A stretch of 64,000 nucleotides of DNA from Gemmatimonadaceae bacterium. GTDB taxonomy: Bacteria > Gemmatimonadota > Gemmatimonadetes > Gemmatimonadales > Gemmatimonadaceae. Position 1 is the stretch's first letter; the number at the start of each line of letters is the position of its first letter. The position numbers and the translations under genes are program-made. The DNA lies in contig JAHBVS010000001.1 of assembly GCA_019637445.1 (NCBI GenBank), forward strand, positions 529,586 through 593,585, read 5' to 3'. Positions 1 to 64,000 of the stretch are shown here, in pieces. The notes below the pieces were generated by a model. That model searched no databases. It was not told the origin of the DNA and saw only the letters and a program-made list of their open reading frames with translations.

Positions 1-2
1 GC

Positions 3-2021
3 CACGTCGCACCGGCGCCCACGCCGCAACTGTTCTCGTTCAACAACCCGCGCGGCGCCTGCGAGACCTGCAACGGTTTCGGCGCCACGCTGGAGTACGA
101 CGAGCAGTTGATCGTCCCCTACGCCGAACGTTCGCTGCGCGAGGGCGCGCTGGATCCGTGGACCAAGCCGCGCTACGAAAACAAGCGGCGCGCGCTCTCG
201 GAGTTCGCCAAGAAGGAAGGCATCCCCACCGACGTGGCGTGGCGCGACCTCTCCCCTGACCAGCGCGAGCGGCTGCTGCGTGGAAAGGCCAAGGGCTACA
301 TCGGCATCTTCCCGTTCCTGCGCGCGCTCGAGCCCAAGCGCTACAAGCAGTACATCCGCGTCTTCCTGCGTCAGTACCAGACCGCGCAGACCTGCGGCAG
401 CTGTGGCGGCGCCCGGCTCAAGCCCGAGGCGCTGCACGTCAAGATCGGCGGGCGCAGCATCGCGGAGGTCTCGGCGCTGCCGGTGGACCTGCTGCGCAGC
501 TGGGCGGATTCACTCGAGCTCTCCGAGCAGGAGGCGGCCATTGCGGCGCACATCCTGCGTGAGGCGCGCGACCGCATCACGTTCCTCGCCGAGGTCGGGC
601 TCACGTATCTCTCCCTCGACCGCGCCACGCGCTCGCTCTCGGGTGGCGAGGCGCAGCGCATCGGCCTCGCCAACTCGCTGGGCGCGCGGCTGGTGGACAC
701 GCTCTACGTGCTCGACGAACCCAGCATTGGCCTGCATCCACGCGACATCTCGCGATTGCTCGCGCTGCTCGAGCGCCTGCGCGACGGCGGCAACACGGTG
801 CTGATGGTGGAGCACGACCTCGAGGCCATTCGCATCAGCGACTGGATGCTGGAACTCGGCCCCGCCAGCGGCGAAAAGGGCGGCCAGGTCGTCTTCTCCG
901 GCCCGACGTCGAAGGCCGACGAGAGTCCGCTCACCGGACAGTTCCTCACGGGCGCGCGTACGATCGCGCTGCCGGAGAAGCGGCGCCGCGCCGGCCCGCA
1001 GTGGCTCACGCTGAGCGGAGCACGCGAGCACAACCTGCGCGATGTGTCGGTGAAGATCCCACTGCGCACGCTGACCTGCGTGACCGGCGTGAGCGGCAGC
1101 GGCAAGAGCACGCTGGTGCACGACGTGCTCTTCCGCGCGCTCGAGCGCCAGCTCACCGGCGAACATACGGCGCGGCAGCACCTGGGCGAACGCGTCGGCG
1201 CGTTCGACGCCATCGATGGCTATCAATCGCTCGACGAAGTCGTGCTCGTGGATCAGGAGCCCATCGGCAAGTCACCGCGCTCGAACCCCGTCACCTATGT
1301 GAAGGCTTTTGACGAGATCCGCCGCATCTTCGCCGAGACGCCGTTGGCGCGGCAGCGGCGCTACACGGCGAGCACGTTCTCATTCAATGTGAAGGGCGGT
1401 CGCTGCGAGACCTGCGAGGGAGCCGGCGCGCTCGAGGTGGAGATGGTCTTCATGGCCGACGTGTTCGTGCCCTGCGAGACCTGCGGCGGCTCGCGCTACA
1501 AGCCAGAGGTCCTCGAGGTGACCTACTTCGGCAAGCGCATTACCGACGTGTTGGAGATGACGGTGGACGAAGCCATCCGCTTCTTCCCGCGCGAGGAGAA
1601 GCTCGGGCAGGCACTGTGGCAGATCCAACAGGTCGGGCTCGGCTACCTGCGACTCGGCCAGGCGGCGACCACGCTCTCCGGTGGCGAGTCGCAGCGCTTG
1701 AAGGTCGCGCGCGAGTTGGCGTTCGCGGCGAAGAAGGGCGGTCGCAAGCTGTACATCCTCGATGAGCCAACCACTGGCCTGCATCCGCGCGACGTGGAAG
1801 TGCTCTGCGGCGTGCTGGATCGCCTCGTGGACAACGGGCACACGGTCGTCGTGATCGAGCACGACCTCGATGTGATCAAGCGCGCCGACTGGATCGTGGA
1901 CCTCGGACCCGACGGCGGCGACGGCGGCGGACGCATCGTGGCGATGGGAACGCCGGAGGAGATCGCGAAGGCATCAGGGTCGCATACTGGCCGCTTCCTG
2001 CAGTCGCATTTGAAGGCGTAA
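3..2021 (+). CDS. uvrA: Excinuclease ABC subunit A (UvrA), 5' end outside window
   Basis: Frame open from base 3 (FSFNNPRGACETCNGFG); two ABC cassettes (LSGGEAQRI, GVSGSGKS, LSGGESQRL, LDEPTTGLH) and UvrA zinc-finger CxxC pairs. Confidence 0.95.
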   Translation, partial: HVAPAPTPQLFSFNNPRGACETCNGFGATLEYDEQLIVPYAERSLREGALDPWTKPRYENKRRALSEFAKKEGIPTDVAWRDLSPDQRERLLRGKAKGYIGIFPFLRALEPKRYKQYIRVFLRQYQTAQTCGSCGGARLKPEALHVKIGGRSIAEVSALPVDLLRSWADSLELSEQEAAIAAHILREARDRITFLAEVGLTYLSLDRATRSLSGGEAQRIGLANSLGARLVDTLYVLDEPSIGLHPRDISRLLALLERLRDGGNTVLMVEHDLEAIRISDWMLELGPASGEKGGQVVFSGPTSKADESPLTGQFLTGARTIALPEKRRRAGPQWLTLSGAREHNLRDVSVKIPLRTLTCVTGVSGSGKSTLVHDVLFRALERQLTGEHTARQHLGERVGAFDAIDGYQSLDEVVLVDQEPIGKSPRSNPVTYVKAFDEIRRIFAETPLARQRRYTASTFSFNVKGGRCETCEGAGALEVEMVFMADVFVPCETCGGSRYKPEVLEVTYFGKRITDVLEMTVDEAIRFFPREEKLGQALWQIQQVGLGYLRLGQAATTLSGGESQRLKVARELAFAAKKGGRKLYILDEPTTGLHPRDVEVLCGVLDRLVDNGHTVVVIEHDLDVIKRADWIVDLGPDGGDGGGRIVAMGTPEEIAKASGSHTGRFLQSHLKA

Positions 2022-2077
2022 GTGATTATATTGCATAGACTAAGGCGATTCTAGAAAACCTCCAACCGGAGACGCAT

Positions 2078-2368
2078 ATGGCGATTACGAAGCGTACCGT
2101 GCGCAAGAAGGCGCGCAACGCGGTGAAGGCCGCCTCGAAGACGCGCACGAAGGTCGCGAAGAAGACGCGCGCCGCGGTGAAGGCTGGCAAGGCGGCCCTG
2201 AAGAAGGCGGGTGCCGCGGCCACGAAGGCCCGCGCCGCTGCCAAGCGCGCGGGTGCCAAGGTCGCGAAGGCTGCGAAGGACAAGCGCGTGCAGCGCGCGG
2301 CCGCGGCCGTCGCGATTGCCGGCGCTGCTGCCGCTGCTACCGTCGCGGCACGCCGCCGCAAGAAGTAG
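2078..2368 (+). CDS. Small Lys/Ala-rich basic (histone H1-like) protein, probable nucleoid-associated protein
   Basis: 96 aa dominated by K/A/R; GGAG upstream of ATG. Confidence 0.7.
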   Translation: MAITKRTVRKKARNAVKAASKTRTKVAKKTRAAVKAGKAALKKAGAAATKARAAAKRAGAKVAKAAKDKRVQRAAAAVAIAGAAAAATVAARRRKK

Positions 2369-2381
2369 CGACTCGCAGCAA

Positions 2382-3602
2382 CTACTCGTGGCGGATCGCG
2401 TCGATCGGTGAGAGACGCGCCGCCCGCAGCGCCGGATAGAGTCCGAAGAGCAGCCCGATCACGATGCTTACCACGACGGCGAAGCCCACCGTCGGCAACG
2501 TGATCGCGGGCTGCACCGGCGCGTTGGTCTGCGCGCGCATGATCGCCGCGGCCAGGAAGGCGATGCCGAGCCCCGTCACGACGCCCACCGCGGCCCCGAG
2601 CCCGGTGATGGCCACGGACTCGGCGAGGAACTGCACCAGGATGTCACCGCGCCGCGCACCCGTCGCCTTACGGATGCCGATCTCACGCGTGCGCTCGGCC
2701 ACCGACGCGAGCAGTACGTTCATGATGCCCACGCCGCCCACCAGCAGCGACACGCCGGTGATGGAGGCCATCAACAGCTTGAAGATCCGCATCGCCGTCG
2801 CGGTCTGCTCCGCACGCGCACGGCGATTCACGACCTCGACTTCCTCCTTCCACTTCGCGCCAAATCGCTGCGCCGCCCAACCCTCGGCGAGCACGCGAAT
2901 CGTGTCCACGTCCTCGATTCGCCGCGCTGTGATGGCCAGCGAGGGCGTGACGCGCGGGCCGAGCGCGCGTGCGGCGTCCTCGACGGGGATCCAGGCCACG
3001 AGGCCCAGCAGCGTGGTGTCGGGGGCGGCGATGCCGACGACGGTGTGCGGATTGCCACCGAACGTCAGGCGCCGTCCGAGCACAGGTTCGCGCGAGGACG
3101 TGGAGTCGGCGAGCAGCGCGGCAGCGGCTGCGTCGGAGAGCACGACGGCGGCCGTGTCGGCATCTCGCAGCCAACGGCCGAGCGCCACCGCTGGCCGGTT
3201 CTGCGGCACGGGCTCCGCCTGCACCGCCTGGAGGATGTAGCCGCGCAGGCGCCCCGTGGGCTCCGTCGCCACCAACGCGCCGCCGCCGGCCCGCAGGGTC
3301 ACGTGCTGGGCCTGCGGCAGCAACGCGGCCAGCGTACGGGCATCCTCGCGCGTGAGCACGGGGATCGAGTCGCGACGCAGGAACTGGCCGTCCACGCGCA
3401 CACCCGTCACCGGGGTGACGCCGACGCTGAGGAAGTCCGTCGTGCGTTCGATCTGCTCGCGGGCGAACTTCTCGACGCCGTCGCCCATGGCGAGGACGGA
3501 GACCATCGCGGCGACGCCCATCACCACGCCGAGGGTGGAGAGGACGGTGCGCAGCGGGTTGGCGCGGAGAGCTTCGAAACCGACGGAGAGATTGCGGGCC
3601 AT
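2382..3602 (-). CDS. ABC transporter permease, MacB/FtsX family
   Basis: N-terminal RTVLSTLGVVMGVAAM TM, periplasmic domain, GGVGIMNVLLASVAERTREIGIRKATGA motif, C-terminal PALRAARLSPIDAIRHE. Confidence 0.93.
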   Translation of the reverse strand: MARNLSVGFEALRANPLRTVLSTLGVVMGVAAMVSVLAMGDGVEKFAREQIERTTDFLSVGVTPVTGVRVDGQFLRRDSIPVLTREDARTLAALLPQAQHVTLRAGGGALVATEPTGRLRGYILQAVQAEPVPQNRPAVALGRWLRDADTAAVVLSDAAAAALLADSTSSREPVLGRRLTFGGNPHTVVGIAAPDTTLLGLVAWIPVEDAARALGPRVTPSLAITARRIEDVDTIRVLAEGWAAQRFGAKWKEEVEVVNRRARAEQTATAMRIFKLLMASITGVSLLVGGVGIMNVLLASVAERTREIGIRKATGARRGDILVQFLAESVAITGLGAAVGVVTGLGIAFLAAAIMRAQTNAPVQPAITLPTVGFAVVVSIVIGLLFGLYPALRAARLSPIDAIRHE

Positions 3603-3653
3603 GGCGGGACTACGGAGGGGCGCGCTGGGCGTTTCGCGGCTGGTGGCCGACGC

Positions 3654-3683
3654 TTGAATGGAGGGGTCTGCCCCGATTATACT
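3654..3683 (+). promoter_or_regulatory. Sigma70-like promoter of tRNA-Asn
   Basis: TTGAAT-N18-TATACT ending 10 bp before the tRNA. Confidence 0.6.
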
Positions 3684-4269
3684 ACGAGTCTATTCCGGCG
3701 TAGCTCAGTTGGTAGAGCAGGTGACTGTTAATCACCGGGTCCTCGGTTCGAGTCCGAGCGCCGGAGCTGAGAAGGTCTGCGAGGAGTGTCATGCGGAAGG
3801 CGCGTATCTCCTGTGCGGGCTGAGGGTTACCGGGCACTGGTGCGTAGCGCAGCACCAGTGCCCGCTGCGTTCTGCCGGCGCGTCGCCACTCACCCGTAGC
3901 GGAAACCGTAGCAGAGCGTTTCGGCTCCAAGGCGTTGTGCATGGCGATGTGGTCGCGCCGCTTCATCACGGCAAGGTTCTCGGGGCGGTTGTCCTGCTTG
4001 TCGTCGTTCAGGTGGTGCACGCACTCATCGGCGCGCAGTAGCCGGCCGAGCACCATCTCCGCGACGACGCGGTGCTCGTAGAGGATCGCCCTCGAGCCGC
4101 TCGGCACCCGCACGTAACCGCGGTGATCGACGTGACGGGAGCCGCGGACCGGCAACGCGCCTGGCGTGGCGATGAAGCGGTGCCGTGCGCAGACGACCTG
4201 GCCGTCGGGCAGCACCCAACCACCGGCCAGCTTCGTGGTCCCGCACTTGAGGCACGCGCGCGTCGTCAC
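3682..4269 (-). CDS. HNH endonuclease (HNH_3-like) whose frame crosses the att core; 195 aa in lysogen
   Basis: GTG overlaps integrase stop (GTGA) with GGAG upstream; YEHRVVAEMVLGRLL...VHHLNDDKQDNRPENLAVM...H..MH motif. Confidence 0.82.
   Translation of the reverse strand: MTTRACLKCGTTKLAGGWVLPDGQVVCARHRFIATPGALPVRGSRHVDHRGYVRVPSGSRAILYEHRVVAEMVLGRLLRADECVHHLNDDKQDNRPENLAVMKRRDHIAMHNALEPKRSATVSATGEWRRAGRTQRALVLRYAPVPGNPQPAQEIRAFRMTLLADLLSSGARTRTEDPVINSHLLYQLSYAGIDS
3694..3766 (+). tRNA. tRNA-Asn (GTT); 3' half supplied by the prophage
   Basis: Acceptor TCCGGCG/CGCCGGA, D-arm AGCTCAGTTGGTAGAGC, anticodon stem GGTGA/TCACC with GTT at 3727-3729, T-arm CTCGG-TTCGAGT-CCGAG; no encoded CCA. Confidence 0.97.
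3725..3768 (+). repeat. attL (17-bp exact core CTGTTAATCACCGGGTC at 3725-3741, then imperfect match)
   Basis: 38/44 identical to 53794-53837. Confidence 0.93.
3831..3864 (+). terminator. Phage-supplied hairpin downstream of tRNA-Asn (terminator or processing site)
   Basis: Perfect 13-bp stem CGGGCACTGGTGC/GCACCAGTGCCCG, 8-nt loop; weak U-tract. Confidence 0.5.
3894..3912 (+). promoter_or_regulatory. Putative integrase arm-type sites (attL side)
   Basis: CCGTAGC twice at 12-bp period (3894, 3906); same arrangement near attR. Confidence 0.55.
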
Positions 4270-5399
4270 TGCTGCGCTCCGCGACGCTTCGCCGCCTGCA
4301 TGAGATCCTCGGCCCGCGGCCGGTACTTCGCATAGAGCTTCATGGCCATCACTTCGTTCGCGTGGCCGAGGTTCGCCGAGATCAGCTTCAGCTCGTAGCC
4401 GCGCCGGGCCATCTCCACGCCGAACGAGTGCCGCGCGCCGTGCAGCGTGTAGCCCTCGCGGATCGGCACACCCTGCGCCCGCAGCGCTTCGCAGGCGGCC
4501 GCCTGCGCATCCGCATGGGCGCCGTGCGCGACGGGAAAGAGCGGAGCATCGGGCAGGAAGCCCCCGCCCCGCACGTACGAGGCGAAGAGATCCCAGCACG
4601 CGTCGTCGAGCACGATCGCCTGGCGGTCGCGGTTCGCATTCTTGCGGCCGTGCGCCCACACGACCTTCGTCGCGAGGTCCACGTCGCGCCGGCACATCGC
4701 GAGCGCGGCCTGCATCTCGAGGCCGGCCCCGTGCCGGATCGCCGCCAGCGCACGATGCGCACCCTCCGGCATCGCGTGCAGCAGGCGCACCACGTGCGGC
4801 CACTCGGCGTAGCGGTCCTTCGTGCGGTTCGCCGGCGGCAGCTTGAGTGTGCGCAACGGATTGCTCGGCAGCCGACCCGTCTCGACGCAGTAGTCGAGGA
4901 AGTGCATCCACGCGGCCGCGTGCCGGCGGCGGTTGGTCCCGCTGCCAGGCAACGCGTCGAGTCGCGCGCGCAGCGCCGGCGTCGTCAGCTGCGAGCGCCA
5001 GAGCCCGCCGGCGACGAGCGCCTGCACCTGCGCGCGGTACTTGCGGAACGTCTCGCGCGAGAACGTCTCGTCGCGCACGCGCGCCTCGAGCGCCGCGACC
5101 CACGGCTCCAGTGCCTCCGCGAGGTTGAGGTCCTCGAGCGTGGCCTGCAGCTCGTCGAGCGTGCCGCCGAGCCAGGCGTCGTAGACCGCACCGACGCGGA
5201 GCCGGCGCGCGAGGATGGCGTCTCGTACCCACAGTAGGCGCTTGCCGCGCCCGCCCAGGAGGTCGAGCATCTTCTGCATCTGGTCGGCCGTCGGCTTGTC
5301 GCGAGTGCCGGAGCTCACGCGGGCATACGGGCGCGCCGGATCCCCGGTCGGGATCGTCAGCGTCCAGGTGAGCTCGTCCTTCTTGCGGTAGGGTGTCAT
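4266..5399 (-). CDS. int: Tyrosine recombinase (integrase), 377 aa, atypical box I
   Basis: HGARHS (HxxR), LGHA, C-terminal YAKY, upstream GRK; ATG overlaps upstream stop; adjacent to attL. Confidence 0.92.
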   Translation of the reverse strand: MTPYRKKDELTWTLTIPTGDPARPYARVSSGTRDKPTADQMQKMLDLLGGRGKRLLWVRDAILARRLRVGAVYDAWLGGTLDELQATLEDLNLAEALEPWVAALEARVRDETFSRETFRKYRAQVQALVAGGLWRSQLTTPALRARLDALPGSGTNRRRHAAAWMHFLDYCVETGRLPSNPLRTLKLPPANRTKDRYAEWPHVVRLLHAMPEGAHRALAAIRHGAGLEMQAALAMCRRDVDLATKVVWAHGRKNANRDRQAIVLDDACWDLFASYVRGGGFLPDAPLFPVAHGAHADAQAAACEALRAQGVPIREGYTLHGARHSFGVEMARRGYELKLISANLGHANEVMAMKLYAKYRPRAEDLMQAAKRRGAQQ

Positions 5400-5641
5400 C
5401 CGACCTTCTTGAGCGCGCGCACGCGCGAGAGCGGGGAGTTGCGGTTCGAGCGAGCCTCGAGCAGTTCCTCGACGCGCGTCGCATCGTAGAGTCGGTGGCC
5501 GCGCACCGTCCCGTTGGGAACGGTGACGACGGCCGAGGCGAAGAATGGTCGCACGCGGTACCATGCCGCACGCTTCGAGGCGCCCGCGAGCTTGAGCTTC
5601 TCACGCAGCTCCTGTTCGGACAGCAGCGAGTCCAGACTCAT
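5396..5641 (-). CDS. Probable excisionase / recombination directionality factor
   Basis: 81-aa basic protein coupled (ATGA) to integrase; RLYDATRVEELL wing-like motif. Confidence 0.55.
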   Translation of the reverse strand: MSLDSLLSEQELREKLKLAGASKRAAWYRVRPFFASAVVTVPNGTVRGHRLYDATRVEELLEARSNRNSPLSRVRALKKVG

Positions 5642-5952
5642 GCCTCTCCCTGGGCCGTCTCGGGCCCGACGATGCGGTCCACGATCGTCGCCTGCAGGCG
5701 TCCGATTTCCTCGCGCTGTTGCCGGAGCGTCTCCGTGGCTTCGCCAAGCGCGCGACGGTGACTCGCGATCAGCTGCTCGGTCGGCGACTCGATGCCGATC
5801 GGCGCGCGGTGTCCACTGGGGCACGTGAGCGTGCCCTGCGTCGCGACGGTCACGTCGAACAGCCGCTGCTCCACCGCGAACGGCGTGCCACAGCCTGGGC
5901 ACGTCGTCACGGTGAAGCGCACCGGTGCGTCGAAGGTCGCGCGCGCAGACAT
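5638..5952 (-). CDS. Zn-finger plus coiled-coil phage protein
   Basis: CPGC...CPSGH then heptad helix; coupled to neighbours. Confidence 0.7.
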   Translation of the reverse strand: MSARATFDAPVRFTVTTCPGCGTPFAVEQRLFDVTVATQGTLTCPSGHRAPIGIESPTEQLIASHRRALGEATETLRQQREEIGRLQATIVDRIVGPETAQGEA

Positions 5953-5953
5953 G

Positions 5954-7807
5954 CTACTTGGCCTTCACCAGGTGCTTGGTGACGGCCTTCGTCATGTCGA
6001 ACATCGAGATCGCGTCCTTGCCGCCGAAGATCGGGCGCAGCTTCTCATCCGCCTTGATCATGCGGCGGTTCTTCTTGTCCTGCAGGCCGTGCTTCCTGAT
6101 GTACGCCCACAGCTTCTTGATGAGCTCGGTGCGCGGCATCGGCTTCGTGCCGACGACGGCGGCGAGCTTGGCGTCTGGCGTCACAGGCTGCATGAACTGC
6201 GCGGCTGGCTGTCGCTTGGCGACCTTCTTCTTCGGCGCCTTGGTCACCTTCACCGCCTTAGGTGCCGCGGAGGCCTTCGGCGGTGCTGTCGGCTGCTCGG
6301 CCTTCGGCGCCTCTGCCTTCGGCGTGTGCTTCTTCAGGATCGCGCCAGCGTCGATGCCGAACTGCTTGGCCATCGGCTTGAGGCGCTGCTCGAACGTCCA
6401 GCTGTCGTCGAGGCGGAAGTAGCCACCGAACGCGCGCTGCGCGAAGAGACGGCGCACCAGGTCATCGACTGTGCGCGAGGGAAGCTTGGCTAGCCGAGAC
6501 TTCCCAAGCGGCTCCCGGATGTCGCTCGAGTCCTTGATGATCGCCTGCAGCAGCGTCAACGGCTTGGCTTTGGCGATCGCAGCGAAGAGCGCGTCGAGGA
6601 GCTCCGGGGTCGCGGCTGTAAGTGCCGCCGCCTGCGCCTTCCGCGCAGCGTCCTCCTTGGCCTGCTGCTCACGCTGCTTCCGTGCGACCTCGGCCTCGCT
6701 GACCTTCTTGCCGGCCTTGCTCGTGAGCTCGCCGCGCCGGGCCTTCTCGCGGTCCTCGCGCCGCTTCACGTGCTGCGGCCAGTGCCGCTTGCAGCGGTCC
6801 TTGTTGGTGCAGACCAGGAGCGCGTGCCCGCGCGAGGCGTCGCCGGCGAACACGATACCCAGCACCGCGTAGTCGCACGTCGGCTGCCCTTGCTCGTTCT
6901 CCGCCCGCTTCCAGGAGAGGGGCCCGATCACCTTCTCGCTGCCCTTCACGCGGGGATCCACGTGCCCGAACGCGATGAAGACCTGCCGGCGCTTGGCCGC
7001 CGTCGCCGTCTCGATGGCCGCGGCCGTCGCCGGCAGCAGGTGCTCCAGCTCCGGGTGCGCCAGGTCGACGCGCACGTTGCGGTCGATCCACGCCCTCAGC
7101 TCGCGCACGGTGCGCGCCTTCTGGCCGCCGTTGTCCGGGCCGAGCAGCTTGAGCTCGTCCGGCGCGTGGCCCTCTGGCTGAAAGAGGCCTTCCTTGATCG
7201 CGCGCTTCTGGTCCGAGGTCCCGATCTTCGCGAGCTCGAGCGCATGGCCCAGCTCGATGCGGCCGTCCTCGAGGAGGCTCACGGCCTTCTCGTCGAGCTT
7301 CAGCAGCCGCAGGCGGTCGCGCACGTAGTCGACCGAGACGCCCGAGCGCTCGGCGATCTTCTCGACGGTCCAGCCCTCGAGGCGCTTCTGCAGGAGCGCA
7401 TAGCCGCGCGCCTCCTCCATCGGCTGCAGGTCGCGCCGCTTCAGGTTCTCGAACGTCAGCGCCTCGAGGAACTCGGCGTCGCCGAGCGGCCGCACGACGC
7501 ACTGCAGGTGCGTGAGGCCCGCCTTGCGCGCGGCACGGAGGCGGGTGGCGCCGGCAGCGAGCTCGTAGCGGCCGATCGCTTTCGGGTTCGGGCGCACCAG
7601 CGCGTGCGTCAGCTGGCCGCTGGCGAGCATCGACGCCGCGAGCTCGTCGATCCATGCCGCGGGGAAGTGCTTGCGTGGGTTGTCCGGGCTCTCGTCGATC
7701 AGCGAGAGGCCGATCGCCTCGACGCGCGCCTCGCCCGCGCGCTCCATCGCGCGCATCGAGGCCTCGCGGTTGGTCGGAGCGTCCTGTCGTTCCATGGTTG
7801 CCGTCAT
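5954..7807 (-). CDS. ParB/Spo0J-like protein fused to C-terminal SWIB/MDM2 domain
   Basis: NPRKHF, YELAAGATRLRAA, ENLKRRDL, HTH; K/A/P linker; FMQPVTPDAKLAAVVGTKPMPRTELIKKLWAYIRKHGLQD...MFDMTKAVTKHL. Confidence 0.9.
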   Translation of the reverse strand: MTATMERQDAPTNREASMRAMERAGEARVEAIGLSLIDESPDNPRKHFPAAWIDELAASMLASGQLTHALVRPNPKAIGRYELAAGATRLRAARKAGLTHLQCVVRPLGDAEFLEALTFENLKRRDLQPMEEARGYALLQKRLEGWTVEKIAERSGVSVDYVRDRLRLLKLDEKAVSLLEDGRIELGHALELAKIGTSDQKRAIKEGLFQPEGHAPDELKLLGPDNGGQKARTVRELRAWIDRNVRVDLAHPELEHLLPATAAAIETATAAKRRQVFIAFGHVDPRVKGSEKVIGPLSWKRAENEQGQPTCDYAVLGIVFAGDASRGHALLVCTNKDRCKRHWPQHVKRREDREKARRGELTSKAGKKVSEAEVARKQREQQAKEDAARKAQAAALTAATPELLDALFAAIAKAKPLTLLQAIIKDSSDIREPLGKSRLAKLPSRTVDDLVRRLFAQRAFGGYFRLDDSWTFEQRLKPMAKQFGIDAGAILKKHTPKAEAPKAEQPTAPPKASAAPKAVKVTKAPKKKVAKRQPAAQFMQPVTPDAKLAAVVGTKPMPRTELIKKLWAYIRKHGLQDKKNRRMIKADEKLRPIFGGKDAISMFDMTKAVTKHLVKAK

Positions 7808-8349
7808 CCTGCCCTGCCCTCCATTCGGTTGGTGCGGGCCGCGAACAGCTGGCCCGCGATGCTGATCACCTCCGCCGACCCTGCGTAGAGCCCGTGCTTG
7901 GTCAGAACTGGCACCGCGTGCTCCGCCGCGGCGCTAAGCAGTTGCAGGTACTGCTGGAGATCGGTCGCTACGCCGCGGCGCACGCCGACCTCGACCATCC
8001 ACGTGCCGTTGCCCTTCCGCCGCTTCGTCAGCGTGAGCGCGAAGTGGACGAGCGGCACCGCCAGAAAACCGCGATCGCCAGGCGGCAGGCCGGAGGTGTC
8101 GAGAGGCCGCGCCAGCGCGCCGCTCGTGAGCAGCCCGCCCTCGATCTCGACCAGCGGCACGAAGCCGCGCACGAGCTGGGCATCCGGCTGCCGCGTGCCG
8201 CGGAAGCGGAGCGCGAAGGGCCCGACGTTGGGCTCGTGCGCGTGCACGAGGTCGCAGTACGAGACATCGAGCACGAGTGGCTCGTCGAGCGACAGCCGGA
8301 ACGTCCGCTCGATGGGGCGTTCGCTGCGCACGGTGGCGGGTGCCGTCAC
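7804..8349 (-). CDS. Hypothetical phage protein
   Basis: 181-aa ORF with start/stop overlaps on both sides. Confidence 0.7.
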   Translation of the reverse strand: MTAPATVRSERPIERTFRLSLDEPLVLDVSYCDLVHAHEPNVGPFALRFRGTRQPDAQLVRGFVPLVEIEGGLLTSGALARPLDTSGLPPGDRGFLAVPLVHFALTLTKRRKGNGTWMVEVGVRRGVATDLQQYLQLLSAAAEHAVPVLTKHGLYAGSAEVISIAGQLFAARTNRMEGRAG

Positions 8350-8624
8350 TTCTCCTCCAGCTCGAGCAGCAGCTCGCCGAATCGATGGTCCACGGTGTCG
8401 CCGAGCTCGCAGATCTTCGCGACCCGCTGGAGCTTCCGGACCGCCATGAAGAGCGCGATCGACTCCAGCGAATGGTTGCGCGGCGCGCGCGGCGCCTGGG
8501 TGATCGCGATGTTGAGCTGGTCGCCGATCGCATCGAAGGCGAGCGCGAGCTTCGTGGACGCGGCGCCGGCGTCGAGCTCCTGCTGCTCTTGGATCCTGAT
8601 GTCCCGCTCATTCGGAGGCGTCAT
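8346..8624 (-). CDS. Hypothetical phage protein (92 aa)
   Basis: ATG at 8624 overlaps upstream TGA. Confidence 0.65.
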   Translation of the reverse strand: MTPPNERDIRIQEQQELDAGAASTKLALAFDAIGDQLNIAITQAPRAPRNHSLESIALFMAVRKLQRVAKICELGDTVDHRFGELLLELEEK

Positions 8625-9097
8625 AGGTCGACGTCCACCGGCGGGCCCAGGAAGCGGCAGCGCTCCCAGTGCGTATGGAAGACGGACGGATGCCGATTGC
8701 CGGCGTCCTGCAGGCGCGCGTGCACGAACTCGTGCCGCCACGCGGCGTGCTCGTCTAGGCTCGGCCGCACGACGACCATGTGCGCGTCGCGGAAGTAGAA
8801 GCCCATCCAGAGCAGCGCGCTGTGGGACTCGAGCCAGCCGGGAGTGCCAGGCGGCACGCGCCAGAGGCGCAGCGTGGTGTCCGGGCTCTCGTCGAGACCG
8901 ACGCAGCGCATGACGTCGCGCCACTCCGCCTGGATGGAGTCCGTCCACGGGATCTGCTCGCCGCCGTAGAGCTGGACGGGCAGCGGCGCGATGTAACCGC
9001 GAGGCGTCAGCATGCCGGCGAGCACGAGCAGGATCAGTCCTGTGCCGAGGACCTTTGCGACACGCTGCCGGCGCGCGCGATCGGGGCTAGTGGCCAT
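8621..9097 (-). CDS. Membrane-anchored putative zinc metallopeptidase (HExxH)
   Basis: N-terminal basic stretch plus hydrophobic helix VLGTGLILLVLAGML; WRHEFVHARLQDAGNRH. Confidence 0.65.
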   Translation of the reverse strand: MATSPDRARRQRVAKVLGTGLILLVLAGMLTPRGYIAPLPVQLYGGEQIPWTDSIQAEWRDVMRCVGLDESPDTTLRLWRVPPGTPGWLESHSALLWMGFYFRDAHMVVVRPSLDEHAAWRHEFVHARLQDAGNRHPSVFHTHWERCRFLGPPVDVDL

Positions 9098-9614
9098 TGG
9101 CGATCTCCTGGCGCACGCGCTGCATATCGTCGGTCGGCTGTTCGTGCCTGAGCAGACCACTCCCCTGGGCTCGCACGCGCTTGAGGACCTCGTCGGCCTC
9201 CGGGGCACAACCGAGGACACCCGAAGCCCACCCGATTAGCTCGGAGATCACGCCGATCAGCCGCTGCCGCTGGGTCCGGAGCTCGTGGTCGCTCGTCGCG
9301 AACGCGCGCTCCTTCGCCTCGACCTTCTCTAGCAACGCCGCCTTCTCCGCCTCGGCGACGTCGCGCCACCACTGCTGGCGCTCGGCCTCGCGCAGCGCGG
9401 CCGCGATGAGCTCGCGCCGCGGCGGAATCACGTTGCCGGCGGCGCAGTCCTTCGCGGAGTCCAGCAGCTGCCGCTCCATCGCGTCTTCCGGGTGCGGCAT
9501 CGGCGGCATCACCGCGCGCGCGGAGCGGTCCGCCTCGAGCGCGAGCTGCGCGAGGTCGATGTGCAGGACCGACGGCGCGCCGTTGGTCAGGTAGTCGATC
9601 GCGGGCGCGCTCAT
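9087..9614 (-). CDS. Hypothetical coiled-coil phage protein
   Basis: ATG overlaps upstream stop (ATGA). Confidence 0.65.
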   Translation of the reverse strand: MSAPAIDYLTNGAPSVLHIDLAQLALEADRSARAVMPPMPHPEDAMERQLLDSAKDCAAGNVIPPRRELIAAALREAERQQWWRDVAEAEKAALLEKVEAKERAFATSDHELRTQRQRLIGVISELIGWASGVLGCAPEADEVLKRVRAQGSGLLRHEQPTDDMQRVRQEIANGH

Positions 9615-9949
9615 GCGGAGACCCTCCGGCCGCACCGCGGCTCGAAGCGCAGGAGCAGTCGGCCCGTCGTGCGGTCGATGTGCTTCTGGATGCCGAGGAT
9701 GTCGTGCGTGAAGTCGAACGCCGGCAGCGTGATCAGGCGCTCGAGGTCCAGGGGCGCATCGTTCGCCATGACGGCGGCGAGATCCATCTCCAGGCTCGTC
9801 TGCGGATCCACGGCCCCGGTGTCGGCCGTTAGGTCGACGATCCCGTCACGGACGGCTCGGCGCGCAATCGCGGCGATCACCGCGTTGTCGTCGGCGCTCA
9901 CGTTGAAGCTGACCGGGCGCCGGCGGCGCTTCTTCGTCGCGGCGCTCAT
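9611..9949 (-). CDS. Conserved phage protein (DUF6874-like)
   Basis: LEMDLAAV...PLDLERL...FDFTHDILGIQKHIDRTTGRL..F.PR motif. Confidence 0.7.
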   Translation of the reverse strand: MSAATKKRRRRPVSFNVSADDNAVIAAIARRAVRDGIVDLTADTGAVDPQTSLEMDLAAVMANDAPLDLERLITLPAFDFTHDILGIQKHIDRTTGRLLLRFEPRCGRRVSA

Positions 9950-10479
9950 GCGGTAGCCCTCACCGGCAGCGCCATCGCCTGCAGGCGCAGCGCGCGTGCC
10001 CGCTCAGACATGGTGGCGGCCACGCGTGCGCAGAGATCGGCTTCCTCGTAGAGGCCGGCGGTGGTCGCGCCGTTCACGCGGCGGCGCATCTGCAGCACGT
10101 CCTCGTCGGCGTCCATGCGCTGTTCCTCCAGGTCGATGGCATCGAGGGAGCGCGGGACCGCCCCCGCGAGCTCGAAAGCCGTCTCGTACAGGACCTCCGC
10201 GAACCGCAGCAGCTCGGCGAGGTTCGCCCCCGACCGACGGAGCCGCTCCATCTGGTGCATCACCACCGCCAGCGCCGACTGCCCCGCGTAGGCCTTGCTG
10301 TGCGCCTTGTCCAGCTGGTGGTCCCGCCCGCCGGCGTGCAGCGCGCGCCGCACGGCGCCCCGCTTCATCACCGCGGCGTAGGCCCGCCGGACCACGGCGT
10401 CGCAGTCCCCCACGAACCGCACCGCCTCGCGCATCGCGCGGCGTCCTGCAAAGCCACCCGCCTCCGTTGCTCGCGCCAT
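9946..10479 (-). CDS. Hypothetical helical phage protein, possibly regulatory
   Basis: AGGAGG 5 nt before ATG 10479; stop overlaps next ATG. Confidence 0.65.
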   Translation of the reverse strand: MARATEAGGFAGRRAMREAVRFVGDCDAVVRRAYAAVMKRGAVRRALHAGGRDHQLDKAHSKAYAGQSALAVVMHQMERLRRSGANLAELLRFAEVLYETAFELAGAVPRSLDAIDLEEQRMDADEDVLQMRRRVNGATTAGLYEEADLCARVAATMSERARALRLQAMALPVRATA

Positions 10480-10555
10480 CCCCGCCTCCTGGTCAATCGT
10501 CCGGTATGCCCTGTGCCCTGCCCTGCCCATCCGATGCCCGCGCTCCACCACGCCG

Positions 10556-10759
10556 CTAGGCGGCGGGGAGTGCGGGAGTGTTCTGCTTGCGCTTGAATCG
10601 CTCGACGTCGCGCGAGATCGCGGCGTACATGAAGGCGCTGCGCGTGAGGCCCTTGGCCTTGGCGGCCGCGTCGAGGTCCTCGACCTCATCCACTGGGTAG
10701 CGGAAGGTGAGGATCGCGCCCAGTCCCTTGCGCTTGCGACGGGTGACGTTGGCTGACAT
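10556..10759 (-). CDS. Ribbon-helix-helix (Arc/CopG-like) regulator in the Cro position
   Basis: ILTFRYPVDEVEDLDAAAKAKGLTRSAFMYAAI fits the RHH pattern; divergent from repressor. Confidence 0.8.
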   Translation of the reverse strand: MSANVTRRKRKGLGAILTFRYPVDEVEDLDAAAKAKGLTRSAFMYAAISRDVERFKRKQNTPALPAA

Positions 10760-10805
10760 TGTCCCTACGAGTGCAGAGGTAATACCTACCGTCAAGCTCT
10801 GGCCA

Positions 10806-10834
10806 AGAATATGGCCGGACCTTTACGGTGTCAA
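10806..10834 (-). promoter_or_regulatory. Strong leftward early sigma70 promoter
   Basis: TTGACA-N17-TATTCT on - strand, 46 bp upstream of the RHH ATG. Confidence 0.8.
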
Positions 10835-10874
10835 GCCCTGCCCGATTCCAGGAGCTCGGTTGACCTCACAGGAC

Positions 10875-11333
10875 ATGTTGGTAGAGCAGGCGCGGCAGGC
10901 AGCGCGCAGGGCGGTGGACGGTTCGAGCCTTCGGCGCGTGTCGTCCGAGATCGGCATCTCGCACCAGACGCTGGCCGACTTCATCGCCGCTGGCTCAACG
11001 CGAAGCCCGTACGGATCGTCGAGGGAGAAGCTGTTGGCATGGGCGCGGGCCAACGGCGCGCGCGAGCCCGGGGCTGATCAGCTGAACTTCTACCGCGGGA
11101 AGCAGGAAGCGCTGATGGGCATGATGCAGTACATCGTCTCACAGCAGGCGGAGATCGGAGCCTTCATGGACCGACTCCGTTCAGGAGAACCGGAGGATGA
11201 GCGACGGCCACGCCAGCGCACCCACGAGGAGCTCAGCCGAGAAGTCGAAGGTGCTGAAGCTGACGCCGAACTTCTTGCTCGACTGCAGTCTCTGCAGAAG
11301 TCCGCTGAGAAGAAGGGGAAGAAGCGGGCGTGA
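10875..11333 (+). CDS. XRE-type HTH repressor candidate (no S24 peptidase domain)
   Basis: SLRRVSSEIGISHQTLADFIAAG HTH, divergent from RHH gene. Confidence 0.78.
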   Translation: MLVEQARQAARRAVDGSSLRRVSSEIGISHQTLADFIAAGSTRSPYGSSREKLLAWARANGAREPGADQLNFYRGKQEALMGMMQYIVSQQAEIGAFMDRLRSGEPEDERRPRQRTHEELSREVEGAEADAELLARLQSLQKSAEKKGKKRA

Positions 11334-11678
11334 GGACTAGCGGCTCGAGGGCGCCGGTGTTGAGGGCCACCAGGATGGCGCCGTAGTCGAGGTCACGTCG
11401 ACGCGACTGCACGAACGGCGGATGGCCTGGCATTCGGTCCCAGCGCACGAGATCCTCGGCGCGAATCTTCAGCACCGGCACATCATCCACCGCCCGCAGC
11501 CACAGCCTCGTCTCCGCCATGCCCCTATCCTCGCCTGTCGCCCCTGTTTCGGAATCCGTTCGGTAATGTAGCTGCCGTGGGGAGCCTCGCAACCTGACCT
11601 AGGGCGACTGGTTTCGGCACGTGACCTGCAGCACATTGGCGCAGATACACACCAAACCCTTCACTTGTTCGAGGGCTC

Positions 11679-12317
11679 ATGCGAATCCGTGGCATCGCGC
11701 TCCTAGTCACGCTAGCGGCGGCTGCCGACTCGGCGACGAGCCAGGACGCGCGCTCGTGGCTCGACCGCTACGACAACGGCGGCCGCAGCAGTGGTAGAGG
11801 CGCGGATGAACGCATTGCGGGCTACCACGCCGTGAGTGGACGCGCGTTCCAAGCGGCCGGAGCAAGGACCCGCGGCGGCTGGCCGCAAGTCGTTCTGCGC
11901 GCGCTCTACGCCGACACGCTTGTAGAGGTGCAGGTCCCACTTGGCGACTTCGCGCCGTGGCTCGAGTCCGCAATCGACAGCTTTCTCGTCGCGAGCGCCC
12001 CGAAGGCTGGACGGGTTGTTCCGATTCGACTCGGTGAGCCCGCGGTAGACGACGTGCACGAGCGAGCCTTTGGCGCTGCACGCTACGTGAGGCCCGACAG
12101 CAGTGAGACGGTCGTGCTGTTCTTCTTTGACTTCGACGACGAGCTCGACTTCAAGGTCGAGATGTCGCCGGCGGACTTCGTGATCATCCTGGGGTTGCTC
12201 GCCGATGCCGGCGATGCCGCCGATGACCTCGCCGCCGTCGATCGGACGATCCCCTACAGAACGATGCGCGAGCGCCTGCGCCGACTCGGCGCCGCCCGAT
12301 TGCATCCAGAGGAGTGA
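11679..12317 (+). CDS. Secreted/periplasmic hypothetical accessory protein
   Basis: Signal-peptide-like N-terminus MRIRGIALLVTLAAAADS. Confidence 0.65.
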   Translation: MRIRGIALLVTLAAAADSATSQDARSWLDRYDNGGRSSGRGADERIAGYHAVSGRAFQAAGARTRGGWPQVVLRALYADTLVEVQVPLGDFAPWLESAIDSFLVASAPKAGRVVPIRLGEPAVDDVHERAFGAARYVRPDSSETVVLFFFDFDDELDFKVEMSPADFVIILGLLADAGDAADDLAAVDRTIPYRTMRERLRRLGAARLHPEE

Positions 12318-12321
12318 TCCG

Positions 12322-13380
12322 ATGAGTGGCATCATGGAGCGCGTAATCGACGAGACTCCCGTCGCGATCATCGACTTCGAAACCACGGGCCTCTCGCCCA
12401 AGTCACTGTGTAGAGTGGTTGAGGTGGCGGTGGTCCGGGTGAATCCCAATGGTGGCCACCACGTCGTGTACGACTCGCTGGTGGATCCTGGCGGGCCCGT
12501 TGCCTGCTCCAGCATTCACGGCATCTTCGACGAAGACGTTGTCGGAGCTCCGTCGTTCGTCGATGTCCTCGAGCCGCTGGCAGCCGCGCTCCGCGGGTGC
12601 GTCGTGCTCGCATTCAATGCCTCGTTCGACATGGCGTTCCTCCACTCCGAACTGGCCTTCGCGCTCAAGCGATCGGAGTCGCCGCTGCGGGTGCCGTACG
12701 GCTGCCTGATGTATATGCGCCCCGCCATCGGCATTGGGCCGCGCTGCGGGCTGCACGACGCCGTCTCTCACCACGACATCCCAGCGCCGGACCATCGCGC
12801 CGCACACGACGCGCTCGCCGGCGCACTGCTGTGGCAAGTCTATCGAGAGCACATGCGCGCGCGCGGCATCCGCACGTTCGGCGATCTCGCGGCGCGGAAG
12901 CACTACAAGTTCATGGAGAGCTGGGAGTTCGATCCGCTGCGTGGTGATGCCCTTGGGGACGTCGCGGTCCCCGCGAGCCGACTGCACTCGAAGCCACGCG
13001 TCACGCCGATCACGTACCCCGACCACGATGCAGTCGCAGCGGTGCAAGAAGCCGCTGCAGCGGAGCACTCGAATCGAGTGCGCCGGCGCGTGCGCGCGCT
13101 CCGCATCGGCGGCTATGCCCATGCACTGGTGGACGCGTTCGCGGATGCCATCATGACGCCGGAAGAGTTCCACTCCCTCGAGCGACTGCAGCGCGAACTC
13201 GAGCTCACTCCCGGCGAGATTCGGTCGGTGCATGCCGACTTCTACTCGGCGGTCTTGATGACATGCGTCGAGGATGGGTTCGTCTCGCACCAGGAGTCGA
13301 AGAACATCGCCGAGGTTGGCAGCATTCTTCGGGACCTCGGCTGGGCACCGGGCGATAACAGCGCACCCGCCGCGCCGTGA
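12322..13380 (+). CDS. DEDDh 3'-5' exonuclease (DnaQ-like) fused to TerB-like domain
   Basis: IIDFETTG, AFNASFD, HRAAHDA; C-terminal tandem DAIMTPEE / DGFVSHQE helical motifs; GAGGAG RBS. Confidence 0.85.
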   Translation: MSGIMERVIDETPVAIIDFETTGLSPKSLCRVVEVAVVRVNPNGGHHVVYDSLVDPGGPVACSSIHGIFDEDVVGAPSFVDVLEPLAAALRGCVVLAFNASFDMAFLHSELAFALKRSESPLRVPYGCLMYMRPAIGIGPRCGLHDAVSHHDIPAPDHRAAHDALAGALLWQVYREHMRARGIRTFGDLAARKHYKFMESWEFDPLRGDALGDVAVPASRLHSKPRVTPITYPDHDAVAAVQEAAAAEHSNRVRRRVRALRIGGYAHALVDAFADAIMTPEEFHSLERLQRELELTPGEIRSVHADFYSAVLMTCVEDGFVSHQESKNIAEVGSILRDLGWAPGDNSAPAAP

Positions 13381-13595
13381 TCCGCCGGATCCGGACCTAC
13401 GGGGGCGAGGGCGCGGGATCCCTGCTCGAGGTGGAGGGGCACGCCCGGGTGGGGGATCTCATCCGGGTGCCGCTGAAGGACCGCCCTGGCCACGTGGCCG
13501 AGTACGAGCTCGCACGGGATCCCAACGACACCAGCGGCACCGGCCTCTGCCTGGTCTGGCTGCGGGTGGTGGAGACGGAGCGAGAGCGCGCGTGA
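13377..13595 (+). CDS. Small hypothetical protein (72 aa)
   Basis: GTGA overlaps at both ends. Confidence 0.6.
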   Translation: MIRRIRTYGGEGAGSLLEVEGHARVGDLIRVPLKDRPGHVAEYELARDPNDTSGTGLCLVWLRVVETERERA

Positions 13596-14725
13596 GTCCC
13601 GATCCGTTCTTCAAGGGTGTCAAGGAGTGGGGCCACTACAAGCACCGCATCCTCTCCAAGTACCTGACTATCTGGGTGCGCAAGCTCGGGTCACGGCACA
13701 AGACGCTCGCCTTCGTCGACTCGTGCGCCGGGTCCGGGTACTACGACGACGACACGGCAGGGTCCCCAATCATCGCGGCGCGCCTGAACGACGCGCCCGA
13801 CCGCGGCAATCACGCGCGGGTGATGGTCTTCGCCTGCGAGCAGAACGATGAGAACTACGCGCGGCTCGCCACGGCATTGCGGCCGTGGATCCAGCGGTCG
13901 CCGCAGCTCGCGGATGCGCTTCACGGCCCGTTCCAGCTTTTCCTCGAGTCGATCGTGCAGGTCACGGAGCGCTGGCCGACGTTGTTTTTCATCGACCCGT
14001 ACGGGATGAAGGACGTGAGCATCGACGCCCTCACACCGATCCTGGAGAACCAGAGCGCGCGCAAGGAGCTCATCGTGCGGGTGCCGCCCGGCATCCTCAG
14101 CCGCTGGTGGGGGCGCCTGCAGGAGCGACCGACCAGCGAGCGCCACGCGCGCGAGCTCGACGCCTTCCGCCGCAACCTGGAGGCGTGCAACGTCGACCCG
14201 GCGTTCGCGGAGATGTTGAAGTCCGCCGAGTTCACCGGCGCGGACCGGCAGCAGGCCTTGCTCGAGCGCTACCTGGTCCCGATCTACGAGCGCTTCCGCT
14301 GGGTGCAGCTCGTGCCGATCAAGGCGACGTTCACCGGCGCGCCGCGCTACTTCATCCTGCACGCGACCGACAGCCCCGATGGCTGCGCCTACCTCAACGA
14401 CGTGGCGAGCGCGCTGCGTGACGAGCTCTATGCGACCACGGAGCAGCGGCGCGATGCCGCGCTGGGACAGGGCAGCCTCTTCGGGCCGCTGCCGGCGCCG
14501 CGCACCGTCTCGATGCGCGAGCTCGAGGAGCTGCTGCTCGAGGAGCTCCGGCACACCGGCGGCGCCCCATGGATCGAGCTGCGCGCCATGCTCGCGTCGG
14601 TCTTCGGCCCGGAGTTCCGGAAGAAGGACCATGTGCAGGCTCTACGACATCTCGTGTCGCGCCACCAGGCCCGGCCCTTCGAGGGCGCAGAGCCCGAGGA
14701 CCGCGAGACCGTCACGCCGGCCTAG
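13592..14725 (+). CDS. Three-Cys-motif partner protein (TcmP), SAM-dependent methyltransferase-like fold
   Basis: KHRILSKYL, FVDSCAGSG, GSPIIA, FFIDPYG; paired with DUF5131 gene. Confidence 0.85.
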   Translation: MSPDPFFKGVKEWGHYKHRILSKYLTIWVRKLGSRHKTLAFVDSCAGSGYYDDDTAGSPIIAARLNDAPDRGNHARVMVFACEQNDENYARLATALRPWIQRSPQLADALHGPFQLFLESIVQVTERWPTLFFIDPYGMKDVSIDALTPILENQSARKELIVRVPPGILSRWWGRLQERPTSERHARELDAFRRNLEACNVDPAFAEMLKSAEFTGADRQQALLERYLVPIYERFRWVQLVPIKATFTGAPRYFILHATDSPDGCAYLNDVASALRDELYATTEQRRDAALGQGSLFGPLPAPRTVSMRELEELLLEELRHTGGAPWIELRAMLASVFGPEFRKKDHVQALRHLVSRHQARPFEGAEPEDRETVTPA

Positions 14726-15468
14726 GCCCGCAGGAGCTCGCGCGGATACTCGTCCCAGGTGCGGCCGTCGAGCTCACGCCCACCCGCCTTGGGTGTGAAG
14801 CCGCCCCACTGCTTCCAGAAGAAGGCGACACCTGCGCGCTTGCACATGTCGCGCAGCTCCCGGGCCCAGGCGATATCGACGGGCCGCGCGCCGGCGCCGC
14901 TCTCGCCGCCGCCAATCACCCAGTCGATGCCGGAGACGTCGAGCTCGGCCAGCGAGCCCAGCAGCGGCTCAGCGCTGATGAACTTCACGACGGCCGGAAC
15001 ATCACGCAGTGCATCCGCGCGCCGCGCGACCCGCATGTCCTCGATCGACGTGCCCATCCAGATGTTCGGGGTCCAGTCGAGTTCATCGCCGAGCCGCGCG
15101 GCCCGCTCCGGCCGCTTCGTCAGCACCTGGAACTGGTGCTGCGGGCACGCATTCATGACCTCGAACACCATGCGGATCTGTTCAAGGCTGAAGTGCGCGT
15201 GGAAGACGTCGCTCATGGAGTTCACGAAGACGCGGCGCGGCTCCCGCCACTTGAACGGCACCACTAGGCGCTCCTCCCAAAACCGGGGCGCGAAGGGGTC
15301 GTTGCGATTTGCCTCGGTGTCCTTCACCGGCGGGTGCGCGAGATAACGATGGCGCGTGCGCCGCTGCGCGACGACGTGGGCGTAGCAGTTGTCGCACCCC
15401 GCCGAAATCTTCGTGCACCCGGTCATCGGGTTCCAGACTTCGTCGGTCCATTCGATGGCAGTGGGCAT
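14722..15468 (-). CDS. DUF5131 (phage Gp37/Gp68) three-Cys radical-SAM-like protein
   Basis: WNPMTGCTKISAGCDNCYA, VFVNSMSDVFH, LTKRPER, SAEPLLG, GGESG, FFWKQWGG. Confidence 0.93.
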   Translation of the reverse strand: MPTAIEWTDEVWNPMTGCTKISAGCDNCYAHVVAQRRTRHRYLAHPPVKDTEANRNDPFAPRFWEERLVVPFKWREPRRVFVNSMSDVFHAHFSLEQIRMVFEVMNACPQHQFQVLTKRPERAARLGDELDWTPNIWMGTSIEDMRVARRADALRDVPAVVKFISAEPLLGSLAELDVSGIDWVIGGGESGAGARPVDIAWARELRDMCKRAGVAFFWKQWGGFTPKAGGRELDGRTWDEYPRELLRA

Positions 15469-15581
15469 CGCGCGTACTCGCGTTCGGGGGAAGGCCGCTC
15501 GGCCATCAAGTAGACGAATAGACGCCGAATCCGCAATTCCCTACCCCGGCACCGCGCTTCTCGACCCGCCACCCCCGCCCC

Positions 15582-15610
15582 TTGCATTTTACCGTTAGAG
15601 GTATTATTAT
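15582..15610 (+). promoter_or_regulatory. Sigma70 promoter of toxin-antitoxin pair
   Basis: TTGCAT-N17-TATTAT in an AT-rich gap. Confidence 0.75.
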
Positions 15611-15637
15611 CAATGCACACCCTGAACGAGGTGAGCA

Positions 15638-15898
15638 TTGAATGAAAGGCCGCTGTACCCCAAGCAGATCTTCTACTCGGAGCACGCAGCCGAGCGGATG
15701 GTCGAGCGAGGGTTCTCCAGCGAGGATGTGCGGCGCATCCTCTTCACCGGCGACGTTGCGGTGAGTTCGTACCAGCCGCCGAAGGGGCCGAGGCGACACG
15801 CTCGGCAGTTGGTCCTTCGAGGTCATCCCGCAAAGGTCGTCTTCGTTATCTGGCCCACGCGGTACGACATCATCACGGTGGAGTGGGTGACCGAATAG
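15638..15898 (+). CDS. DUF4258 (BrnT/RelE-like) toxin candidate
   Basis: YSEHAAERMVERGFSSEDVRRIL...IITV; TTG start with GAGGTG RBS. Confidence 0.78.
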   Translation: MNERPLYPKQIFYSEHAAERMVERGFSSEDVRRILFTGDVAVSSYQPPKGPRRHARQLVLRGHPAKVVFVIWPTRYDIITVEWVTE

Positions 15899-15990
15899 GT
15901 CACCCGCTCCTCCGGGAGCTCGCCTCGTTCAGGCACGTCGCAGCAGCACTCACGTTAGGATCACCATCTGCAGCACCAGGAGCGACCGCT

Positions 15991-16458
15991 ATGGCCAACA
16001 CCAAGCAGACCGCGCGGAAGCGCACGCGCAGCATCGCGCCCAAGAATGCCCAGACCGCGAAGGCGCCGCGGATGTCCTACGACCCCGCCGTCGACGCGGC
16101 CGCGATTGTCTTCGTGGCCAAGCCGCACGGCCGCCCCGTCACGCGCGAGCTCGCGCCCCACATCCGCGCCGACTACGTGGGCGAGCAGCTCGTCGCGTTC
16201 GAGATCCTGGACGCCTCAGCGATCCTGCCGTTGCAGGTCCTGCAGGCGATGGGACCGGCGGGGGCCATGCTCACCATCCTCGAGGCGGCAGCGGAGACCA
16301 GGCGCGAGCCGCAGACCATCCGCAAGGCGATCGCCGCCGGCAAGATCGTCGGCGCCGAGAAGGACGGCCGCGACTGGCGCGTGCCCCGGCACGCGCTGCT
16401 CAACTACATCGAGCAGCTCAAGCCGGCGGGACGGCCGCTCAAGTCTGCGGCGCGTTGA
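15991..16458 (+). CDS. DUF2283 antitoxin fused to excisionase-type HTH, with H3-like basic N-tail
   Basis: YDPAVDAAAIVF...DYVGEQLVAFEILDAS then LTILEAAAETRREPQTIRKAIAAGKI...WRVP; AGGAG 8 nt before ATG. Confidence 0.8.
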   Translation: MANTKQTARKRTRSIAPKNAQTAKAPRMSYDPAVDAAAIVFVAKPHGRPVTRELAPHIRADYVGEQLVAFEILDASAILPLQVLQAMGPAGAMLTILEAAAETRREPQTIRKAIAAGKIVGAEKDGRDWRVPRHALLNYIEQLKPAGRPLKSAAR

Positions 16459-16543
16459 ACCGACCCGCACCTTCGGCGTCGCTTCGGCGGAAGGCTCGAG
16501 AGCCGCTTGCGGAGGCGGCGCCCGGAGACGACACTTCCCCCGG

Positions 16544-16837
16544 ATGAAGAGCGTCTTCGCTGTCCTCGCCGCCGAGCATCCTGAGAAGCTCGCTCAAGCG
16601 ATCACCGCCAAGTTTCCCGACGACTCGCTCGAGCTCGACCGGGGACAGTGGCTCGTGTCCTCAGACGGCACCTCCCAGCATGTCTGCGAGCGCATCGGTA
16701 TCATCGAGAAGAACGCCGAGGGAGTGATCCGCAAGGGCTCGGTCGGCAGCGCCCTCGTGGTCTCCGTCTCGGGCTACTACGGTGTGAAGTCGTCGAACCT
16801 CTGGGAGTGGATCAGGGCGCACTGGGAGACTGCGTAG
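16544..16837 (+). CDS. Small alpha/beta protein, possibly ferredoxin-like (Cas2/VapD-like) fold
   Basis: 97 aa; QWLVSS...ALVVSVSGYYG...LWEWI pattern; coupled to next gene. Confidence 0.55.
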   Translation: MKSVFAVLAAEHPEKLAQAITAKFPDDSLELDRGQWLVSSDGTSQHVCERIGIIEKNAEGVIRKGSVGSALVVSVSGYYGVKSSNLWEWIRAHWETA

Positions 16838-17187
16838 TGGGCCGGCGACCGAAGAGCGGCGAGCATCCTGCCCAGTCGGTGCCAACGGCACCCACGTCTT
16901 TTCCTCAGACGCCTCCCCCGCCGGTCGGCGCCGACCTGAGCGGCTGGGTACTCACGGCCGTCAACCGTCTCGAGTCGTCGTCGGGCAAGATGGACGCGCG
17001 CCTCGACGCGATCGAGCGAGCGCTTGAGAAGCTCGACGGATCCATCGGGCGGGTGGAGTCCGAGATCAAGGGCCACGGGAAGTGGATGCACACACTTCAG
17101 GTCGTCGGCGGCATCATCGTACTCGTGATGAGCTGGACGTTCGTGAACGCCGTCTGGCCCTGGCTAAAGCCAAAGCTCGGACTCTAG
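16837..17187 (+). CDS. Coiled-coil protein with C-terminal transmembrane helix
   Basis: GTG overlaps upstream TAG; heptads then LQVVGGIIVLVMSWTFVNAVW. Confidence 0.65.
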   Translation: MGRRPKSGEHPAQSVPTAPTSFPQTPPPPVGADLSGWVLTAVNRLESSSGKMDARLDAIERALEKLDGSIGRVESEIKGHGKWMHTLQVVGGIIVLVMSWTFVNAVWPWLKPKLGL

Positions 17188-17188
17188 G

Positions 17189-17848
17189 CTATCGCGCGCA
17201 GCTCACGGCTGCGAGGAGCACGCCGACGCCCGCGCCAATCGCCGCGCCACCGATCGCGCCGAGCTGTGCCCCTACAGCCGCGCCGCCGGCGGCGCCGGAT
17301 CCGTAGCACGCCACGCCAAGTAGCCGGCGCCACCGGGAGTCGAGGCCTTCGAGGGCCTCGACCTGGTCGCGCCGTGCGGCCGCGAGGTCCTCAACGGCCG
17401 TGAACGTCACCTCCACCCGCGCGGCAATCGCCTCGAGCGGCAGGATCCGCAGCTCGGCCGCGCGCCGTTCACCAAGCGAGAGCCAACGGTACCGCTCCGC
17501 CAGGGCGGCGAGTCGCTCGAGCTCCACGCGCGCGGTGGCCAGCTCGAGCAAGGAATCCGCAGCGGCCGCGCGCGCGCGCTGGATCCCCGCCTCGAGCGCG
17601 CGTCCGCCTGCATCCGCCGCGAGCTTCGCCTGCTCGTGTGCGACGGATCCGCGCTGCGCCGAGTCCTGCAGCTGCTGGATGACGGCACGCTCGTCAGCCA
17701 GCACGAGCTCGAGCGAGTCCGCGCGCGCGCCGGCCGCCGTCGCCTCCGCGCGCAGCCGGCTCCGATCGGGCAGCAGCCAACCGAGCACGAGCGCGGCCAC
17801 GAAGACCGCGCAGACAATCCAGAGCAGCCGCTCGAGGCGAGAGCTCAC
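17189..17848 (-). CDS. Rz/i-spanin-like protein
   Basis: N-terminal TM, long coiled coil, C-terminal glycine-zipper; last gene of late operon. Confidence 0.5.
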   Translation of the reverse strand: MSSRLERLLWIVCAVFVAALVLGWLLPDRSRLRAEATAAGARADSLELVLADERAVIQQLQDSAQRGSVAHEQAKLAADAGGRALEAGIQRARAAAADSLLELATARVELERLAALAERYRWLSLGERRAAELRILPLEAIAARVEVTFTAVEDLAAARRDQVEALEGLDSRWRRLLGVACYGSGAAGGAAVGAQLGAIGGAAIGAGVGVLLAAVSCAR

Positions 17849-18186
17849 GGCACCGGCGCGGTGGCAGGCGGATCCATCCGGATCGTGAGCCGCGGCCGGC
17901 CAGCACCGGGATAGGTGCGTTTGCCTCGGCCCGGGATGTCGACCTCGCACTCCACGTAGTACTCCTTGCCGACGACGCGCTCGCCGGGGAGCAGCGCGCG
18001 ACTCACGAGGCCGAGCTCCGCATCCTCCACGACTGTCACCCCCGCGTCGATGCGGGTGTTCGTCGCGATGTCCCGGAGGATGATCTTGCAGTTCCACCCC
18101 GTGAGGTTCTGGGGGTGGAGCGTGGTCCCGAGCTGCATCGTGATCGGGTCGGCCGTGTCGGTAGCGACAAAGAGGACATCCGGCAC
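17845..18186 (-). CDS. BppU N-terminal-like (Ig-fold) tail accessory protein
   Basis: NLTGWNCKIIL...DAELGLV...YYVECEV...TYP pattern. Confidence 0.6.
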   Translation of the reverse strand: MPDVLFVATDTADPITMQLGTTLHPQNLTGWNCKIILRDIATNTRIDAGVTVVEDAELGLVSRALLPGERVVGKEYYVECEVDIPGRGKRTYPGAGRPRLTIRMDPPATAPVP

Positions 18187-18189
18187 GGG

Positions 18190-18312
18190 TCACCTCACCA
18201 GGTGGGCCCGCGCCTCATCCTTCACGAGCGAGGCCTGCGCGGGCAGGGGAAGGGGCTCGGCCGGCGTCACGTCGACGCCGGCACCGAAGAGGAGCATCCA
18301 GAGCGTGAGCAT
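18190..18312 (-). CDS. 40-aa tail-region peptide (absent from ORF track)
   Basis: MLTLWMLLFGAGVDVTPAEPLPLPAQASLVKDEARAHLVR; ATG overlaps upstream TGA and fills the gap exactly. Confidence 0.55.
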   Translation of the reverse strand: MLTLWMLLFGAGVDVTPAEPLPLPAQASLVKDEARAHLVR

Positions 18313-19679
18313 CAGGGCGTGGGGAGGGAGGTGGCGATGGCCTGCAGGTTCTCGCGGGTCAGCTGCCGGGTCAGCGCGACGGTGGCGCCGTCGCCGTGGT
18401 AGACCGTGAGCACGCCGTCGACGATGCGAAGGTCCATGAGTCCGCCCGCGATCGCGTCCGCCACGCTGGGCGCGTCGTTGGAGCCACCCTGCTGATTGCG
18501 AGCGAGCAGGGCGTCGGCGTTCTGTACGGCGGTGGGGAGCGCGGCCACCGCCGCGGCCGTCGCGAGCGGGGCCACCGCCGCCGCGAGGTCCGCCGGCGTC
18601 GCCCCGTCGTAGGCGGTGATGAGGCTGGCCACGTCGCCGGGCGTCGCACGCGTGCTGACCGCGGCATCGAGAGCGGCCAGGCGCGTATCACCGAGCGCGG
18701 TGAGGCCTGCACCATCGACGCCCACCTGCGCCTGCAGGTCCTCGGTGTCCTCGCGGATCGCCGCGAGCTGCGTGGAGTTGGCGTCGATCTCCGCGCGGAT
18801 CGCCGCGGCACTCGGGGCGGATCCGCCGGTGGGCGCCTGCTCGAGCGCGTTCGCCGTGAGCCGGGAGACACCGCCGTCGTTCTCCACCAGCTCGTTGAGC
18901 AACGCGGTCCCGACGCCGGGCTTTGCCGCCGGGTCGTAGTCCGCCGCGAGCAGGTGGTCGAGGTGGATGTCGGCGAGTGCCGCGTCGGCCTGGCTCTTCA
19001 CCTGCGCGGGCGTCGCCGCGCCACCGGCGAGCGTGCCGATCGCGGCGAGCTGCGTGTCGAGGTTGGCAGCGCCCAGGCCGACCGCGCCGCGCACGTCCGC
19101 CGCGGAGAGGTCGGTGAACCCGGTGACGCCCGTGCCCTTCGCGAGCACGATGTTCGTGCCGGCCGTGAGCACGCGAGTGGCGTGCGACCAGATATCGGCG
19201 ATGAGCGTGCCGACCGTCGTGAGGCTGCGAGTTGCAACGGACCAAACGGCGTCGAAGGCACCTGCGGCGAACTTCGCGGCGGTCAGCGCGCCGTCGGCAA
19301 TGGCGGTCGCGGTGACAGCGTTCGCGGCCATGCTGACGACATTGGCGTCGACCGTTGCGGCGAACACGTCCGCGGGACCAATCTGCGCCTCGAGCTTCGT
19401 CAGCGCGCAGCCGGAAGGCTTGAGGTAGCCGCGCACGATGGCGCCGGCGGTCTGGTTCGCCTCGGCCTGCGTGAGCTCGACGTAGTACTCACCGTTCGTC
19501 CCGTTCACCTTCACGATGTCGTTCGTCGACGCGGCCGGGGTGCCGCCATCGACCGAGAGCGTGACCTTCACGCCTGTGACCGTGATGTCCTCTGGGGTCA
19601 CGAGGTCGGTGGCGTCGACCAGGGTGAAGGGGATTCGGCGGAGCGCCGCGGTGCTGGAGTTGCTCGGGATGATGCGCAT
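18312..19679 (-). CDS. Tail fibre / virion accessory protein (455 aa)
   Basis: Ala/Thr-rich repeats (ATAIADGALTAAKF) in the tail operon. Confidence 0.65.
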   Translation of the reverse strand: MRIIPSNSSTAALRRIPFTLVDATDLVTPEDITVTGVKVTLSVDGGTPAASTNDIVKVNGTNGEYYVELTQAEANQTAGAIVRGYLKPSGCALTKLEAQIGPADVFAATVDANVVSMAANAVTATAIADGALTAAKFAAGAFDAVWSVATRSLTTVGTLIADIWSHATRVLTAGTNIVLAKGTGVTGFTDLSAADVRGAVGLGAANLDTQLAAIGTLAGGAATPAQVKSQADAALADIHLDHLLAADYDPAAKPGVGTALLNELVENDGGVSRLTANALEQAPTGGSAPSAAAIRAEIDANSTQLAAIREDTEDLQAQVGVDGAGLTALGDTRLAALDAAVSTRATPGDVASLITAYDGATPADLAAAVAPLATAAAVAALPTAVQNADALLARNQQGGSNDAPSVADAIAGGLMDLRIVDGVLTVYHGDGATVALTRQLTRENLQAIATSLPTP

Positions 19680-19681
19680 GG

Positions 19682-20383
19682 TTAGGCCGCCGTGAGGAGA
19701 TGGAGTCTGCGATAGCGCCGCTTCGCGGCGGGGGACGGACCGGACGCAATCCCGTTGGCCGCGACGAGCCAGTTGCTGGCCCCGTCCGGCGTGGTCGTGA
19801 ACGACCACGAGGCGGTGACGGCACCCAGTTCGTGCTGATAGCCGGCGGCCGCGTATTGGTCCTGAAAGGAGGCGTGGACGTTGGCCAGCAACGTGTGCCC
19901 GGCGCCCGTGGCCGAGAAGGACTGCGTCGTGCTCGCGGTGAGGAGTGCACCAACGATGGAGACCAGCTCCTGATCAGCCGTGACACTCGCGCCGTATTCC
20001 GTGGACATGTCGGACTCGCGCACCGGAGTGCCCCACGGCGTTCCCGCGAGGTCCAGATCAGAGTACGGGATCGCGATGATGATGGTGTTCCGGTTCGCGT
20101 TCAGCGCGACCGACAGGTCCGCGGCACCAGCGTTCGCGTTGTCGAGGCGGTACACGCGTGTTGCCCACCCGGAGCCGTCGAACGATCCATTCGTGGCGAA
20201 GAGAGTCGGGGTCTGCCCGTCGCGCGAAATGGCGGTGACTTCTTCAGTCCCGGTCTTCCGAAACTGCACGAACGTGAGCAGGCCACGGTTGGCACCGCTG
20301 CAGGTGACGGAAAGCAGGTGCGGGGTGGTCGCACCTCCGTTGGTAGCCAATGAAGCAAGAGTCCCGCGAGTCGGGCGAGCCAT
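19682..20383 (-). CDS. Putative tail fibre / virion protein
   Basis: Beta-rich S/T/G composition, tail operon. Confidence 0.6.
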   Translation of the reverse strand: MARPTRGTLASLATNGGATTPHLLSVTCSGANRGLLTFVQFRKTGTEEVTAISRDGQTPTLFATNGSFDGSGWATRVYRLDNANAGAADLSVALNANRNTIIIAIPYSDLDLAGTPWGTPVRESDMSTEYGASVTADQELVSIVGALLTASTTQSFSATGAGHTLLANVHASFQDQYAAAGYQHELGAVTASWSFTTTPDGASNWLVAANGIASGPSPAAKRRYRRLHLLTAA

Positions 20384-20386
20384 GCG

Positions 20387-21217
20387 TTACCCCTCCCCGG
20401 AAACGGTGCCGTAGCGGCCGATGAACCCTTGGCCGTCGCAGATTGCGATACCGCCCTGGTAGCCCCAGTTCCCCGGCTCCGGGCCGTCATCGTTCGCCCC
20501 CGCGTTGAACCCGTCGAGGTTGGCGGCGTTGTTGAGCACGAGGTTGTTCGAGGCGCAGTAGGTGGCCAGCGAGACGGCCGAGCTGTTCGCGAAGTCGCTG
20601 TCGTCGGCGACCTGCACCTCGCTCGAGTTGAAGATCTGGACCGAGAACTTGAACGCCGCGGCGTCCACCGCATCGCGCGTCAGCAGGAACCCGAGCCGAT
20701 ATGTCGCGCCCTTGTCGAGCGTCGGGCCGATGAAGTTGTTGTTGGGAGAGGAGTCGCCGACGAACTGGACGCCGGAGCGGAACTGCCCGCCGCCGATGTC
20801 GTTGAAGACATTCCACGCCCAGTTGCTGCCGCTGATCGCGTTGCCGTCTTGGTTCGGGTGCGTGTTGGTGTCGCTCGTCCCGTCCGGCAGCACGAGGCGC
20901 TGATAGAGTCGGTAGGCGCGCGACTGGCCAAGGCCGGGGACGGCCATGCCCGTCTTCCGCAGGAAGTTGAACACGCCGTTGTCCCACGGGACCAGCAGGC
21001 ACTTCGCCATCCCGCTGGGCATGTCGAGGCCGGCCGCCGAGACGACGGCGACCCCCGCGCCGTCATTCCCGCCGACGACATTCCACTTGTTCCCATCGCT
21101 CTTGGACGCGTTCGACGAGCCGAGGGCCGCCCCCGCCCAGTCGGACTGAAAGACGGCCGTGAACTGCGGGACGACGAGGTCGCGGCGCCCGCGGCCCCGC
21201 AGCAGGTGGATGCTCAC
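20387..21217 (-). CDS. Putative receptor-binding / lectin-like virion protein
   Basis: N/G/W-rich beta-sandwich-like sequence, tail operon. Confidence 0.55.
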   Translation of the reverse strand: MSIHLLRGRGRRDLVVPQFTAVFQSDWAGAALGSSNASKSDGNKWNVVGGNDGAGVAVVSAAGLDMPSGMAKCLLVPWDNGVFNFLRKTGMAVPGLGQSRAYRLYQRLVLPDGTSDTNTHPNQDGNAISGSNWAWNVFNDIGGGQFRSGVQFVGDSSPNNNFIGPTLDKGATYRLGFLLTRDAVDAAAFKFSVQIFNSSEVQVADDSDFANSSAVSLATYCASNNLVLNNAANLDGFNAGANDDGPEPGNWGYQGGIAICDGQGFIGRYGTVSGEG

Positions 21218-21690
21218 ATCGCGCCCCAGCGGATGAAGCGGTCCTTGGCGGCGAACTGGCGCGTGCGCCGAAACACGCCCCAGCCCTCGCGGGAACCGCC
21301 GTCGTTGGTGTTGCCCTCGAGCGTCGTGCAGCGGCCATCCGCGTGCACCTCGAGCACGAGCCCGGTGTGCGCGTACCGCCCGAGCTTCTCGAACCAGATC
21401 AGGAAGACGTCGCCGCGCGCCGGCTTCTCATTGAGTACCTCTGCCTGCTCGGCCGCGCGGCCAAGCTCGGCACAGCTCGCCGTCAGCGGCAGCGGCCAGT
21501 CGGCACCGAAGGCGATCGCCCCGAGATCGGCAATCCAGGCCGCACACCATGGGTAGCCCTTGCCGAGCCCGGTGCGCTTCAGCACTCGCTCGACGTACGG
21601 CCCCGCGTTGCTGTTCGGCGGGTGCTCAGTCGCCCCTTCGCTGGCGAGCGCGACGGTCACCAAGGCGTCGACCTGGAGGCCGCGGCTCAT
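21214..21690 (-). CDS. CHAP-domain endolysin
   Basis: YPWCAAW, HTGLV, TLEGNT catalytic motifs. Confidence 0.9.
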   Translation of the reverse strand: MSRGLQVDALVTVALASEGATEHPPNSNAGPYVERVLKRTGLGKGYPWCAAWIADLGAIAFGADWPLPLTASCAELGRAAEQAEVLNEKPARGDVFLIWFEKLGRYAHTGLVLEVHADGRCTTLEGNTNDGGSREGWGVFRRTRQFAAKDRFIRWGAM

Positions 21691-22058
21691 GGTGCGGGCT
21701 CCATTCCTGCGCCTACATCGCGACGCTCGGAGACAGCCGTCGAAGCCGTGCGTACCGTGGTGTCGCTGGTCGCGTGCGCGAACGTCGCGCGGGCCAAGTA
21801 GTGCCGCCACATCGAGCGCCCGAAGGCGGCCGAGATGGCGATCACGGCGAGGGTGAGCTGCGTCCCTGTGATGGTCCAGCCGAGCGGCACGGACAGCACG
21901 CCCACCACCGCGTAGGAAAGCGCCATGATCTTCGTCAGCGAAGGCGAGCCGTCGCCGGTGCCGTCGTCCAAGTCGAATGACCAGACGAACTCCCGGATGG
22001 GCCGCCGCCACCACGGCCACGGCAGTTGCTGGCGCTTGGTCTCGCGCGACTGGCTCAT
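21687..22058 (-). CDS. Holin candidate
   Basis: Two hydrophobic segments, directly upstream of endolysin. Confidence 0.6.
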   Translation of the reverse strand: MSQSRETKRQQLPWPWWRRPIREFVWSFDLDDGTGDGSPSLTKIMALSYAVVGVLSVPLGWTITGTQLTLAVIAISAAFGRSMWRHYLARATFAHATSDTTVRTASTAVSERRDVGAGMEPAP

Positions 22059-22471
22059 TCGGACCGCCGCCGTTCGATCTTCATGCCCTCGCGCTCCGCA
22101 AGCCTCTCCAAGAACCGATCGTGGTCGATCAGCAGCTCCTTCGTCTGTCGCAGGTCGCCCTTCATCCCGTTCTTCCCATCCGCGCCGTGCACCTCCTGCT
22201 TCACGATGCGGACCTCCTCGCCGACGCCGTCGACCTTCCCGTCGAGCTCGGCGACGTCCTCGCGCACCGCCTTGAACTCGGCGGCGACGTTGGTGCGGAA
22301 CGTCCGGACGCTCGTCACGAGCTCGCGGAGGAAGAAGCTGGCCACACCCATGAGCGCGGTGGCGAGGCCCCCGGCCGCCCACTTCACGATCGTCGCGAAC
22401 TCGAGGTGGATTCCGGGCGCCGTCGCGGCGGCCGCCTGCAGCACGATTGCCAGCGTCATCGAGGGCTCCAT
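22055..22471 (-). CDS. Holin/antiholin-like TM plus coiled-coil protein
   Basis: TM AAGGLATALMGVASFFL then charged coiled coil; lysis cluster. Confidence 0.6.
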   Translation of the reverse strand: MEPSMTLAIVLQAAAATAPGIHLEFATIVKWAAGGLATALMGVASFFLRELVTSVRTFRTNVAAEFKAVREDVAELDGKVDGVGEEVRIVKQEVHGADGKNGMKGDLRQTKELLIDHDRFLERLAEREGMKIERRRSE

Positions 22472-25400
22472 TAGGTCGGCACGGCCGAGGTGAAGGTCGT
22501 GGACGCGACGGGCGTCGCGCCGTCGTACATCGTGATCGTGCACTGCAGCGCCGCGCCCGAGCCGAGCGCCATGACGATCTCCTGCGGCGAGCTGCTGAAG
22601 CCGGAGCCGCCACCAGTCTCGTCGGTGGTCGGCGCGCCGGCGGTCCGCACCAGCGCGATCGTGTAGGTGGCGCCGCCCGGAGCGTTGGCCACGGCCCAGC
22701 TCACCTCGACCGACCCGCCGCCGTCTCCTGGGGTGTCGCCGTCCGTGAAGCTCGCGGAGGTGAACCGGGGCTCGTCCGCCACGATCGCCCGCCGCACCGG
22801 GATGAGGACCGTCGCCTCCTTCTCGTCGAGCGCGAGCCCGGTGGCGCGGAACACGTAGCTCTTGTCCTTGCCGCCCGAGCTCGGCTCGCGCGTCACGGTG
22901 ATGGGCGACGAGGGCGGCGTGGCGAAGCCGCCGTCGTCGATCGCCATGACCACGCTGTCGGTCGCGCCGATCGACCACGAGATCTCGCCCTCGTCCTCGG
23001 TGAGGTTGAGGCGCACGCGCAGCATCACCGGCGCGATCGTCTTCACGGGCGGCCGCGAGACCTCCTCCGTGGGATCCGACGCCGGCGCCGTGAACCGACT
23101 GGCGAGCAGCCGCCCGACATCGGGCCGTACACGGTCCAGCACCACCTGCGGCGCGCGTGGATCCAGCACGTCCTCCGTGAGGCCCATCAGCCGCACGGTC
23201 TTCTGCAGGCCCAGCGCCGGCACGCGCAGGTCCACGTCGCGCCCAGGCACGAGCTCGAACGGCGCGTAGCGCACGCCGTCCAGGCGGTACAGGTCGAGCA
23301 GGCGCGCGTCGAAGCGCAGCAGTGGATAGGCGCGGTCCGCGAGCAGCTCCTGCGCCGCCTGCAGCATCGGCAGCGCGTCGGAGCCGAACACGTAGTGCAC
23401 GCCGCCGCCGGAGGCCTCCGGCAGGCCCTCGCGGTGCAGCAGCATCACGGCGTCGAGCACGACGCTGCACGCCGGGTTCGAGCCGCCGGCGGGCCGGGCG
23501 AGCACGAGCTGCAACTGCTCGTCGGCCAGGCCCTCGAGCGGCAGGTTCGTGGCGACGGCATCGTACCAAGTGTCGAGCGCCGCGCGCTGCGCATCGTCGA
23601 CCGCCGTCGTGGTATCCGGCGGATAGACGTGGATCGGCTCGCCGAGCACCGTGCGTGTCCCGGAGGCGTGCACCGCGACGATCGACACGTCGATCGGCAC
23701 GTTGCCCGTGAACAGCGGGAAGAGCAGCGCGAACGCCGCGGCGACCTGCATGAGGCCCGGCGCCGCGTGCACCGGCACGAGCGGCGAGCGGATCTCCGCC
23801 GAGGCGCCGGCGGCGAAGTCGAGGCGCCAGGCCTTGCCGCCGTGGCGCGTGAGCAGCGCATCGGTCACGCGCGCGCGCGTCACCGTGCCCACGATGCTCG
23901 TGATCGTCCAGCCGTCCGGCGGATCCCCGGAGGCGCCCGCCCATGCGGCAAGGCTGCCGTTCACCACGCGGTTGGTCGCGCCCGTGCAGGCGACCTGCAG
24001 CGGGTTCACGCGCCGGCGCGTGGCCGCGATCGCGACCGGGTGCGGCACCTCCACCAGCCGCACGCCCTGGTGGCGCTGGATCGGCTCGAGCACGTCGTCG
24101 GCGCCGGGCGTGCCGCCCGAGAAGGCGTCGACGGTGAGCGTGCCGTCCGTCGTGGCGCTGGCGACGATCCACATCGGATCGCCGGCAGGCCGATAGCAGC
24201 GCGCGGTGGTGATGCCGCTCGCGCTCGCCGTGAAGCTCGTGCCGCCGACGCGCGGCACCACGGTGGCCACGTTCGTGCCGCCGTTCCAGTCGGTGATCGT
24301 GCCGGGCACGAAGGCCGCGCCGTGCGGGCACCAGATCCAGTCGCCCGCCGCCGGCGTGGAGCTCGGCGCGCCCGCGAAGGTCCAGGTGCCGGCGACGTGG
24401 TCGAACGTGCCCGACGGCAGCGCGCAGACCAGCGTCGAGCGCTGCACCTCCCAGTCGCGGTACTGGTTGGTCGCGTGGACCGTTGCACCCCCGCCCTGCA
24501 GGTCCTCCGTCTCGATGCGCGGCGGGCCCGTGTCGGTGCCGGTCACGAGGAAGGGCGACCACACGGCGCGCGTGCCGAACGCCTGGCGCGTGCCCGCGTA
24601 GTCCTCCGACTGCCGCAGGCTCACACGCTCGCCGACGGCGAGGCCGGAGCTCAGGTCGGTGGTGGCCAACCGCACGCGCGCCGGGCTTGCCGAGCTGTCG
24701 GTGATCGCGAAGCTGCGGCCCGTGAGCTCGCGGAAGAGCCGCCGGCCGGTCCACTGGCCGTCGACCAGCACCGGCGTCGAGGCAGCACCGCCGATCGCGC
24801 CCAGCGTCACCCAGCCGGTGCCTCCGTCCACCGCGGTGACCTCGAGCTGCAGCTCCCGCAGGTCGACGCGGTCCGGCGTGAAGGGCACGATGACGTTCAC
24901 CTGCTCGGTGGCGTCGTCGTCCGCCGCGACGTCGATCGCCGCCGCGTCGGTGGTGGCGATGAGCGGAGCCAGGGATCCGGCCACGCGCTCGACGAGCGTG
25001 AGCTCGTAGCTCAGGTCATCGCCGGCGCGCACGAGCGCGAACTCGGACGCCACGCCGGCGGTGGCCAACGCGTCGACGAGCGCGCTGGCGATCGCGCGCG
25101 GCGCCACCGCGCCCTCGAGCGCGAAGGTCACCGGCGTGGTCGGCGTGACGGTCCCGACGTCGATCCAGGCGATGCCCGCCGCGGCGAGGCCTGCGGCGAC
25201 GTCGCCGAGGACATCCGCCGGCGTGCGGTCGGTGGCGGAGTATCCCCAGCGCGCGAGGCCGCCGCCGCTCACCTCGCGGTGCAGGTGCTGGTCGAGCAGG
25301 TCGTCCTCGATCGGGACGCACGCGAACTCGAGCACCGCGGCCGTCCGCTGCACCGGCCGCCGGCGCCGCAGCACGCGCCACTCCTCCCACGTGGTCGCGT

Positions 25401-25653
25401 AGGCATCGGGTCCGGTGGCCACGAAGCGCACGAGCCGGATGACGCTCTGCTGCGGCACGACGAGGGCGGCCGCGTGGTGGCTCGCCGGCAGCGTGAAGAT
25501 GAGCGACGACCGCCCCGACTCGAGGTAGCGGCTGCGCTCGAGGCGCGCCACGCCCCCGCCGCCGGCGCTCAGGAACGCCTGGCGCGCGCCGCCCGCCGGC
25601 GCGGGTGCGCTCCAGAGCTCAAGCCGATGCGCCGGCGATGGGACCGGCGGCAT
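22471..25653 (-). CDS. Large tail-tip / hub protein (~1060 aa)
   Basis: Downstream of Dit-like gene; ATG overlaps upstream TGA; C-terminal beta-rich FN3-like segments. Confidence 0.75.
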   Translation of the reverse strand: MPPVPSPAHRLELWSAPAPAGGARQAFLSAGGGGVARLERSRYLESGRSSLIFTLPASHHAAALVVPQQSVIRLVRFVATGPDAYATTWEEWRVLRRRRPVQRTAAVLEFACVPIEDDLLDQHLHREVSGGGLARWGYSATDRTPADVLGDVAAGLAAAGIAWIDVGTVTPTTPVTFALEGAVAPRAIASALVDALATAGVASEFALVRAGDDLSYELTLVERVAGSLAPLIATTDAAAIDVAADDDATEQVNVIVPFTPDRVDLRELQLEVTAVDGGTGWVTLGAIGGAASTPVLVDGQWTGRRLFRELTGRSFAITDSSASPARVRLATTDLSSGLAVGERVSLRQSEDYAGTRQAFGTRAVWSPFLVTGTDTGPPRIETEDLQGGGATVHATNQYRDWEVQRSTLVCALPSGTFDHVAGTWTFAGAPSSTPAAGDWIWCPHGAAFVPGTITDWNGGTNVATVVPRVGGTSFTASASGITTARCYRPAGDPMWIVASATTDGTLTVDAFSGGTPGADDVLEPIQRHQGVRLVEVPHPVAIAATRRRVNPLQVACTGATNRVVNGSLAAWAGASGDPPDGWTITSIVGTVTRARVTDALLTRHGGKAWRLDFAAGASAEIRSPLVPVHAAPGLMQVAAAFALLFPLFTGNVPIDVSIVAVHASGTRTVLGEPIHVYPPDTTTAVDDAQRAALDTWYDAVATNLPLEGLADEQLQLVLARPAGGSNPACSVVLDAVMLLHREGLPEASGGGVHYVFGSDALPMLQAAQELLADRAYPLLRFDARLLDLYRLDGVRYAPFELVPGRDVDLRVPALGLQKTVRLMGLTEDVLDPRAPQVVLDRVRPDVGRLLASRFTAPASDPTEEVSRPPVKTIAPVMLRVRLNLTEDEGEISWSIGATDSVVMAIDDGGFATPPSSPITVTREPSSGGKDKSYVFRATGLALDEKEATVLIPVRRAIVADEPRFTSASFTDGDTPGDGGGSVEVSWAVANAPGGATYTIALVRTAGAPTTDETGGGSGFSSSPQEIVMALGSGAALQCTITMYDGATPVASTTFTSAVPT

Positions 25654-26945
25654 CAGCCGACCCCCGCGAGCGATCGCAGGGCGTCCATGTCTCGTGCATC
25701 GAGCGCCACCAACAGCTGCATGACGGCGTTGGGCTCCTGCGGCGTGAAGCGCACGATGTTCGCCGGCCACGCTGTTGCGGGTCCACTTGTCGAGCTGGTT
25801 CCGGGAGTACTCGCCGCGCCATTGATGGAGAGCTCTGGCGTGAGACGCCACGTTGCAGCATCCACCACCGACAGCGCGCCCCGCGCTTCGTACACGTCGC
25901 GATAGGCGGGCACGCCGGATCCGACGAAGATCGCGGTGGCACCGTCGTCATAGTACGCCTGGAAACCCGCGGAGGCCGCGGCACCCTGGAAACCGATGCG
26001 GGGGTCGACGCCGAGGCTGCCCGAGCCGACGTTCAGGACGTTGCGCGAGGCGCCCGTGTCGACAAAGGCACCCACATTGCGGCCGCGCAGGTAGAGGGAC
26101 ATCGCCTGAGGCGGAACGGCGTAGGGAATCGTGAGCGCGTCAGCGGCGCGCGTCACGGTGGAACCCTCGGTTCGCATATACGAGGAGGGCGTCGCCGCGT
26201 CCTCAGCAGAGGTGCCCCAGACATAGAGCGAATCACCGGTGTCCGCGAGCGTCGGCGCGTCGACATAGAGCCGCGTCTCATTCGTGTTCGCTGCGATCAC
26301 GCCGGCAGCGGAGACGTGGCAGAAGTACCAGTCCTCCTCGAGGCGCTCTGAGACGAAGGCCTGCCCGGTTCCGGTAACAGTCGCCGGGACCGGGATTCCG
26401 CCAGTCCAAGTGAACAACACCTGATGCCGCGTCACGTTCGCCGTCGTGTCGCGCACCATGATGGTGAAGCGACCTGCAGTCCCCTTCCGTACGCAGTAGC
26501 CAGTGATCTTGATGCCGTCGCCGGTAAAGGCAACGGCCTGATACACGAAGCACGACGTCGCATCCAGTGTCGCCGTGATGAGGTCGCCGGTCAGCGTGCC
26601 GTCGGGAGCTCTAACCGCGTCCGCCGTGATGGTCGGCGAGCCGCTTTTGCTCCACGCGGCGTGGTCGATCGCCTCGCTGCGCCGCGTGAGATTCGTGCGC
26701 GCCGGCTCAAGCAGGAGCGCCACCTGCCCCCCGAGCACCGTGAAGGCGGGCATGCCCGACGCAACGCGCACGAGTCGACCGCGCTGGTCGCGAACCGTCT
26801 TCTGCGACGCGCGCGTGAACGTGCCGGCCACGCGCTTGCCGTAGCTCAGCGCGTAGAGCCCCGACTCGTCAAGGCACTCGCTCGCCCGGAAAAGCAGCGG
26901 CACCCGGGCGAGTCGCGCGCGTGGGCCCTGGAGGATGATGGTCAT
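25653..26945 (-). CDS. Minor tail / spike fibre protein
   Basis: FTRAS...LLLEPARTNL..S motif typical of phage fibre N-domains. Confidence 0.7.
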   Translation of the reverse strand: MTIILQGPRARLARVPLLFRASECLDESGLYALSYGKRVAGTFTRASQKTVRDQRGRLVRVASGMPAFTVLGGQVALLLEPARTNLTRRSEAIDHAAWSKSGSPTITADAVRAPDGTLTGDLITATLDATSCFVYQAVAFTGDGIKITGYCVRKGTAGRFTIMVRDTTANVTRHQVLFTWTGGIPVPATVTGTGQAFVSERLEEDWYFCHVSAAGVIAANTNETRLYVDAPTLADTGDSLYVWGTSAEDAATPSSYMRTEGSTVTRAADALTIPYAVPPQAMSLYLRGRNVGAFVDTGASRNVLNVGSGSLGVDPRIGFQGAAASAGFQAYYDDGATAIFVGSGVPAYRDVYEARGALSVVDAATWRLTPELSINGAASTPGTSSTSGPATAWPANIVRFTPQEPNAVMQLLVALDARDMDALRSLAGVG

Positions 26946-27799
26946 AGCTCGTACCGTCGGCGATAGCGGAGCTGCCCGGTGGCGCGGCCGCCTGCGTCAT
27001 AGAGCCGGAGGCGCGGATACGCGCCGCCAGGGATCCAGCCGTCGAGCGGCGAGAGCGGGAAGAAGTCGCCGTTGCACTCGGCATCCGCACCGGTCCACAC
27101 GCCGGCGATCATGCGCTCCACCCGCGGCGCCACGCCCTCGGTGGAAATCCGGTAGCGTGCGGTCGCGTCCGTCGACCAGTCCAGCGTGGCCGAGAGCGTG
27201 AGCGTGCGGAGCACGTTGCCGCCAGCGTCCTCGTACAGGACCTGCGGCGCCACCACCGTGCCGAGCTCGGAGCCGAGGATCTCCAGCGTCCAGGGGCTCG
27301 GGAGCAGCTTGCCGAGCGGCAGCGGCGTCGAGCCCTGCCCGATCGCCAGCAGCTGCGGCTCCCGGTCGCGCCAGGTGGGATCCGCCGCGCGAAATCGGAG
27401 CGTGAGGCTCACGCTCTTGCTCGCGCCATCCTGCTCGGCGAGCGACGGCGTCGCGACGTCGACCTGCGTGACGCCCGTGCGCTCCACGAGGATCATGCGG
27501 TCCGCTGCATCGACCGCGCGCAGTTCCACAAGCCCGCGGCCCGAGAGCGCGAGGATGGTCTCGACCTTGTCGAGCACGTCGGCGCGGCCGGTGCCTCGCA
27601 CCTCGCCGACGATCTCGATCGTGCGCACGGCCGCCTGCCGCGGCGCGCCGGCGTCGAGTTCGCCCGCCACGCCCGGCAGCTGCAGGCCGCGCGTCTCGAA
27701 GGCGAGGCCGTTGCGGCGGCCGGAGCTCCCCGGCGCCGGCAGGAAGCCGAGGGCGCCGAGGCTCTCGCCGTTCAGGTAGTAGGAGGGCCGCCGGCTCAC
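26942..27799 (-). CDS. Distal tail (Dit)-like protein
   Basis: Immediately after tape measure; RTIEIVGEV, FRAADPTW, YRRRY end. Confidence 0.7.
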   Translation of the reverse strand: MSRRPSYYLNGESLGALGFLPAPGSSGRRNGLAFETRGLQLPGVAGELDAGAPRQAAVRTIEIVGEVRGTGRADVLDKVETILALSGRGLVELRAVDAADRMILVERTGVTQVDVATPSLAEQDGASKSVSLTLRFRAADPTWRDREPQLLAIGQGSTPLPLGKLLPSPWTLEILGSELGTVVAPQVLYEDAGGNVLRTLTLSATLDWSTDATARYRISTEGVAPRVERMIAGVWTGADAECNGDFFPLSPLDGWIPGGAYPRLRLYDAGGRATGQLRYRRRYEL

Positions 27800-30594
27800 C
27801 GGATCCTCGGCGTGGCCCACACGTCGCCCGCGGCGCGCTTGGCGCGGAGGACGTCCTGGAAGAGGACATCGGAGACCGCATCGCGGAAGGCCTGCCCTGC
27901 GAACAGTCCGACCTCGCGCGCATCCGCGCCGGCGGGAGCGTGCACCACGATGCTGCCAGCGTCGAAGTTCACGATCATCGTGACGCCGCCGGCGCGCGCG
28001 CCGCCCTGGGCGCCCGGCACGAAGCCCGCTGGCACCGTGAGCGGCGTGCCGGCCAGTGCGCTCAGGTACAGCAGCTGCGCCTTCAGCGTGTCGTGGATCT
28101 GCTGGCGCTGCAGCTCGGCCGTGCGCGACGAACCCACGATCGCACGCAAGTAGTCGGCCATGCGCTCGCCCGCCGCCTCGGTCAGCCCGCGGAATCCGCT
28201 GATGCCGCCGAGGCTGGAGCCCGGCCGCGCGACGGCACCGCCGATCTCCTCAAGGCCGCCGAGGATCTCCAGCAGCTGGTCGAGGAACTCTTGGCCCTTC
28301 AGGCCGCCCATCTGTTCGCGGCTGAGGCGATCGCCACCCGCCTCCATCAGCTCGATCAGCCGCTCGATCTCCTTACGCACGGCCTCGCGCCCCTCCTCGG
28401 TCGAGAGGTCGATGCCGGCCATCAGTTGCTCGATCGCCGGCGACAGGTCGCGCGCCGGCTGCGTGCGCATCAGCAGCTTCTCGATCGGGTCCGTGATCCC
28501 CTTCGCCGCGATGCGCGCGTCCTGCAGCGTGCGCCGCTCGCCGTACGAGTCGCCGAACTCCGTGATCTTGTCACCGCTCTGTTCGAGTTGCTGCACGAAG
28601 GCCTCGAGCGCGGGGATGCCCCCACCCTCGAGCGTGATCCCGAACTCCTTCGCCACGCGCGAGAGCTCGGCCCAGTCGATGCCCAGGTCGCTGGCGAGGC
28701 CCTCGAGGTCGAGCCCGCTCACGTCCATGCGGCCGAGGCGCCGCCGGGATTCGCGTGCGATGCGCCCCGCGTCGCTCGAGGCGGCCCCGACGCCCGTGCC
28801 GCTGACGTCGAGCCCGAGGAGTCCCATTCGGTCGGTGAGCCGACGGATCGCCTCGGTGTTCTCGCGCTGTATCCGCTTGCGCTCGCGCACCGCAGGGTTG
28901 TCGCCGAAGAGCGTGGTGCCGATGGTGGCAAGGGCGCCTATGAACGGCAGGGCGGCCTTGCCGACGCTGAGGCCAGCCGCAGCCGTGGTGATCACGTTGC
29001 CCGCGGCGTCCTTGAAGGAGCCGCCGCCGTCACGCGCCTTCCGCAGGTTCCCGAGGGCCTCAAGGATGCCGGGCGCGCTCGTGCCCATCTGGGCGACCGC
29101 GCGCAGCGTGTCGACCACTTCGCGCTTCACGCCGCCCCACGCGCCCGCCATCTGCAGCACGCCGTCGATGACTTGCCCGAGCTCGCGCGCCTGATCGGAC
29201 AAGGAGCGCGTGACCTTCTTGACCTCGTCGTCCTGCTCCTTCAGGAGCGCGAGGATCTGCGCATGGGCCTTCTTCGCCATCTCCAGTGCCTTCTCGCGGT
29301 CCTTCTCGCTCCGCGACTCATCGTTGGCGATGGCCAGCGCCTCGTCGCGGACGGCGCGAAGACTCGCGATCGTGCCGGCGTGCGTGCCCGTGAGGCCCTG
29401 CTCCTCGGTGGACGCGATGCTGTCCCACAACTGTGCGAACTCGCCAGACGACATGGCCGAGGCGGCCTCTCGCAGCAGATCATTGAGCTCGAGTGCCTGG
29501 TCCCTGGCGTTGCGCAGCAGCGGGATGTCAGCATCCCGCCCGGATTCACGCGCGAACTGCTCAAGCTCCATGAAGGAGCGCCGGATCTCGTCGGACGCGC
29601 CAGTGAAGCCCTCAGTGAGCGCCTGCTCGAGCCTGGCGTTCCACGCCGTAATCGCCTCGTTGAAGCGCTTGTCGATGTCGGCCAACCGCTTGTCGGCTTC
29701 CTCCTTCTCGCGCTGCGCCGCGTCGGAGGCCTTCTTGCCGGCCTTCTCGTCCGCCTCCTCGCGCGCACGCGCCAACTCGTTCTCCGCCTTGAACGCCTGC
29801 TGCGCGATGCGGTCGTCGTAGACGTTCCGCGCACGGTTGCGGCGCTTCTCGACCTCTGGCGCCAGCCGGTCCATCGCAGCCAGGTCCTCCTTCATCCGCG
29901 TGTACATCTCGCCCGTCTGACTCGCGAGGAACGAGGTAACCGCGGCGCGGTCCTGTGCCTGCGCCTCTTCGAACATCTGCTGCAGCGGCACGAGTTGCTG
30001 TGCCACCTGCGCCCGGTATTGGGCGATGCCCTGCATGCCGAGGCGGGCGAAGTCGTCGCGCGCCTCGGCGGCCGCCTCCGCCCGCTCGGCTGGATCGGCG
30101 CTACCGAGTCGCTGCCGCAGCCGATAGTCGCCGGTGTCGAGAGCCCGGACCCGGTCCGCGGCGCCCGCGAGATCGAGCTGCTCCATGCGCGCGAACTCTT
30201 CCCGGGTCTCGCGCGCGGTCCGCGCCGCCTCCTCGCGGATCCGCGTGAACATCTGGATGATCGCGAGCGTCGAGATCCCGATGGCACCCACGATCGCCCC
30301 GTTCTTGCCGAAGGCGAAGGCCATGCTGGAGACGTTGTTGATGACCTGCTTGGCGGTCTCGCCGCTGATCTTGCCCTGGCGCGCCATCGTCTCGGACGTC
30401 ATGGCGATCGCGCGCATCGCGTTCGCCTGCTTCGACGCTACCACGTCGGCCCCGCTGCCCGCCGTCCGCCCGCTCGAGCGCGCCTTCCCCTCGAACTTCT
30501 CCAGCTCCACCCCACCCTCGCGCAGCGCGCGCCGGAGCTTCTCCGTCGACGCGTCGATCTCGACGAGCAGGGACTTGATAAGCTGCTGGTTCAC
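27796..30594 (-). CDS. Tail tape measure protein (~932 aa)
   Basis: LLVEIDASTEKL N-terminus, long Ala-rich helical sequence, canonical position. Confidence 0.9.
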   Translation of the reverse strand: MNQQLIKSLLVEIDASTEKLRRALREGGVELEKFEGKARSSGRTAGSGADVVASKQANAMRAIAMTSETMARQGKISGETAKQVINNVSSMAFAFGKNGAIVGAIGISTLAIIQMFTRIREEAARTARETREEFARMEQLDLAGAADRVRALDTGDYRLRQRLGSADPAERAEAAAEARDDFARLGMQGIAQYRAQVAQQLVPLQQMFEEAQAQDRAAVTSFLASQTGEMYTRMKEDLAAMDRLAPEVEKRRNRARNVYDDRIAQQAFKAENELARAREEADEKAGKKASDAAQREKEEADKRLADIDKRFNEAITAWNARLEQALTEGFTGASDEIRRSFMELEQFARESGRDADIPLLRNARDQALELNDLLREAASAMSSGEFAQLWDSIASTEEQGLTGTHAGTIASLRAVRDEALAIANDESRSEKDREKALEMAKKAHAQILALLKEQDDEVKKVTRSLSDQARELGQVIDGVLQMAGAWGGVKREVVDTLRAVAQMGTSAPGILEALGNLRKARDGGGSFKDAAGNVITTAAAGLSVGKAALPFIGALATIGTTLFGDNPAVRERKRIQRENTEAIRRLTDRMGLLGLDVSGTGVGAASSDAGRIARESRRRLGRMDVSGLDLEGLASDLGIDWAELSRVAKEFGITLEGGGIPALEAFVQQLEQSGDKITEFGDSYGERRTLQDARIAAKGITDPIEKLLMRTQPARDLSPAIEQLMAGIDLSTEEGREAVRKEIERLIELMEAGGDRLSREQMGGLKGQEFLDQLLEILGGLEEIGGAVARPGSSLGGISGFRGLTEAAGERMADYLRAIVGSSRTAELQRQQIHDTLKAQLLYLSALAGTPLTVPAGFVPGAQGGARAGGVTMIVNFDAGSIVVHAPAGADAREVGLFAGQAFRDAVSDVLFQDVLRAKRAAGDVWATPRIR

Positions 30595-31442
30595 GCGTCG
30601 CTCCCGCGCGCGGCCGCCATGCCCTCGCGCACGGTCTGCGCGCGGGCCAGCGCGCCGGCGAGGAAGCTGCGAATGGTGACGTTGCACATGAGCTTCCGCG
30701 ACGACTTGCCGTTCTCGCTGGAGTAGCTGCCGACGAAGCCGGCCAGCGGCAGGCGCGTGCTGCCGGGTCGCTCGTCGCCCGGGAAGGCCTGCGAGAGCAG
30801 GTCGAGGTCGTGGCGGTTCACCTGCAGGTGCGCCACGACCAACGCCACGAGATCGGCACCCCGCAGCTTCGCCGTCCACTCGGGCGGCTGCGGATCCGCG
30901 TCGGTCTCGGCGAACGGCGTGCCGGGCCCGGGGTGCGTGACAATCCACGCGAAGAGGCGGACGCAGCGCGCCGAGAGGAGCGCGCCCACCATGTGCACGC
31001 CGACGGCGCTTGCCTCGGGCGAGCCATCCTCCGCCAGCAGGTCCTGCACGGCGTGCATCTCGCGGCGCACCCGCTGCAGCTCGAGGTCGAGCGCGTCGAG
31101 CAGGAAGAGCGTGTCGAGGCTCTTCGGGTGCACGTGCACCGTGTCGCCGCTGGCGAGCTCCACGGGCAGTGCGTGGTCTGCGAGGGCCTCGTGGAGCAGC
31201 TGCTCGATCGAGCGGTCATCCGCGACCTTCGGCGCACTGCCCTTCCGTTCGGCCAGCCAGAGCGCGTGCGCGAACCACGCGTCGGCGCCGGCGTCCTCAG
31301 CCGGGCGCCGGTCCTCCAGCTCCTCCTCGCCCGCGCGCCCCAGCGCCAGGACCTCCCGCTGCAACAGTTCCGTCGCGTTCCGGAGCTGCGGCAGCGGAAG
31401 GCCTGGCGCGGGCCCAGTCGCCGGGGCGTCCCCCGTCGTCAC
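30591..31442 (-). CDS. Tail assembly chaperone candidate
   Basis: Between tail tube and tape measure. Confidence 0.55.
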   Translation of the reverse strand: MTTGDAPATGPAPGLPLPQLRNATELLQREVLALGRAGEEELEDRRPAEDAGADAWFAHALWLAERKGSAPKVADDRSIEQLLHEALADHALPVELASGDTVHVHPKSLDTLFLLDALDLELQRVRREMHAVQDLLAEDGSPEASAVGVHMVGALLSARCVRLFAWIVTHPGPGTPFAETDADPQPPEWTAKLRGADLVALVVAHLQVNRHDLDLLSQAFPGDERPGSTRLPLAGFVGSYSSENGKSSRKLMCNVTIRSFLAGALARAQTVREGMAAARGSDA

Positions 31443-31451
31443 CGGACCCCC

Positions 31452-32900
31452 TTACCACATCAGCTGCGTGAGCAGCTGGTTGCGGAAGGTGAGCGGGATG
31501 CCCGAGACGTCGTTCTTGCTGAGCATGAGCTCGAGCGTCTCGAGCCCGTTGTCGACCCCGGAGCCGATGAAGTGCACGGTCTTGGTGTCCTTGCGCTGCG
31601 CCGTGACGCCCCAGCCGATCGGCGCATCCGTACCGGCCAGGTCGCTCTCGGTCAGCCGGTCGCCGAAGATCGCGCCCGTCGGGAGACCGCGCTGGAGGCG
31701 CAGGTTCTCGAGGGTGAGCGCCGTGGGCTGGAACTGCATCGTGAAGAGCGCCGAGCCCGCCAGGTGGCCGGCGGCAACGCGCGCGTTGTCGAACTTGAGC
31801 TGGCGCACCGAGCCGCCCACGCGGAACTCGGTGGTGCCTTCCTTCAGGCCGGCGAAGGGCACGTACTCGAGCTCCACCACAGTCGAGCCCGCAGGGAAGG
31901 CGTAGGCGGCGCGCGTGCGCACCGTCATCGCGAGCGAGGCGAGCGACTGCGCCAGCACGATCTGCGAGCGGCCGCCGCCCGTCACCACGTAGTACTTGCC
32001 GCCGGCGACACCAGTGGCGGCCGTGAGGTCGAAGATGTTCGCGTCGAGCGCCGTGGCCCCGGTGAGCGTGGTCGACAGCCCGCCCGAGAGCACGCGGAAG
32101 TACCCGGCGGAGATCAGCGCCTCGATGCGCTGGGCGTTCCGGACCTGCTGCGTGAAGCCGGTCAGGAAGTTCGGCACGGCCTCGATGACGTGGCCGTGGT
32201 TCGCCGCGGCGAAACGGCCGGCGAGCGTCTGCTCGCGGCCCTGGCCGAAGGGCACGACGATCTGCGTATAGTCGGCGCTGCAGGCGTCGTAGCGGTGCTG
32301 CAGGAAGGTGCCGTCCTTCTTGCGGCCCGTGAGGACGATGAAGGTCTCCTCGCTGCAGAAGTCCGTGCCGTCCGTGTGCACCTGCGTGGGATCCGCCTGC
32401 GAGGCCGCGCCGAGCACGCGCGAGAGCGGCATGCCGGTCAGCAGCGCGAAGTGCCATGGGCTGTAGCCCTGCAGGTCGAACTGGCCGGCGGGCATCAGGT
32501 GGCCGAGTCGGCGGCCGTCCGGGTTGCGACCGACGTCGGTCTCGTTGTCGGCGACGTCGGCGCTGTCGGCGCGCCGCACGTTGAGGCAGTTGCCGAGGTC
32601 CCATGCTTCGAGCTCGCGCACCGCCTCGCCGGTGACGTGGGCGCGCTTGAGGGTGGGGGTGAGCAGGTTGATCGTCGAGCCCGCCGGGGAACCCGCCTGG
32701 GTGACGAGCTCGGCGTCCTCCTCGCTACCGACGGCCAGCGGGTCGAAGGAGCTCAGGCCCGTGGTCGACGCGACGGTGAACGCTGCGGCGCCGGCGGCCG
32801 CGTTCGCGGTGAGCGTGGTCGCTCCGCCGCCGATCTTGGGGCGGAGCGCGATGACGCTGGCGACGAAGTCGCCGATCTTGTTTCGCAAGGGAACGAGCAT
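31452..32900 (-). CDS. Major tail tube protein with internal duplication
   Basis: Position; two similar halves each with a TTLT-type inserted beta domain. Confidence 0.7.
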   Translation of the reverse strand: MLVPLRNKIGDFVASVIALRPKIGGGATTLTANAAAGAAAFTVASTTGLSSFDPLAVGSEEDAELVTQAGSPAGSTINLLTPTLKRAHVTGEAVRELEAWDLGNCLNVRRADSADVADNETDVGRNPDGRRLGHLMPAGQFDLQGYSPWHFALLTGMPLSRVLGAASQADPTQVHTDGTDFCSEETFIVLTGRKKDGTFLQHRYDACSADYTQIVVPFGQGREQTLAGRFAAANHGHVIEAVPNFLTGFTQQVRNAQRIEALISAGYFRVLSGGLSTTLTGATALDANIFDLTAATGVAGGKYYVVTGGGRSQIVLAQSLASLAMTVRTRAAYAFPAGSTVVELEYVPFAGLKEGTTEFRVGGSVRQLKFDNARVAAGHLAGSALFTMQFQPTALTLENLRLQRGLPTGAIFGDRLTESDLAGTDAPIGWGVTAQRKDTKTVHFIGSGVDNGLETLELMLSKNDVSGIPLTFRNQLLTQLMW

Positions 32901-32903
32901 CGG

Positions 32904-33149
32904 TTACTCCTCGTCGGTGTCGGGCGCCTCGACCACCGGCGCGTCAGGAGCCGGCGGCGCCGGCGGATCGGTGATGCTGATGACCTCGGCGAGCCCGGCG
33001 TCCTCGAGCTCCTGGGCCCGCACGAGCGGCACGTTCCAGACGGAATCGAAGTCGTAGACCTGCTTGTCGGTGAGCGTGGGGCCGACGGTCTCGAGCATCC
33101 GCACGGTGGCGGTCGGCTCGGGCGTCGGCGTGGCGGCGGTGTCGGACAT
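32904..33149 (-). CDS. Small hypothetical virion-region protein
   Basis: 81-aa ORF in head-tail region. Confidence 0.6.
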   Translation of the reverse strand: MSDTAATPTPEPTATVRMLETVGPTLTDKQVYDFDSVWNVPLVRAQELEDAGLAEVISITDPPAPPAPDAPVVEAPDTDEE

Positions 33150-33174
33150 CTGGGGCTCCGGGAAGGGCGATGGG

Positions 33175-33759
33175 TCAGGGCGTGGCGATGGCGAGCGGGT
33201 CGAGCTCGGCCCAGCGGTCGGTCACCTGCAGCTCCAGGATCACGGCGCCGCAGAGGGTGTCGACCTCGCTGAGGGCGAAGACGGTGGACAGCACGCGCAG
33301 GCTGGACCCGGCGACGGCGCTCACGACCTGCACGCCGCGCAGCGAGCGCTCCTCGTACGGGATGCGCTCCAGCCACAGGCCGACCGAGGCACGCACGGCG
33401 CGCAGCGTGGCAGACAGCCGCCGGTTCTCGATCTGGCGCGTGTAGATCGCCTGGCGCGGATAGAGCACGAGCACCGAGCACCCCACACGGCCGTCGGCCG
33501 TGACGATCTCGGGGTTGCCCGGTGCGCTGAACTCGGTGACATCGTCGCCGCGGCGCACCAGCACCAGCGGGCCCTTCTCGTAGGCCGCCGGCGGGATCGG
33601 CATGCCGGGCAGGTAGTCGATCTCGAACTCCGAGACGACCGTCACCTCTTCCACGGCCGGGTCGCCCGGGGGCAACGGCACGGAGGGCGAGAGGGCGGCG
33701 ACCCCGTACTGCGGGTCGCGCAGGTGCGTCGTGAGGAGCTCGCAGACTTCGTAGATCAT
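33175..33759 (-). CDS. Tail terminator / neck protein candidate
   Basis: Position before tail tube; coupled to upstream gene. Confidence 0.55.
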   Translation of the reverse strand: MIYEVCELLTTHLRDPQYGVAALSPSVPLPPGDPAVEEVTVVSEFEIDYLPGMPIPPAAYEKGPLVLVRRGDDVTEFSAPGNPEIVTADGRVGCSVLVLYPRQAIYTRQIENRRLSATLRAVRASVGLWLERIPYEERSLRGVQVVSAVAGSSLRVLSTVFALSEVDTLCGAVILELQVTDRWAELDPLAIATP

Positions 33760-34079
33760 GGGCGCCCACCGCCGAGCTGGCAGGCGAGGAGCAGGCCGTC
33801 GTCGATGGGCTCGACCGGTCCGAGCAGATAGGTGCGGCCATCGGCCGCGCTCGCGGCTCCCAGCGCACCGACGACGACGGTTGCACCCTGGGCGATGCCC
33901 GGGACGGCATCCTTCTGGACGTACAGCGTGCGACCGATGCGCTGGCCCTCGGTGCCGGCGATCGGGATCATCGAGCCCTGCTCGTCGACGATGCCGCGCG
34001 TGCCCGCACCCCCGAGCGTCACGGGATGCGTGAGCTCGGGGATGCTGAGCATGTCGGCCACCATCGCGGCGAGGCTCAC
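33756..34079 (-). CDS. Head-tail joining protein (gpFII-like)
   Basis: 107-aa beta-rich protein after capsid genes. Confidence 0.6.
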   Translation of the reverse strand: MSLAAMVADMLSIPELTHPVTLGGAGTRGIVDEQGSMIPIAGTEGQRIGRTLYVQKDAVPGIAQGATVVVGALGAASAADGRTYLLGPVEPIDDGLLLACQLGGGRP

Positions 34080-34453
34080 GACGCGGACTCCTCCTCGTCG
34101 TCTTCCTCGTCGTCAGCGCCGTCGCCCTTGGTGAGTGCCTCGAGGCGGGCGTCGATCGCGGCGAGCACGGTGGGGCGCGCGCCGTTGGCCTGCTCCTCCT
34201 CCTGGATCTGCAGGAGCTGCTCGATGCTCGTCGCGGCCTTCACCTTCTCGATCGTGGCCTTCGCGTTCAGGCGCTCGGCGGCGTTCGCCTTCGCGGGCTC
34301 CGGCGCCTCGACGCGCTCGATCGCCGGCGGATCCATGGCGAGCAGGCGCTCGGCCGTGTCCGCCGGGAGCGCCACGAGGCTGCCGGTGCGGTACGTCTTG
34401 TCGTCGCGGTCGATGCGGCAGAGCGCGCGGTATTCCGTGGTCTTCGGCTGCAT
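34076..34453 (-). CDS. Capsid-associated / packaging helper protein
   Basis: YRTGSLVALP.. N-domain and EEEQANGARPTVLAAI helix, directly after capsid gene. Confidence 0.55.
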   Translation of the reverse strand: MQPKTTEYRALCRIDRDDKTYRTGSLVALPADTAERLLAMDPPAIERVEAPEPAKANAAERLNAKATIEKVKAATSIEQLLQIQEEEQANGARPTVLAAIDARLEALTKGDGADDEEDDEEESAS

Positions 34454-34473
34454 GGGGTCCTCGGTGGGGCTGT

Positions 34474-34508
34474 GGTGCTGCCGGCCACCCTGTGTGGCCG
34501 GCAGCACC
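34474..34508. terminator. Perfect 15-bp hairpin after major capsid gene
   Basis: GGTGCTGCCGGCCAC-N5-GTGGCCGGCAGCACC; no U-tract, may be attenuator or stabiliser. Confidence 0.55.
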
Positions 34509-34536
34509 GGTCAGCGGCTCAGTGCGTCCCGGCGGA

Positions 34537-35583
34537 TCAGCTGCCGCCGTTCAGCACTTCCATCGAGGCCGACGCGTTGGGCCGGAAGGGCACCATCAGC
34601 GCGGCGGACTGCATCAGCATCCAGCGCACCGCCGGATCCGGCTCCTTCCAGCTCTTCGGGAAGTACGGCACCGCCTGGAAGCCGGCGTCCTCGTCGCGGA
34701 TGGCGGCGAAGCAGCGCGTGCCCTCGACCTCGTCCGCGGTGAGCACCACCTCGCCGGAGGGCATCAGGTGCTTCTCGGTGGCATCGACGGGGTCGATGTA
34801 GAGGTCGTCGTAGACGTAGTAGTCCACGGTGCCGATGGTCCCGAGGTAGCGGGCCTTCTCACCGTTGCCCGGCGCGAGGTCGAAGGTCGAGCTCGTCGAC
34901 GCGCGGCGGTAGTCGACCAGCAGCTTCCACTCGTCGCGCGCGAGCAGCCGTGTGCGGAACGCCTGGTAGGCGTCGGGTGCGAAGGTCACGCGCCGCAGCA
35001 CGGCGCCGCCCTGGGCCATCATCGCGTTGGCCATGGTCTCGATCTGCGAGAGCGGATCGGACTCCGTCTGGCTCCACCGCGCGGTCCCCGTCTTCACGGC
35101 GCGCAGGTCGGTGTGGCGGCCGAAGCTCACGACGGCCGTCTTGAAGCCCTCGCCGGAGACCGTCACCTGGCCCAGGCGCAGCGCCTCGGCGGCCTGCACC
35201 TCCATGCGGTACTTCAGCATCTCGACCTGGTCCTCGAGCGTCATGCCGACCATCAGCTGCAGGCGCTGGTCGGGCGAGAGCTCGCCGCCGATGCGCTCGC
35301 CGATGGCGCGCTTCAGGGGGCGCGACGCGTCGAAGCGGCGCTTGTCCTTGAGGTAGGGCGGCTTGAACGTCTTGGTGACGAAACCGCGGTCCTCGACGAC
35401 CTTGCCGGCGATGAGCGGCGAGACGTACGGCGTCAGCCGCGGCTTGCGCTCGTCGAGGTCGAAGTGGATCTCCTCGCTGGGGTCGCGGAGCTCGGTCCGG
35501 AACTCCGTGTCGAGGAAGTGCTGGGGCGTGGTGCGCAGGTCCTTCACCACCCCCGCGAGATAGTTCGTACTGAAGAGGTCCAT
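34537..35583 (-). CDS. Major capsid protein, lambda gpE family
   Basis: FLDTEF, EEIHFD, RLTPYVSPL, FKPPYLK, SAALMVP motifs. Confidence 0.92.
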   Translation of the reverse strand: MDLFSTNYLAGVVKDLRTTPQHFLDTEFRTELRDPSEEIHFDLDERKPRLTPYVSPLIAGKVVEDRGFVTKTFKPPYLKDKRRFDASRPLKRAIGERIGGELSPDQRLQLMVGMTLEDQVEMLKYRMEVQAAEALRLGQVTVSGEGFKTAVVSFGRHTDLRAVKTGTARWSQTESDPLSQIETMANAMMAQGGAVLRRVTFAPDAYQAFRTRLLARDEWKLLVDYRRASTSSTFDLAPGNGEKARYLGTIGTVDYYVYDDLYIDPVDATEKHLMPSGEVVLTADEVEGTRCFAAIRDEDAGFQAVPYFPKSWKEPDPAVRWMLMQSAALMVPFRPNASASMEVLNGGS

Positions 35584-35643
35584 CGGTCGGCTCCGTGAGG
35601 GAAAGGGGGCGGGCGGATTGCCCGCACCCCGGGGTGGTGGCGG

Positions 35644-36291
35644 CTAGGCCGCGATGGTGGGCTTGAGGAAGATCCCGCGGGCCTCGAGGGCGGCGCGGAT
35701 GGTGGCGAGGGTGTGGCCGGTGCCGAGCGTGAGCGCGGCCTCGTTGAACTCACCGGTGCGGTAGAGCGAGGTCTTCTGCTCCGCGCTCGTCGCGTCGGTG
35801 TCGATCGCGAGGATGCCGACGGGCACCTGCGAACCGTCGACGGCCGCGGCGGCGGAGAGCTTGTACTTCCCGCTCCCGGCGGCGACGGTGATGGTGATGA
35901 CGTCACCGATGTCCGCGTCCTCGGAGCCGTCGCCGACGGTGCCGTTGATGTGGTCGCTCACGTACGGGACGGCGACCGTGAGGTCCGCCAGGCGCGAGCC
36001 GTCGGGCGCGTAGACGGCGAAGGTGCCGGCGTTGGCCGACTCGGCGATGCAGACGAGGCGATACGCGCCCACCTGCGTGCGGCTGCCAGGCGTCCAAGCG
36101 CCGAGCGCGCCGTTCACGTCACCCGTGACCACGGCGGGCGTGAGGGCACCGATCGTCTCGCAGCCGAGGACGGCACCGCGCGTCCGGTTCTCGGTCGCGA
36201 TGAGGGTGATCGGCGTGGTCGGACGCTCGGAGTCGCCGGCGAGGAGCCGGTCGGGCGCCGGACTGGTGGCGGAACTGAAGGACGTGTCCAT
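35644..36291 (-). CDS. Head decoration protein (lambda gpD family) with inserted beta domain
   Basis: DRLLAG...RGAVLG N-part and DGSQVPVGILA...GEFNEAAL C-part. Confidence 0.85.
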   Translation of the reverse strand: MDTSFSSATSPAPDRLLAGDSERPTTPITLIATENRTRGAVLGCETIGALTPAVVTGDVNGALGAWTPGSRTQVGAYRLVCIAESANAGTFAVYAPDGSRLADLTVAVPYVSDHINGTVGDGSEDADIGDVITITVAAGSGKYKLSAAAAVDGSQVPVGILAIDTDATSAEQKTSLYRTGEFNEAALTLGTGHTLATIRAALEARGIFLKPTIAA

Positions 36292-36347
36292 GGGTGGTCT
36301 CGCTGAAGGGGTGTGCGGGGTGGTCGGTCAGTCGGTGCTGCGTGTGG

Positions 36348-36944
36348 TCAGTTGCGGCGCGCGGCGGCAGCGCCGCGGCGCTGCGTCGGGCTGTGCTCCT
36401 GCAGGAGCGCAATCGTCGGCGCACCGTCCTTCTCGGCGGTCGGCGTGCCGTCGCCCTGCGTGGGCGCGGTGATCGTCGCCTCGGCGCCGGCCATCGCGGC
36501 GAGCGCCTGCGCGCCCGTCTGCTGGCTGGCGGCAAGGAAGGCCTTCGCGGCCTCGCCCTCCGCCTGGCCGGACTCGAGCGCTGTGCGCAGCGCCGGCGCG
36601 ATCGCCTTCGGCGCGAGAGCGATGACGGCCTTCACGCGCTCGCGTTCCGCCTTGCGCGCGCCGCGGCGGGCCCGGCGACGGATCCGCGCGACCATGGTGG
36701 CGTTGGCCGTCACGAACGCGCGCTCGGCCTTGCGGGCCTGCTCCTCGTCGTCCTCCTCGGCCATCTCGTCGTCCTCCTCCTCGGAGGCCTCCGCGTCATC
36801 CTCGTCCTCGTCGGGCTGCTCGCCCTCGGCGCGCTGCTGCTTCTCCTTCTCCTCTTCCTCGGCGCGCTTCCGCGCCTCCTCGTCGTCCTTGTTCTCGTCG
36901 GTCGCGCGCGCGGTGCCGGCGGCCTTGGGGGGTGTCGGGGGCAT
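36348..36944 (-). CDS. Nested in-frame scaffolding protein (Nu3-like), 198 aa
   Basis: AAGGAG 6 nt before internal ATG (MPPTPP) after a T/A linker. Confidence 0.65.
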   Translation of the reverse strand: MPPTPPKAAGTARATDENKDDEEARKRAEEEEKEKQQRAEGEQPDEDEDDAEASEEEDDEMAEEDDEEQARKAERAFVTANATMVARIRRRARRGARKAERERVKAVIALAPKAIAPALRTALESGQAEGEAAKAFLAASQQTGAQALAAMAGAEATITAPTQGDGTPTAEKDGAPTIALLQEHSPTQRRGAAAARRN

Positions 36945-37925
36945 GACGGTCTCCTTGGGTGCAGCCGCCGCAGCTGCGGCGGTCGTGGTGGAAGGCGTTG
37001 CCGCGCGCGTCGCGAGCTCGGCCAGGATGTCCTCGGTGGTGCCCATGCGGTCGGCCAGGCCACGCGCGACGGCGTGGCGGCCGATGAACACGGCGCCGCC
37101 GTCGCCGGCGGCGATCAGCTCCTCGGCGGTGGTGCCGCGGTAGGTGGCCACCGCGGCGAGGAAGGCGTCGGCGAACTCGTCGACCTCGCGCTGCAGCACG
37201 GCCTTGCCGGCGGCGTCCGCGGGATCCGGCACCTTGTTGGGCGACTGTGTGCTCACGATCCGCCAGCGCTTCATGCCGTACTCGGCCTCGGCGGCGCTCC
37301 AGTCGACGATCTCGAAGTAGACGCCGATGCTGCCGACGTAGGCCGACGGCGTGACGACGATCTCGTCGCAGGCGGCCGCGATCCAATAGGCGGCGCTGGC
37401 GGCGCCGTCTGAGACCATCGCGACGATCGGCTTCGTGCCGCGGTGCGCATGGATGAGCGCCGCGAGCTCCGCGCAGCCGTTCGTCTCGCCGCCCGGCGAG
37501 TCGAGGTGCACGAGGATCGCGCGGACGCCCGGGTCGTCGACGGCGATGCGGAAGTCCTCGGCCAGGAGCTGGTAGCTAGACATCCCGCACAGCTCCTGGA
37601 AGAACGACGCGTAGCGGCAGAGCGGGCCCACGGCGCTGACGATCGCCACGCCGTCGCGCACGCCGAGGCGTTCGCTCAGCGGGTGTGCGGCCGCCGGCGT
37701 CGCGAGCAGGGCCCAGCGGCGCGCCGGCACGAGCGCGGACAGGTCGATGCCCTCGCCGTCGTCCTCGCCGGCGCGCGGCGCCGTGGCCTGCCGATCAATC
37801 GCCGCGACGATCTGGTCCGTGTCGCGCTCGGCGATCGCCATCATGCGCTCGAGCGCCTCGCGCGTGATCGCCCAGCGCGTGCTGGTCAGCAGCTGCAGGG
37901 CCCGAAGGGCGGGACGTCGGCTCAC
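36348..37925 (-). CDS. S49 prohead protease with C-terminal scaffold (lambda gpC-like)
   Basis: LDSPGGE, ASAAYWIAAACD, GSIGV; acidic low-complexity C-terminus. Confidence 0.9.
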   Translation of the reverse strand: MSRRPALRALQLLTSTRWAITREALERMMAIAERDTDQIVAAIDRQATAPRAGEDDGEGIDLSALVPARRWALLATPAAAHPLSERLGVRDGVAIVSAVGPLCRYASFFQELCGMSSYQLLAEDFRIAVDDPGVRAILVHLDSPGGETNGCAELAALIHAHRGTKPIVAMVSDGAASAAYWIAAACDEIVVTPSAYVGSIGVYFEIVDWSAAEAEYGMKRWRIVSTQSPNKVPDPADAAGKAVLQREVDEFADAFLAAVATYRGTTAEELIAAGDGGAVFIGRHAVARGLADRMGTTEDILAELATRAATPSTTTAAAAAAAPKETVMPPTPPKAAGTARATDENKDDEEARKRAEEEEKEKQQRAEGEQPDEDEDDAEASEEEDDEMAEEDDEEQARKAERAFVTANATMVARIRRRARRGARKAERERVKAVIALAPKAIAPALRTALESGQAEGEAAKAFLAASQQTGAQALAAMAGAEATITAPTQGDGTPTAEKDGAPTIALLQEHSPTQRRGAAAARRN

Positions 37926-39637
37926 GAGACGGTCTCCAGGTCAGAGTCAGGGGCGTCGGCGACGGCGCGCGCCACGACCTGCGCGGCGGCCTGCTCCCGG
38001 ATGCGGGCCAGCGGGTCGCGCGCGGCGCGCCGGACCCGCGCGCGCCCAGCCTTCGGCAGCTCCTCGTCGCCCTCGTCGCCGTCGCCGTCCTTTGCCGGCG
38101 CCTCCGGCGTGACGGGCTCGGTGCGCACACGCTCGGCGACGTCCTCGACATCGAGCCCGGCGGCGCGGCGGCGCTCCTCCTCGGCGACGCGCTGCTCGAA
38201 GTTCTCGTCGTAGTCCGTGCTCGTGAGCTCGGCCGACTCGCGCTCGCGCGTGCTGAAGCCCTCCTTCACGCGCATCGAGGCGGCGACGACGGCCTTGACC
38301 GGATCGATCTCCGGCATCGACGGGCCGGTCCACTCGCAGCCCAGCCAGGCGGCCTGCGCGAGCGGGTCGTCGAAGAAGCCGGGCGCCTGCAGCAGGCCGC
38401 GCGCCACCGCCTCGCGGATCACGCGCGCGTAGACCGGCTGGCAGAACTGGTTCACGAACCAGTTGCGGCGCGTGCGCACGGCGCGCCACGCGTTCAGCAG
38501 CGCGGCACGGCTCGCCGAGTAGGAGGCCTGGAAGGCGTTGACGAGCTGCTCGTACGGGATCTCCAGCGCGGCGCCGAGCTGCCGGCACATCGCGAGGAAG
38601 AACGGATCGAACTGCGCGTTCGGCCGCGCCGGGTTCGCGAACTCGACGTCCTCGTCGGCGCCGAGGTCGATGATCGCGCCGGTGCCCAGCTTGATCTGGC
38701 CCTTCGGCGACGGGTCCTCGTCGTCGAGCTCGCCGAGCCCCGGGGCGAAGCCGCCCTTCACGAAGACGGTGAACATCGAGCTCACGACGGCCGCCATCAG
38801 CTCGGCCTCGCTGAAGCGCGTGAGGTTCTTGAGCGTCTCGATGACGGGCGCGAGATAGGGGATCCCGCGCAGCTGCCCGGGCCGCTTCTGGTCGATGAGC
38901 TGCAGCACGAGCGGGAAGCCCGACGCGTCACGCGCGGGCAGACCTTCCCACGTGATCACGCCGCCGGGCGAGAGCCACTGCTCGTTCGGGTGGCGGTTCG
39001 AGATCCAGAAGCGCTGCACCACGCCGTCGGCGTTGACCTCGACGCCCTCGCGGAAGAGCTCGGTCTCCATCTTCGCGACGGGCTGCGAGCAGCGGTTCGC
39101 CTCCAGCACCTGCACCTTGGTGCCGAGCAGGTCGCCGGCGTCGACGCGGTAGCGGAAGAGCGCGAACGCATCGCCGCCCGAAAGCGACGCGAACAGCGCC
39201 TGGCGCTGCAGCTCCGAGAAGTGGAGGCGGCCAGCGACGTCGAGCCGCGTGGAGCCGGCGTGCTGCCACCAGATCCGCATCGCCTGTCGCGACCAGGCCG
39301 TCGCCTCCTCGGCCGTGAGGTCCAGGTACTCGCGGTCGAGCCGCGGCTTCGGCACCAGGCCGTCGCCGAGCACATCGCGCAGCTGCGTGTTGAAGGCGCC
39401 GGCAGCCAGGGGCGCATTGCGCTCGAGGTCGAGCGAGCGCGCGCGGAGGTTTGGCAGGTCGCCGAGGGAGTCCGTGTTCGGGCCGCCGTCGAGGACGTTC
39501 CAGTCCTGCAGCGCGCGCCGATCGCTGCGCGCGCCGTCATAGCCGCCACCCACGCGTAGGAAGCCGACCGCCGGCGCCACGCGACGTGGTGCCAATGAGG
39601 TCGGCTCGAAGCCGGGGACGCGGGCGACGCGGCTCAT
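37922..39637 (-). CDS. Portal protein, lambda gpB family
   Basis: LRARSLDLERN, GDGLVP, QLRGIP, YSASRAALL, IDPVK, STRE motifs. Confidence 0.93.
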   Translation of the reverse strand: MSRVARVPGFEPTSLAPRRVAPAVGFLRVGGGYDGARSDRRALQDWNVLDGGPNTDSLGDLPNLRARSLDLERNAPLAAGAFNTQLRDVLGDGLVPKPRLDREYLDLTAEEATAWSRQAMRIWWQHAGSTRLDVAGRLHFSELQRQALFASLSGGDAFALFRYRVDAGDLLGTKVQVLEANRCSQPVAKMETELFREGVEVNADGVVQRFWISNRHPNEQWLSPGGVITWEGLPARDASGFPLVLQLIDQKRPGQLRGIPYLAPVIETLKNLTRFSEAELMAAVVSSMFTVFVKGGFAPGLGELDDEDPSPKGQIKLGTGAIIDLGADEDVEFANPARPNAQFDPFFLAMCRQLGAALEIPYEQLVNAFQASYSASRAALLNAWRAVRTRRNWFVNQFCQPVYARVIREAVARGLLQAPGFFDDPLAQAAWLGCEWTGPSMPEIDPVKAVVAASMRVKEGFSTRERESAELTSTDYDENFEQRVAEEERRRAAGLDVEDVAERVRTEPVTPEAPAKDGDGDEGDEELPKAGRARVRRAARDPLARIREQAAAQVVARAVADAPDSDLETVS

Positions 39638-39849
39638 TTCGAGGTCGGCACCCCGAGCCGCATGCGGGAGCCGCCGCGTTCCAGGCGCTCGATGTCGCGC
39701 TCGAGCTCGCGCTCGCGCACGTAGAGGTCCTTGAGCGTGGCGCGCGTGTAGTTGCGGCCGAGGACCGTGATGGCCTGCGCGCCGCCCTCGATCGTGGTGA
39801 TCGCGGAGCGGACCGACGCGAGCTGTGCCTGCTTGGTCTCTAGCGACAC
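39634..39849 (-). CDS. Head-tail adaptor (gpW-like)
   Basis: 71 aa; ITTIEGGAQAITVLGRNYTRATLKDL, just upstream of portal. Confidence 0.8.
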   Translation of the reverse strand: MSLETKQAQLASVRSAITTIEGGAQAITVLGRNYTRATLKDLYVRERELERDIERLERGGSRMRLGVPTSK

Positions 39850-40003
39850 AAAGCGCCTCGTGGAGCGGTGGGCTCGTTCACGAGGCGCAGGGTGCAAGCG
39901 CGGATAGTTTGGGCGCTACGGTTCTGGTTATCGGATGTGGTGAATCTATCCCCACCAGCAATTTTTTCCGCCTGTTTTCAGGCGATGAGCGGTGCAATCA
40001 CCA

Positions 40004-40342
40004 CTATAGAGAGTCGCGAACTTGACGCCGCGCTCGGCGTGAAATCGCAGACCGTGTGAAAGTATCCCCACGTGCAGGTGCATGTCGCGGAAGTCGATAC
40101 GTGCCAACGCCTTTCGCGGAGCGCTCACCCAGCTCGACGTAGCCGATCTCGACCATTTTTCGCAGCGAAGCGTTCGCATAGCTGCGGTCGCAGCCTACTT
40201 CCAGTGCCAGCACGTCGGCTTTTTTCTCGGTGAAGTGCTCGAAGTCCAGCTGGCACCACAGCACACGGAAAACATTGAGATCGACTGGCGTGAGCCGCAG
40301 GTCCGCGATCGCGGCATCCACCAGCGGATGGCCGAGGGTCAC
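40004..40342 (-). CDS. Winged-helix DNA-binding protein between terminase and head genes
   Basis: LTPVDLNVF...LALEVGCDRSYANASLRKMVEIGYV...YRL; GTGA-coupled to terL. Confidence 0.7.
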   Translation of the reverse strand: MTLGHPLVDAAIADLRLTPVDLNVFRVLWCQLDFEHFTEKKADVLALEVGCDRSYANASLRKMVEIGYVELGERSAKGVGTYRLPRHAPARGDTFTRSAISRRARRQVRDSL

Positions 40343-42312
40343 TCGATCCCCCGGTGCCGCACGCGGCTGCGCCGGCGTGGCGTGGCCGTGGAGTGCTCGT
40401 CGGTGGCCTGCTGCGCGCCGTCGCGCTTCGCCTGGGCGCGGCCGCCGCGCGCGCGCCCCTGGGCCGCGGCGCGCTCCACCCAGTGCGAGAGGTTGTTGAC
40501 CACGGCATCACCGAGCGCGTGCAGGGCCGCGAGCGCGTACTTCTGCAGGTCGATCGCCTCGTTGGGCCCGAGCACCTTCCACTGCAGCACCGTGGTGCCA
40601 CTGGGCAGCTCCTTCGGCACGACGACCTCATTCTCGAACTGCGCGAGATAGTCGTCATCGAGCCCATCATCCTGCGGTCCCGGGAAATGGACGTAGCCGG
40701 CCGCGCCGACCGCGCCTGGCGGCAGCTCGATCTTCAGGCGGCGAAGCACCGTCGCCTTCAGGCGTGACTCGTCGACGAGCCAGAGCCGCTCTTTCACCGC
40801 GGCCGCCTTCGACATCGCGATCAGCGGGCGCCCCTTCTTCGACGGCTCGCCCTTGACCGGCCACACACCGAGCGAGCGGCGCCGGCGCGTGTAGGCGTAG
40901 ACGGTCTCGGCCTTGAAGCCGGAGTCGACGAACGTGCAGCGCACCCTCAGCTCGGCACCGAGCTCATGCGCGAAGGGCTTGAAGAGCAGGAGATCGAGCC
41001 GCTTCCAGACGTCGGGCTGCTCGGGATCGCCGTAGATGCGGTGGTGCGCGATGTCCCACGACTCCTGGCCAACACCCCAACCCTTGACGAGCAGCTCGAG
41101 GCGGTCGTCCTGCACGTCGACGGCGGCCGTGAGCACGCCGACGCCGGCGGGCACCGGTGCCGCGTAGGTCTCGCGCCGGGCCGAGAGCGCCGCGGTGTCC
41201 GGCTTGTCGAGCGTGGCCTCGTAGTACTCGGCGAGGACCTGCTGGTAGAACTCGATCATCAGCTGTGCGTCGCCGCCCTCGAGCGCGCGCTTGGCCTTGA
41301 TGCGCTGCTCGGCGAGCGCTCCCCAGGTGACGAAGAGCGAGTAGACGGTCGTGATCTTCCAGCCACGCACCGAGGCGCCCGGGTTCTTCGCGACCCACTC
41401 GCCGGCCGTGATCATGTCGCGCTTCTCGCGGCCCTCGCGGATCGGCTGCTCGCAGCTGCGGCAGAGGTAGTGCGCGGTCTCGGGAAAGTGCCGCACCGTC
41501 TTGCCGGTCTTCGGATCCTTCTCCTTCTCCCACTGCACCCGGTCCCACGTGAGCGGCTGCAGGTGCCGGCAGTGCGGACAGGGGACGAAGTACTCGCGCT
41601 GGTCCGAGCTCAGATAGTCGCGGATGATCCGGCTCTTCCGGCCGCGCGGGCTGCCAGTGAAGATGATCTTCGCGCTTGGGTTGGTATCGGCGCGGCGCGC
41701 CGCACGCCGCCCGACGTCGCCCTCCTGCGTCGACTGCTTCTCGTCGAGCGCGTCGTACTCGTCGACGAAGACGTAGCGCGCCGTGCGCCGGCGCAGCGCG
41801 CGCGGGCTGTTGGAGCCGATCGCCGAGAGCCAGCCGCCCGCGAAGCGCTTGTGCAGGATCGTGTTGTCGCTGTTCCGGGACTCGGTATCGGCGACCTTCC
41901 CGCGGAGGCACGTCGTCAGCTCGAAGAGCTCGGGCAGCGTCTCCTTCGACCACTCCTGCGCGTCCTCCTTCGTCGGCCACAGCGCGAGGATGTTGCCCGG
42001 ATCCAGGTCGATGCAGTAGCCCACGGCGTTGTTGATGAGCCCGTCGGTCACGCCCAGGCGCGCCGACTTCAGGATCACCATCTCGCGGACCTCTGGATTC
42101 GAGAACTCCTCGAGGATCTCGCGCAGGTACGGCACGCGCGAGAGTCGATAGGGGCCCTGTTCCGTCGAGCCCGTGCTCGGGCCGAGGATCCGGTTCTGCT
42201 CCGCCCACTCGCTGAGCTTCAGCTCCGGTGGTGGCTGCAGGATCCGCGCGGCCGAGCCCTCGAGGTCGAGCCCGAACTTCCGCCGCGCCTCAGGATGCGT
42301 GACGAAGGCCAT
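40339..42312 (-). CDS. Terminase large subunit, lambda gpA family
   Basis: VPYLREI, KSARLGVT, VFVDEYD, SDQREYFVPCPHC, AAVDVQDDRLE, DSG, NEAID. Confidence 0.95.
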   Translation of the reverse strand: MAFVTHPEARRKFGLDLEGSAARILQPPPELKLSEWAEQNRILGPSTGSTEQGPYRLSRVPYLREILEEFSNPEVREMVILKSARLGVTDGLINNAVGYCIDLDPGNILALWPTKEDAQEWSKETLPELFELTTCLRGKVADTESRNSDNTILHKRFAGGWLSAIGSNSPRALRRRTARYVFVDEYDALDEKQSTQEGDVGRRAARRADTNPSAKIIFTGSPRGRKSRIIRDYLSSDQREYFVPCPHCRHLQPLTWDRVQWEKEKDPKTGKTVRHFPETAHYLCRSCEQPIREGREKRDMITAGEWVAKNPGASVRGWKITTVYSLFVTWGALAEQRIKAKRALEGGDAQLMIEFYQQVLAEYYEATLDKPDTAALSARRETYAAPVPAGVGVLTAAVDVQDDRLELLVKGWGVGQESWDIAHHRIYGDPEQPDVWKRLDLLLFKPFAHELGAELRVRCTFVDSGFKAETVYAYTRRRRSLGVWPVKGEPSKKGRPLIAMSKAAAVKERLWLVDESRLKATVLRRLKIELPPGAVGAAGYVHFPGPQDDGLDDDYLAQFENEVVVPKELPSGTTVLQWKVLGPNEAIDLQKYALAALHALGDAVVNNLSHWVERAAAQGRARGGRAQAKRDGAQQATDEHSTATPRRRSRVRHRGIE

Positions 42313-43033
42313 CGCCCTCCTCCTCGCCCTCGGCGTCGTCGGGATCCTCGCTCGCCTCTATCGTCTGGATCCGGCGCGCGACCTGCGCGGCCGCGGCCTG
42401 CAGGCGCACGATCTCGGCGTTGACCGCCGGCTTCAGGATCTCGCGCACCTTGAGGCGCGAGTCGAGCCCGACCAGGTCGGCCTCGTATCGCGGGGCGAAT
42501 TGCACGAGCTGGCCCTTCAGCGCCTGCAGCAGGTCGGCGATCGCGCGCGCCACGAGCACGCGATCGAGCAGCTCGCCGCGGCGCTCCTGCAGGTCGAACT
42601 CCGCCGCCTCGGCCTTGGCCAGCTTCTCGCGCAGCGTCGCCTCCTCGAGCGCCGTCATCTTGTCGCCGCTCTTGGGTCGCGCCTGCTGCTCGCGGTGCGC
42701 GATCACCTGGTGCACGCAGTCGGGCATTACGTAGTAGCGGCGGCCGCCCTCGACGACCGTGTTGAGCTTGCCCTCGTCGCTCAGGTTTGAGATCTGCCGC
42801 GGCGTGTAGCCGACCAAGTCGGCCAGCTCCTTTTGCTTGAGCCGCGGCGGCACCGCGCCCACGTTGGTGGTGACGCGGTACTCGACGAACCACGTGATCG
42901 CCTTCTGCAGCGGGTACACGTGGCTCTTCTTCTTCGAGACGAACGGCAGGCCGGCGCGCTCGAGCGCGGGGAGCGCGTCGGGCTTCACGCCGATGGCGGC
43001 GGCAAAGTCGGCCGCGCTCAGCTCAAGGGCCAC
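42290..43033 (-). CDS. Terminase small subunit (Nu1-like)
   Basis: Two HTH-like segments then KLAKAEAAEFDLQERRGELL coiled coil; upstream of terL. Confidence 0.85.
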   Translation of the reverse strand: MALELSAADFAAAIGVKPDALPALERAGLPFVSKKKSHVYPLQKAITWFVEYRVTTNVGAVPPRLKQKELADLVGYTPRQISNLSDEGKLNTVVEGGRRYYVMPDCVHQVIAHREQQARPKSGDKMTALEEATLREKLAKAEAAEFDLQERRGELLDRVLVARAIADLLQALKGQLVQFAPRYEADLVGLDSRLKVREILKPAVNAEIVRLQAAAAQVARRIQTIEASEDPDDAEGEEEGDGLRHAS

Positions 43034-43055
43034 GCGCCTCCGCCCCGATTGCTGA

Positions 43056-43141
43056 AACGGAAATGGCCGTCAGAAATTTTCGCACCCACGTGAAAGTCGC
43101 GGTCGTCGGACCCCGCGTCCGAGGGCACTGTCAAAGGACCC
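43056..43141 (-). other. Lambda-like cos site (cosQ, cosN, downstream I2/R3-like elements)
   Basis: - strand: GGGTCCT-N21-GGGTCCGACGAC (43113-43102) flanked by CGCG on both sides, then N16-GAAAATTT and TTTCCGTT. Confidence 0.8.
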
Positions 43142-43190
43142 AACACCGGCACGACCTGCCGAGTTGGATGTGCACAGTGGCCGGAGCGAG

Positions 43191-43487
43191 CTAGATCTTC
43201 GGCTCCCAGTTGATGCAGCCGAACTCCGGCCGCACCCACAGCTCGCCGAAGAAGTCGCTGCCGTCGATGGTCACGCACATTCGCCCAGCGAGGACGCCCG
43301 GGCTCTTCTCGGCTTCTGACTCGCCCACCAGATCGGCGAGCACGCAGCGCAACGGGAACAACTCCCCTCGAGCGTCGCTTATGCGCCCTAACGACGCAGC
43401 CGTGCCGTGCCTGCAGTTTCCGCAGCACGGATCGACACCTGCCGGCCCGCCGTCCCCTACACTTACCAGCTTCACCGACCTGCCCAT
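43191..43487 (-). CDS. Small Cys-rich phage protein
   Basis: GAGGAGG RBS; CCGNC...C...C...C. Confidence 0.7.
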   Translation of the reverse strand: MGRSVKLVSVGDGGPAGVDPCCGNCRHGTAASLGRISDARGELFPLRCVLADLVGESEAEKSPGVLAGRMCVTIDGSDFFGELWVRPEFGCINWEPKI

Positions 43488-43550
43488 TATCGCCTCCTCT
43501 CTGAGTCGTGTGCCGCAAGCCAATGACCTCGGCAATATCGCGTGTGGCCG

Positions 43551-44336
43551 TCATGCTTTGTACGCCCCGCGACCGAAGAGCGCCTGCTGCATCGCGCGCT
43601 CGAAGTGCAAGACGAGGCGCGTGCGCACGACCAGGTCCGCCGTCGGGAAGAAGAAGTGTCGCGCCGGCAGCCGCGTGTCGCGCTGCACCCAGAAGAGCGG
43701 CATCGTGTCGTCCTTGGCCCGACCGAATCGCTGCAGCACCATCGAGTGCCCCGGGCTGTTCGTGATGGGCACGAGGAAGGTCCGGTGCTTGCCCTTCAGC
43801 CCTCCGCCCACGACGCGCGTGCTGATGCCTGTGCGCGCCGAGAGGCCGAGGTTGATCGGGTACAGCCGCCTGGGGAACGGCGACGGCGTGCCGGGCCGGC
43901 GCACCGGGACAGGAAAGCGCCCGAGGTCGCTCAGCGGTCCGCTCGCGCGTCCACCAAAGCGCTTCGGGCCCGGCGTCGGTCCGCCCTGCTCCATCATGGC
44001 GACCAGCGAGCCGCGATAGCGGTCCCAGCCCGCCAGCTTGGCGCCTCCCGGTGGGATGATGGCCACGAAGCCATGCTCGTGCCCCGTGCGTCCCTGCCCC
44101 AGCGTGGCCCGCCCTAGGCGAGATCCGGGGTTCAGGATCTTCACGTGGCGCTGCAGCCAGCGCAGCCCCTGCGCCGACGCACTGAACTTCTGCTGGATGC
44201 GGTTCTCAGTAGCCTGGGCGATGTCCTTCTCCAGCGCCCGCAGCATCCACTTCACGGCATAGGGCAGCTGCTTCTGCTGCATCGTGCCGAAGTCCTTGAT
44301 GAGCTCCTGTACGTTGGTGCGGATGTCGAGCTGCAT
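43551..44336 (-). CDS. Tail completion (gpZ-like) protein candidate, displaced upstream of cos
   Basis: KQLPYAVK..L N-helix, Arg/Gly-rich, C-terminal FFFP..DLVV. Confidence 0.5.
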   Translation of the reverse strand: MQLDIRTNVQELIKDFGTMQQKQLPYAVKWMLRALEKDIAQATENRIQQKFSASAQGLRWLQRHVKILNPGSRLGRATLGQGRTGHEHGFVAIIPPGGAKLAGWDRYRGSLVAMMEQGGPTPGPKRFGGRASGPLSDLGRFPVPVRRPGTPSPFPRRLYPINLGLSARTGISTRVVGGGLKGKHRTFLVPITNSPGHSMVLQRFGRAKDDTMPLFWVQRDTRLPARHFFFPTADLVVRTRLVLHFERAMQQALFGRGAYKA

Positions 44337-44794
44337 CACCGCCTCCGTCGCATGGGTTTCTCCCGCCGGTAGCCCTTCTCGGCCCAACGCCCCACGAGCG
44401 CCGTGCAGTGCGCCAGCGCCGTGCGCATGACGGCATCCGCCGGCCGGTTGAGCAGATGCACCAGCTCCTGCAGGTCCTCGAGCGTGCCGCAGGCCGCGAG
44501 CTCGCCGTGCTGCAGCTCGGCCGTCAGGAACTTGTGCTGGCTCGGCGTCAGCTTCCCATCCTCCGCCTTTACCTCGTACCACAGGGTGAAGCCCAGCAGG
44601 CGATAGCGGCGGTCCGGGATCCCGCGCGTCTGCTGCGCCGCCTGCGCCTGGCTGAACTGAACGACGCCCTCGACGCCGGCGAGGCGCGCGATGAAGTCGT
44701 CGCACTGCCGCCCTTCGGCGTCCTCCGAGCGACAGCCGCGCAGGCCGATCGCCGGCGAGTTCGGGCCGACCTGTATGCCGTTGACGGTCGTCAC
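44336..44794 (-). CDS. VRR-NUC (PD-(D/E)XK) nuclease
   Basis: GIPD...LWYEVKAEDGKLTPSQHKFL. Confidence 0.8.
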   Translation of the reverse strand: MTTVNGIQVGPNSPAIGLRGCRSEDAEGRQCDDFIARLAGVEGVVQFSQAQAAQQTRGIPDRRYRLLGFTLWYEVKAEDGKLTPSQHKFLTAELQHGELAACGTLEDLQELVHLLNRPADAVMRTALAHCTALVGRWAEKGYRREKPMRRRR

Positions 44795-45135
44795 GTGGCC
44801 TCCCGGGATGGCGGTCCGCGTCGGAATCCGAGCGCAGGGCGCCCGGTCTGACGCGCACACGGCGGTTCCACCAGGTGGCTCGGCGAGATGTAGCCGCATC
44901 CGCCGGAGCAGCGCAGATGGAATCCATAGCCCTCACACGAGTCGCACGTCACGTTCTCGTCGGGGTCGAGGCAGCAGCACGAATCCTCGCCGCAGTCGTG
45001 GCCGTCCACGCCCTCGCCACCGCAGCGTTCGCACTCGTCCTCGTCGACGCTGGCGCCGCACTCCGAGCACGTGATCTCCACGCGCGCCCTGGGGTCGCGC
45101 GGGTCCGGTGCGTGAAAGATCGCAAAGGCCGCCAT
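44791..45135 (-). CDS. Cys-rich zinc-finger protein (DnaJ-like CxxCxGxG pair)
   Basis: CERCGGEG...CDSCEGYG plus extra Cys. Confidence 0.7.
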   Translation of the reverse strand: MAAFAIFHAPDPRDPRARVEITCSECGASVDEDECERCGGEGVDGHDCGEDSCCCLDPDENVTCDSCEGYGFHLRCSGGCGYISPSHLVEPPCARQTGRPALGFRRGPPSREAT

Positions 45136-45407
45136 CAGACACCCCCCGGCGGGTTCCGCCGCTCGATCTCGACGCAGTACTCGCGCAGCGTCTCGGCGGC
45201 GCGGGCAGCCGGGATGCGCGAAGGCCTGGGGTTGGCGCCGCGGCCCCTGAGAACAACGCCGTGCCGTCGGAGCGCCCGCACGATGCTCGAATGGTCGTTG
45301 CCGAGGCGCACACCGATCTGCGTGGTCGACCAGCCAGCCGCGTAAAGCGCTTTCGCGCGCGCTACGTTGACTGGTCGGTAAGGCTTGGGCGGTCGACGCG
45401 GGCTCAC
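45135..45407 (-). CDS. Small HTH DNA-binding protein
   Basis: ALYAAGWSTTQIGVRLGNDHSSIVRALRRHGV. Confidence 0.75.
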   Translation of the reverse strand: MSPRRPPKPYRPVNVARAKALYAAGWSTTQIGVRLGNDHSSIVRALRRHGVVLRGRGANPRPSRIPAARAAETLREYCVEIERRNPPGGV

Positions 45408-46852
45408 GCAGCACCTCCGCTGGGTGGTGGCAGCAGCTCCGGCTGCTTGTCCCGCTCCCGCTGTGCCTCGATCGCGAGCTTCCTCAGCCGCGGCGACACC
45501 ACGCGAAGGCGCGGGCCGTCCCAGTCCAGCGTGACCGTGCCGACCGCGCCGGACTTCTGCTTGGCCAGGTTGATCTCGATCGTGTCCGGTGCGCTCGGGT
45601 TGTACATGATGTCGCGGTAGAGCAGCCACGTGTGGTCGGCCGCCTGCCGGATGCCCGACGAGCCCTGGATGTCGCGCAGCTGCGGCCGCTTGTCCGGCCG
45701 GTCCTCGATCTGCTTGTCGTTCGGCTGCGCCAGGGCGATCACCACGACGTTGAGCTCGAGCGCCACCGCCTTGAGCCGGTAGGCGATGCGCCGCAGCTTC
45801 GCCTCGCCCAGCTCCCCGCGCTCCGCCTCGCGCGACTGCAGGAGCTGCAGGAAGTCGACGCCGATCGCGATGAGCCCGGGCTCCCGCGCCTTGAGCAGCC
45901 GGCAGCGGTTCACCACGTCCTCGATGTCCGGCATCACCGTGTCGTCGACGTAAATCGCCTGGTTGAGCAGCCGGCCTGCCGCGGCCGCCAGGCGGCCCAT
46001 CTCCTCGGCCGTGATCTTGCCGCTCTTGAGGTGCGCCCGCGCCACCTCGCCCTCGGCCGCCAGCGCACTCTCGAGGAGCATCCCCTCGGTCATCTCCGCC
46101 GACACGAAGCCGACGGCGCCGAGGCCCGACAGCGTGAGGTCGCGCAGCAGGTTCCACACGAGCGTGGTCTTCCCGCAGCTGGGCACGCCGGACACGACGA
46201 CCAGCTCGCCGCGCTCAAGGCCGCCATTGAGCTTGTCGTCGAGCTCTGGCAGGCCCGTGGCCACCAACGCGACGGCCGTGCCGTTGTGCCGCTGCTCGAC
46301 ACGCTCCATGGCCGCCCAGAGGCCCTCCTTGATGCGCCGGAACCCCTGCTCACCCTCGCCGGCCGCCAACGGCGACAGCGAGCGGCTCGCCCAGGCGAAC
46401 AGGTCGTCGATCGCGACCGTCTCGTCCTGCGCCATGCGCTGCATCTGCACGGCCATGGCCCGCAGCTCGCGCCGGCGGTAGTACTCGCGCACGATCCGGG
46501 CGTGCGCCATCGCGTGCTCGTGCGTGGGCAGCTCGTCGTAGAGCGGGCCGATGTACTCCTTGCCGCCGGCCGCGGCGAGCGTGCCGTTGGCCGTCAGCTG
46601 GTTCGCGAGCGTGAGTGGATCCACCACGACGCCGGCGTGGCGCAGCTGCTCCATCGCCTCGAACAGGAGCCGATGGCTGCCGCGGCCGAACATCTGCGGC
46701 TGCAGTACCGTGGCGATCGCCGTACCCGTGCGGTGCTTGTCCTCGGCGCCGGCCATGAGCACGGCTGCCAGCACCGCGCGCTCGGCGTCGTCGCTGACGA
46801 GGAAGGGCTTCTCCTTGGGTGCGATCTCGAACGTGATGGGTTGCGTGGTCAT
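45404..46852 (-). CDS. dnaB: DnaB-like replicative helicase
   Basis: AERAVL, Walker A GVPSCGKT, SAEM, VDFLQL, GSSGIRQAAD, NLAKQKSG. Confidence 0.93.
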   Translation of the reverse strand: MTTQPITFEIAPKEKPFLVSDDAERAVLAAVLMAGAEDKHRTGTAIATVLQPQMFGRGSHRLLFEAMEQLRHAGVVVDPLTLANQLTANGTLAAAGGKEYIGPLYDELPTHEHAMAHARIVREYYRRRELRAMAVQMQRMAQDETVAIDDLFAWASRSLSPLAAGEGEQGFRRIKEGLWAAMERVEQRHNGTAVALVATGLPELDDKLNGGLERGELVVVSGVPSCGKTTLVWNLLRDLTLSGLGAVGFVSAEMTEGMLLESALAAEGEVARAHLKSGKITAEEMGRLAAAAGRLLNQAIYVDDTVMPDIEDVVNRCRLLKAREPGLIAIGVDFLQLLQSREAERGELGEAKLRRIAYRLKAVALELNVVVIALAQPNDKQIEDRPDKRPQLRDIQGSSGIRQAADHTWLLYRDIMYNPSAPDTIEINLAKQKSGAVGTVTLDWDGPRLRVVSPRLRKLAIEAQRERDKQPELLPPPSGGAA

Positions 46853-47181
46853 GCGTCGAGGGCCTCGTGCAACGCCTGGTGGCAGGGCCGGCAGAGCCAG
46901 CGGACCTGCAGCGGCTGGTTGTAGTCGTCGTGGTGCATCTCGGGGGTGCGCTCACAGCCTGGCGTCTCGCACGGCTGCTCCAGGAGTTGGCCGCGGGCGA
47001 GCGCGACCCCCGCATGCCGCCGCGCCCGAACCCGGCGACGCGCCTCGTCGGAGAGCTCAGCGTCCTTCGGCCGGTTCGCGCGCATGTACGCGGCGTGGCA
47101 CGCGCGGCAGTAGCGCTGGCCCTCGCGATCGCGCGGCCCCTGGCAGCGGGAACAGGTCCCGTCGTTCCGGCGCTGCCTCAT
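46849..47181 (-). CDS. Cys-rich HNH-like protein
   Basis: HHDDYNQPLQVRWLCRPCH. Confidence 0.7.
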   Translation of the reverse strand: MRQRRNDGTCSRCQGPRDREGQRYCRACHAAYMRANRPKDAELSDEARRRVRARRHAGVALARGQLLEQPCETPGCERTPEMHHDDYNQPLQVRWLCRPCHQALHEALDA

Positions 47182-47236
47182 GTTTCACGGTCAACATTAG
47201 GTTCCACGGCAACGCAAAACTCCGGGCGCGATCGCA

Positions 47237-48382
47237 TCACGCCGCCCCCTGCGTGACGAACCCCGATACGCGCTGCGCATGCTGCCGCGCCGCCTCCGCC
47301 AGCCGGGCGTCGCGCTCCTTCCCGAACGTGATCTCCGCCAGCTCCCACGGCTTCGCGAGCAGCACGAACGCCAGCAACGCATCCGCGCTGCGCACGCCAC
47401 CCGCGGCCTCGACCGCGCGGCAGCGCTCCTCCAGGACCTCGCGGGTCTGCATCGGCGCCGTCAACCCGCCCTGCACGAGCAGCGCCCAGAGCGCGGGGCG
47501 CGCGAAGCTCTCGTCGCCGATCGGCACCGCGTCGAGCGAGCGCCCTGGCGTGAAGCCGTCCGCCGCCGCCCTCGCCTGCTCCCGCTCCCAGCGCTCGACC
47601 ACACCGGGCGTGAAGTAGTGCAGCGAGCGTGGCGCCTTGGGGCATTGCTTCGCGGCCTCGTACACGGCCTGCGCCGCCCACGCGAGCGGGATCCCGTGCT
47701 GCTGCACCGCCTCGACGAGGTTCGCCGCGGTGCCGGAGGTCAGCGGGTTGCGATCGCGACCGAGTGCCTCGTCGAGCCCGCGATTCGCGGCCGCGGCGAG
47801 CTCCAACGCCGGCGGACGTGCAACGGCCGGTGGTGGCGGTGGCGGATCGGCCTGCGGTTCCGGATCGGCAGTGGCGTCCGCGTTTTCGGACGCGTCGCTC
47901 GCGCGCGCGGAACTGCCACTACGCTCAGAAGCAGAAGCAGTAGCAGAAGCAATTGCCGTGACGCCGCGTGACGCGGCGTGACGGTCCGTGACTTGCTCGC
48001 TGCTGTCGTCGGCTGATTCCCCCAAGCCCTTGTCACGCTTACGCTTCCGGCTCTGACGCTCCGCAGCCAAGACCTGCTCGTGCGTCCGCATCTCGCGGTA
48101 CTTCGGGTAGTTGAGCACCAACCACCCACCCTCAACCTTTTCCACGCGGCGCCCGCCGTAGTCCTGATCCTGACTCTCCGGGTCGGGTTCCATGAACGTC
48201 CGGAGCGCCTCGCGGCACTCGTCGCGCGAGACGTTCGCCTCGGCCGCAAGCCAGGCCTCCACGCCCTTCACGAACCCGTCGCGGTTCGCCAGGGCAAGAA
48301 GGGCGATCCAGACCACACGGGTGGCCGGTGGCTCGCGCCAGATGCTCGAGCGGGTGATCGTCGATGACAGCTTCGCGTACAT
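47237..48382 (-). CDS. Phage replication initiator / replisome organizer
   Basis: MYAKL...SSIW...WIALLALANRDG...GWLVLNY N-domain; central repeats; upstream of helicase. Confidence 0.82.
   Translation of the reverse strand: MYAKLSSTITRSSIWREPPATRVVWIALLALANRDGFVKGVEAWLAAEANVSRDECREALRTFMEPDPESQDQDYGGRRVEKVEGGWLVLNYPKYREMRTHEQVLAAERQSRKRKRDKGLGESADDSSEQVTDRHAASRGVTAIASATASASERSGSSARASDASENADATADPEPQADPPPPPPAVARPPALELAAAANRGLDEALGRDRNPLTSGTAANLVEAVQQHGIPLAWAAQAVYEAAKQCPKAPRSLHYFTPGVVERWEREQARAAADGFTPGRSLDAVPIGDESFARPALWALLVQGGLTAPMQTREVLEERCRAVEAAGGVRSADALLAFVLLAKPWELAEITFGKERDARLAEAARQHAQRVSGFVTQGAA
47926..47992. repeat. Putative replication origin iterons within initiator gene
   Basis: CAG(A/T)AG x4 (47926-47949) and CGTGAC x4 at exact 10-bp period (47957, 47967, 47977, 47987). 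Confidence 0.7.
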
Positions 48383-48693
48383 CAGGGAGTCTCAGTCGAT
48401 GGTGAAGACGGCCGGCCCAAGCGTGCGGAAGGGGCCAGCCAGTAGCGGTAGGAGGGACGGCCAGGCACACCACGCACCGGCGGCACGCTCTCGCGCTCGA
48501 GCACGCCGCGGCGCCAGCATGCCCGCAGGACCTCGCCCACGTAGCGCGGCGTCCACGCGTGATCGGTCTGCGCTGCCAGCTCGTGCGGCGTCCGCGCACC
48601 CTCGCGCGTGCTGCCCAGCAGCTGCAGGAGCGTGAGCTCCACGCGCCGGCGCAACGCGCGCTTCGTGATGGCGGGTCCGAGGACGGCGGTCAT
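48382..48693 (-). CDS. Winged-helix protein (paralogue A)
   Basis: VGEVLRACWRRGVLERE...GRPSYRYW. Confidence 0.7.
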   Translation of the reverse strand: MTAVLGPAITKRALRRRVELTLLQLLGSTREGARTPHELAAQTDHAWTPRYVGEVLRACWRRGVLERESVPPVRGVPGRPSYRYWLAPSARLGRPSSPSTETP

Positions 48694-49487
48694 GCCGCCG
48701 CCTGCGCTGGCACGTCGACCCGCGCGAACTCGATGACCCACACCCAGGGATTGCTCCCTCGGCGCGCACGCTGGTTCAGGTCGTAGAACGTCCGCAGGAA
48801 CTGGGCTTCCGGCGTCTCCAGCCAGGCGCCCTCCAGGGTGTGCGACGGCTCGCCCGCGAAGCCCTCGGCCAGCGCGTCGGAGCGGCTGATCGCCTCCACG
48901 CGTTCGACTCGGACGCCGGTCAACTCGAGCGTGAGCCGCGAGGCCCAGCGGGGCATATGAATCGACGGCGCCCAGCGCACGTCGGCCCAATCTTCCGCAC
49001 TCGGCTGCTCGGCAAAGGGGATGCCGGCCAGCCCGTTCACAGCTGGATGGCACTCGACGAGATCGGCGGCATACAGCACTGACTTGCACGCCGCTGGCGA
49101 GCGAAACGCGGCCGGCATCTCGTGTCGAGGGCGGAACACGTCGCCGCCTTCATCCGGCCACACGAACTCCGCCGTCCACTTCTCGCGCACCCACAGGCGA
49201 TCGCCAGGCTCGCCGTAGGGGCACGCGACGGTCCCGAAGCCAAGGTCGCCGCGCAGGTTGCCAAACAGCCGCTCGCCTTCCCATCGCGGCCCGACCAGAT
49301 AGGGCCGCGCATCGTCGGAGACGCCCTGCGCGCGAAGCGACGCGTCGCGGGCCTCCCAGGTCATCGCCAGCAGGCCATCGCGCTGGATGTGGGCCGGCAG
49401 CTTCACCGCGCGCCGCGTCTGCGTCTTGCGGCCCTCGAGGATGGCGCGGACCATCGGACCCGAGAACAGGATAGGGCGCTCACGCAT
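48690..49487 (-). CDS. ASCH-like phage protein
   Basis: ERPILFSGPMVRAILEGRKTQTRR...GDRLWVRE...PSIHMPRWASRLTLE...NPWVWVIEF. Confidence 0.85.
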   Translation of the reverse strand: MRERPILFSGPMVRAILEGRKTQTRRAVKLPAHIQRDGLLAMTWEARDASLRAQGVSDDARPYLVGPRWEGERLFGNLRGDLGFGTVACPYGEPGDRLWVREKWTAEFVWPDEGGDVFRPRHEMPAAFRSPAACKSVLYAADLVECHPAVNGLAGIPFAEQPSAEDWADVRWAPSIHMPRWASRLTLELTGVRVERVEAISRSDALAEGFAGEPSHTLEGAWLETPEAQFLRTFYDLNQRARRGSNPWVWVIEFARVDVPAQAAA

Positions 49488-49719
49488 TGGAGGCCTCCCG
49501 CTTCGTCAGTTGCTCCGCGCGAATCGTACTGGCCATTGCGCGCGCCCAGCGCCACGGGCGCGCGAACGCCTCGCGCAGCTCGTGCCACACCCAGTACCAC
49601 TGGTGGCGCTCATCCCAAAGACCGGCGACGAACAACACCACGTCGAGGATGCGCGCCTTGAGCATCCACAGTGCGAGGTACGCCGTGAACATGCGCCAGG
49701 GAGTCAGACGCGCGCTCAC
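49480..49719 (-). CDS. Small hydrophobic hypothetical protein
   Basis: Overlaps neighbours in the coupled early operon. Confidence 0.5.
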   Translation of the reverse strand: MSARLTPWRMFTAYLALWMLKARILDVVLFVAGLWDERHQWYWVWHELREAFARPWRWARAMASTIRAEQLTKREASNA

Positions 49720-50315
49720 TCTCGGCTGCCCTCCCCCTGCGTCGACAGAGCGGCAAGGGCTTCCGGAAGAGTTGCGTGCTCGCCTTCGACGCAGATCTCG
49801 AAGGACGTGTAGGTGCGCCCGATGTGCTTCAACCTTCTGTCTGCGCTGCGTGCGGCGACCTGCAGCAAGTCGGCTTCCGTCGTCACCTGCAGCGCGTCCG
49901 CTGCGGGCGCAGTCGCTTGTGAGAGACTGAGCCCGGCGTCATGCGCCTTCTCCGCGAGCGTGAAGATCGCGCGCGCCAACGACTCGCTCGCGCGGTCGAT
50001 TGCCTCGGTCGAGTCGGCGCGCCGCAGCCAAAGCGCGGCGTTGCCGACGGCGTCGATCTCCGCGCCGACCGCATCCTTCATCCACTGCTGAATGAGCGCA
50101 TCGACCTGCCACGACCGCGACTCGTGCGCCTCGCGCGGCAAGCAGCTGCCGCAGTACTGCTCGCACGGGTGCCGGCGCGCACACTTCGCTCGCCAGTCCG
50201 CCGGCGGGCACGTGCAGCCGCTCCACTGCTCGCTGGGATTGCGCGGGTTGAACGTCTTGAGCTGCGACTTGCCGCAGCTCGCGCACTTCGGAGGCAGGGC
50301 CGGCGCGCTAGCCAC
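49716..50315 (-). CDS. Cys-rich hypothetical protein
   Basis: CASC...CTC...C...CEQYCGSC. Confidence 0.55.
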   Translation of the reverse strand: MASAPALPPKCASCGKSQLKTFNPRNPSEQWSGCTCPPADWRAKCARRHPCEQYCGSCLPREAHESRSWQVDALIQQWMKDAVGAEIDAVGNAALWLRRADSTEAIDRASESLARAIFTLAEKAHDAGLSLSQATAPAADALQVTTEADLLQVAARSADRRLKHIGRTYTSFEICVEGEHATLPEALAALSTQGEGSRE

Positions 50316-50823
50316 GTGCGGCCTCCTTCGCGTTCGACACGAGGGCGTCTGCGATCTCATCGAATCCGGCGTCGTCGGACAGACACAGCGACTGCCTCAG
50401 CGCCACCAGGGCCTCGAACGCGGCGATCTCGTCCTCGACGTTGTCTAGCACCCGCACGATCGCCGCCCGCAGCTCTGCACGGGCCTCGGCGAGGGAAGCT
50501 GCGGCCGCGCTCCGCTGGGCCTTGCACTCCGCGATGAACGCGACGAGATCGTCGACGGTCTGCATGCGTCCGGGCAGCCACGTGCTCTCGCCGAACATCG
50601 CGTCGGCGATGCGGCGAACATCGCTCGCAGGCACCGGACCCTCGCGGAAGAGGCGCTCGTAGGCACACCAGGCGTTGTTGAGCATCAACCCCGTGCCGAT
50701 CGGCGGGTCGTGTCGCAGCGAGAGCTTGACGGCCTCGACGATGTCGATGCGCGCGAGATTCACCTGACGCATCCACTCGCCATACGCCTGGTGCTCGTTG
50801 CCTGGAAGAGGCAGGACGTCCAT
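50308..50823 (-). CDS. Hypothetical coiled-coil protein
   Basis: Coupled ORF in early operon. Confidence 0.6.
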   Translation of the reverse strand: MDVLPLPGNEHQAYGEWMRQVNLARIDIVEAVKLSLRHDPPIGTGLMLNNAWCAYERLFREGPVPASDVRRIADAMFGESTWLPGRMQTVDDLVAFIAECKAQRSAAAASLAEARAELRAAIVRVLDNVEDEIAAFEALVALRQSLCLSDDAGFDEIADALVSNAKEAARG

Positions 50824-51068
50824 CAGTTGGCTCCTCCAGGCAAGCGCGCCGGCTGCGGCGTGCCGAGCGGCGCGTGCGCGAGCTCCGCCACGAGATCTGC
50901 GTATGCGCGTCCTGGCTCCGGCCGCGTGCGCAGGAGGTCGACGGTGGCGCCCAACGGCGTGGACGCCCAGGTCCCGAATGGCACGCCGACCGCCCGCTCG
51001 ACCGTGCGAAGGAATCGGTGCGCCTCACGCTCGGCGACGTCGGCGGAAGCGCGTGCTTCCTCGATCAT
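50823..51068 (-). CDS. Hypothetical protein
   Basis: Start/stop overlaps on both sides. Confidence 0.55.
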   Translation of the reverse strand: MIEEARASADVAEREAHRFLRTVERAVGVPFGTWASTPLGATVDLLRTRPEPGRAYADLVAELAHAPLGTPQPARLPGGAN

Positions 51069-51589
51069 CGCGCCCGCACCTGCGGATCGAAGTCGAGCGC
51101 CTGCTGCAGCAGCGCCCCGAACCGATCGAGCACCTGCAGCTCGCGGTGGTTCTCGCCAGCAAGCGCGTCGGCAAGCTGCGCCCTGACCTCGGAGACTTTC
51201 CTCGAGGCGAGAGCCACGGAGTGGCGCGCCGAGATGAGCTCGCAGGCGACCTCAGGATCGTCGAGCTTCGAGCGCAGTTCCGGTGCGCTCTTGAGCGCGA
51301 CGTGGTGCGTAAGGCCATCAGGAGGACCCGCCGAAACCGCATCCGTAGGCAGGAGACCCTCAACGGGGAGAGCTGCCTCTTCCGACACGACAACGATGGC
51401 GCCGGGCCCCTCGGCCTCGGCCATCACCCGCGCGAACGCAACCTGGGCGGCCTTGAGATCGCGCCGCGCCGCATCGAACCGGCTCTCGATCGACGCCGGC
51501 ACTGCCTTCGTCGCCGTCGCCGCCTTCTTCGCCGCCTTCTTCGCCGCGGGCCGCCTTGCGCGCGACTTCCCCTTCGTCCTGCCTGCCAT
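51065..51589 (-). CDS. Hypothetical protein with K/A-rich N-terminal tail
   Basis: GGAGG RBS; MAGRTKGKSRARRPAAKKAAKKAATATK. Confidence 0.65.
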   Translation of the reverse strand: MAGRTKGKSRARRPAAKKAAKKAATATKAVPASIESRFDAARRDLKAAQVAFARVMAEAEGPGAIVVVSEEAALPVEGLLPTDAVSAGPPDGLTHHVALKSAPELRSKLDDPEVACELISARHSVALASRKVSEVRAQLADALAGENHRELQVLDRFGALLQQALDFDPQVRAR

Positions 51590-51643
51590 TGCTGCCTCCA
51601 ACTCCGTGGTGGTGTGATTCGTCCAGTTGTCCCAGGCACCGCG

Positions 51644-52000
51644 TCAACGCAGCGCCGCCTTCGCCCGCGCCGCCCGCTTAAGCAGCTTTCGGCAGAGCGG
51701 GCACACGCGTGCCCCCCCCCCTCGCTTGCTCGCGCCTGGCGCCTCGCAGATCTCGCACGCTGAGGCCTTCGCCTCCGCCTCGAGCAGCGGCTTGAAGTGC
51801 GCCGCGCGCTTCGCACACGACAGGCAGCGCCCATCGGTCCCGAGCTTGCCGCGGCAGACCCGGCACGATGCCTGGTCCTCAGCCGCCCGTCGCGCGGCAT
51901 CCGCCGGTGCGCCCAGGCCGTCGACGTCATCCTCGTGCGCGCGTGGTGTCCGCGTGCCCTTCCCTTTCGCCTTCCCGCTCCCCTTCACGCCCCGTGGCAT
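51644..52000 (-). CDS. Basic Cys-rich zinc-finger protein
   Basis: Four CxxC pairs; basic N-terminus. Confidence 0.65.
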   Translation of the reverse strand: MPRGVKGSGKAKGKGTRTPRAHEDDVDGLGAPADAARRAAEDQASCRVCRGKLGTDGRCLSCAKRAAHFKPLLEAEAKASACEICEAPGASKRGGGARVCPLCRKLLKRAARAKAALR

Positions 52001-52003
52001 CCG

Positions 52004-52399
52004 TCAACCCTCCGTCGATGGTGAGGCGCCCGCGGGATGCGGCCGCCAGTACAGGTGCTTCGGGCGACCGCCGGCGCCGCCCTGCTCCCGCGGGATCTCC
52101 CCGCGCTCGAGCTCGCCGGCGCGCCAGAGGTCGCACAGCGTCTTCCGCACGTGGAAGAGCGACCACATCCCGCCAAGCGCGACGACGACACCCTTGACCG
52201 TGCGCGCGCCCGCGCGGCCGTAGCCGCAGACGCCGAGGATCGCGGCGTCGAGGTCGCGGCGTGGGCGCCGGCGCGTGGCCGACTCGCGCGCGTGCTCCTT
52301 CCGGATCGTCGCACGGTTCGCCGCCGCGACCATGTGCTCGATCGCCGACGCCACCTTCTGGCCTTGTGGCCCGTTCAGCACGCGCGAGCGGGAACTCAT
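52004..52399 (-). CDS. Winged-helix protein (paralogue B)
   Basis: VRKTLCDLWRAGELERGE...GGRPKHLYW. Confidence 0.65.
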   Translation of the reverse strand: MSSRSRVLNGPQGQKVASAIEHMVAAANRATIRKEHARESATRRRPRRDLDAAILGVCGYGRAGARTVKGVVVALGGMWSLFHVRKTLCDLWRAGELERGEIPREQGGAGGRPKHLYWRPHPAGASPSTEG

Positions 52400-52749
52400 G
52401 CCGCACCCCGGGCGCGCTGGTCGCATGCGTGCCGGTCCGCACAGCGCAGTCGCGGCCGGCCCGTGATCTGCACCGGCAACGGCGCAGCACACCGATCGCA
52501 GCGCCGCGCGACGACAGGATCAGCCGCCGGCACGACGGCGAGCGCTCGGTCCCAGCCGAGATCGTGCGGACCCTTCGCGGTCTGCCGGTGGAGATGGCCC
52601 ACCGTGCCCGCCGCCTCCGGCTCGCGGTTCACGCCCTGGCACTGCGGGCACCGCTCGCGCGGCCGCCCGATCGCGTCGTGCGTGATGGAGAGCCATGTGC
52701 CGCAACGCGGGCACGGCTTGGTGCTCGGGAGAATGACGCGCGGCTTCAT
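52396..52749 (-). CDS. Double zinc-finger protein
   Basis: Two CxxC...GRPR..C repeats. Confidence 0.65.
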   Translation of the reverse strand: MKPRVILPSTKPCPRCGTWLSITHDAIGRPRERCPQCQGVNREPEAAGTVGHLHRQTAKGPHDLGWDRALAVVPAADPVVARRCDRCAAPLPVQITGRPRLRCADRHACDQRARGAA

Positions 52750-53027
52750 GTCGCGGACCCTCGCGCGTGCGCCGCCGCCTGGCGGTCGCCCTCGAGGCGC
52801 GTCTCCACCGCGCGCTGCACATCGGCCGCGATGCGCCGCTCGCGCTTGGTCGCTGGCGTCTGGTGCGCCTCGAGCCACGCGGCCGCCGCGCTGAGCAGCT
52901 CCTGCACGAGCAGGCCCGCCAATGCGCCGGCGCCGAGCAGGAGGTAGTCGCCCTGCGTCCGCTGCAGCACGAACGTGGCCAGCACCAGCGCGATGGCCAG
53001 CCGGATCCCCACGCCGCGGGCCGTCAC
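52746..53027 (-). CDS. Small membrane protein
   Basis: Two hydrophobic segments; coupled. Confidence 0.6.
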   Translation of the reverse strand: MTARGVGIRLAIALVLATFVLQRTQGDYLLLGAGALAGLLVQELLSAAAAWLEAHQTPATKRERRIAADVQRAVETRLEGDRQAAAHARGSAT

Positions 53028-53272
53028 GAGTCCGCTCCGTGGATGATCTTGCGCTCCATCCGCTCGACGGCCCAGAAGTAGAACGGGAGCATCCAGCCGA
53101 GCACCGCGGCGAGCACGAGTACCGCGACGCGGACCAGCAGCGTGACGGACCGCCGCTCGTGCTGCAGCTCATCGACCAGCTGCAGCGCGTACCACAGGCT
53201 GCCGGCGAGCCCCACGATCACCCACCACGCCCACCACGGCACGAGCCCGAGTTCCCAGAGGAGGTCGTCCAT
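53024..53272 (-). CDS. Small membrane protein
   Basis: Two hydrophobic segments; coupled. Confidence 0.6.
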   Translation of the reverse strand: MDDLLWELGLVPWWAWWVIVGLAGSLWYALQLVDELQHERRSVTLLVRVAVLVLAAVLGWMLPFYFWAVERMERKIIHGADS

Positions 53273-53661
53273 CAGTCCGTCCCTCCCGCCACCGCCGCGA
53301 GCGCGGCCAGGCTACGGCGATGGCCTTCGACCGTGCGCTGCGCGGCGCGGGCGCGCTTCGCCGCCTTCGAGCGCTGGCGCAGCCGGTTCCGCGCGATCGC
53401 CGTGAACTCGTGCGGCGCGGTCGGCGTGCGCACGTCGCGGTAACGACGAAGCGCCTTGAGTGCGGCGCGCTCCCAGCGCGTGAGCTGGTGCCCCGACTCC
53501 GTGCGCATCGCCTCTGTGCTCACGAGCTGCGCGTAGGCAGCCCGCGCCTCTTCGCGCGACTCGATCTGGTCCGGGATCTGGAGGCCGCGCCCGTCGACGG
53601 CTGGCTTGAGCGGCCCCTCAGCGCATGGCAGCGGGATGCTGCGAACCGAGACGCCGTTCAT
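53272..53661 (-). CDS. First gene of the right (replication/late) arm, hypothetical
   Basis: GGAGGT RBS; ATG 53661 overlaps TGA 53658-53660 of the att-spanning frame. Confidence 0.65.
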   Translation of the reverse strand: MNGVSVRSIPLPCAEGPLKPAVDGRGLQIPDQIESREEARAAYAQLVSTEAMRTESGHQLTRWERAALKALRRYRDVRTPTAPHEFTAIARNRLRQRSKAAKRARAAQRTVEGHRRSLAALAAVAGGTD

Positions 53662-53686
53662 GGGCGACCTCCACCGAGACCGAAAC

Positions 53687-53705
53687 CCGTAGCGAGTTCC
53701 GTAGC
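53687..53705 (+). promoter_or_regulatory. Putative integrase arm-type sites (attR side)
   Basis: CCGTAGC twice at 12-bp period (53687, 53699). Confidence 0.55.
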
Positions 53706-53793
53706 GGCGAGTGTCCCGATTCGGGTGCGGTTCGGGACAAGCTGAGACGCCCTGAGACTCTGATGAGTGGCGCGCCGAGGGGCGCCCACTCGC

Positions 53794-53837
53794 CTGTTAA
53801 TCACCGGGTCACAGGTTCGAGTCCTGTCGCCGGAGCT
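53794..53837 (+). repeat. attR: displaced original 3' half of host tRNA-Asn
   Basis: Core identical to 3725-3741; T-arm ACAGG-TTCGAGT-CCTGT; followed by host terminator. Confidence 0.93.
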
Positions 53838-53848
53838 TGATGCAACGC

Positions 53849-53889
53849 AGCGCCCGTACCGCCTTGGCGGTGCGGGCGCTTGCTCGTTT
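53849..53889 (+). terminator. Original host terminator of tRNA-Asn
   Basis: 14-bp stem (one G-U), CTTG loop, followed by TGCTCGTTT. Confidence 0.65.
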
Positions 53890-53958
53890 GGAATGCGGCG
53901 CGCGGCGACCACCCAGCCTGGGATATCGCAGGGCAGACCTCAAGGCTATGCTCCCCCC

Positions 53959-54474
53959 GTGCCCACCCACATCGCCCTGCTTCGCGCCGTGAACGTCACC
54001 GGCACCGGCACGCTCAAGATGGACGAGCTGCGGCGGCGAGTGTCCAAGCTCGGCTACGAACGGGTGCGTACGTACATCGCCTCGGGAAACCTGCTCGCGG
54101 ACTCGCCAAAGTCGGCAACTGCCGTACAGCGCGAACTTGCCGCGCTGGTGGAGAAACTCGTCGGGAAACCGGTTGGCGTGTTCGTCCGCTCAGCGGCCGC
54201 CCTCGCCAAGACGCTCGCCGCAAACCCGTTCCCAGACGCCGTGCCGTCCCGCGTACTGGTGCTATTCCTGGACCATCGCGTTCGGCAGGCAACGCTCGAC
54301 GCCATCGCAAAGCCCGGCGGCGAAGAGGTCGTAGCCGCCGGCGGCGAGATCTTCCTCCACTTTCCGAACGGCATGGGCCAATCCAAGCTCCGCGTGCCGC
54401 AGATGGACAGCGGCACCGGTCGCAACCTGAACACAGTGCGCAAGCTGATCGCGATGGCGCGCGAGGACGGCTAG
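53959..54474 (+). CDS. DUF1697 family protein
   Basis: IALLRAVNV.G...KMDELR, TYIASGN, TGRNLNTVRKL. Confidence 0.88.
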   Translation: MPTHIALLRAVNVTGTGTLKMDELRRRVSKLGYERVRTYIASGNLLADSPKSATAVQRELAALVEKLVGKPVGVFVRSAAALAKTLAANPFPDAVPSRVLVLFLDHRVRQATLDAIAKPGGEEVVAAGGEIFLHFPNGMGQSKLRVPQMDSGTGRNLNTVRKLIAMAREDG

Positions 54475-54516
54475 TCCGCGACGAGCGAGGCATGAGACCC
54501 GATTGCCACCCTCAAG

Positions 54517-55278
54517 CTAGAGCAGCCCCGGCAGCACCCACCGCGTTCGCGCCCGATACGCCTCCCAGCCCGGATGCCGCGAGAGACTGCGCTCCTTCAT
54601 CGCCATGCTGGGCAGGAACACCAGCCCCCACACCCACGCCAGCACCAGCCACGGCAGCCAATGCTGGATGAGCATCGCGAAGCTGGCGTAGATCATCATC
54701 TCGCCCGTGTAGTTCGGGTGGCGCACATAGCGGAACATCCCATCGGTGATGAGCCCAGGCTTTGCACGCAGCGTGAACGTCTTCTGCGCATCGGACGCGA
54801 TCATCACCGCCACGCCAACGATGCAGAGCCCAGCGCAGAGCGCCAGCCAGTGCGCCTCGACAATCGGGTACCGACGCGGCGGCAGGGCGAACATCAACCA
54901 GCCAAACAGCGCGTACCAGCCGAGCACGGCGGCCCAGGTCGCAATGGCCGCGGGGATCGTCACGCGCACCTGCCAGCGCGCATCCGGGAACGCCACATCC
55001 TTGAGCAGCCACACCAGCCCGTAGCCGCCGTGCAGCGCCACGTAGGTCCACGCGGGGGCCGAGTTGTCGCCCGCCCACCAGGCCAAGGCGAGCAGGAACG
55101 GCAGCATCAGCGCCTTCTGCGCGTTCACCACCCAGGCCAGCTTCCACGGCCGAGGCCCGCCGAGCAGGTCGATGCTCAGGTGGTTCGTCAGCCGGAACAG
55201 GCGCGCCACCAGGTCGTCGCGCGTGCCAGACGAAGGCGCGGCGCCCGATGAAACGGGTGGGGACGGGTCACGGTACAC
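54517..55278 (-). CDS. DUF1295 / steroid 5-alpha-reductase-like membrane protein
   Basis: Multiple TMs; [19 protein letters not shown]; start uncertain. Confidence 0.8.
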
Positions 55279-55342
55279 AGCGCGAATCTACGGCCAACCG
55301 GCCACCGGTGCGTCCTCCTCCCCGCCCCGCCATATTTCCCCT

Positions 55343-55837
55343 ATGGCCACCTCCGCGAATCCCCTGGTGGGCGTGATCATGGGCTCGAAGTCCGACTACG
55401 AGACCCTCGCGCCAGCCTGTGAGCTGCTCGCCCACTTCGGCATCCCCTACGAAGCCAAGGTCGTCTCGGCGCATCGCACACCGGACGAGATGTTCGACTA
55501 CGCCGCGAGCGCCGAACGGCGCGGCCTGATGGTGATCATCGCCGGCGCAGGTGGCGCGGCACACTTGCCTGGAATGGTCGCGTCGAAGACACTGATCCCG
55601 GTGCTCGGCGTGCCGGTGCCGATCACGCAGCTGAATGGGCTCGACGCGTTGCTGAGCATCGTGCAGATGCCGGCCGGCGTGCCGGTGGGGACGCTGGCGA
55701 TCGGCAAGCCTGGCGCGTCCAACGCCGCGATCTTAGCGGCGGAGATTGTCGGCACGCACCGTCCGGAAGTGCGCGAGAAGCTGCGCGCCTGGCGCGCGAG
55801 CCGCGCCGCCGACGTCCGCGGCCAGACGCTGCCGTGA
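55343..55837 (+). CDS. purE: N5-CAIR mutase
   Basis: [39 protein letters not shown]. Confidence 0.97.
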
Positions 55838-56976
55838 GCGGCGTGACGCACAGCCCCGTCGCCCCGGGCGCGACCATCGGCTTTCTCGGTGGCGGCCAGC
55901 TGGGTCGGATGACGGCGATGGCGGCCCGCACACTCGGTTACGACGTGAAGGTGTTGGATCCTGAGGCACGTTGCCCGGCGCGCGGCGTGAGCTCGGTGAC
56001 GATCACCGCGCCGTGGAGCGATGCCAAGGCCGCGGCCGAGTTGGCCGAGGGCTGCGCGGCCGTGACGCTGGAGATCGAACAGATCCCGCGGCCCTCGTTG
56101 GAGGCCGTGGCTCGCACCGCACCGCTGCATCCCGGCGTGGAGGCCGTGTACACGGTGCAGGAGCGCGCGCGGCAAAAGCAGTGGCTGGAGCGGCACAACT
56201 TTCCCCTCGGCGCCTTCGCTGTCGTCACCGATGCCGATGCCACGTCAGCAGCCGTCGCCAAGCTCGGCCCAAGCATCGTGAAGTCGGCGATGGGCGGCTA
56301 CGACGGGCGCGGGCAGCTGCGCGTGAAGACCGCCGACGAAGGCCGGGCTGCGTTCGAGCAGCTCAAGGCGCCGGTATGCGTGGTCGAGGCCTTCCTCGAC
56401 ATCGCCGTGGAGATCTCGGTGTTGGTCGCGCGTCGCGCGGACGGCACGCACGTCGCGTATCCGCCATCGCGCAACCTGCACACGGATGGCGTGCTGACCT
56501 GGGCGGTGACGCCGTCGGGCGTGAACGACGACCTCGCCGAGCGAGCGCGGCTGCTGGCCAGCGACATCGCGACGGCGCTGGGCATTGTTGGCTTGCTGGC
56601 GGTGGAGATGTTCGTGCTGCAGGACGGCACCCTGCTCGTGAACGAGCTCGCTCCGCGCCCGCACAACACGTATCACCACTCGGAGCGCGCGCATCCCACG
56701 AGCCAGTTCGAGCAGCTGGTGCGTGCCATCTGCCACCTGCCCTTGGGCAGCGTGGAGATCGTGCGTCCGGCGGCGATCCACAACCTGCTCGGCGACCTCT
56801 GGTCCGGTGGCGACCCGGACTTCACGCGCGCGCTGGCGGTTCCCGGCGTCCGCGTGCATCTCTACGGCAAGCACGAGGCGCGCCCGGGCCGCAAGATGGG
56901 ACACCTCTCCGCCGATGGCGACACCCCGGAGCAGGCGCTGGAGCGCGTGCTGAAGGCCTACGCCGCGATACAGTGA
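55834..56976 (+). CDS. purK: N5-CAIR synthetase
   Basis: [35 protein letters not shown]. Confidence 0.96.
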
Positions 56977-57039
56977 GGCGATGAAGGGCTGGACCGCTCA
57001 CGCCGCAAGTGGGCGGCACACGTTGAGGAGGACCTGACG

Positions 57040-57492
57040 ATGGCGACCGCAGCCCCAAGCTTCCGCGACCTCGACGCGAAGGAGTGCGTGGCGCTCCTCG
57101 ACCGGCACGTGGTGGGTCGCCTCGCGCTGTCGCACAAGGATCGCGTGGAGATCATCCCGATCCACTACATCCACGACGACGGCTGGCTGTACTGCCGCAC
57201 GGCGGTGGGCACGAAGCTCGAGGTGGCCAGCCACAACCGCTGGGTGGCCTTCGAGGTGGATGAGATCGACGGCCTCTTCGACTGGCGCTCGGTGGTCGTG
57301 AAGGGCGGCCTCTATCTCCTGCGCAAGGACGGCAGCGAGCACGAACAGGAGATCTACGACAAGGGCGTGGCCTTGGTGCGCCGGATCGTGCCCGAGGCGC
57401 TCACGCCGAAGGACCCGTTGCCGGAGCGGGCGATTCTCTTCCGCATCCATGTGGATGAGATGTCGGGGCGGTCGGCGAGTTCGGGGCGGTAA
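57040..57492 (+). CDS. Pyridoxamine 5'-phosphate oxidase-like (Nim-like) FMN-binding protein
   Basis: VGRLAL...IIPIHY...GTKL...VAFEVD...WRSVVVKG. Confidence 0.85.
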   Translation: MATAAPSFRDLDAKECVALLDRHVVGRLALSHKDRVEIIPIHYIHDDGWLYCRTAVGTKLEVASHNRWVAFEVDEIDGLFDWRSVVVKGGLYLLRKDGSEHEQEIYDKGVALVRRIVPEALTPKDPLPERAILFRIHVDEMSGRSASSGR

Positions 57493-57528
57493 CGAAGGCT
57501 TCTGCGTGGACGCTCGGTCCAGTGCAAT

Positions 57529-57600
57529 TGCCACAGAGGCACAGAGACACAGAGGGTTGCGTGCACTCAGCGGCCTCTGTGTCTCTGTGTCTCTGTGGCA
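57529..57600. repeat. REP-like long inverted repeat between convergent genes
   Basis: 27-bp arms (26/27 complementary) built of CACAGAG units, 18-nt loop. Confidence 0.8.
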
Positions 57601-57621
57601 GCGGTCCTCGGCGCAGCGATC

Positions 57622-58854
57622 TTAACGCCGCACCGCCCCATACCGCGCCAAGATCTCTGATAGCCGATCCAACGGCAGCGCCTCGACCGTCCGCCCGTTG
57701 CCCGTCACGGTGGTCGCCATGAACAGCGAGTTGTAGATCGCCTCCTCCACCGCCTCGACCGCGGCTTGGAACAGCGCGGACATCTGCTCATTCGCCACTT
57801 CCGTGCTCGTCACGCGCGGCGCGTCGAAAGTTCGGCGCACGGATTCCGCAGTCGAAAATGCCAGCGCATAGTCGCCGCTGCCGTTTGACGCCGAGCTTCC
57901 GGTGCGGGCCAGTCCCATCATCGCGCGGGCGGCGAGGCGCTCGAGGTTGCGGTCGCTGAGCGGCGCGTCCGTGGCGATCACGATCATGATCGAACCATCG
58001 CCGTCGTCCGCACCCGTGCCGCCGGGTCGCTGGAAGGCGTATTGACCCAGCTCGCGGCCCACCGGCGCACCCAGCACCTGCAGCACGCCGCCAAAGTTCG
58101 ACTGCACCAGCACGCCCAGCGTGTAGCCGCCGTAGCGCTCGGGCAGCACGCGTGAGCTGGTACCGATACCGCCTTTCCATCCGAACGCGACCGTGCCGGC
58201 GCCCGCGCCGACACTGCCCTCCTGCACGGCGCCCGTGTTCGCGGTGCGCAGTGCATCGCGCACCACCTGTGCCGTGACGGGCCGCGAGCGGATGTCGTTC
58301 AGGCCGCCGTCGTTCGTCTCACCCACCACAGCGTTGATGGATCGCACCTGCTGCATGTCCGGCGCCTCGAGCAGGTACTCGACCATCGCATCGGCGGCGC
58401 GCCAGACGCAGAGCGTGCAGGTCAGCAGGATTGGCGTCTCGAGCTCGCCGAGCTCACGCAGTTGCGTGGCGCCGAGCAGCTTGCCGAAGCCGTTGCCGAC
58501 GTGCAGCGCGGCGGGGACGCGGTCGCGGTATAGGTTGCCGCCGTGCGGCAGGATGGCCGTGACGCCTGTGCGGATGCGGTCACCCTCGACCAGGGTGACC
58601 TGCCCCACGCGAACGCCGGCGACGTCCGTGATGGCATTGAGCGCGCCGGGTTCGAACACCCCCGGTGCGACGCCGAGCGCACGGGCCCGTTGGCGGCCGG
58701 GCACTGCCGCTTCACCGGCCGCTCTCTGTGGCGCTGGCCGAGCAGGCGCTTGGGCCGCCAGGTCGTCGGCCACAGGTGGCGTCGCCGAGGCGAGAAGGGC
58801 GAGCACTCCCACAGCGTGAAGCCAGCGGATGGCGCGGCGGCGGCGATTCAGCAT
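57622..58854 (-). CDS. DmpA / P1 (S58) family aminopeptidase, exported
   Basis: NAITDVAGVRVG, GVTAILP, GAGAGT, GIGTSSR, DGSIM, GSGDYA. Confidence 0.9.
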   Translation of the reverse strand: MLNRRRRAIRWLHAVGVLALLASATPPVADDLAAQAPARPAPQRAAGEAAVPGRQRARALGVAPGVFEPGALNAITDVAGVRVGQVTLVEGDRIRTGVTAILPHGGNLYRDRVPAALHVGNGFGKLLGATQLRELGELETPILLTCTLCVWRAADAMVEYLLEAPDMQQVRSINAVVGETNDGGLNDIRSRPVTAQVVRDALRTANTGAVQEGSVGAGAGTVAFGWKGGIGTSSRVLPERYGGYTLGVLVQSNFGGVLQVLGAPVGRELGQYAFQRPGGTGADDGDGSIMIVIATDAPLSDRNLERLAARAMMGLARTGSSASNGSGDYALAFSTAESVRRTFDAPRVTSTEVANEQMSALFQAAVEAVEEAIYNSLFMATTVTGNGRTVEALPLDRLSEILARYGAVRR

Positions 58855-58871
58855 GGGACTATCTTACAGGC

Positions 58872-59930
58872 GTGCCCATCGTCCCGCTGTTCGGCCACGA
58901 GAACGTCCGCGAGCGCCTCGCGGCGCAGATGGATCGCGCCGCGCTTCCGGCCTCGCTGCTGCTGCACGGGCCGGCGGGCATCGGGAAGCAACGCACGGCG
59001 CTCTGGCTCGCCCAGCGGTTGCTCTGCACCGGCGACGCCAAGCCCTGCGGCGAGTGCCAATCCTGCCAGTTCGCGCTCAACCTCACGCATCCAGACATCC
59101 ACTGGGTGTTTCCGCGCGCGCGGATCCCGAATTCGTCGGACATCGCACTCGACAAGGTGCGCGACGAGTACGCCGAGGCGCTGCAGGAGCGCGCCACAGC
59201 CAATGGGCTGTATCCGCGGCCCGACGGCAGCGCGGGCTTGTTCGTCTACGTCACGCGCTGGCTGGTGCAGATCGCCGCGCGGCGGCCGGCAATCGCCCAC
59301 CGCAAAGTCCTTATCGTCGGCGACGCCGAACGGATGGTGCCGCAGGCGTCGTCGCAGGAAGCGGCCAACGCGTTCCTCAAGCTGCTCGAAGAGCCGCCCG
59401 AGGATACGACGCTGATCCTCACCTCGAGCGAGCCGGGCGCGCTGCTGCCCACCGTGCGCTCGCGCGTGGTGAGCGTACGAATGGCGCCGCTGCCTGATGC
59501 AGCTGTCCGCGCGTTCCTCGAGCACCCGGCCGTGGCGGACGTCGCGCCCAAGGGCAACGCCGAACGTGTGCTCCGGCTCGCCGGCGGCGCGCCGGGCTCG
59601 TTGCTCGGCGGCGAAGAGCGCGAGGCCGCCATCACCCGCGCGCGAGCGCTGCTCGACGCCGTGGACCAGGGCCCGGAGCAACGCTGGCGCGCCGCCTTCA
59701 CCGCCGGCTCGGCCAAGGCCCGCGGCGCCTTCAGCGACACGCTCGAGGCCTTGAGTGTGCTGGTCCACGAACGCCTGCGCGACGCCGCCGAGCGCGGCGA
59801 TGAACGCCAGGCGCGCCGCGCCGCACGCGCGATGCCAGCCATCGAGGATGCCAAACGTGCCGCGGCCGGCAACGCAAACCCCCAGCTGGTCACTGCCACC
59901 TTGCTCGAATCCATCGCCGGAGTGCCTTGA
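58872..59930 (+). CDS. holB: DNA polymerase III delta' subunit
   Basis: [35 protein letters not shown]. Confidence 0.9.
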
Positions 59931-60394
59931 TGTCCGATCGCAAACTCTCGCACATCAATGTTGCCGGCGATGCGTCGATGGTGGACGTGAGCCAAAAGCC
60001 GGCCGTGCCGCGCGTCGCACGCGCGGCTGGCAGCATCACGATGAGTGACGAGGCCTTCGCCGCCGTGCGCGATGCACAGCTGCCCAAGGGCGACGTGCTT
60101 GGCACCGCCCGCATCGCCGGCGTGATGGCCGCCAAGCGCACGTCGGATCTGATTCCGCTCTGCCATCCGCTGCTGCTGCACGACGTGCAGGTCCGCCTGA
60201 CGATGGACGAGGCGCTGCCCGGCGTGCGCTGCGAGAGCGAAGTGCGCACCGTGGGCCAGACCGGCGTGGAAATGGAGGCGCTGACGGCCGTGTCGGTCGC
60301 GCTGCTGACGGTCTACGATATGGCCAAGGCCGTGGACTCACGGATGGTCATCGGACCGGTGCGACTGCTGGAGAAGCGGAAGGGCGCGCCCTGA
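59927..60394 (+). CDS. moaC: Cyclic pyranopterin monophosphate synthase
   Basis: [37 protein letters not shown]. Confidence 0.96.
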
Positions 60395-60398
60395 CAGC

Positions 60399-61808
60399 TC
60401 AGCGCACGCGCAGTCGCTGACCCGGCCGGATGATGTCGCCGCGCAGGCGGTTGATCTGCCGCAGCTGCGCGACCGTGGTGCCGTGCTTGCGGGCGATCAC
60501 GCTGAGGTTGTCGCCGCGCTTCACCACGTAGGTGCTCGACGCCCCATAGCGCTCAATCGACGGATTCGGCACGTCGCGCGCGGCATCCGCCACATCACGC
60601 CGCGGCACCACGATGCGCTGGCCTGCGTGCAGGTTGCCGTTCGGCAGCCGCGTGGCCTGCGGGTTGTACCAGTTCAGTTCCTTCGCCGTCAGCCCGTTGG
60701 CCTTGGCGATCTTCGTGATGTAGTCGCCCTCGCGGGTGACCACGCGCTTGGTTGCGACACGCTCGACCTCCGGCAGTGCTTCAAACGCCGCGCTGAAGCC
60801 CTCGGCGCGACCCACCGGCACGCGAAGCCACGTGGCGGCGCCAGTCGGCGGTGTCATCCCGCGCAGGATGTGCGGGTTGTAGTCCTTGAGCGTGTCCACC
60901 GACACGTCGATGGCCTTGGCCACCGCTGCCAGCGGCACATTCGCCGCTACTGCTACGCTATCCCAGGCGAAGGGCTGCACCTCCCGCGCCTCCACGCCAT
61001 AGCGCGTAGGGTCCTTCCCGACCAAGGCCGCCGCGATGAGCTTCGGCACGTAATCGCGCGTCTCCGGCCGCAGGGCCTTGGTGTTGTCCGAGAGCGCGAA
61101 GAAGAGGTCATCGCCCGCCGCGCCTTCCAGCACCTCGGCGTTGGCCTGCAGGCCCCGCGACACACGGCCCGGCCCGCCGTTGTAGGCCGCCGAGGCGAGG
61201 TAGATGGAGCCGAAGTTGTCGTGCAGCTGGTTCAGGTAGCGGATGGCGGCGTCGGTGGCCGCGACGGGATCGCGGCGCTCATCCACCCACCAATCCACGC
61301 GCAGGCCGACGCTCTTCGCCGTGCGCGTCATGAACTGCCACATCCCGACGGCAGCGGCCGCCGAGTACGCGTGCGGGTCGTACCAGCTCTCGATCAACGC
61401 CAGGTAGATCATGTCTTCCGGAAGGCCGCCCGCGCGCAGCTTGGCGTGGATCATCGGCGCGTAGCGGGACCGGCGCTCCAGTGCGACCTCAAAGGTGCTG
61501 CGCAGCGGACCACTGAAGCGCTGCACGTAGTGCTCGACGCGCTCGTGTGATTCGTAGGGCTCGACCTCGATGTCCCAGGCCGGCGGCGGCGCCTCGACGA
61601 TCGGAGCCGGCGGCTCCATCGGCGCGTCGTCGGAGGGTCCCGACTCTTCTTCGAGCGACGGGCCTTCCTCCGCCTGCACGGACACGGCCACGATCTCGTC
61701 GCCGATGGCGGCGGGCGTCGGCACGGTGCGCGGCAGCAAGCCCGCGCGACCGCAGGCGGTCAGCGCCAGCACGGCGGCAATCAGCGAAAGGCGAGTCGGT
61801 GTCGGCAT
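60399..61808 (-). CDS. Membrane-bound lytic transglycosylase with LysM domains (MltD-like lipoprotein)
   Basis: Lipobox LTAC, LIES, GMWQFM, AAYNGG, ETRDYVPK, two LysM. Confidence 0.9.
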   Translation of the reverse strand: MPTPTRLSLIAAVLALTACGRAGLLPRTVPTPAAIGDEIVAVSVQAEEGPSLEEESGPSDDAPMEPPAPIVEAPPPAWDIEVEPYESHERVEHYVQRFSGPLRSTFEVALERRSRYAPMIHAKLRAGGLPEDMIYLALIESWYDPHAYSAAAAVGMWQFMTRTAKSVGLRVDWWVDERRDPVAATDAAIRYLNQLHDNFGSIYLASAAYNGGPGRVSRGLQANAEVLEGAAGDDLFFALSDNTKALRPETRDYVPKLIAAALVGKDPTRYGVEAREVQPFAWDSVAVAANVPLAAVAKAIDVSVDTLKDYNPHILRGMTPPTGAATWLRVPVGRAEGFSAAFEALPEVERVATKRVVTREGDYITKIAKANGLTAKELNWYNPQATRLPNGNLHAGQRIVVPRRDVADAARDVPNPSIERYGASSTYVVKRGDNLSVIARKHGTTVAQLRQINRLRGDIIRPGQRLRVR

Positions 61809-62014
61809 ATGAAAATTGTCGGCCCACGACGCCCCAGACCTGACGGGTCGCCGAAATTCGGAACGCGCAATATCAGAAGGCTGCAACGTCGATGCCAGCC
61901 CCGTGCAGGCCTTTTGCTTGCACTCGCGCGCTTAAGCTGGACGATTGGGACTGTGGCCGCGAAACGGACGCCGCCGCGCGCCGCAGTGCGTGGCGGCGGC
62001 GCCGGTGACCTGGG

Positions 62015-63196
62015 TTACGCCACGCGGGCCATGGCCCGGCCGTCGCCGGATGCACTCAAGGCGAGATACTCCCCGAACAGGCCATCCCAGATGGCGTCCC
62101 AACTGCGCGCGGCCGCGATCCGCAGGCCGGCATCGGACATCGCACGGCGGCGGGCGGGATCATCGAGCAATGACTCGACCGCGCTAGCCAGAGATCCGGA
62201 ATCGCCACCGCGGAAGAGCGCGCCGGATTCCCGCGACGCGAGCTCGAGGGTCGCGCCAGCGTCCGGCGCGACCACCGGGACGCCGGCGCCCATCGCCTCG
62301 AGCACGACATTGCCGAAGGTCTCGGTGGTTGAGGGAAACACGAGGATGTCCGCCGAGGCGTAGAAGCTCGAGAGTGCCTCACCGTGCAGTGCGCCGGCGA
62401 ACCAAGTCCCGGCCGGCGCGAGTTTGCGGCAGGTGAGTTCATCGGGACCATCACCGGCCACGGCGAAGCGCACGTGTGGGCGATCCCGCATCACCCGCTG
62501 CATCGCGGCCATCGCCACGCGCACGCCCTTCTCGGGGGCCAGACGCCCGACGTACGCGACCACGAGATCCCGCGTGCCCGCACCCATCGCCGCACGCATC
62601 ACGTCGGTGCGGAAACGCGGATGGAACCGCAGCGGATCCAAACCACGGCCCCAGATGCGGACGCTCTCGAAGCGATGCGCGCGCAGCTCGTCGGCCACCG
62701 CGCCCGACGGCGCGAAGGTGCGCTGCCCGCTGTTGTGGAACCATCGCAGGTACGGCCAGGCCACCGCGTCGAGCGCCTGCAGGTGGTAGTGCCGGAGATA
62801 GTCCGCAAATGACGTGTGGTACGAGGTCACGAGCGGGACACCCAGCGTGCGCGCCGCGTGCCGACCCGCCAGTCCCACACCAAACGGCGTGGTCGCGTGG
62901 ATCAGCGTCGGCTCCCACTCGGCCACGGCCTGCAAGACCTGGCGCCGCGAAGGCAAAGCGATGCGCAGTTGCGGATAGGCCCAGAACGACGTGCTCTCCC
63001 AGCGTCGAACCTGCGGCTCCTCGACCGCACCTGGGTCAGCGACGGTGTGTACCTGCACCGCCCCGCCCCGCGCCTCGATGGCCTGCACCAGCCGCTCCAG
63101 CGTCCGTGTGACGCCGTTGAGCTGGGGGGCGAAGGTGTCGGTGAAGAGCGCGAGCCGGAGACCGCTAAGGTCCCGGCCCGCAGCAGCGCCGGTCAT
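62015..63196 (-). CDS. GT4 family glycosyltransferase
   Basis: DTFAPQLNGV, YVGRLAPEKG, ETFGNVVLEAM. Confidence 0.92.
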   Translation of the reverse strand: MTGAAAGRDLSGLRLALFTDTFAPQLNGVTRTLERLVQAIEARGGAVQVHTVADPGAVEEPQVRRWESTSFWAYPQLRIALPSRRQVLQAVAEWEPTLIHATTPFGVGLAGRHAARTLGVPLVTSYHTSFADYLRHYHLQALDAVAWPYLRWFHNSGQRTFAPSGAVADELRAHRFESVRIWGRGLDPLRFHPRFRTDVMRAAMGAGTRDLVVAYVGRLAPEKGVRVAMAAMQRVMRDRPHVRFAVAGDGPDELTCRKLAPAGTWFAGALHGEALSSFYASADILVFPSTTETFGNVVLEAMGAGVPVVAPDAGATLELASRESGALFRGGDSGSLASAVESLLDDPARRRAMSDAGLRIAAARSWDAIWDGLFGEYLALSASGDGRAMARVA

Positions 63197-63729
63197 CACC
63201 AGAGCAGCAAGACCGCGATGCCAGTCGCGATGGCAATCGCCTGGCCCGCCAGCACATCGCCAGGGTAGTGCACGCCGAGCCGCACGCGTGACCAACCCAC
63301 GAGCGCCGAGAGCAGCAGCAGTGGCCACGAGAGCACCGGGAAGGCCGCCGCGTACACGAAGGCCACGCTCATCACCGAGCAGGAGTGGCCGCTGGGGAAG
63401 GAGAACTTGTCCGGCACCACCACGTGGGTGCTGCCGATCACCCGCACCGAAGGCCGCTCGCGCAGCACGTTGCGCTTGATCACCTGGACGATCAGGTGTG
63501 AGAGCGTCAGTGCCCAGGCCGCCTTGATGGCCACCAGTTGCAGCCCCGCCGGCGCGAAGAGCATCGGCAGCAGCACCGCCAGTATCGTCATGCGAGCGCC
63601 ACCGACGTGCGTGAGCAGGCGCCAGGCGCGTGTCACGCGCTTGGGCGTCTGCTCGCCGATGACCCAGCGCAGGAACAGCGCGCGGTCTCGGGCGTCGAGG
63701 CGGGTGAGCAAGGGAGCTCGCATTAGCAT
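63196..63729 (-). CDS. PAP2 family phosphatase
   Basis: KRNVLRERP, FPSGH, SRVRLGVHYPGD. Confidence 0.92.
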   Translation of the reverse strand: MLMRAPLLTRLDARDRALFLRWVIGEQTPKRVTRAWRLLTHVGGARMTILAVLLPMLFAPAGLQLVAIKAAWALTLSHLIVQVIKRNVLRERPSVRVIGSTHVVVPDKFSFPSGHSCSVMSVAFVYAAAFPVLSWPLLLLSALVGWSRVRLGVHYPGDVLAGQAIAIATGIAVLLLW

Positions 63730-63795
63730 GGAGGAAAGGTCGGGGAGCCCTGTAAGGGGGAACCGTCGGTATGGAAACGCTTGTGTAACGGCGCT

Positions 63796-63999
63796 TTAGG
63801 CCGCCGCGACGAGGGGCATGGCCTCCAATGCCGCCCTCAGCGGCCGACCGGCGAAACTGTCGGGAATCGGCAGCCCCAAGGCCCAGGCAATGGTCGCCGG
63901 CACATCGAGCAACGAGGTGCCCGCCGGAAGGTCGCCCCGACGCACCGCGCCGCCCGCGAGGACAATGGGAATCGTCCGGTCCAGCGGGTGCTCGCTATT
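63796..63999 (-). CDS. Alkaline phosphatase / nucleotide pyrophosphatase family, C-terminal fragment
   Basis: H..DRTIPIVLAG...LLDVPATIAWALG..P...GRPL; 5' end outside window. Confidence 0.7.
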   Translation of the reverse strand, partial: NSEHPLDRTIPIVLAGGAVRRGDLPAGTSLLDVPATIAWALGLPIPDSFAGRPLRAALEAMPLVAAA

Positions 64000-64000
64000 G

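What the first reader, a model, noticed from the sequence alone, without database searches (positions are those of the whole stretch)
15991..16074. Antitoxin N-terminus matches the histone H3 tail
Seen: MANTKQTARKRTRSIAP versus H3 MARTKQTARKSTGGKAP is 12/17 identical, ungapped and in register from the initiator Met, keeping K4 and K9 equivalents; a later QTAKAPR echoes H3 KAPR. The start has AGGAG at 8 nt, while the alternative Met (16072) that begins the DUF2283 domain has a weak RBS. Inference: a basic DNA-binding or protease-tag tail, a modification substrate, or true mimicry; convergence of a K/R/T/A-rich tail cannot be excluded.
Basis: partly seen in the sequence, partly recalled or inferred. 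Interest (0 to 1): 0.65.

Follow-up and report, generated by a model that had tools for sequence, protein, structure and literature searches.

The report
Antitoxin tail resembling histone H3
A prophage regulator protein really does begin with a 27-residue, strongly positive tail that looks like the start of histone H3, but its closest relatives lack that sequence, so the likeness is most probably coincidence on an ordinary DNA-binding-type arm.

Summary
The ORF at ATG 15991 reads MANTKQTARKRTRSIAPKNAQTAKAPR before the DUF2283 domain. It matches H3 at 12/17 positions, ungapped from Met1, and at 15/28 over the whole tail. AGGAG lies 8 nt upstream.

The tail is almost certainly translated. GC3 is 0.96 and the codon score is gene-like from 15991 onward, but non-coding just upstream. 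Residue 28 is simply a hydrophobic family position (M/I/L/F).

The match is statistically rare. It is the only 11/16 hit in the genome's six frames, and P is about 1e-7 given the tail's own composition.

It is also a singleton:
- The nearest homologues (84%, 73% and 61% identical) carry short, different tails.
- 45 of about 100 family clusters have only two residues before residue 28.
- None of 16 homologues in 401 genomes of the same order has the tail.
- No relative was found in the viral, metagenome, phage or plasmid sets.

The tail fails the published H3-mimic rule because R2 is Asn.

Best reading: a lineage-specific, disordered arm of +8 charge on the DUF2283-wHTH partner of a DUF4258 toxin. 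It probably aids nucleic-acid binding, lability, or both.

One reading is not excluded: the host carries four SET-domain genes, so lysine methylation of the tail is possible (about 3%). Interest is low to moderate.

The parts
15638..15898 (+). DUF4258 (BECR-fold, putative RNase toxin) gene, 86 aa, TTG start
   Evidence: Pfam PF14076, 41.6 bits against a cut-off of 25. The same 86-aa gene precedes the homologue in L001, L002/3 and L004-8.
15880..15910 (+). Conserved 13-bp stem-loop straddling the toxin stop codon (TAG 15896-15898)
   Evidence: Inverted repeat I1. The predicted RNA fold contains it, z = -2.9. It is 100% paired in 4 loci, and 3 pairs change on both sides.
15978..15982 (+). Shine-Dalgarno AGGAG, 8 nt before ATG 15991
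   Evidence: Read directly from the sequence. The homologues have GGAG before their own upstream ATG.
15991..16071 (+). 27-codon N-terminal tail MANTKQTARKRTRSIAPKNAQTAKAPR (net charge +8, no acidic residue), H3-like
   Evidence: 12/17 and 15/28 identity to H3. GC3 0.96 and codon log-odds +0.47 in frame, against 0.53 and -0.57 for the in-frame stretch upstream. Coil in the AF2 model.
16072..16074 (+). ATG for Met28, first residue of the DUF2283 domain and a possible minor internal start
   Evidence: The family column is M27/I22/L17/F8 and others. P0004 has Ile here. Only a weak GAAGG lies upstream.
16072..16218 (+). DUF2283 domain (residues 28-76), five beta strands
   Evidence: Pfam PF10049, 31.8 bits against a cut-off of 23. 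AF2 strands at 27-73 with pLDDT above 90.
16267..16416 (+). HTH_17 winged helix-turn-helix (residues 93-142), Xis/BldC/MerR-N type
   Evidence: Pfam PF12728, 33.3 bits against a cut-off of 27. The best Foldseek matches are BldC 6ama, Pukovnik Xis 4j2n and RdfS 8dgl, with TM about 0.75 on the target.
15991..16458 (+). Whole gene, 155 aa (P0001)
   Evidence: The 155-aa form is the one on record in NCBI nr, as a singleton cluster.

Best explanation
The gene encodes the DNA-binding partner (putative antitoxin and autoregulator) of a DUF4258 BECR-fold toxin. The pair sits in the accessory arm of a ~50-kb prophage.

Shown, as far as sequence evidence can show it:
- Translation starts at 15991.
- The protein therefore carries a 27-residue, acid-free tail of +8 charge, with no predicted secondary structure, in front of a five-stranded DUF2283 domain and a C-terminal Xis/BldC-type winged HTH.
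- The tail is a lineage-specific elaboration of a variable N-terminal extension seen in part of the family. It is usually short and usually net positive.

Inferred:
- The tail acts as a non-specific electrostatic arm that raises affinity for operator DNA or RNA.
- As a floppy end, it may also make the antitoxin accessible to housekeeping proteases.
- The likeness to histone H3 is coincidental. It reflects a rare chance match, helped by the K/R/T/A/Q composition that nucleic-acid-binding tails share. It reflects neither common descent nor mimicry of eukaryotic chromatin.
For: Start site:
- The coding signature switches on exactly at 15991.
- AGGAG lies at -8.
- L001, L002 and L004 each have GGAG plus an ATG upstream of the domain. 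P0004 has Ile at position 28, so it cannot start there.
- The 155-aa form is the annotated one.

Not conserved:
- P0002 (84% identical) has MARSTQKTPAPPAPR.
- P0003 (73%) has MPRKTTPTAPAPR.
- P0004 (61%) has MPSTSP.
- P0005 and P0006 have none.
- Of about 100 family clusters whose domain start could be placed (of 146 listed), 45 have a 2-aa lead and none is H3-like.
- 16 of 401 genomes of the same order hold a homologue, and none has the tail.
- There are no relatives in metagenome contigs, IMG/VR, phages or plasmids.
- A word search with residues 1-40 found only the protein itself.

Basic-arm trend:
- 22 of 28 family tails of at least 7 aa are net positive.
- K, R, P and T are enriched; D, E and L are depleted.
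- The window's tail is the most basic.

Fold:
- The tail is coil, and the wHTH resembles BldC, Xis and MerR.

Mimic rule:
- The tail fails iM-Z-R-X-K because position 2 is N (PMC8166343).

Context:
- The pair lies in a prophage accessory arm (DUF5131 and RNase_T neighbours).
Against: - The match is much better than composition alone predicts (P about 1e-7). It is in register from Met1 and continues to residue 27.
- In 185,579 species genomes, M-A-x-TKQTARK starts outside true H3 genes are very few. Among 2.9 million viral contigs there are none.
- No experiment shows DNA binding by the tail.
- The HTH lies about 65 residues away, at the other end of the protein.
- With a single sequence, selection on the tail cannot be measured.
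- The host has four SET-domain genes.
Confidence: 0.68

Rival explanations
1. The tail is a substrate of, or decoy for, the host's own SET-domain lysine methyltransferases. Methylation at the K4- and K9-like lysines would tune antitoxin stability or DNA binding, or the phage protein would soak up the enzyme.
For: - The genome has 4 SET-domain genes above the Pfam cut-off.
- 37 of 38 sampled genomes of the family have at least one.
- The 181-aa SET protein in L155 matches the Pfam SET model at 97 bits and carries a Cys-rich tail.
- The tail keeps T-A-R-K and A-x-T-K contexts.
- A second, host-side basic protein (2078-2368) starts with the same M-A-x-T-K-x-T-x-R-K.
Against: - The SET genes are a lineage trait that is also present where homologues lack the tail.
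- None lies in the prophage or next to the gene.
- The tail is a singleton.
- The shared pattern was defined after the fact, and the two DNAs differ at synonymous sites.
- Nothing is known about the specificity of these enzymes.
Confidence: 0.04
2. True mimicry of eukaryotic histone H3. The tail would engage eukaryotic H3 readers or writers after delivery into a host cell.
For: - 12/17 and 15/28 in-register identity, including the K4, K9, K23 and R26 equivalents.
- Ala2 predicts removal of Met1, as in H3 (established MetAP rule).
Against: - Arg2, which PHD and WDR5-type readers require, is Asn (PMC8166343).
- ARKS reads ARKR, and K14 is Ile.
- There is no signal for secretion.
- The protein is a prophage toxin-partner regulator.
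- The sequence is not conserved in any homologue.
- Bacterial sequences that look like real H3 copies differ in kind. P0153 and P0155 repeat the exact ARTKQTARK(S) motif three to four times.
Confidence: 0.01
3. Translation starts, wholly or mainly, at ATG 16072, and the tail is not made or is a minor isoform.
For: - M28 coincides with the start of the DUF2283 profile.
- 4 family clusters start exactly there and 45 start two residues earlier.
- A weak GAAGG lies 8 nt upstream.
Against: - GC3 is 0.96 and codon log-odds is +0.47 across codons 1-27, with a sharp drop upstream of 15991.
- The stronger SD is at the upstream ATG.
- Close homologues keep an upstream ATG with GGAG, and one has no Met at position 28.
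Confidence: 0.07
4. The tail is chiefly a degradation tag, an unstructured entry site for Lon or ClpXP that keeps the antitoxin short-lived.
For: - The tail is predicted coil.
- Type II antitoxins are typically protease-labile (established knowledge).
- Tails vary freely in sequence, as expected if only floppiness matters.
Against: - About half the family has no tail, so lability cannot depend on it in general.
- The consistent positive charge (22/28) is not required for a degron.
- No known ClpX N-motif was matched convincingly (by eye only).
Confidence: 0.12

Closest known systems
DUF4258 / DUF2283 two-gene modules (predicted type II toxin-antitoxin; DUF4258 = BECR-fold, RelE/ParE or colicin-like/Ntox49 branch)
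   Same: An 86-aa DUF4258 gene is followed by a DUF2283-containing gene. Both score above the Pfam cut-offs, and the adjacency is kept in all four related loci.
   Different: Neither family has been tested experimentally; PMC11980606 says little is known about these families. Here DUF2283 is fused to an HTH_17 domain and carries a 27-aa basic tail.
FseA / QseM of ICEMlSym R7A (DUF2283-related transcription activator and anti-activator; PMC4755241)
   Same: A DUF2283 domain is used in regulating a mobile element. Here it is fused to an excisionase/RdfS-like wHTH.
   Different: Different architecture. There is a toxin partner instead of quorum-sensing partners. No direct homology test to FseA or QseM was run.
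N-terminal basic arms and tails of DNA-binding proteins
   Same: A short, disordered, acid-free, K/R/T-rich N-terminus on a DNA-binding protein. The family shows a trend to positive charge.
   Different: The HTH is at the far C-terminus, so the arm cannot work exactly like the lambda arm. No binding data exist.
H3 N-terminal mimicry proteins (H3TMs, iM-Z-R-X-K; Chen et al. 2021, PMC8166343) and viral histone mimics (influenza NS1 ARSK)
   Same: Met1 followed by Ala, with Lys at position 4. The identity with H3 is longer than in most H3TMs.
   Different: Arg2 is replaced by Asn. The protein is bacterial and phage-borne, has no eukaryotic partner, and the motif is not conserved among orthologues.

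Membership tests
DUF2283 (PF10049) | Match to the Pfam model above the gathering score | tested here: met
   31.8 bits against a cut-off of 23; residues 28-76 align to profile positions 2-49.
HTH_17 / excisionase-type winged HTH (PF12728) | Pfam match above the cut-off, plus a wHTH fold | tested here: met
   33.3 bits against a cut-off of 27. The AF2 model matches BldC, Pukovnik Xis, RdfS and MerR N-domains.
Type II toxin-antitoxin pair | Adjacent co-oriented small genes, with a toxin-family member beside a DNA-binding partner and conserved linkage | tested here: met
   The DUF4258 gene lies 73-100 nt upstream of the partner gene in the window and in L001-L008.
Type II toxin-antitoxin pair | Toxicity of the toxin and its neutralisation by the partner | not testable with these tools
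   Needs expression assays. The literature reports no tested DUF4258 member (PMC11980606).
Histone H3 | Histone fold following the tail | tested here: not met
   There is no histone Pfam hit. The model is a beta domain plus wHTH.
H3 N-terminal mimicry proteins (H3TM) | iM-Z-R-X-K: removable Met, Arg at position 2, Lys at position 4 | tested here: not met
   The sequence is M-A-N-T-K, so Arg2 is Asn. Rule taken from PMC8166343.
Functional histone mimic | Motif kept by selection among orthologues | tested here: not met
   The tail differs in all homologues, and the protein is a singleton cluster.
Functional histone mimic | Access to eukaryotic chromatin (secretion, host association) | not testable with these tools
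   Taxon names are withheld and no secretion signal was sought. The context is a prophage accessory arm.
Lambda-cI-type DNA-contacting N-terminal arm | Flexible basic arm directly adjoining the HTH and contacting the operator | tested here: inconclusive
   The tail is basic and coil, but the HTH is C-terminal (residues 93-142). DNA contact is untested.

The most novel reading that the evidence does not exclude
The host lineage carries conserved SET-domain lysine methyltransferases, four in this genome. It also carries a Lys/Ala-rich H1-like protein whose N-terminus shares M-A-x-T-K-x-T-x-R-K with the antitoxin tail. The prophage antitoxin tail could therefore be a bona fide methyl-lysine substrate, or a decoy, in a bacterial 'histone-tail-like' marking system that controls antitoxin stability or DNA binding.
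Probability: 0.03. Interest if true: 0.85.

Novelty: new member of a known kind. Interest (0 to 1): 0.25.

Why it matters
If the likeness were functional, it would be the first histone-tail-like regulatory motif on a phage toxin-antitoxin regulator, and it would hint at lysine-methyl signalling in a free-living bacterium. The evidence instead makes it a cautionary example. An in-register 12/17 match to a famous motif can sit on a fast-evolving, unconserved basic tail.

The useful residue is modest:
- DUF2283-wHTH partners of DUF4258 toxins often carry short positive N-terminal arms.
- The module has a conserved stem-loop over the toxin stop codon.
- Neither family has been tested experimentally.

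Tried and rejected
- Word search of 5.8 billion proteins with residues 1-40: only 2 candidates, and only the protein itself scored. This test is insensitive for a 10-residue motif.
- Searches for relatives with P0001 in metagenome contigs, viral contigs, cultured phages and plasmids found nothing.
- Origin of the tail by copying from elsewhere in the genome: blastn and tblastn of the tail and its spacer gave only chance-level hits.
- Origin by internal 45-nt duplication: one exact 9-nt repeat (CAGACCGCG), with units about 49% identical by hand count. Suggestive, not demonstrable.
- Copy from the host H1-like gene: rejected, because synonymous sites differ.
- Homologues of the H1-like ORF in 80 family genomes: none, possibly because of low complexity.
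- Rfam hit for the intergenic hairpin: none.
- Internal promoter in the toxin-antitoxin spacer: none on the + strand.
- PHROGs and PADLOC gave only generic HTH hits.
- PDB by sequence found nothing significant for DUF2283.
- The organism could not be named because the tools withhold names. My guess of a Gram-negative, high-GC, mostly uncultured family rests only on a TonB-receptor-like neighbour and on genome statistics.

Full report
**What is there**

- The + strand ORF from ATG 15991 to the stop at 16456-16458 encodes 155 aa (P0001). It begins MANTKQTARKRTRSIAPKNAQTAKAPR, followed by MSYDPAVDAAAIVF...
- Pfam places DUF2283 at residues 28-76 (profile positions 2-49) and HTH_17 at residues 93-142. 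Both score above their curated cut-offs.
- The gene 93 nt upstream (15638-15898) is a DUF4258 protein of 86 aa.
- DUF4258 is a BECR-fold family. It has been placed in the RelE/ParE superfamily (PMC11980606), and more recently in the colicin-like/Ntox49 branch (bioRxiv 10.64898/2026.08.28.747851). No member has been characterised.
- DUF2283 is the domain family assigned to the ICE regulator FseA, to which the anti-activator QseM shows weak similarity (PMC4755241).
- Earlier notes of this scan place the pair in the accessory arm of a ~50-kb prophage integrated at tRNA-Asn. My own hits to DUF5131 and an RNase_T exonuclease just upstream agree with that.

**Check of the observation**

- The first 17 residues match H3 at 12/17 positions, ungapped from Met1.
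- The in-register identity continues at K24, A25 and R27, giving 15/28.
- AGGAG lies at 15978-15982, 8 nt before the ATG. ATG 16072 (M28) has only GAAGG upstream.

**Is the tail translated?**

- A codon model was trained on 1,625 long ORFs of the same genome. Codons 1-27 have GC3 0.96 and +0.47 log-odds per codon; the gene-wide mean is 0.39.
- The in-frame 108 nt upstream (15883-15990) have GC3 0.53 and -0.57. The coding signature therefore starts at 15991.
- In three related loci, an ATG preceded by GGAG also lies upstream of the domain. In P0004 the residue at position 28 is Ile, so translation there cannot begin at the domain start.
- Across the family, the column aligned to M28 reads M27/I22/L17/F8 and others. 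It is a hydrophobic strand residue, not a conserved initiator.
- The 155-aa form is the one deposited in NCBI nr.
- A minor internal start at 16072 cannot be excluded.

**Is the match more than chance?**

Within this genome, yes:
- Of 6.7 million six-frame windows, this is the only one matching ARTKQTARKSTGGKAP at 11/16. The next best are 9 (once), 8 (35 times) and 7 (530 times). Extrapolating that decline gives roughly 0.005 expected at 11.
- Sampling from the tail's own K/R/T/A-rich composition gives P(>=11/16) = 1.2e-7.

Across 185,579 prokaryotic species genomes:
- The DNA pattern for M-A-x-T-K-Q-T-A-R-K occurs 98 times. About 80 of these are true 136-aa H3 genes on contaminant eukaryotic contigs.
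- Only a handful of hits lie in plausibly bacterial ORFs.

In 2.9 million viral contigs, all 39 hits are real H3 genes. Many lie on contigs labelled as giant-virus MAGs, and none is a phage gene.

Equally good matches are therefore rare, not frequent. My rough estimate from background amino-acid frequencies is about 0.1 to 1 such N-termini by chance among the roughly 6e8 proteins of those genomes. The scan also looks at very many N-termini against many memorable motifs. Statistics alone therefore cannot decide.

**Conservation decides against a selected H3-like motif**

- A word-indexed search of 5.8 billion proteins found only five relatives. Their tails are:
  - P0002 (84% identical): MARSTQKTPAPPAPR
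  - P0003 (73%): MPRKTTPTAPAPR
  - P0004 (61%): MPSTSP
  - P0005 and P0006 (39%): essentially none
- A full HMMER pass over 1.84 billion representatives gave 146 family members.
- For about 100 of these the domain start could be placed. Of those:
  - 45 have just two residues (MR or MK) before position 28.
  - 28 have tails of 7 aa or more.
  - None is H3-like.
- In 401 genomes of the same order, 16 carry a homologue and none has the tail.
- No relative exists in JGI metagenome contigs, IMG/VR, cultured phages or plasmids.
- P0001 is a one-member cluster on one contig.
- At the DNA level, the block after the toxin stop and the junction GCGCCGCGG-ATG (A-P-R-M) are conserved. The roughly 130 nt between them in the window cannot be aligned with the roughly 60 nt in the relatives. 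The tail is thus a recent, lineage-specific replacement or expansion.
- A 9-nt exact repeat 45 nt apart hints at an internal duplication but does not prove one.

**What the tail probably does**

- AlphaFold2 with a 66-sequence alignment gives mean pLDDT 90. It shows no secondary structure for residues 1-26, five strands at 27-73, and a winged HTH at 93-142.
- The HTH superposes on BldC, mycobacteriophage Pukovnik Xis, RdfS and MerR-type N-domains.
- The tail has 4 Lys, 4 Arg and no acidic residue, for a charge of +8.
- Among the 28 family tails of at least 7 aa, 22 are net positive. K, R, P and T are enriched; D, E and L are depleted. The window's tail is the most basic.
- My inference is a non-specific electrostatic nucleic-acid-binding arm, possibly doubling as a floppy protease entry site. 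It would sit on a protein whose C-terminal wHTH binds operator DNA and whose DUF2283 domain deals with the toxin.
- None of these activities has been tested for any member.

**Comparison with real H3 mimics**

- The published rule for H3 N-terminal mimicry proteins is iM-Z-R-X-K: removable Met, Arg2 and Lys4 (PMC8166343).
- The tail reads M-A-N-T-K. It meets the Met-removal and K4 conditions but lacks Arg2.
- ARKS is ARKR, and K14 is Ile.
- The genome-wide pattern scan also turned up bacterial sequences that look like deliberate copies. On a 70-kb, 70%-GC gammaproteobacterial MAG contig with ordinary bacterial neighbours (M16 peptidase, a YidC-type insertase, a HEAT-repeat protein), there are two small ORFs behind an AGGAGG and a TGgTATAGT -10-like element:
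  - MARTKQTARKKSS...GARTKQTARRTSGARTKQTARKSTGGR
  - MATKFPKKKSSGGRSTGGKAPRKKSSGARTKQTAR
- A second member of this kind comes from a JGI metagenome (P0155).
- Those ORFs repeat the exact motif. The window's tail does not.

**What keeps a small door open**

- The genome has four SET-domain genes above the Pfam cut-off. 37 of 38 sampled genomes of the family, and 58 of 101 of the order, have at least one.
- A host-side 96-aa Lys/Ala-rich, H1-like ORF (2078-2368, codon log-odds +0.53) starts MAITKRTVRKKARN. It shares M-A-x-T-K-x-T-x-R-K with the tail.
- That relaxed pattern occurs twice in this genome and in none of 300 other genomes of the family.
- However, the pattern was defined after seeing both sequences. 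The tblastn hit behind it had E = 2.3. The two DNAs differ at synonymous sites. The SET genes are a lineage trait unrelated to the presence of the tail.
- I rate a methylation-substrate or decoy role at a few percent.

**Verdict**

The H3 resemblance is an unconserved singleton, best explained by chance plus compositional convergence on an ordinary basic arm. The gene is a new member of the untested DUF4258 / DUF2283-HTH module family.

Noticed in passing
L094 (CAYNUS010000007.1, minus strand) 3064-2889 and 2866-2762; P0155 (JGI sample 3300056388): Two adjacent small ORFs on a 70-kb, 70%-GC 'uncultured Gammaproteobacteria' MAG contig consist of repeated exact H3-tail motifs. They read MARTKQTARKKSS...GARTKQTARRTSGARTKQTARKSTGGR and MATKFPKKKSSGGRSTGGKAPRKKSSGARTKQTAR, and sit behind an AGGAGG RBS and a TGgTATAGT -10-like element. 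Neighbours are bacterial (M16 peptidase, YidC-like protein, HEAT-repeat protein). A 71-aa relative, P0155, has four ARTKQT copies. All four ARTKQTAR copies in the 1.2-Mb genome lie in these ORFs. This is a much better candidate for a true bacterial H3-tail mimic than the window's tail.
   Followed up: partly
window 15880-15910 (+): A 13-bp stem-loop straddles the stop codon of the DUF4258 gene. It is conserved in all four related loci, with 100% pairing and three pairs changed on both sides (for example GTGACC/GGTCAC, GTGGCC/GGCCAC and GTGCGC/GCGCAC). There is no Rfam match. It may set the toxin-to-partner expression ratio or mRNA stability.
   Followed up: partly
window 2078-2368 (+): A 96-aa Lys/Ala-rich, histone-H1-like ORF (MAITKRTVRKKARNAVKAASKTRTKVAKK...) lies downstream of a uvrA-like gene, on the host side of the prophage. 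It has GGAG 8 nt upstream and gene-like codon usage. This exact sequence is absent from the 15-billion-protein collection, and no homologue was found in 80 family genomes. Its N-terminus shares M-A-x-T-K-x-T-x-R-K with the antitoxin tail. That pattern occurs twice in this genome and in 0 of 300 family genomes.
   Followed up: partly
own genome C2:478636-478938, C1:624911-625222, C3:154105-154377, C1:1643621-1643920 (outside the window): The genome has four SET-domain genes. A small SET protein of about 180 aa with a Cys-rich post-SET-like tail is near-universal in the family (37 of 38 genomes sampled). Endogenous substrates are unknown.
   Followed up: partly
L010-L098 (genome-contig hits): Many GTDB species-representative MAGs carry canonical eukaryotic H3 genes, often in arrays repeating about every 4.6 kb. 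Examples are several 'Saprospiraceae', 'Nitrospirales', 'Paracoccaceae' and 'Poribacteria' MAGs with CBD... accessions. This most likely reflects mis-binned or chimeric host (sponge or invertebrate type) contigs. Hits also fall on a 156-kb 'Actinomycetota' contig (L072) and a 986-kb 'Nitrospirales' contig (L091), which I did not inspect.
   Followed up: no
L020 (CAWFIL010000006.1, 169-kb contig) 4064 onward, + strand: A 98-aa predicted membrane protein starts MAKTKQTARKGRTKTSTPAAS. It is another apparently bacterial N-terminus with the TKQTARK core, probably a chance case.
   Followed up: no
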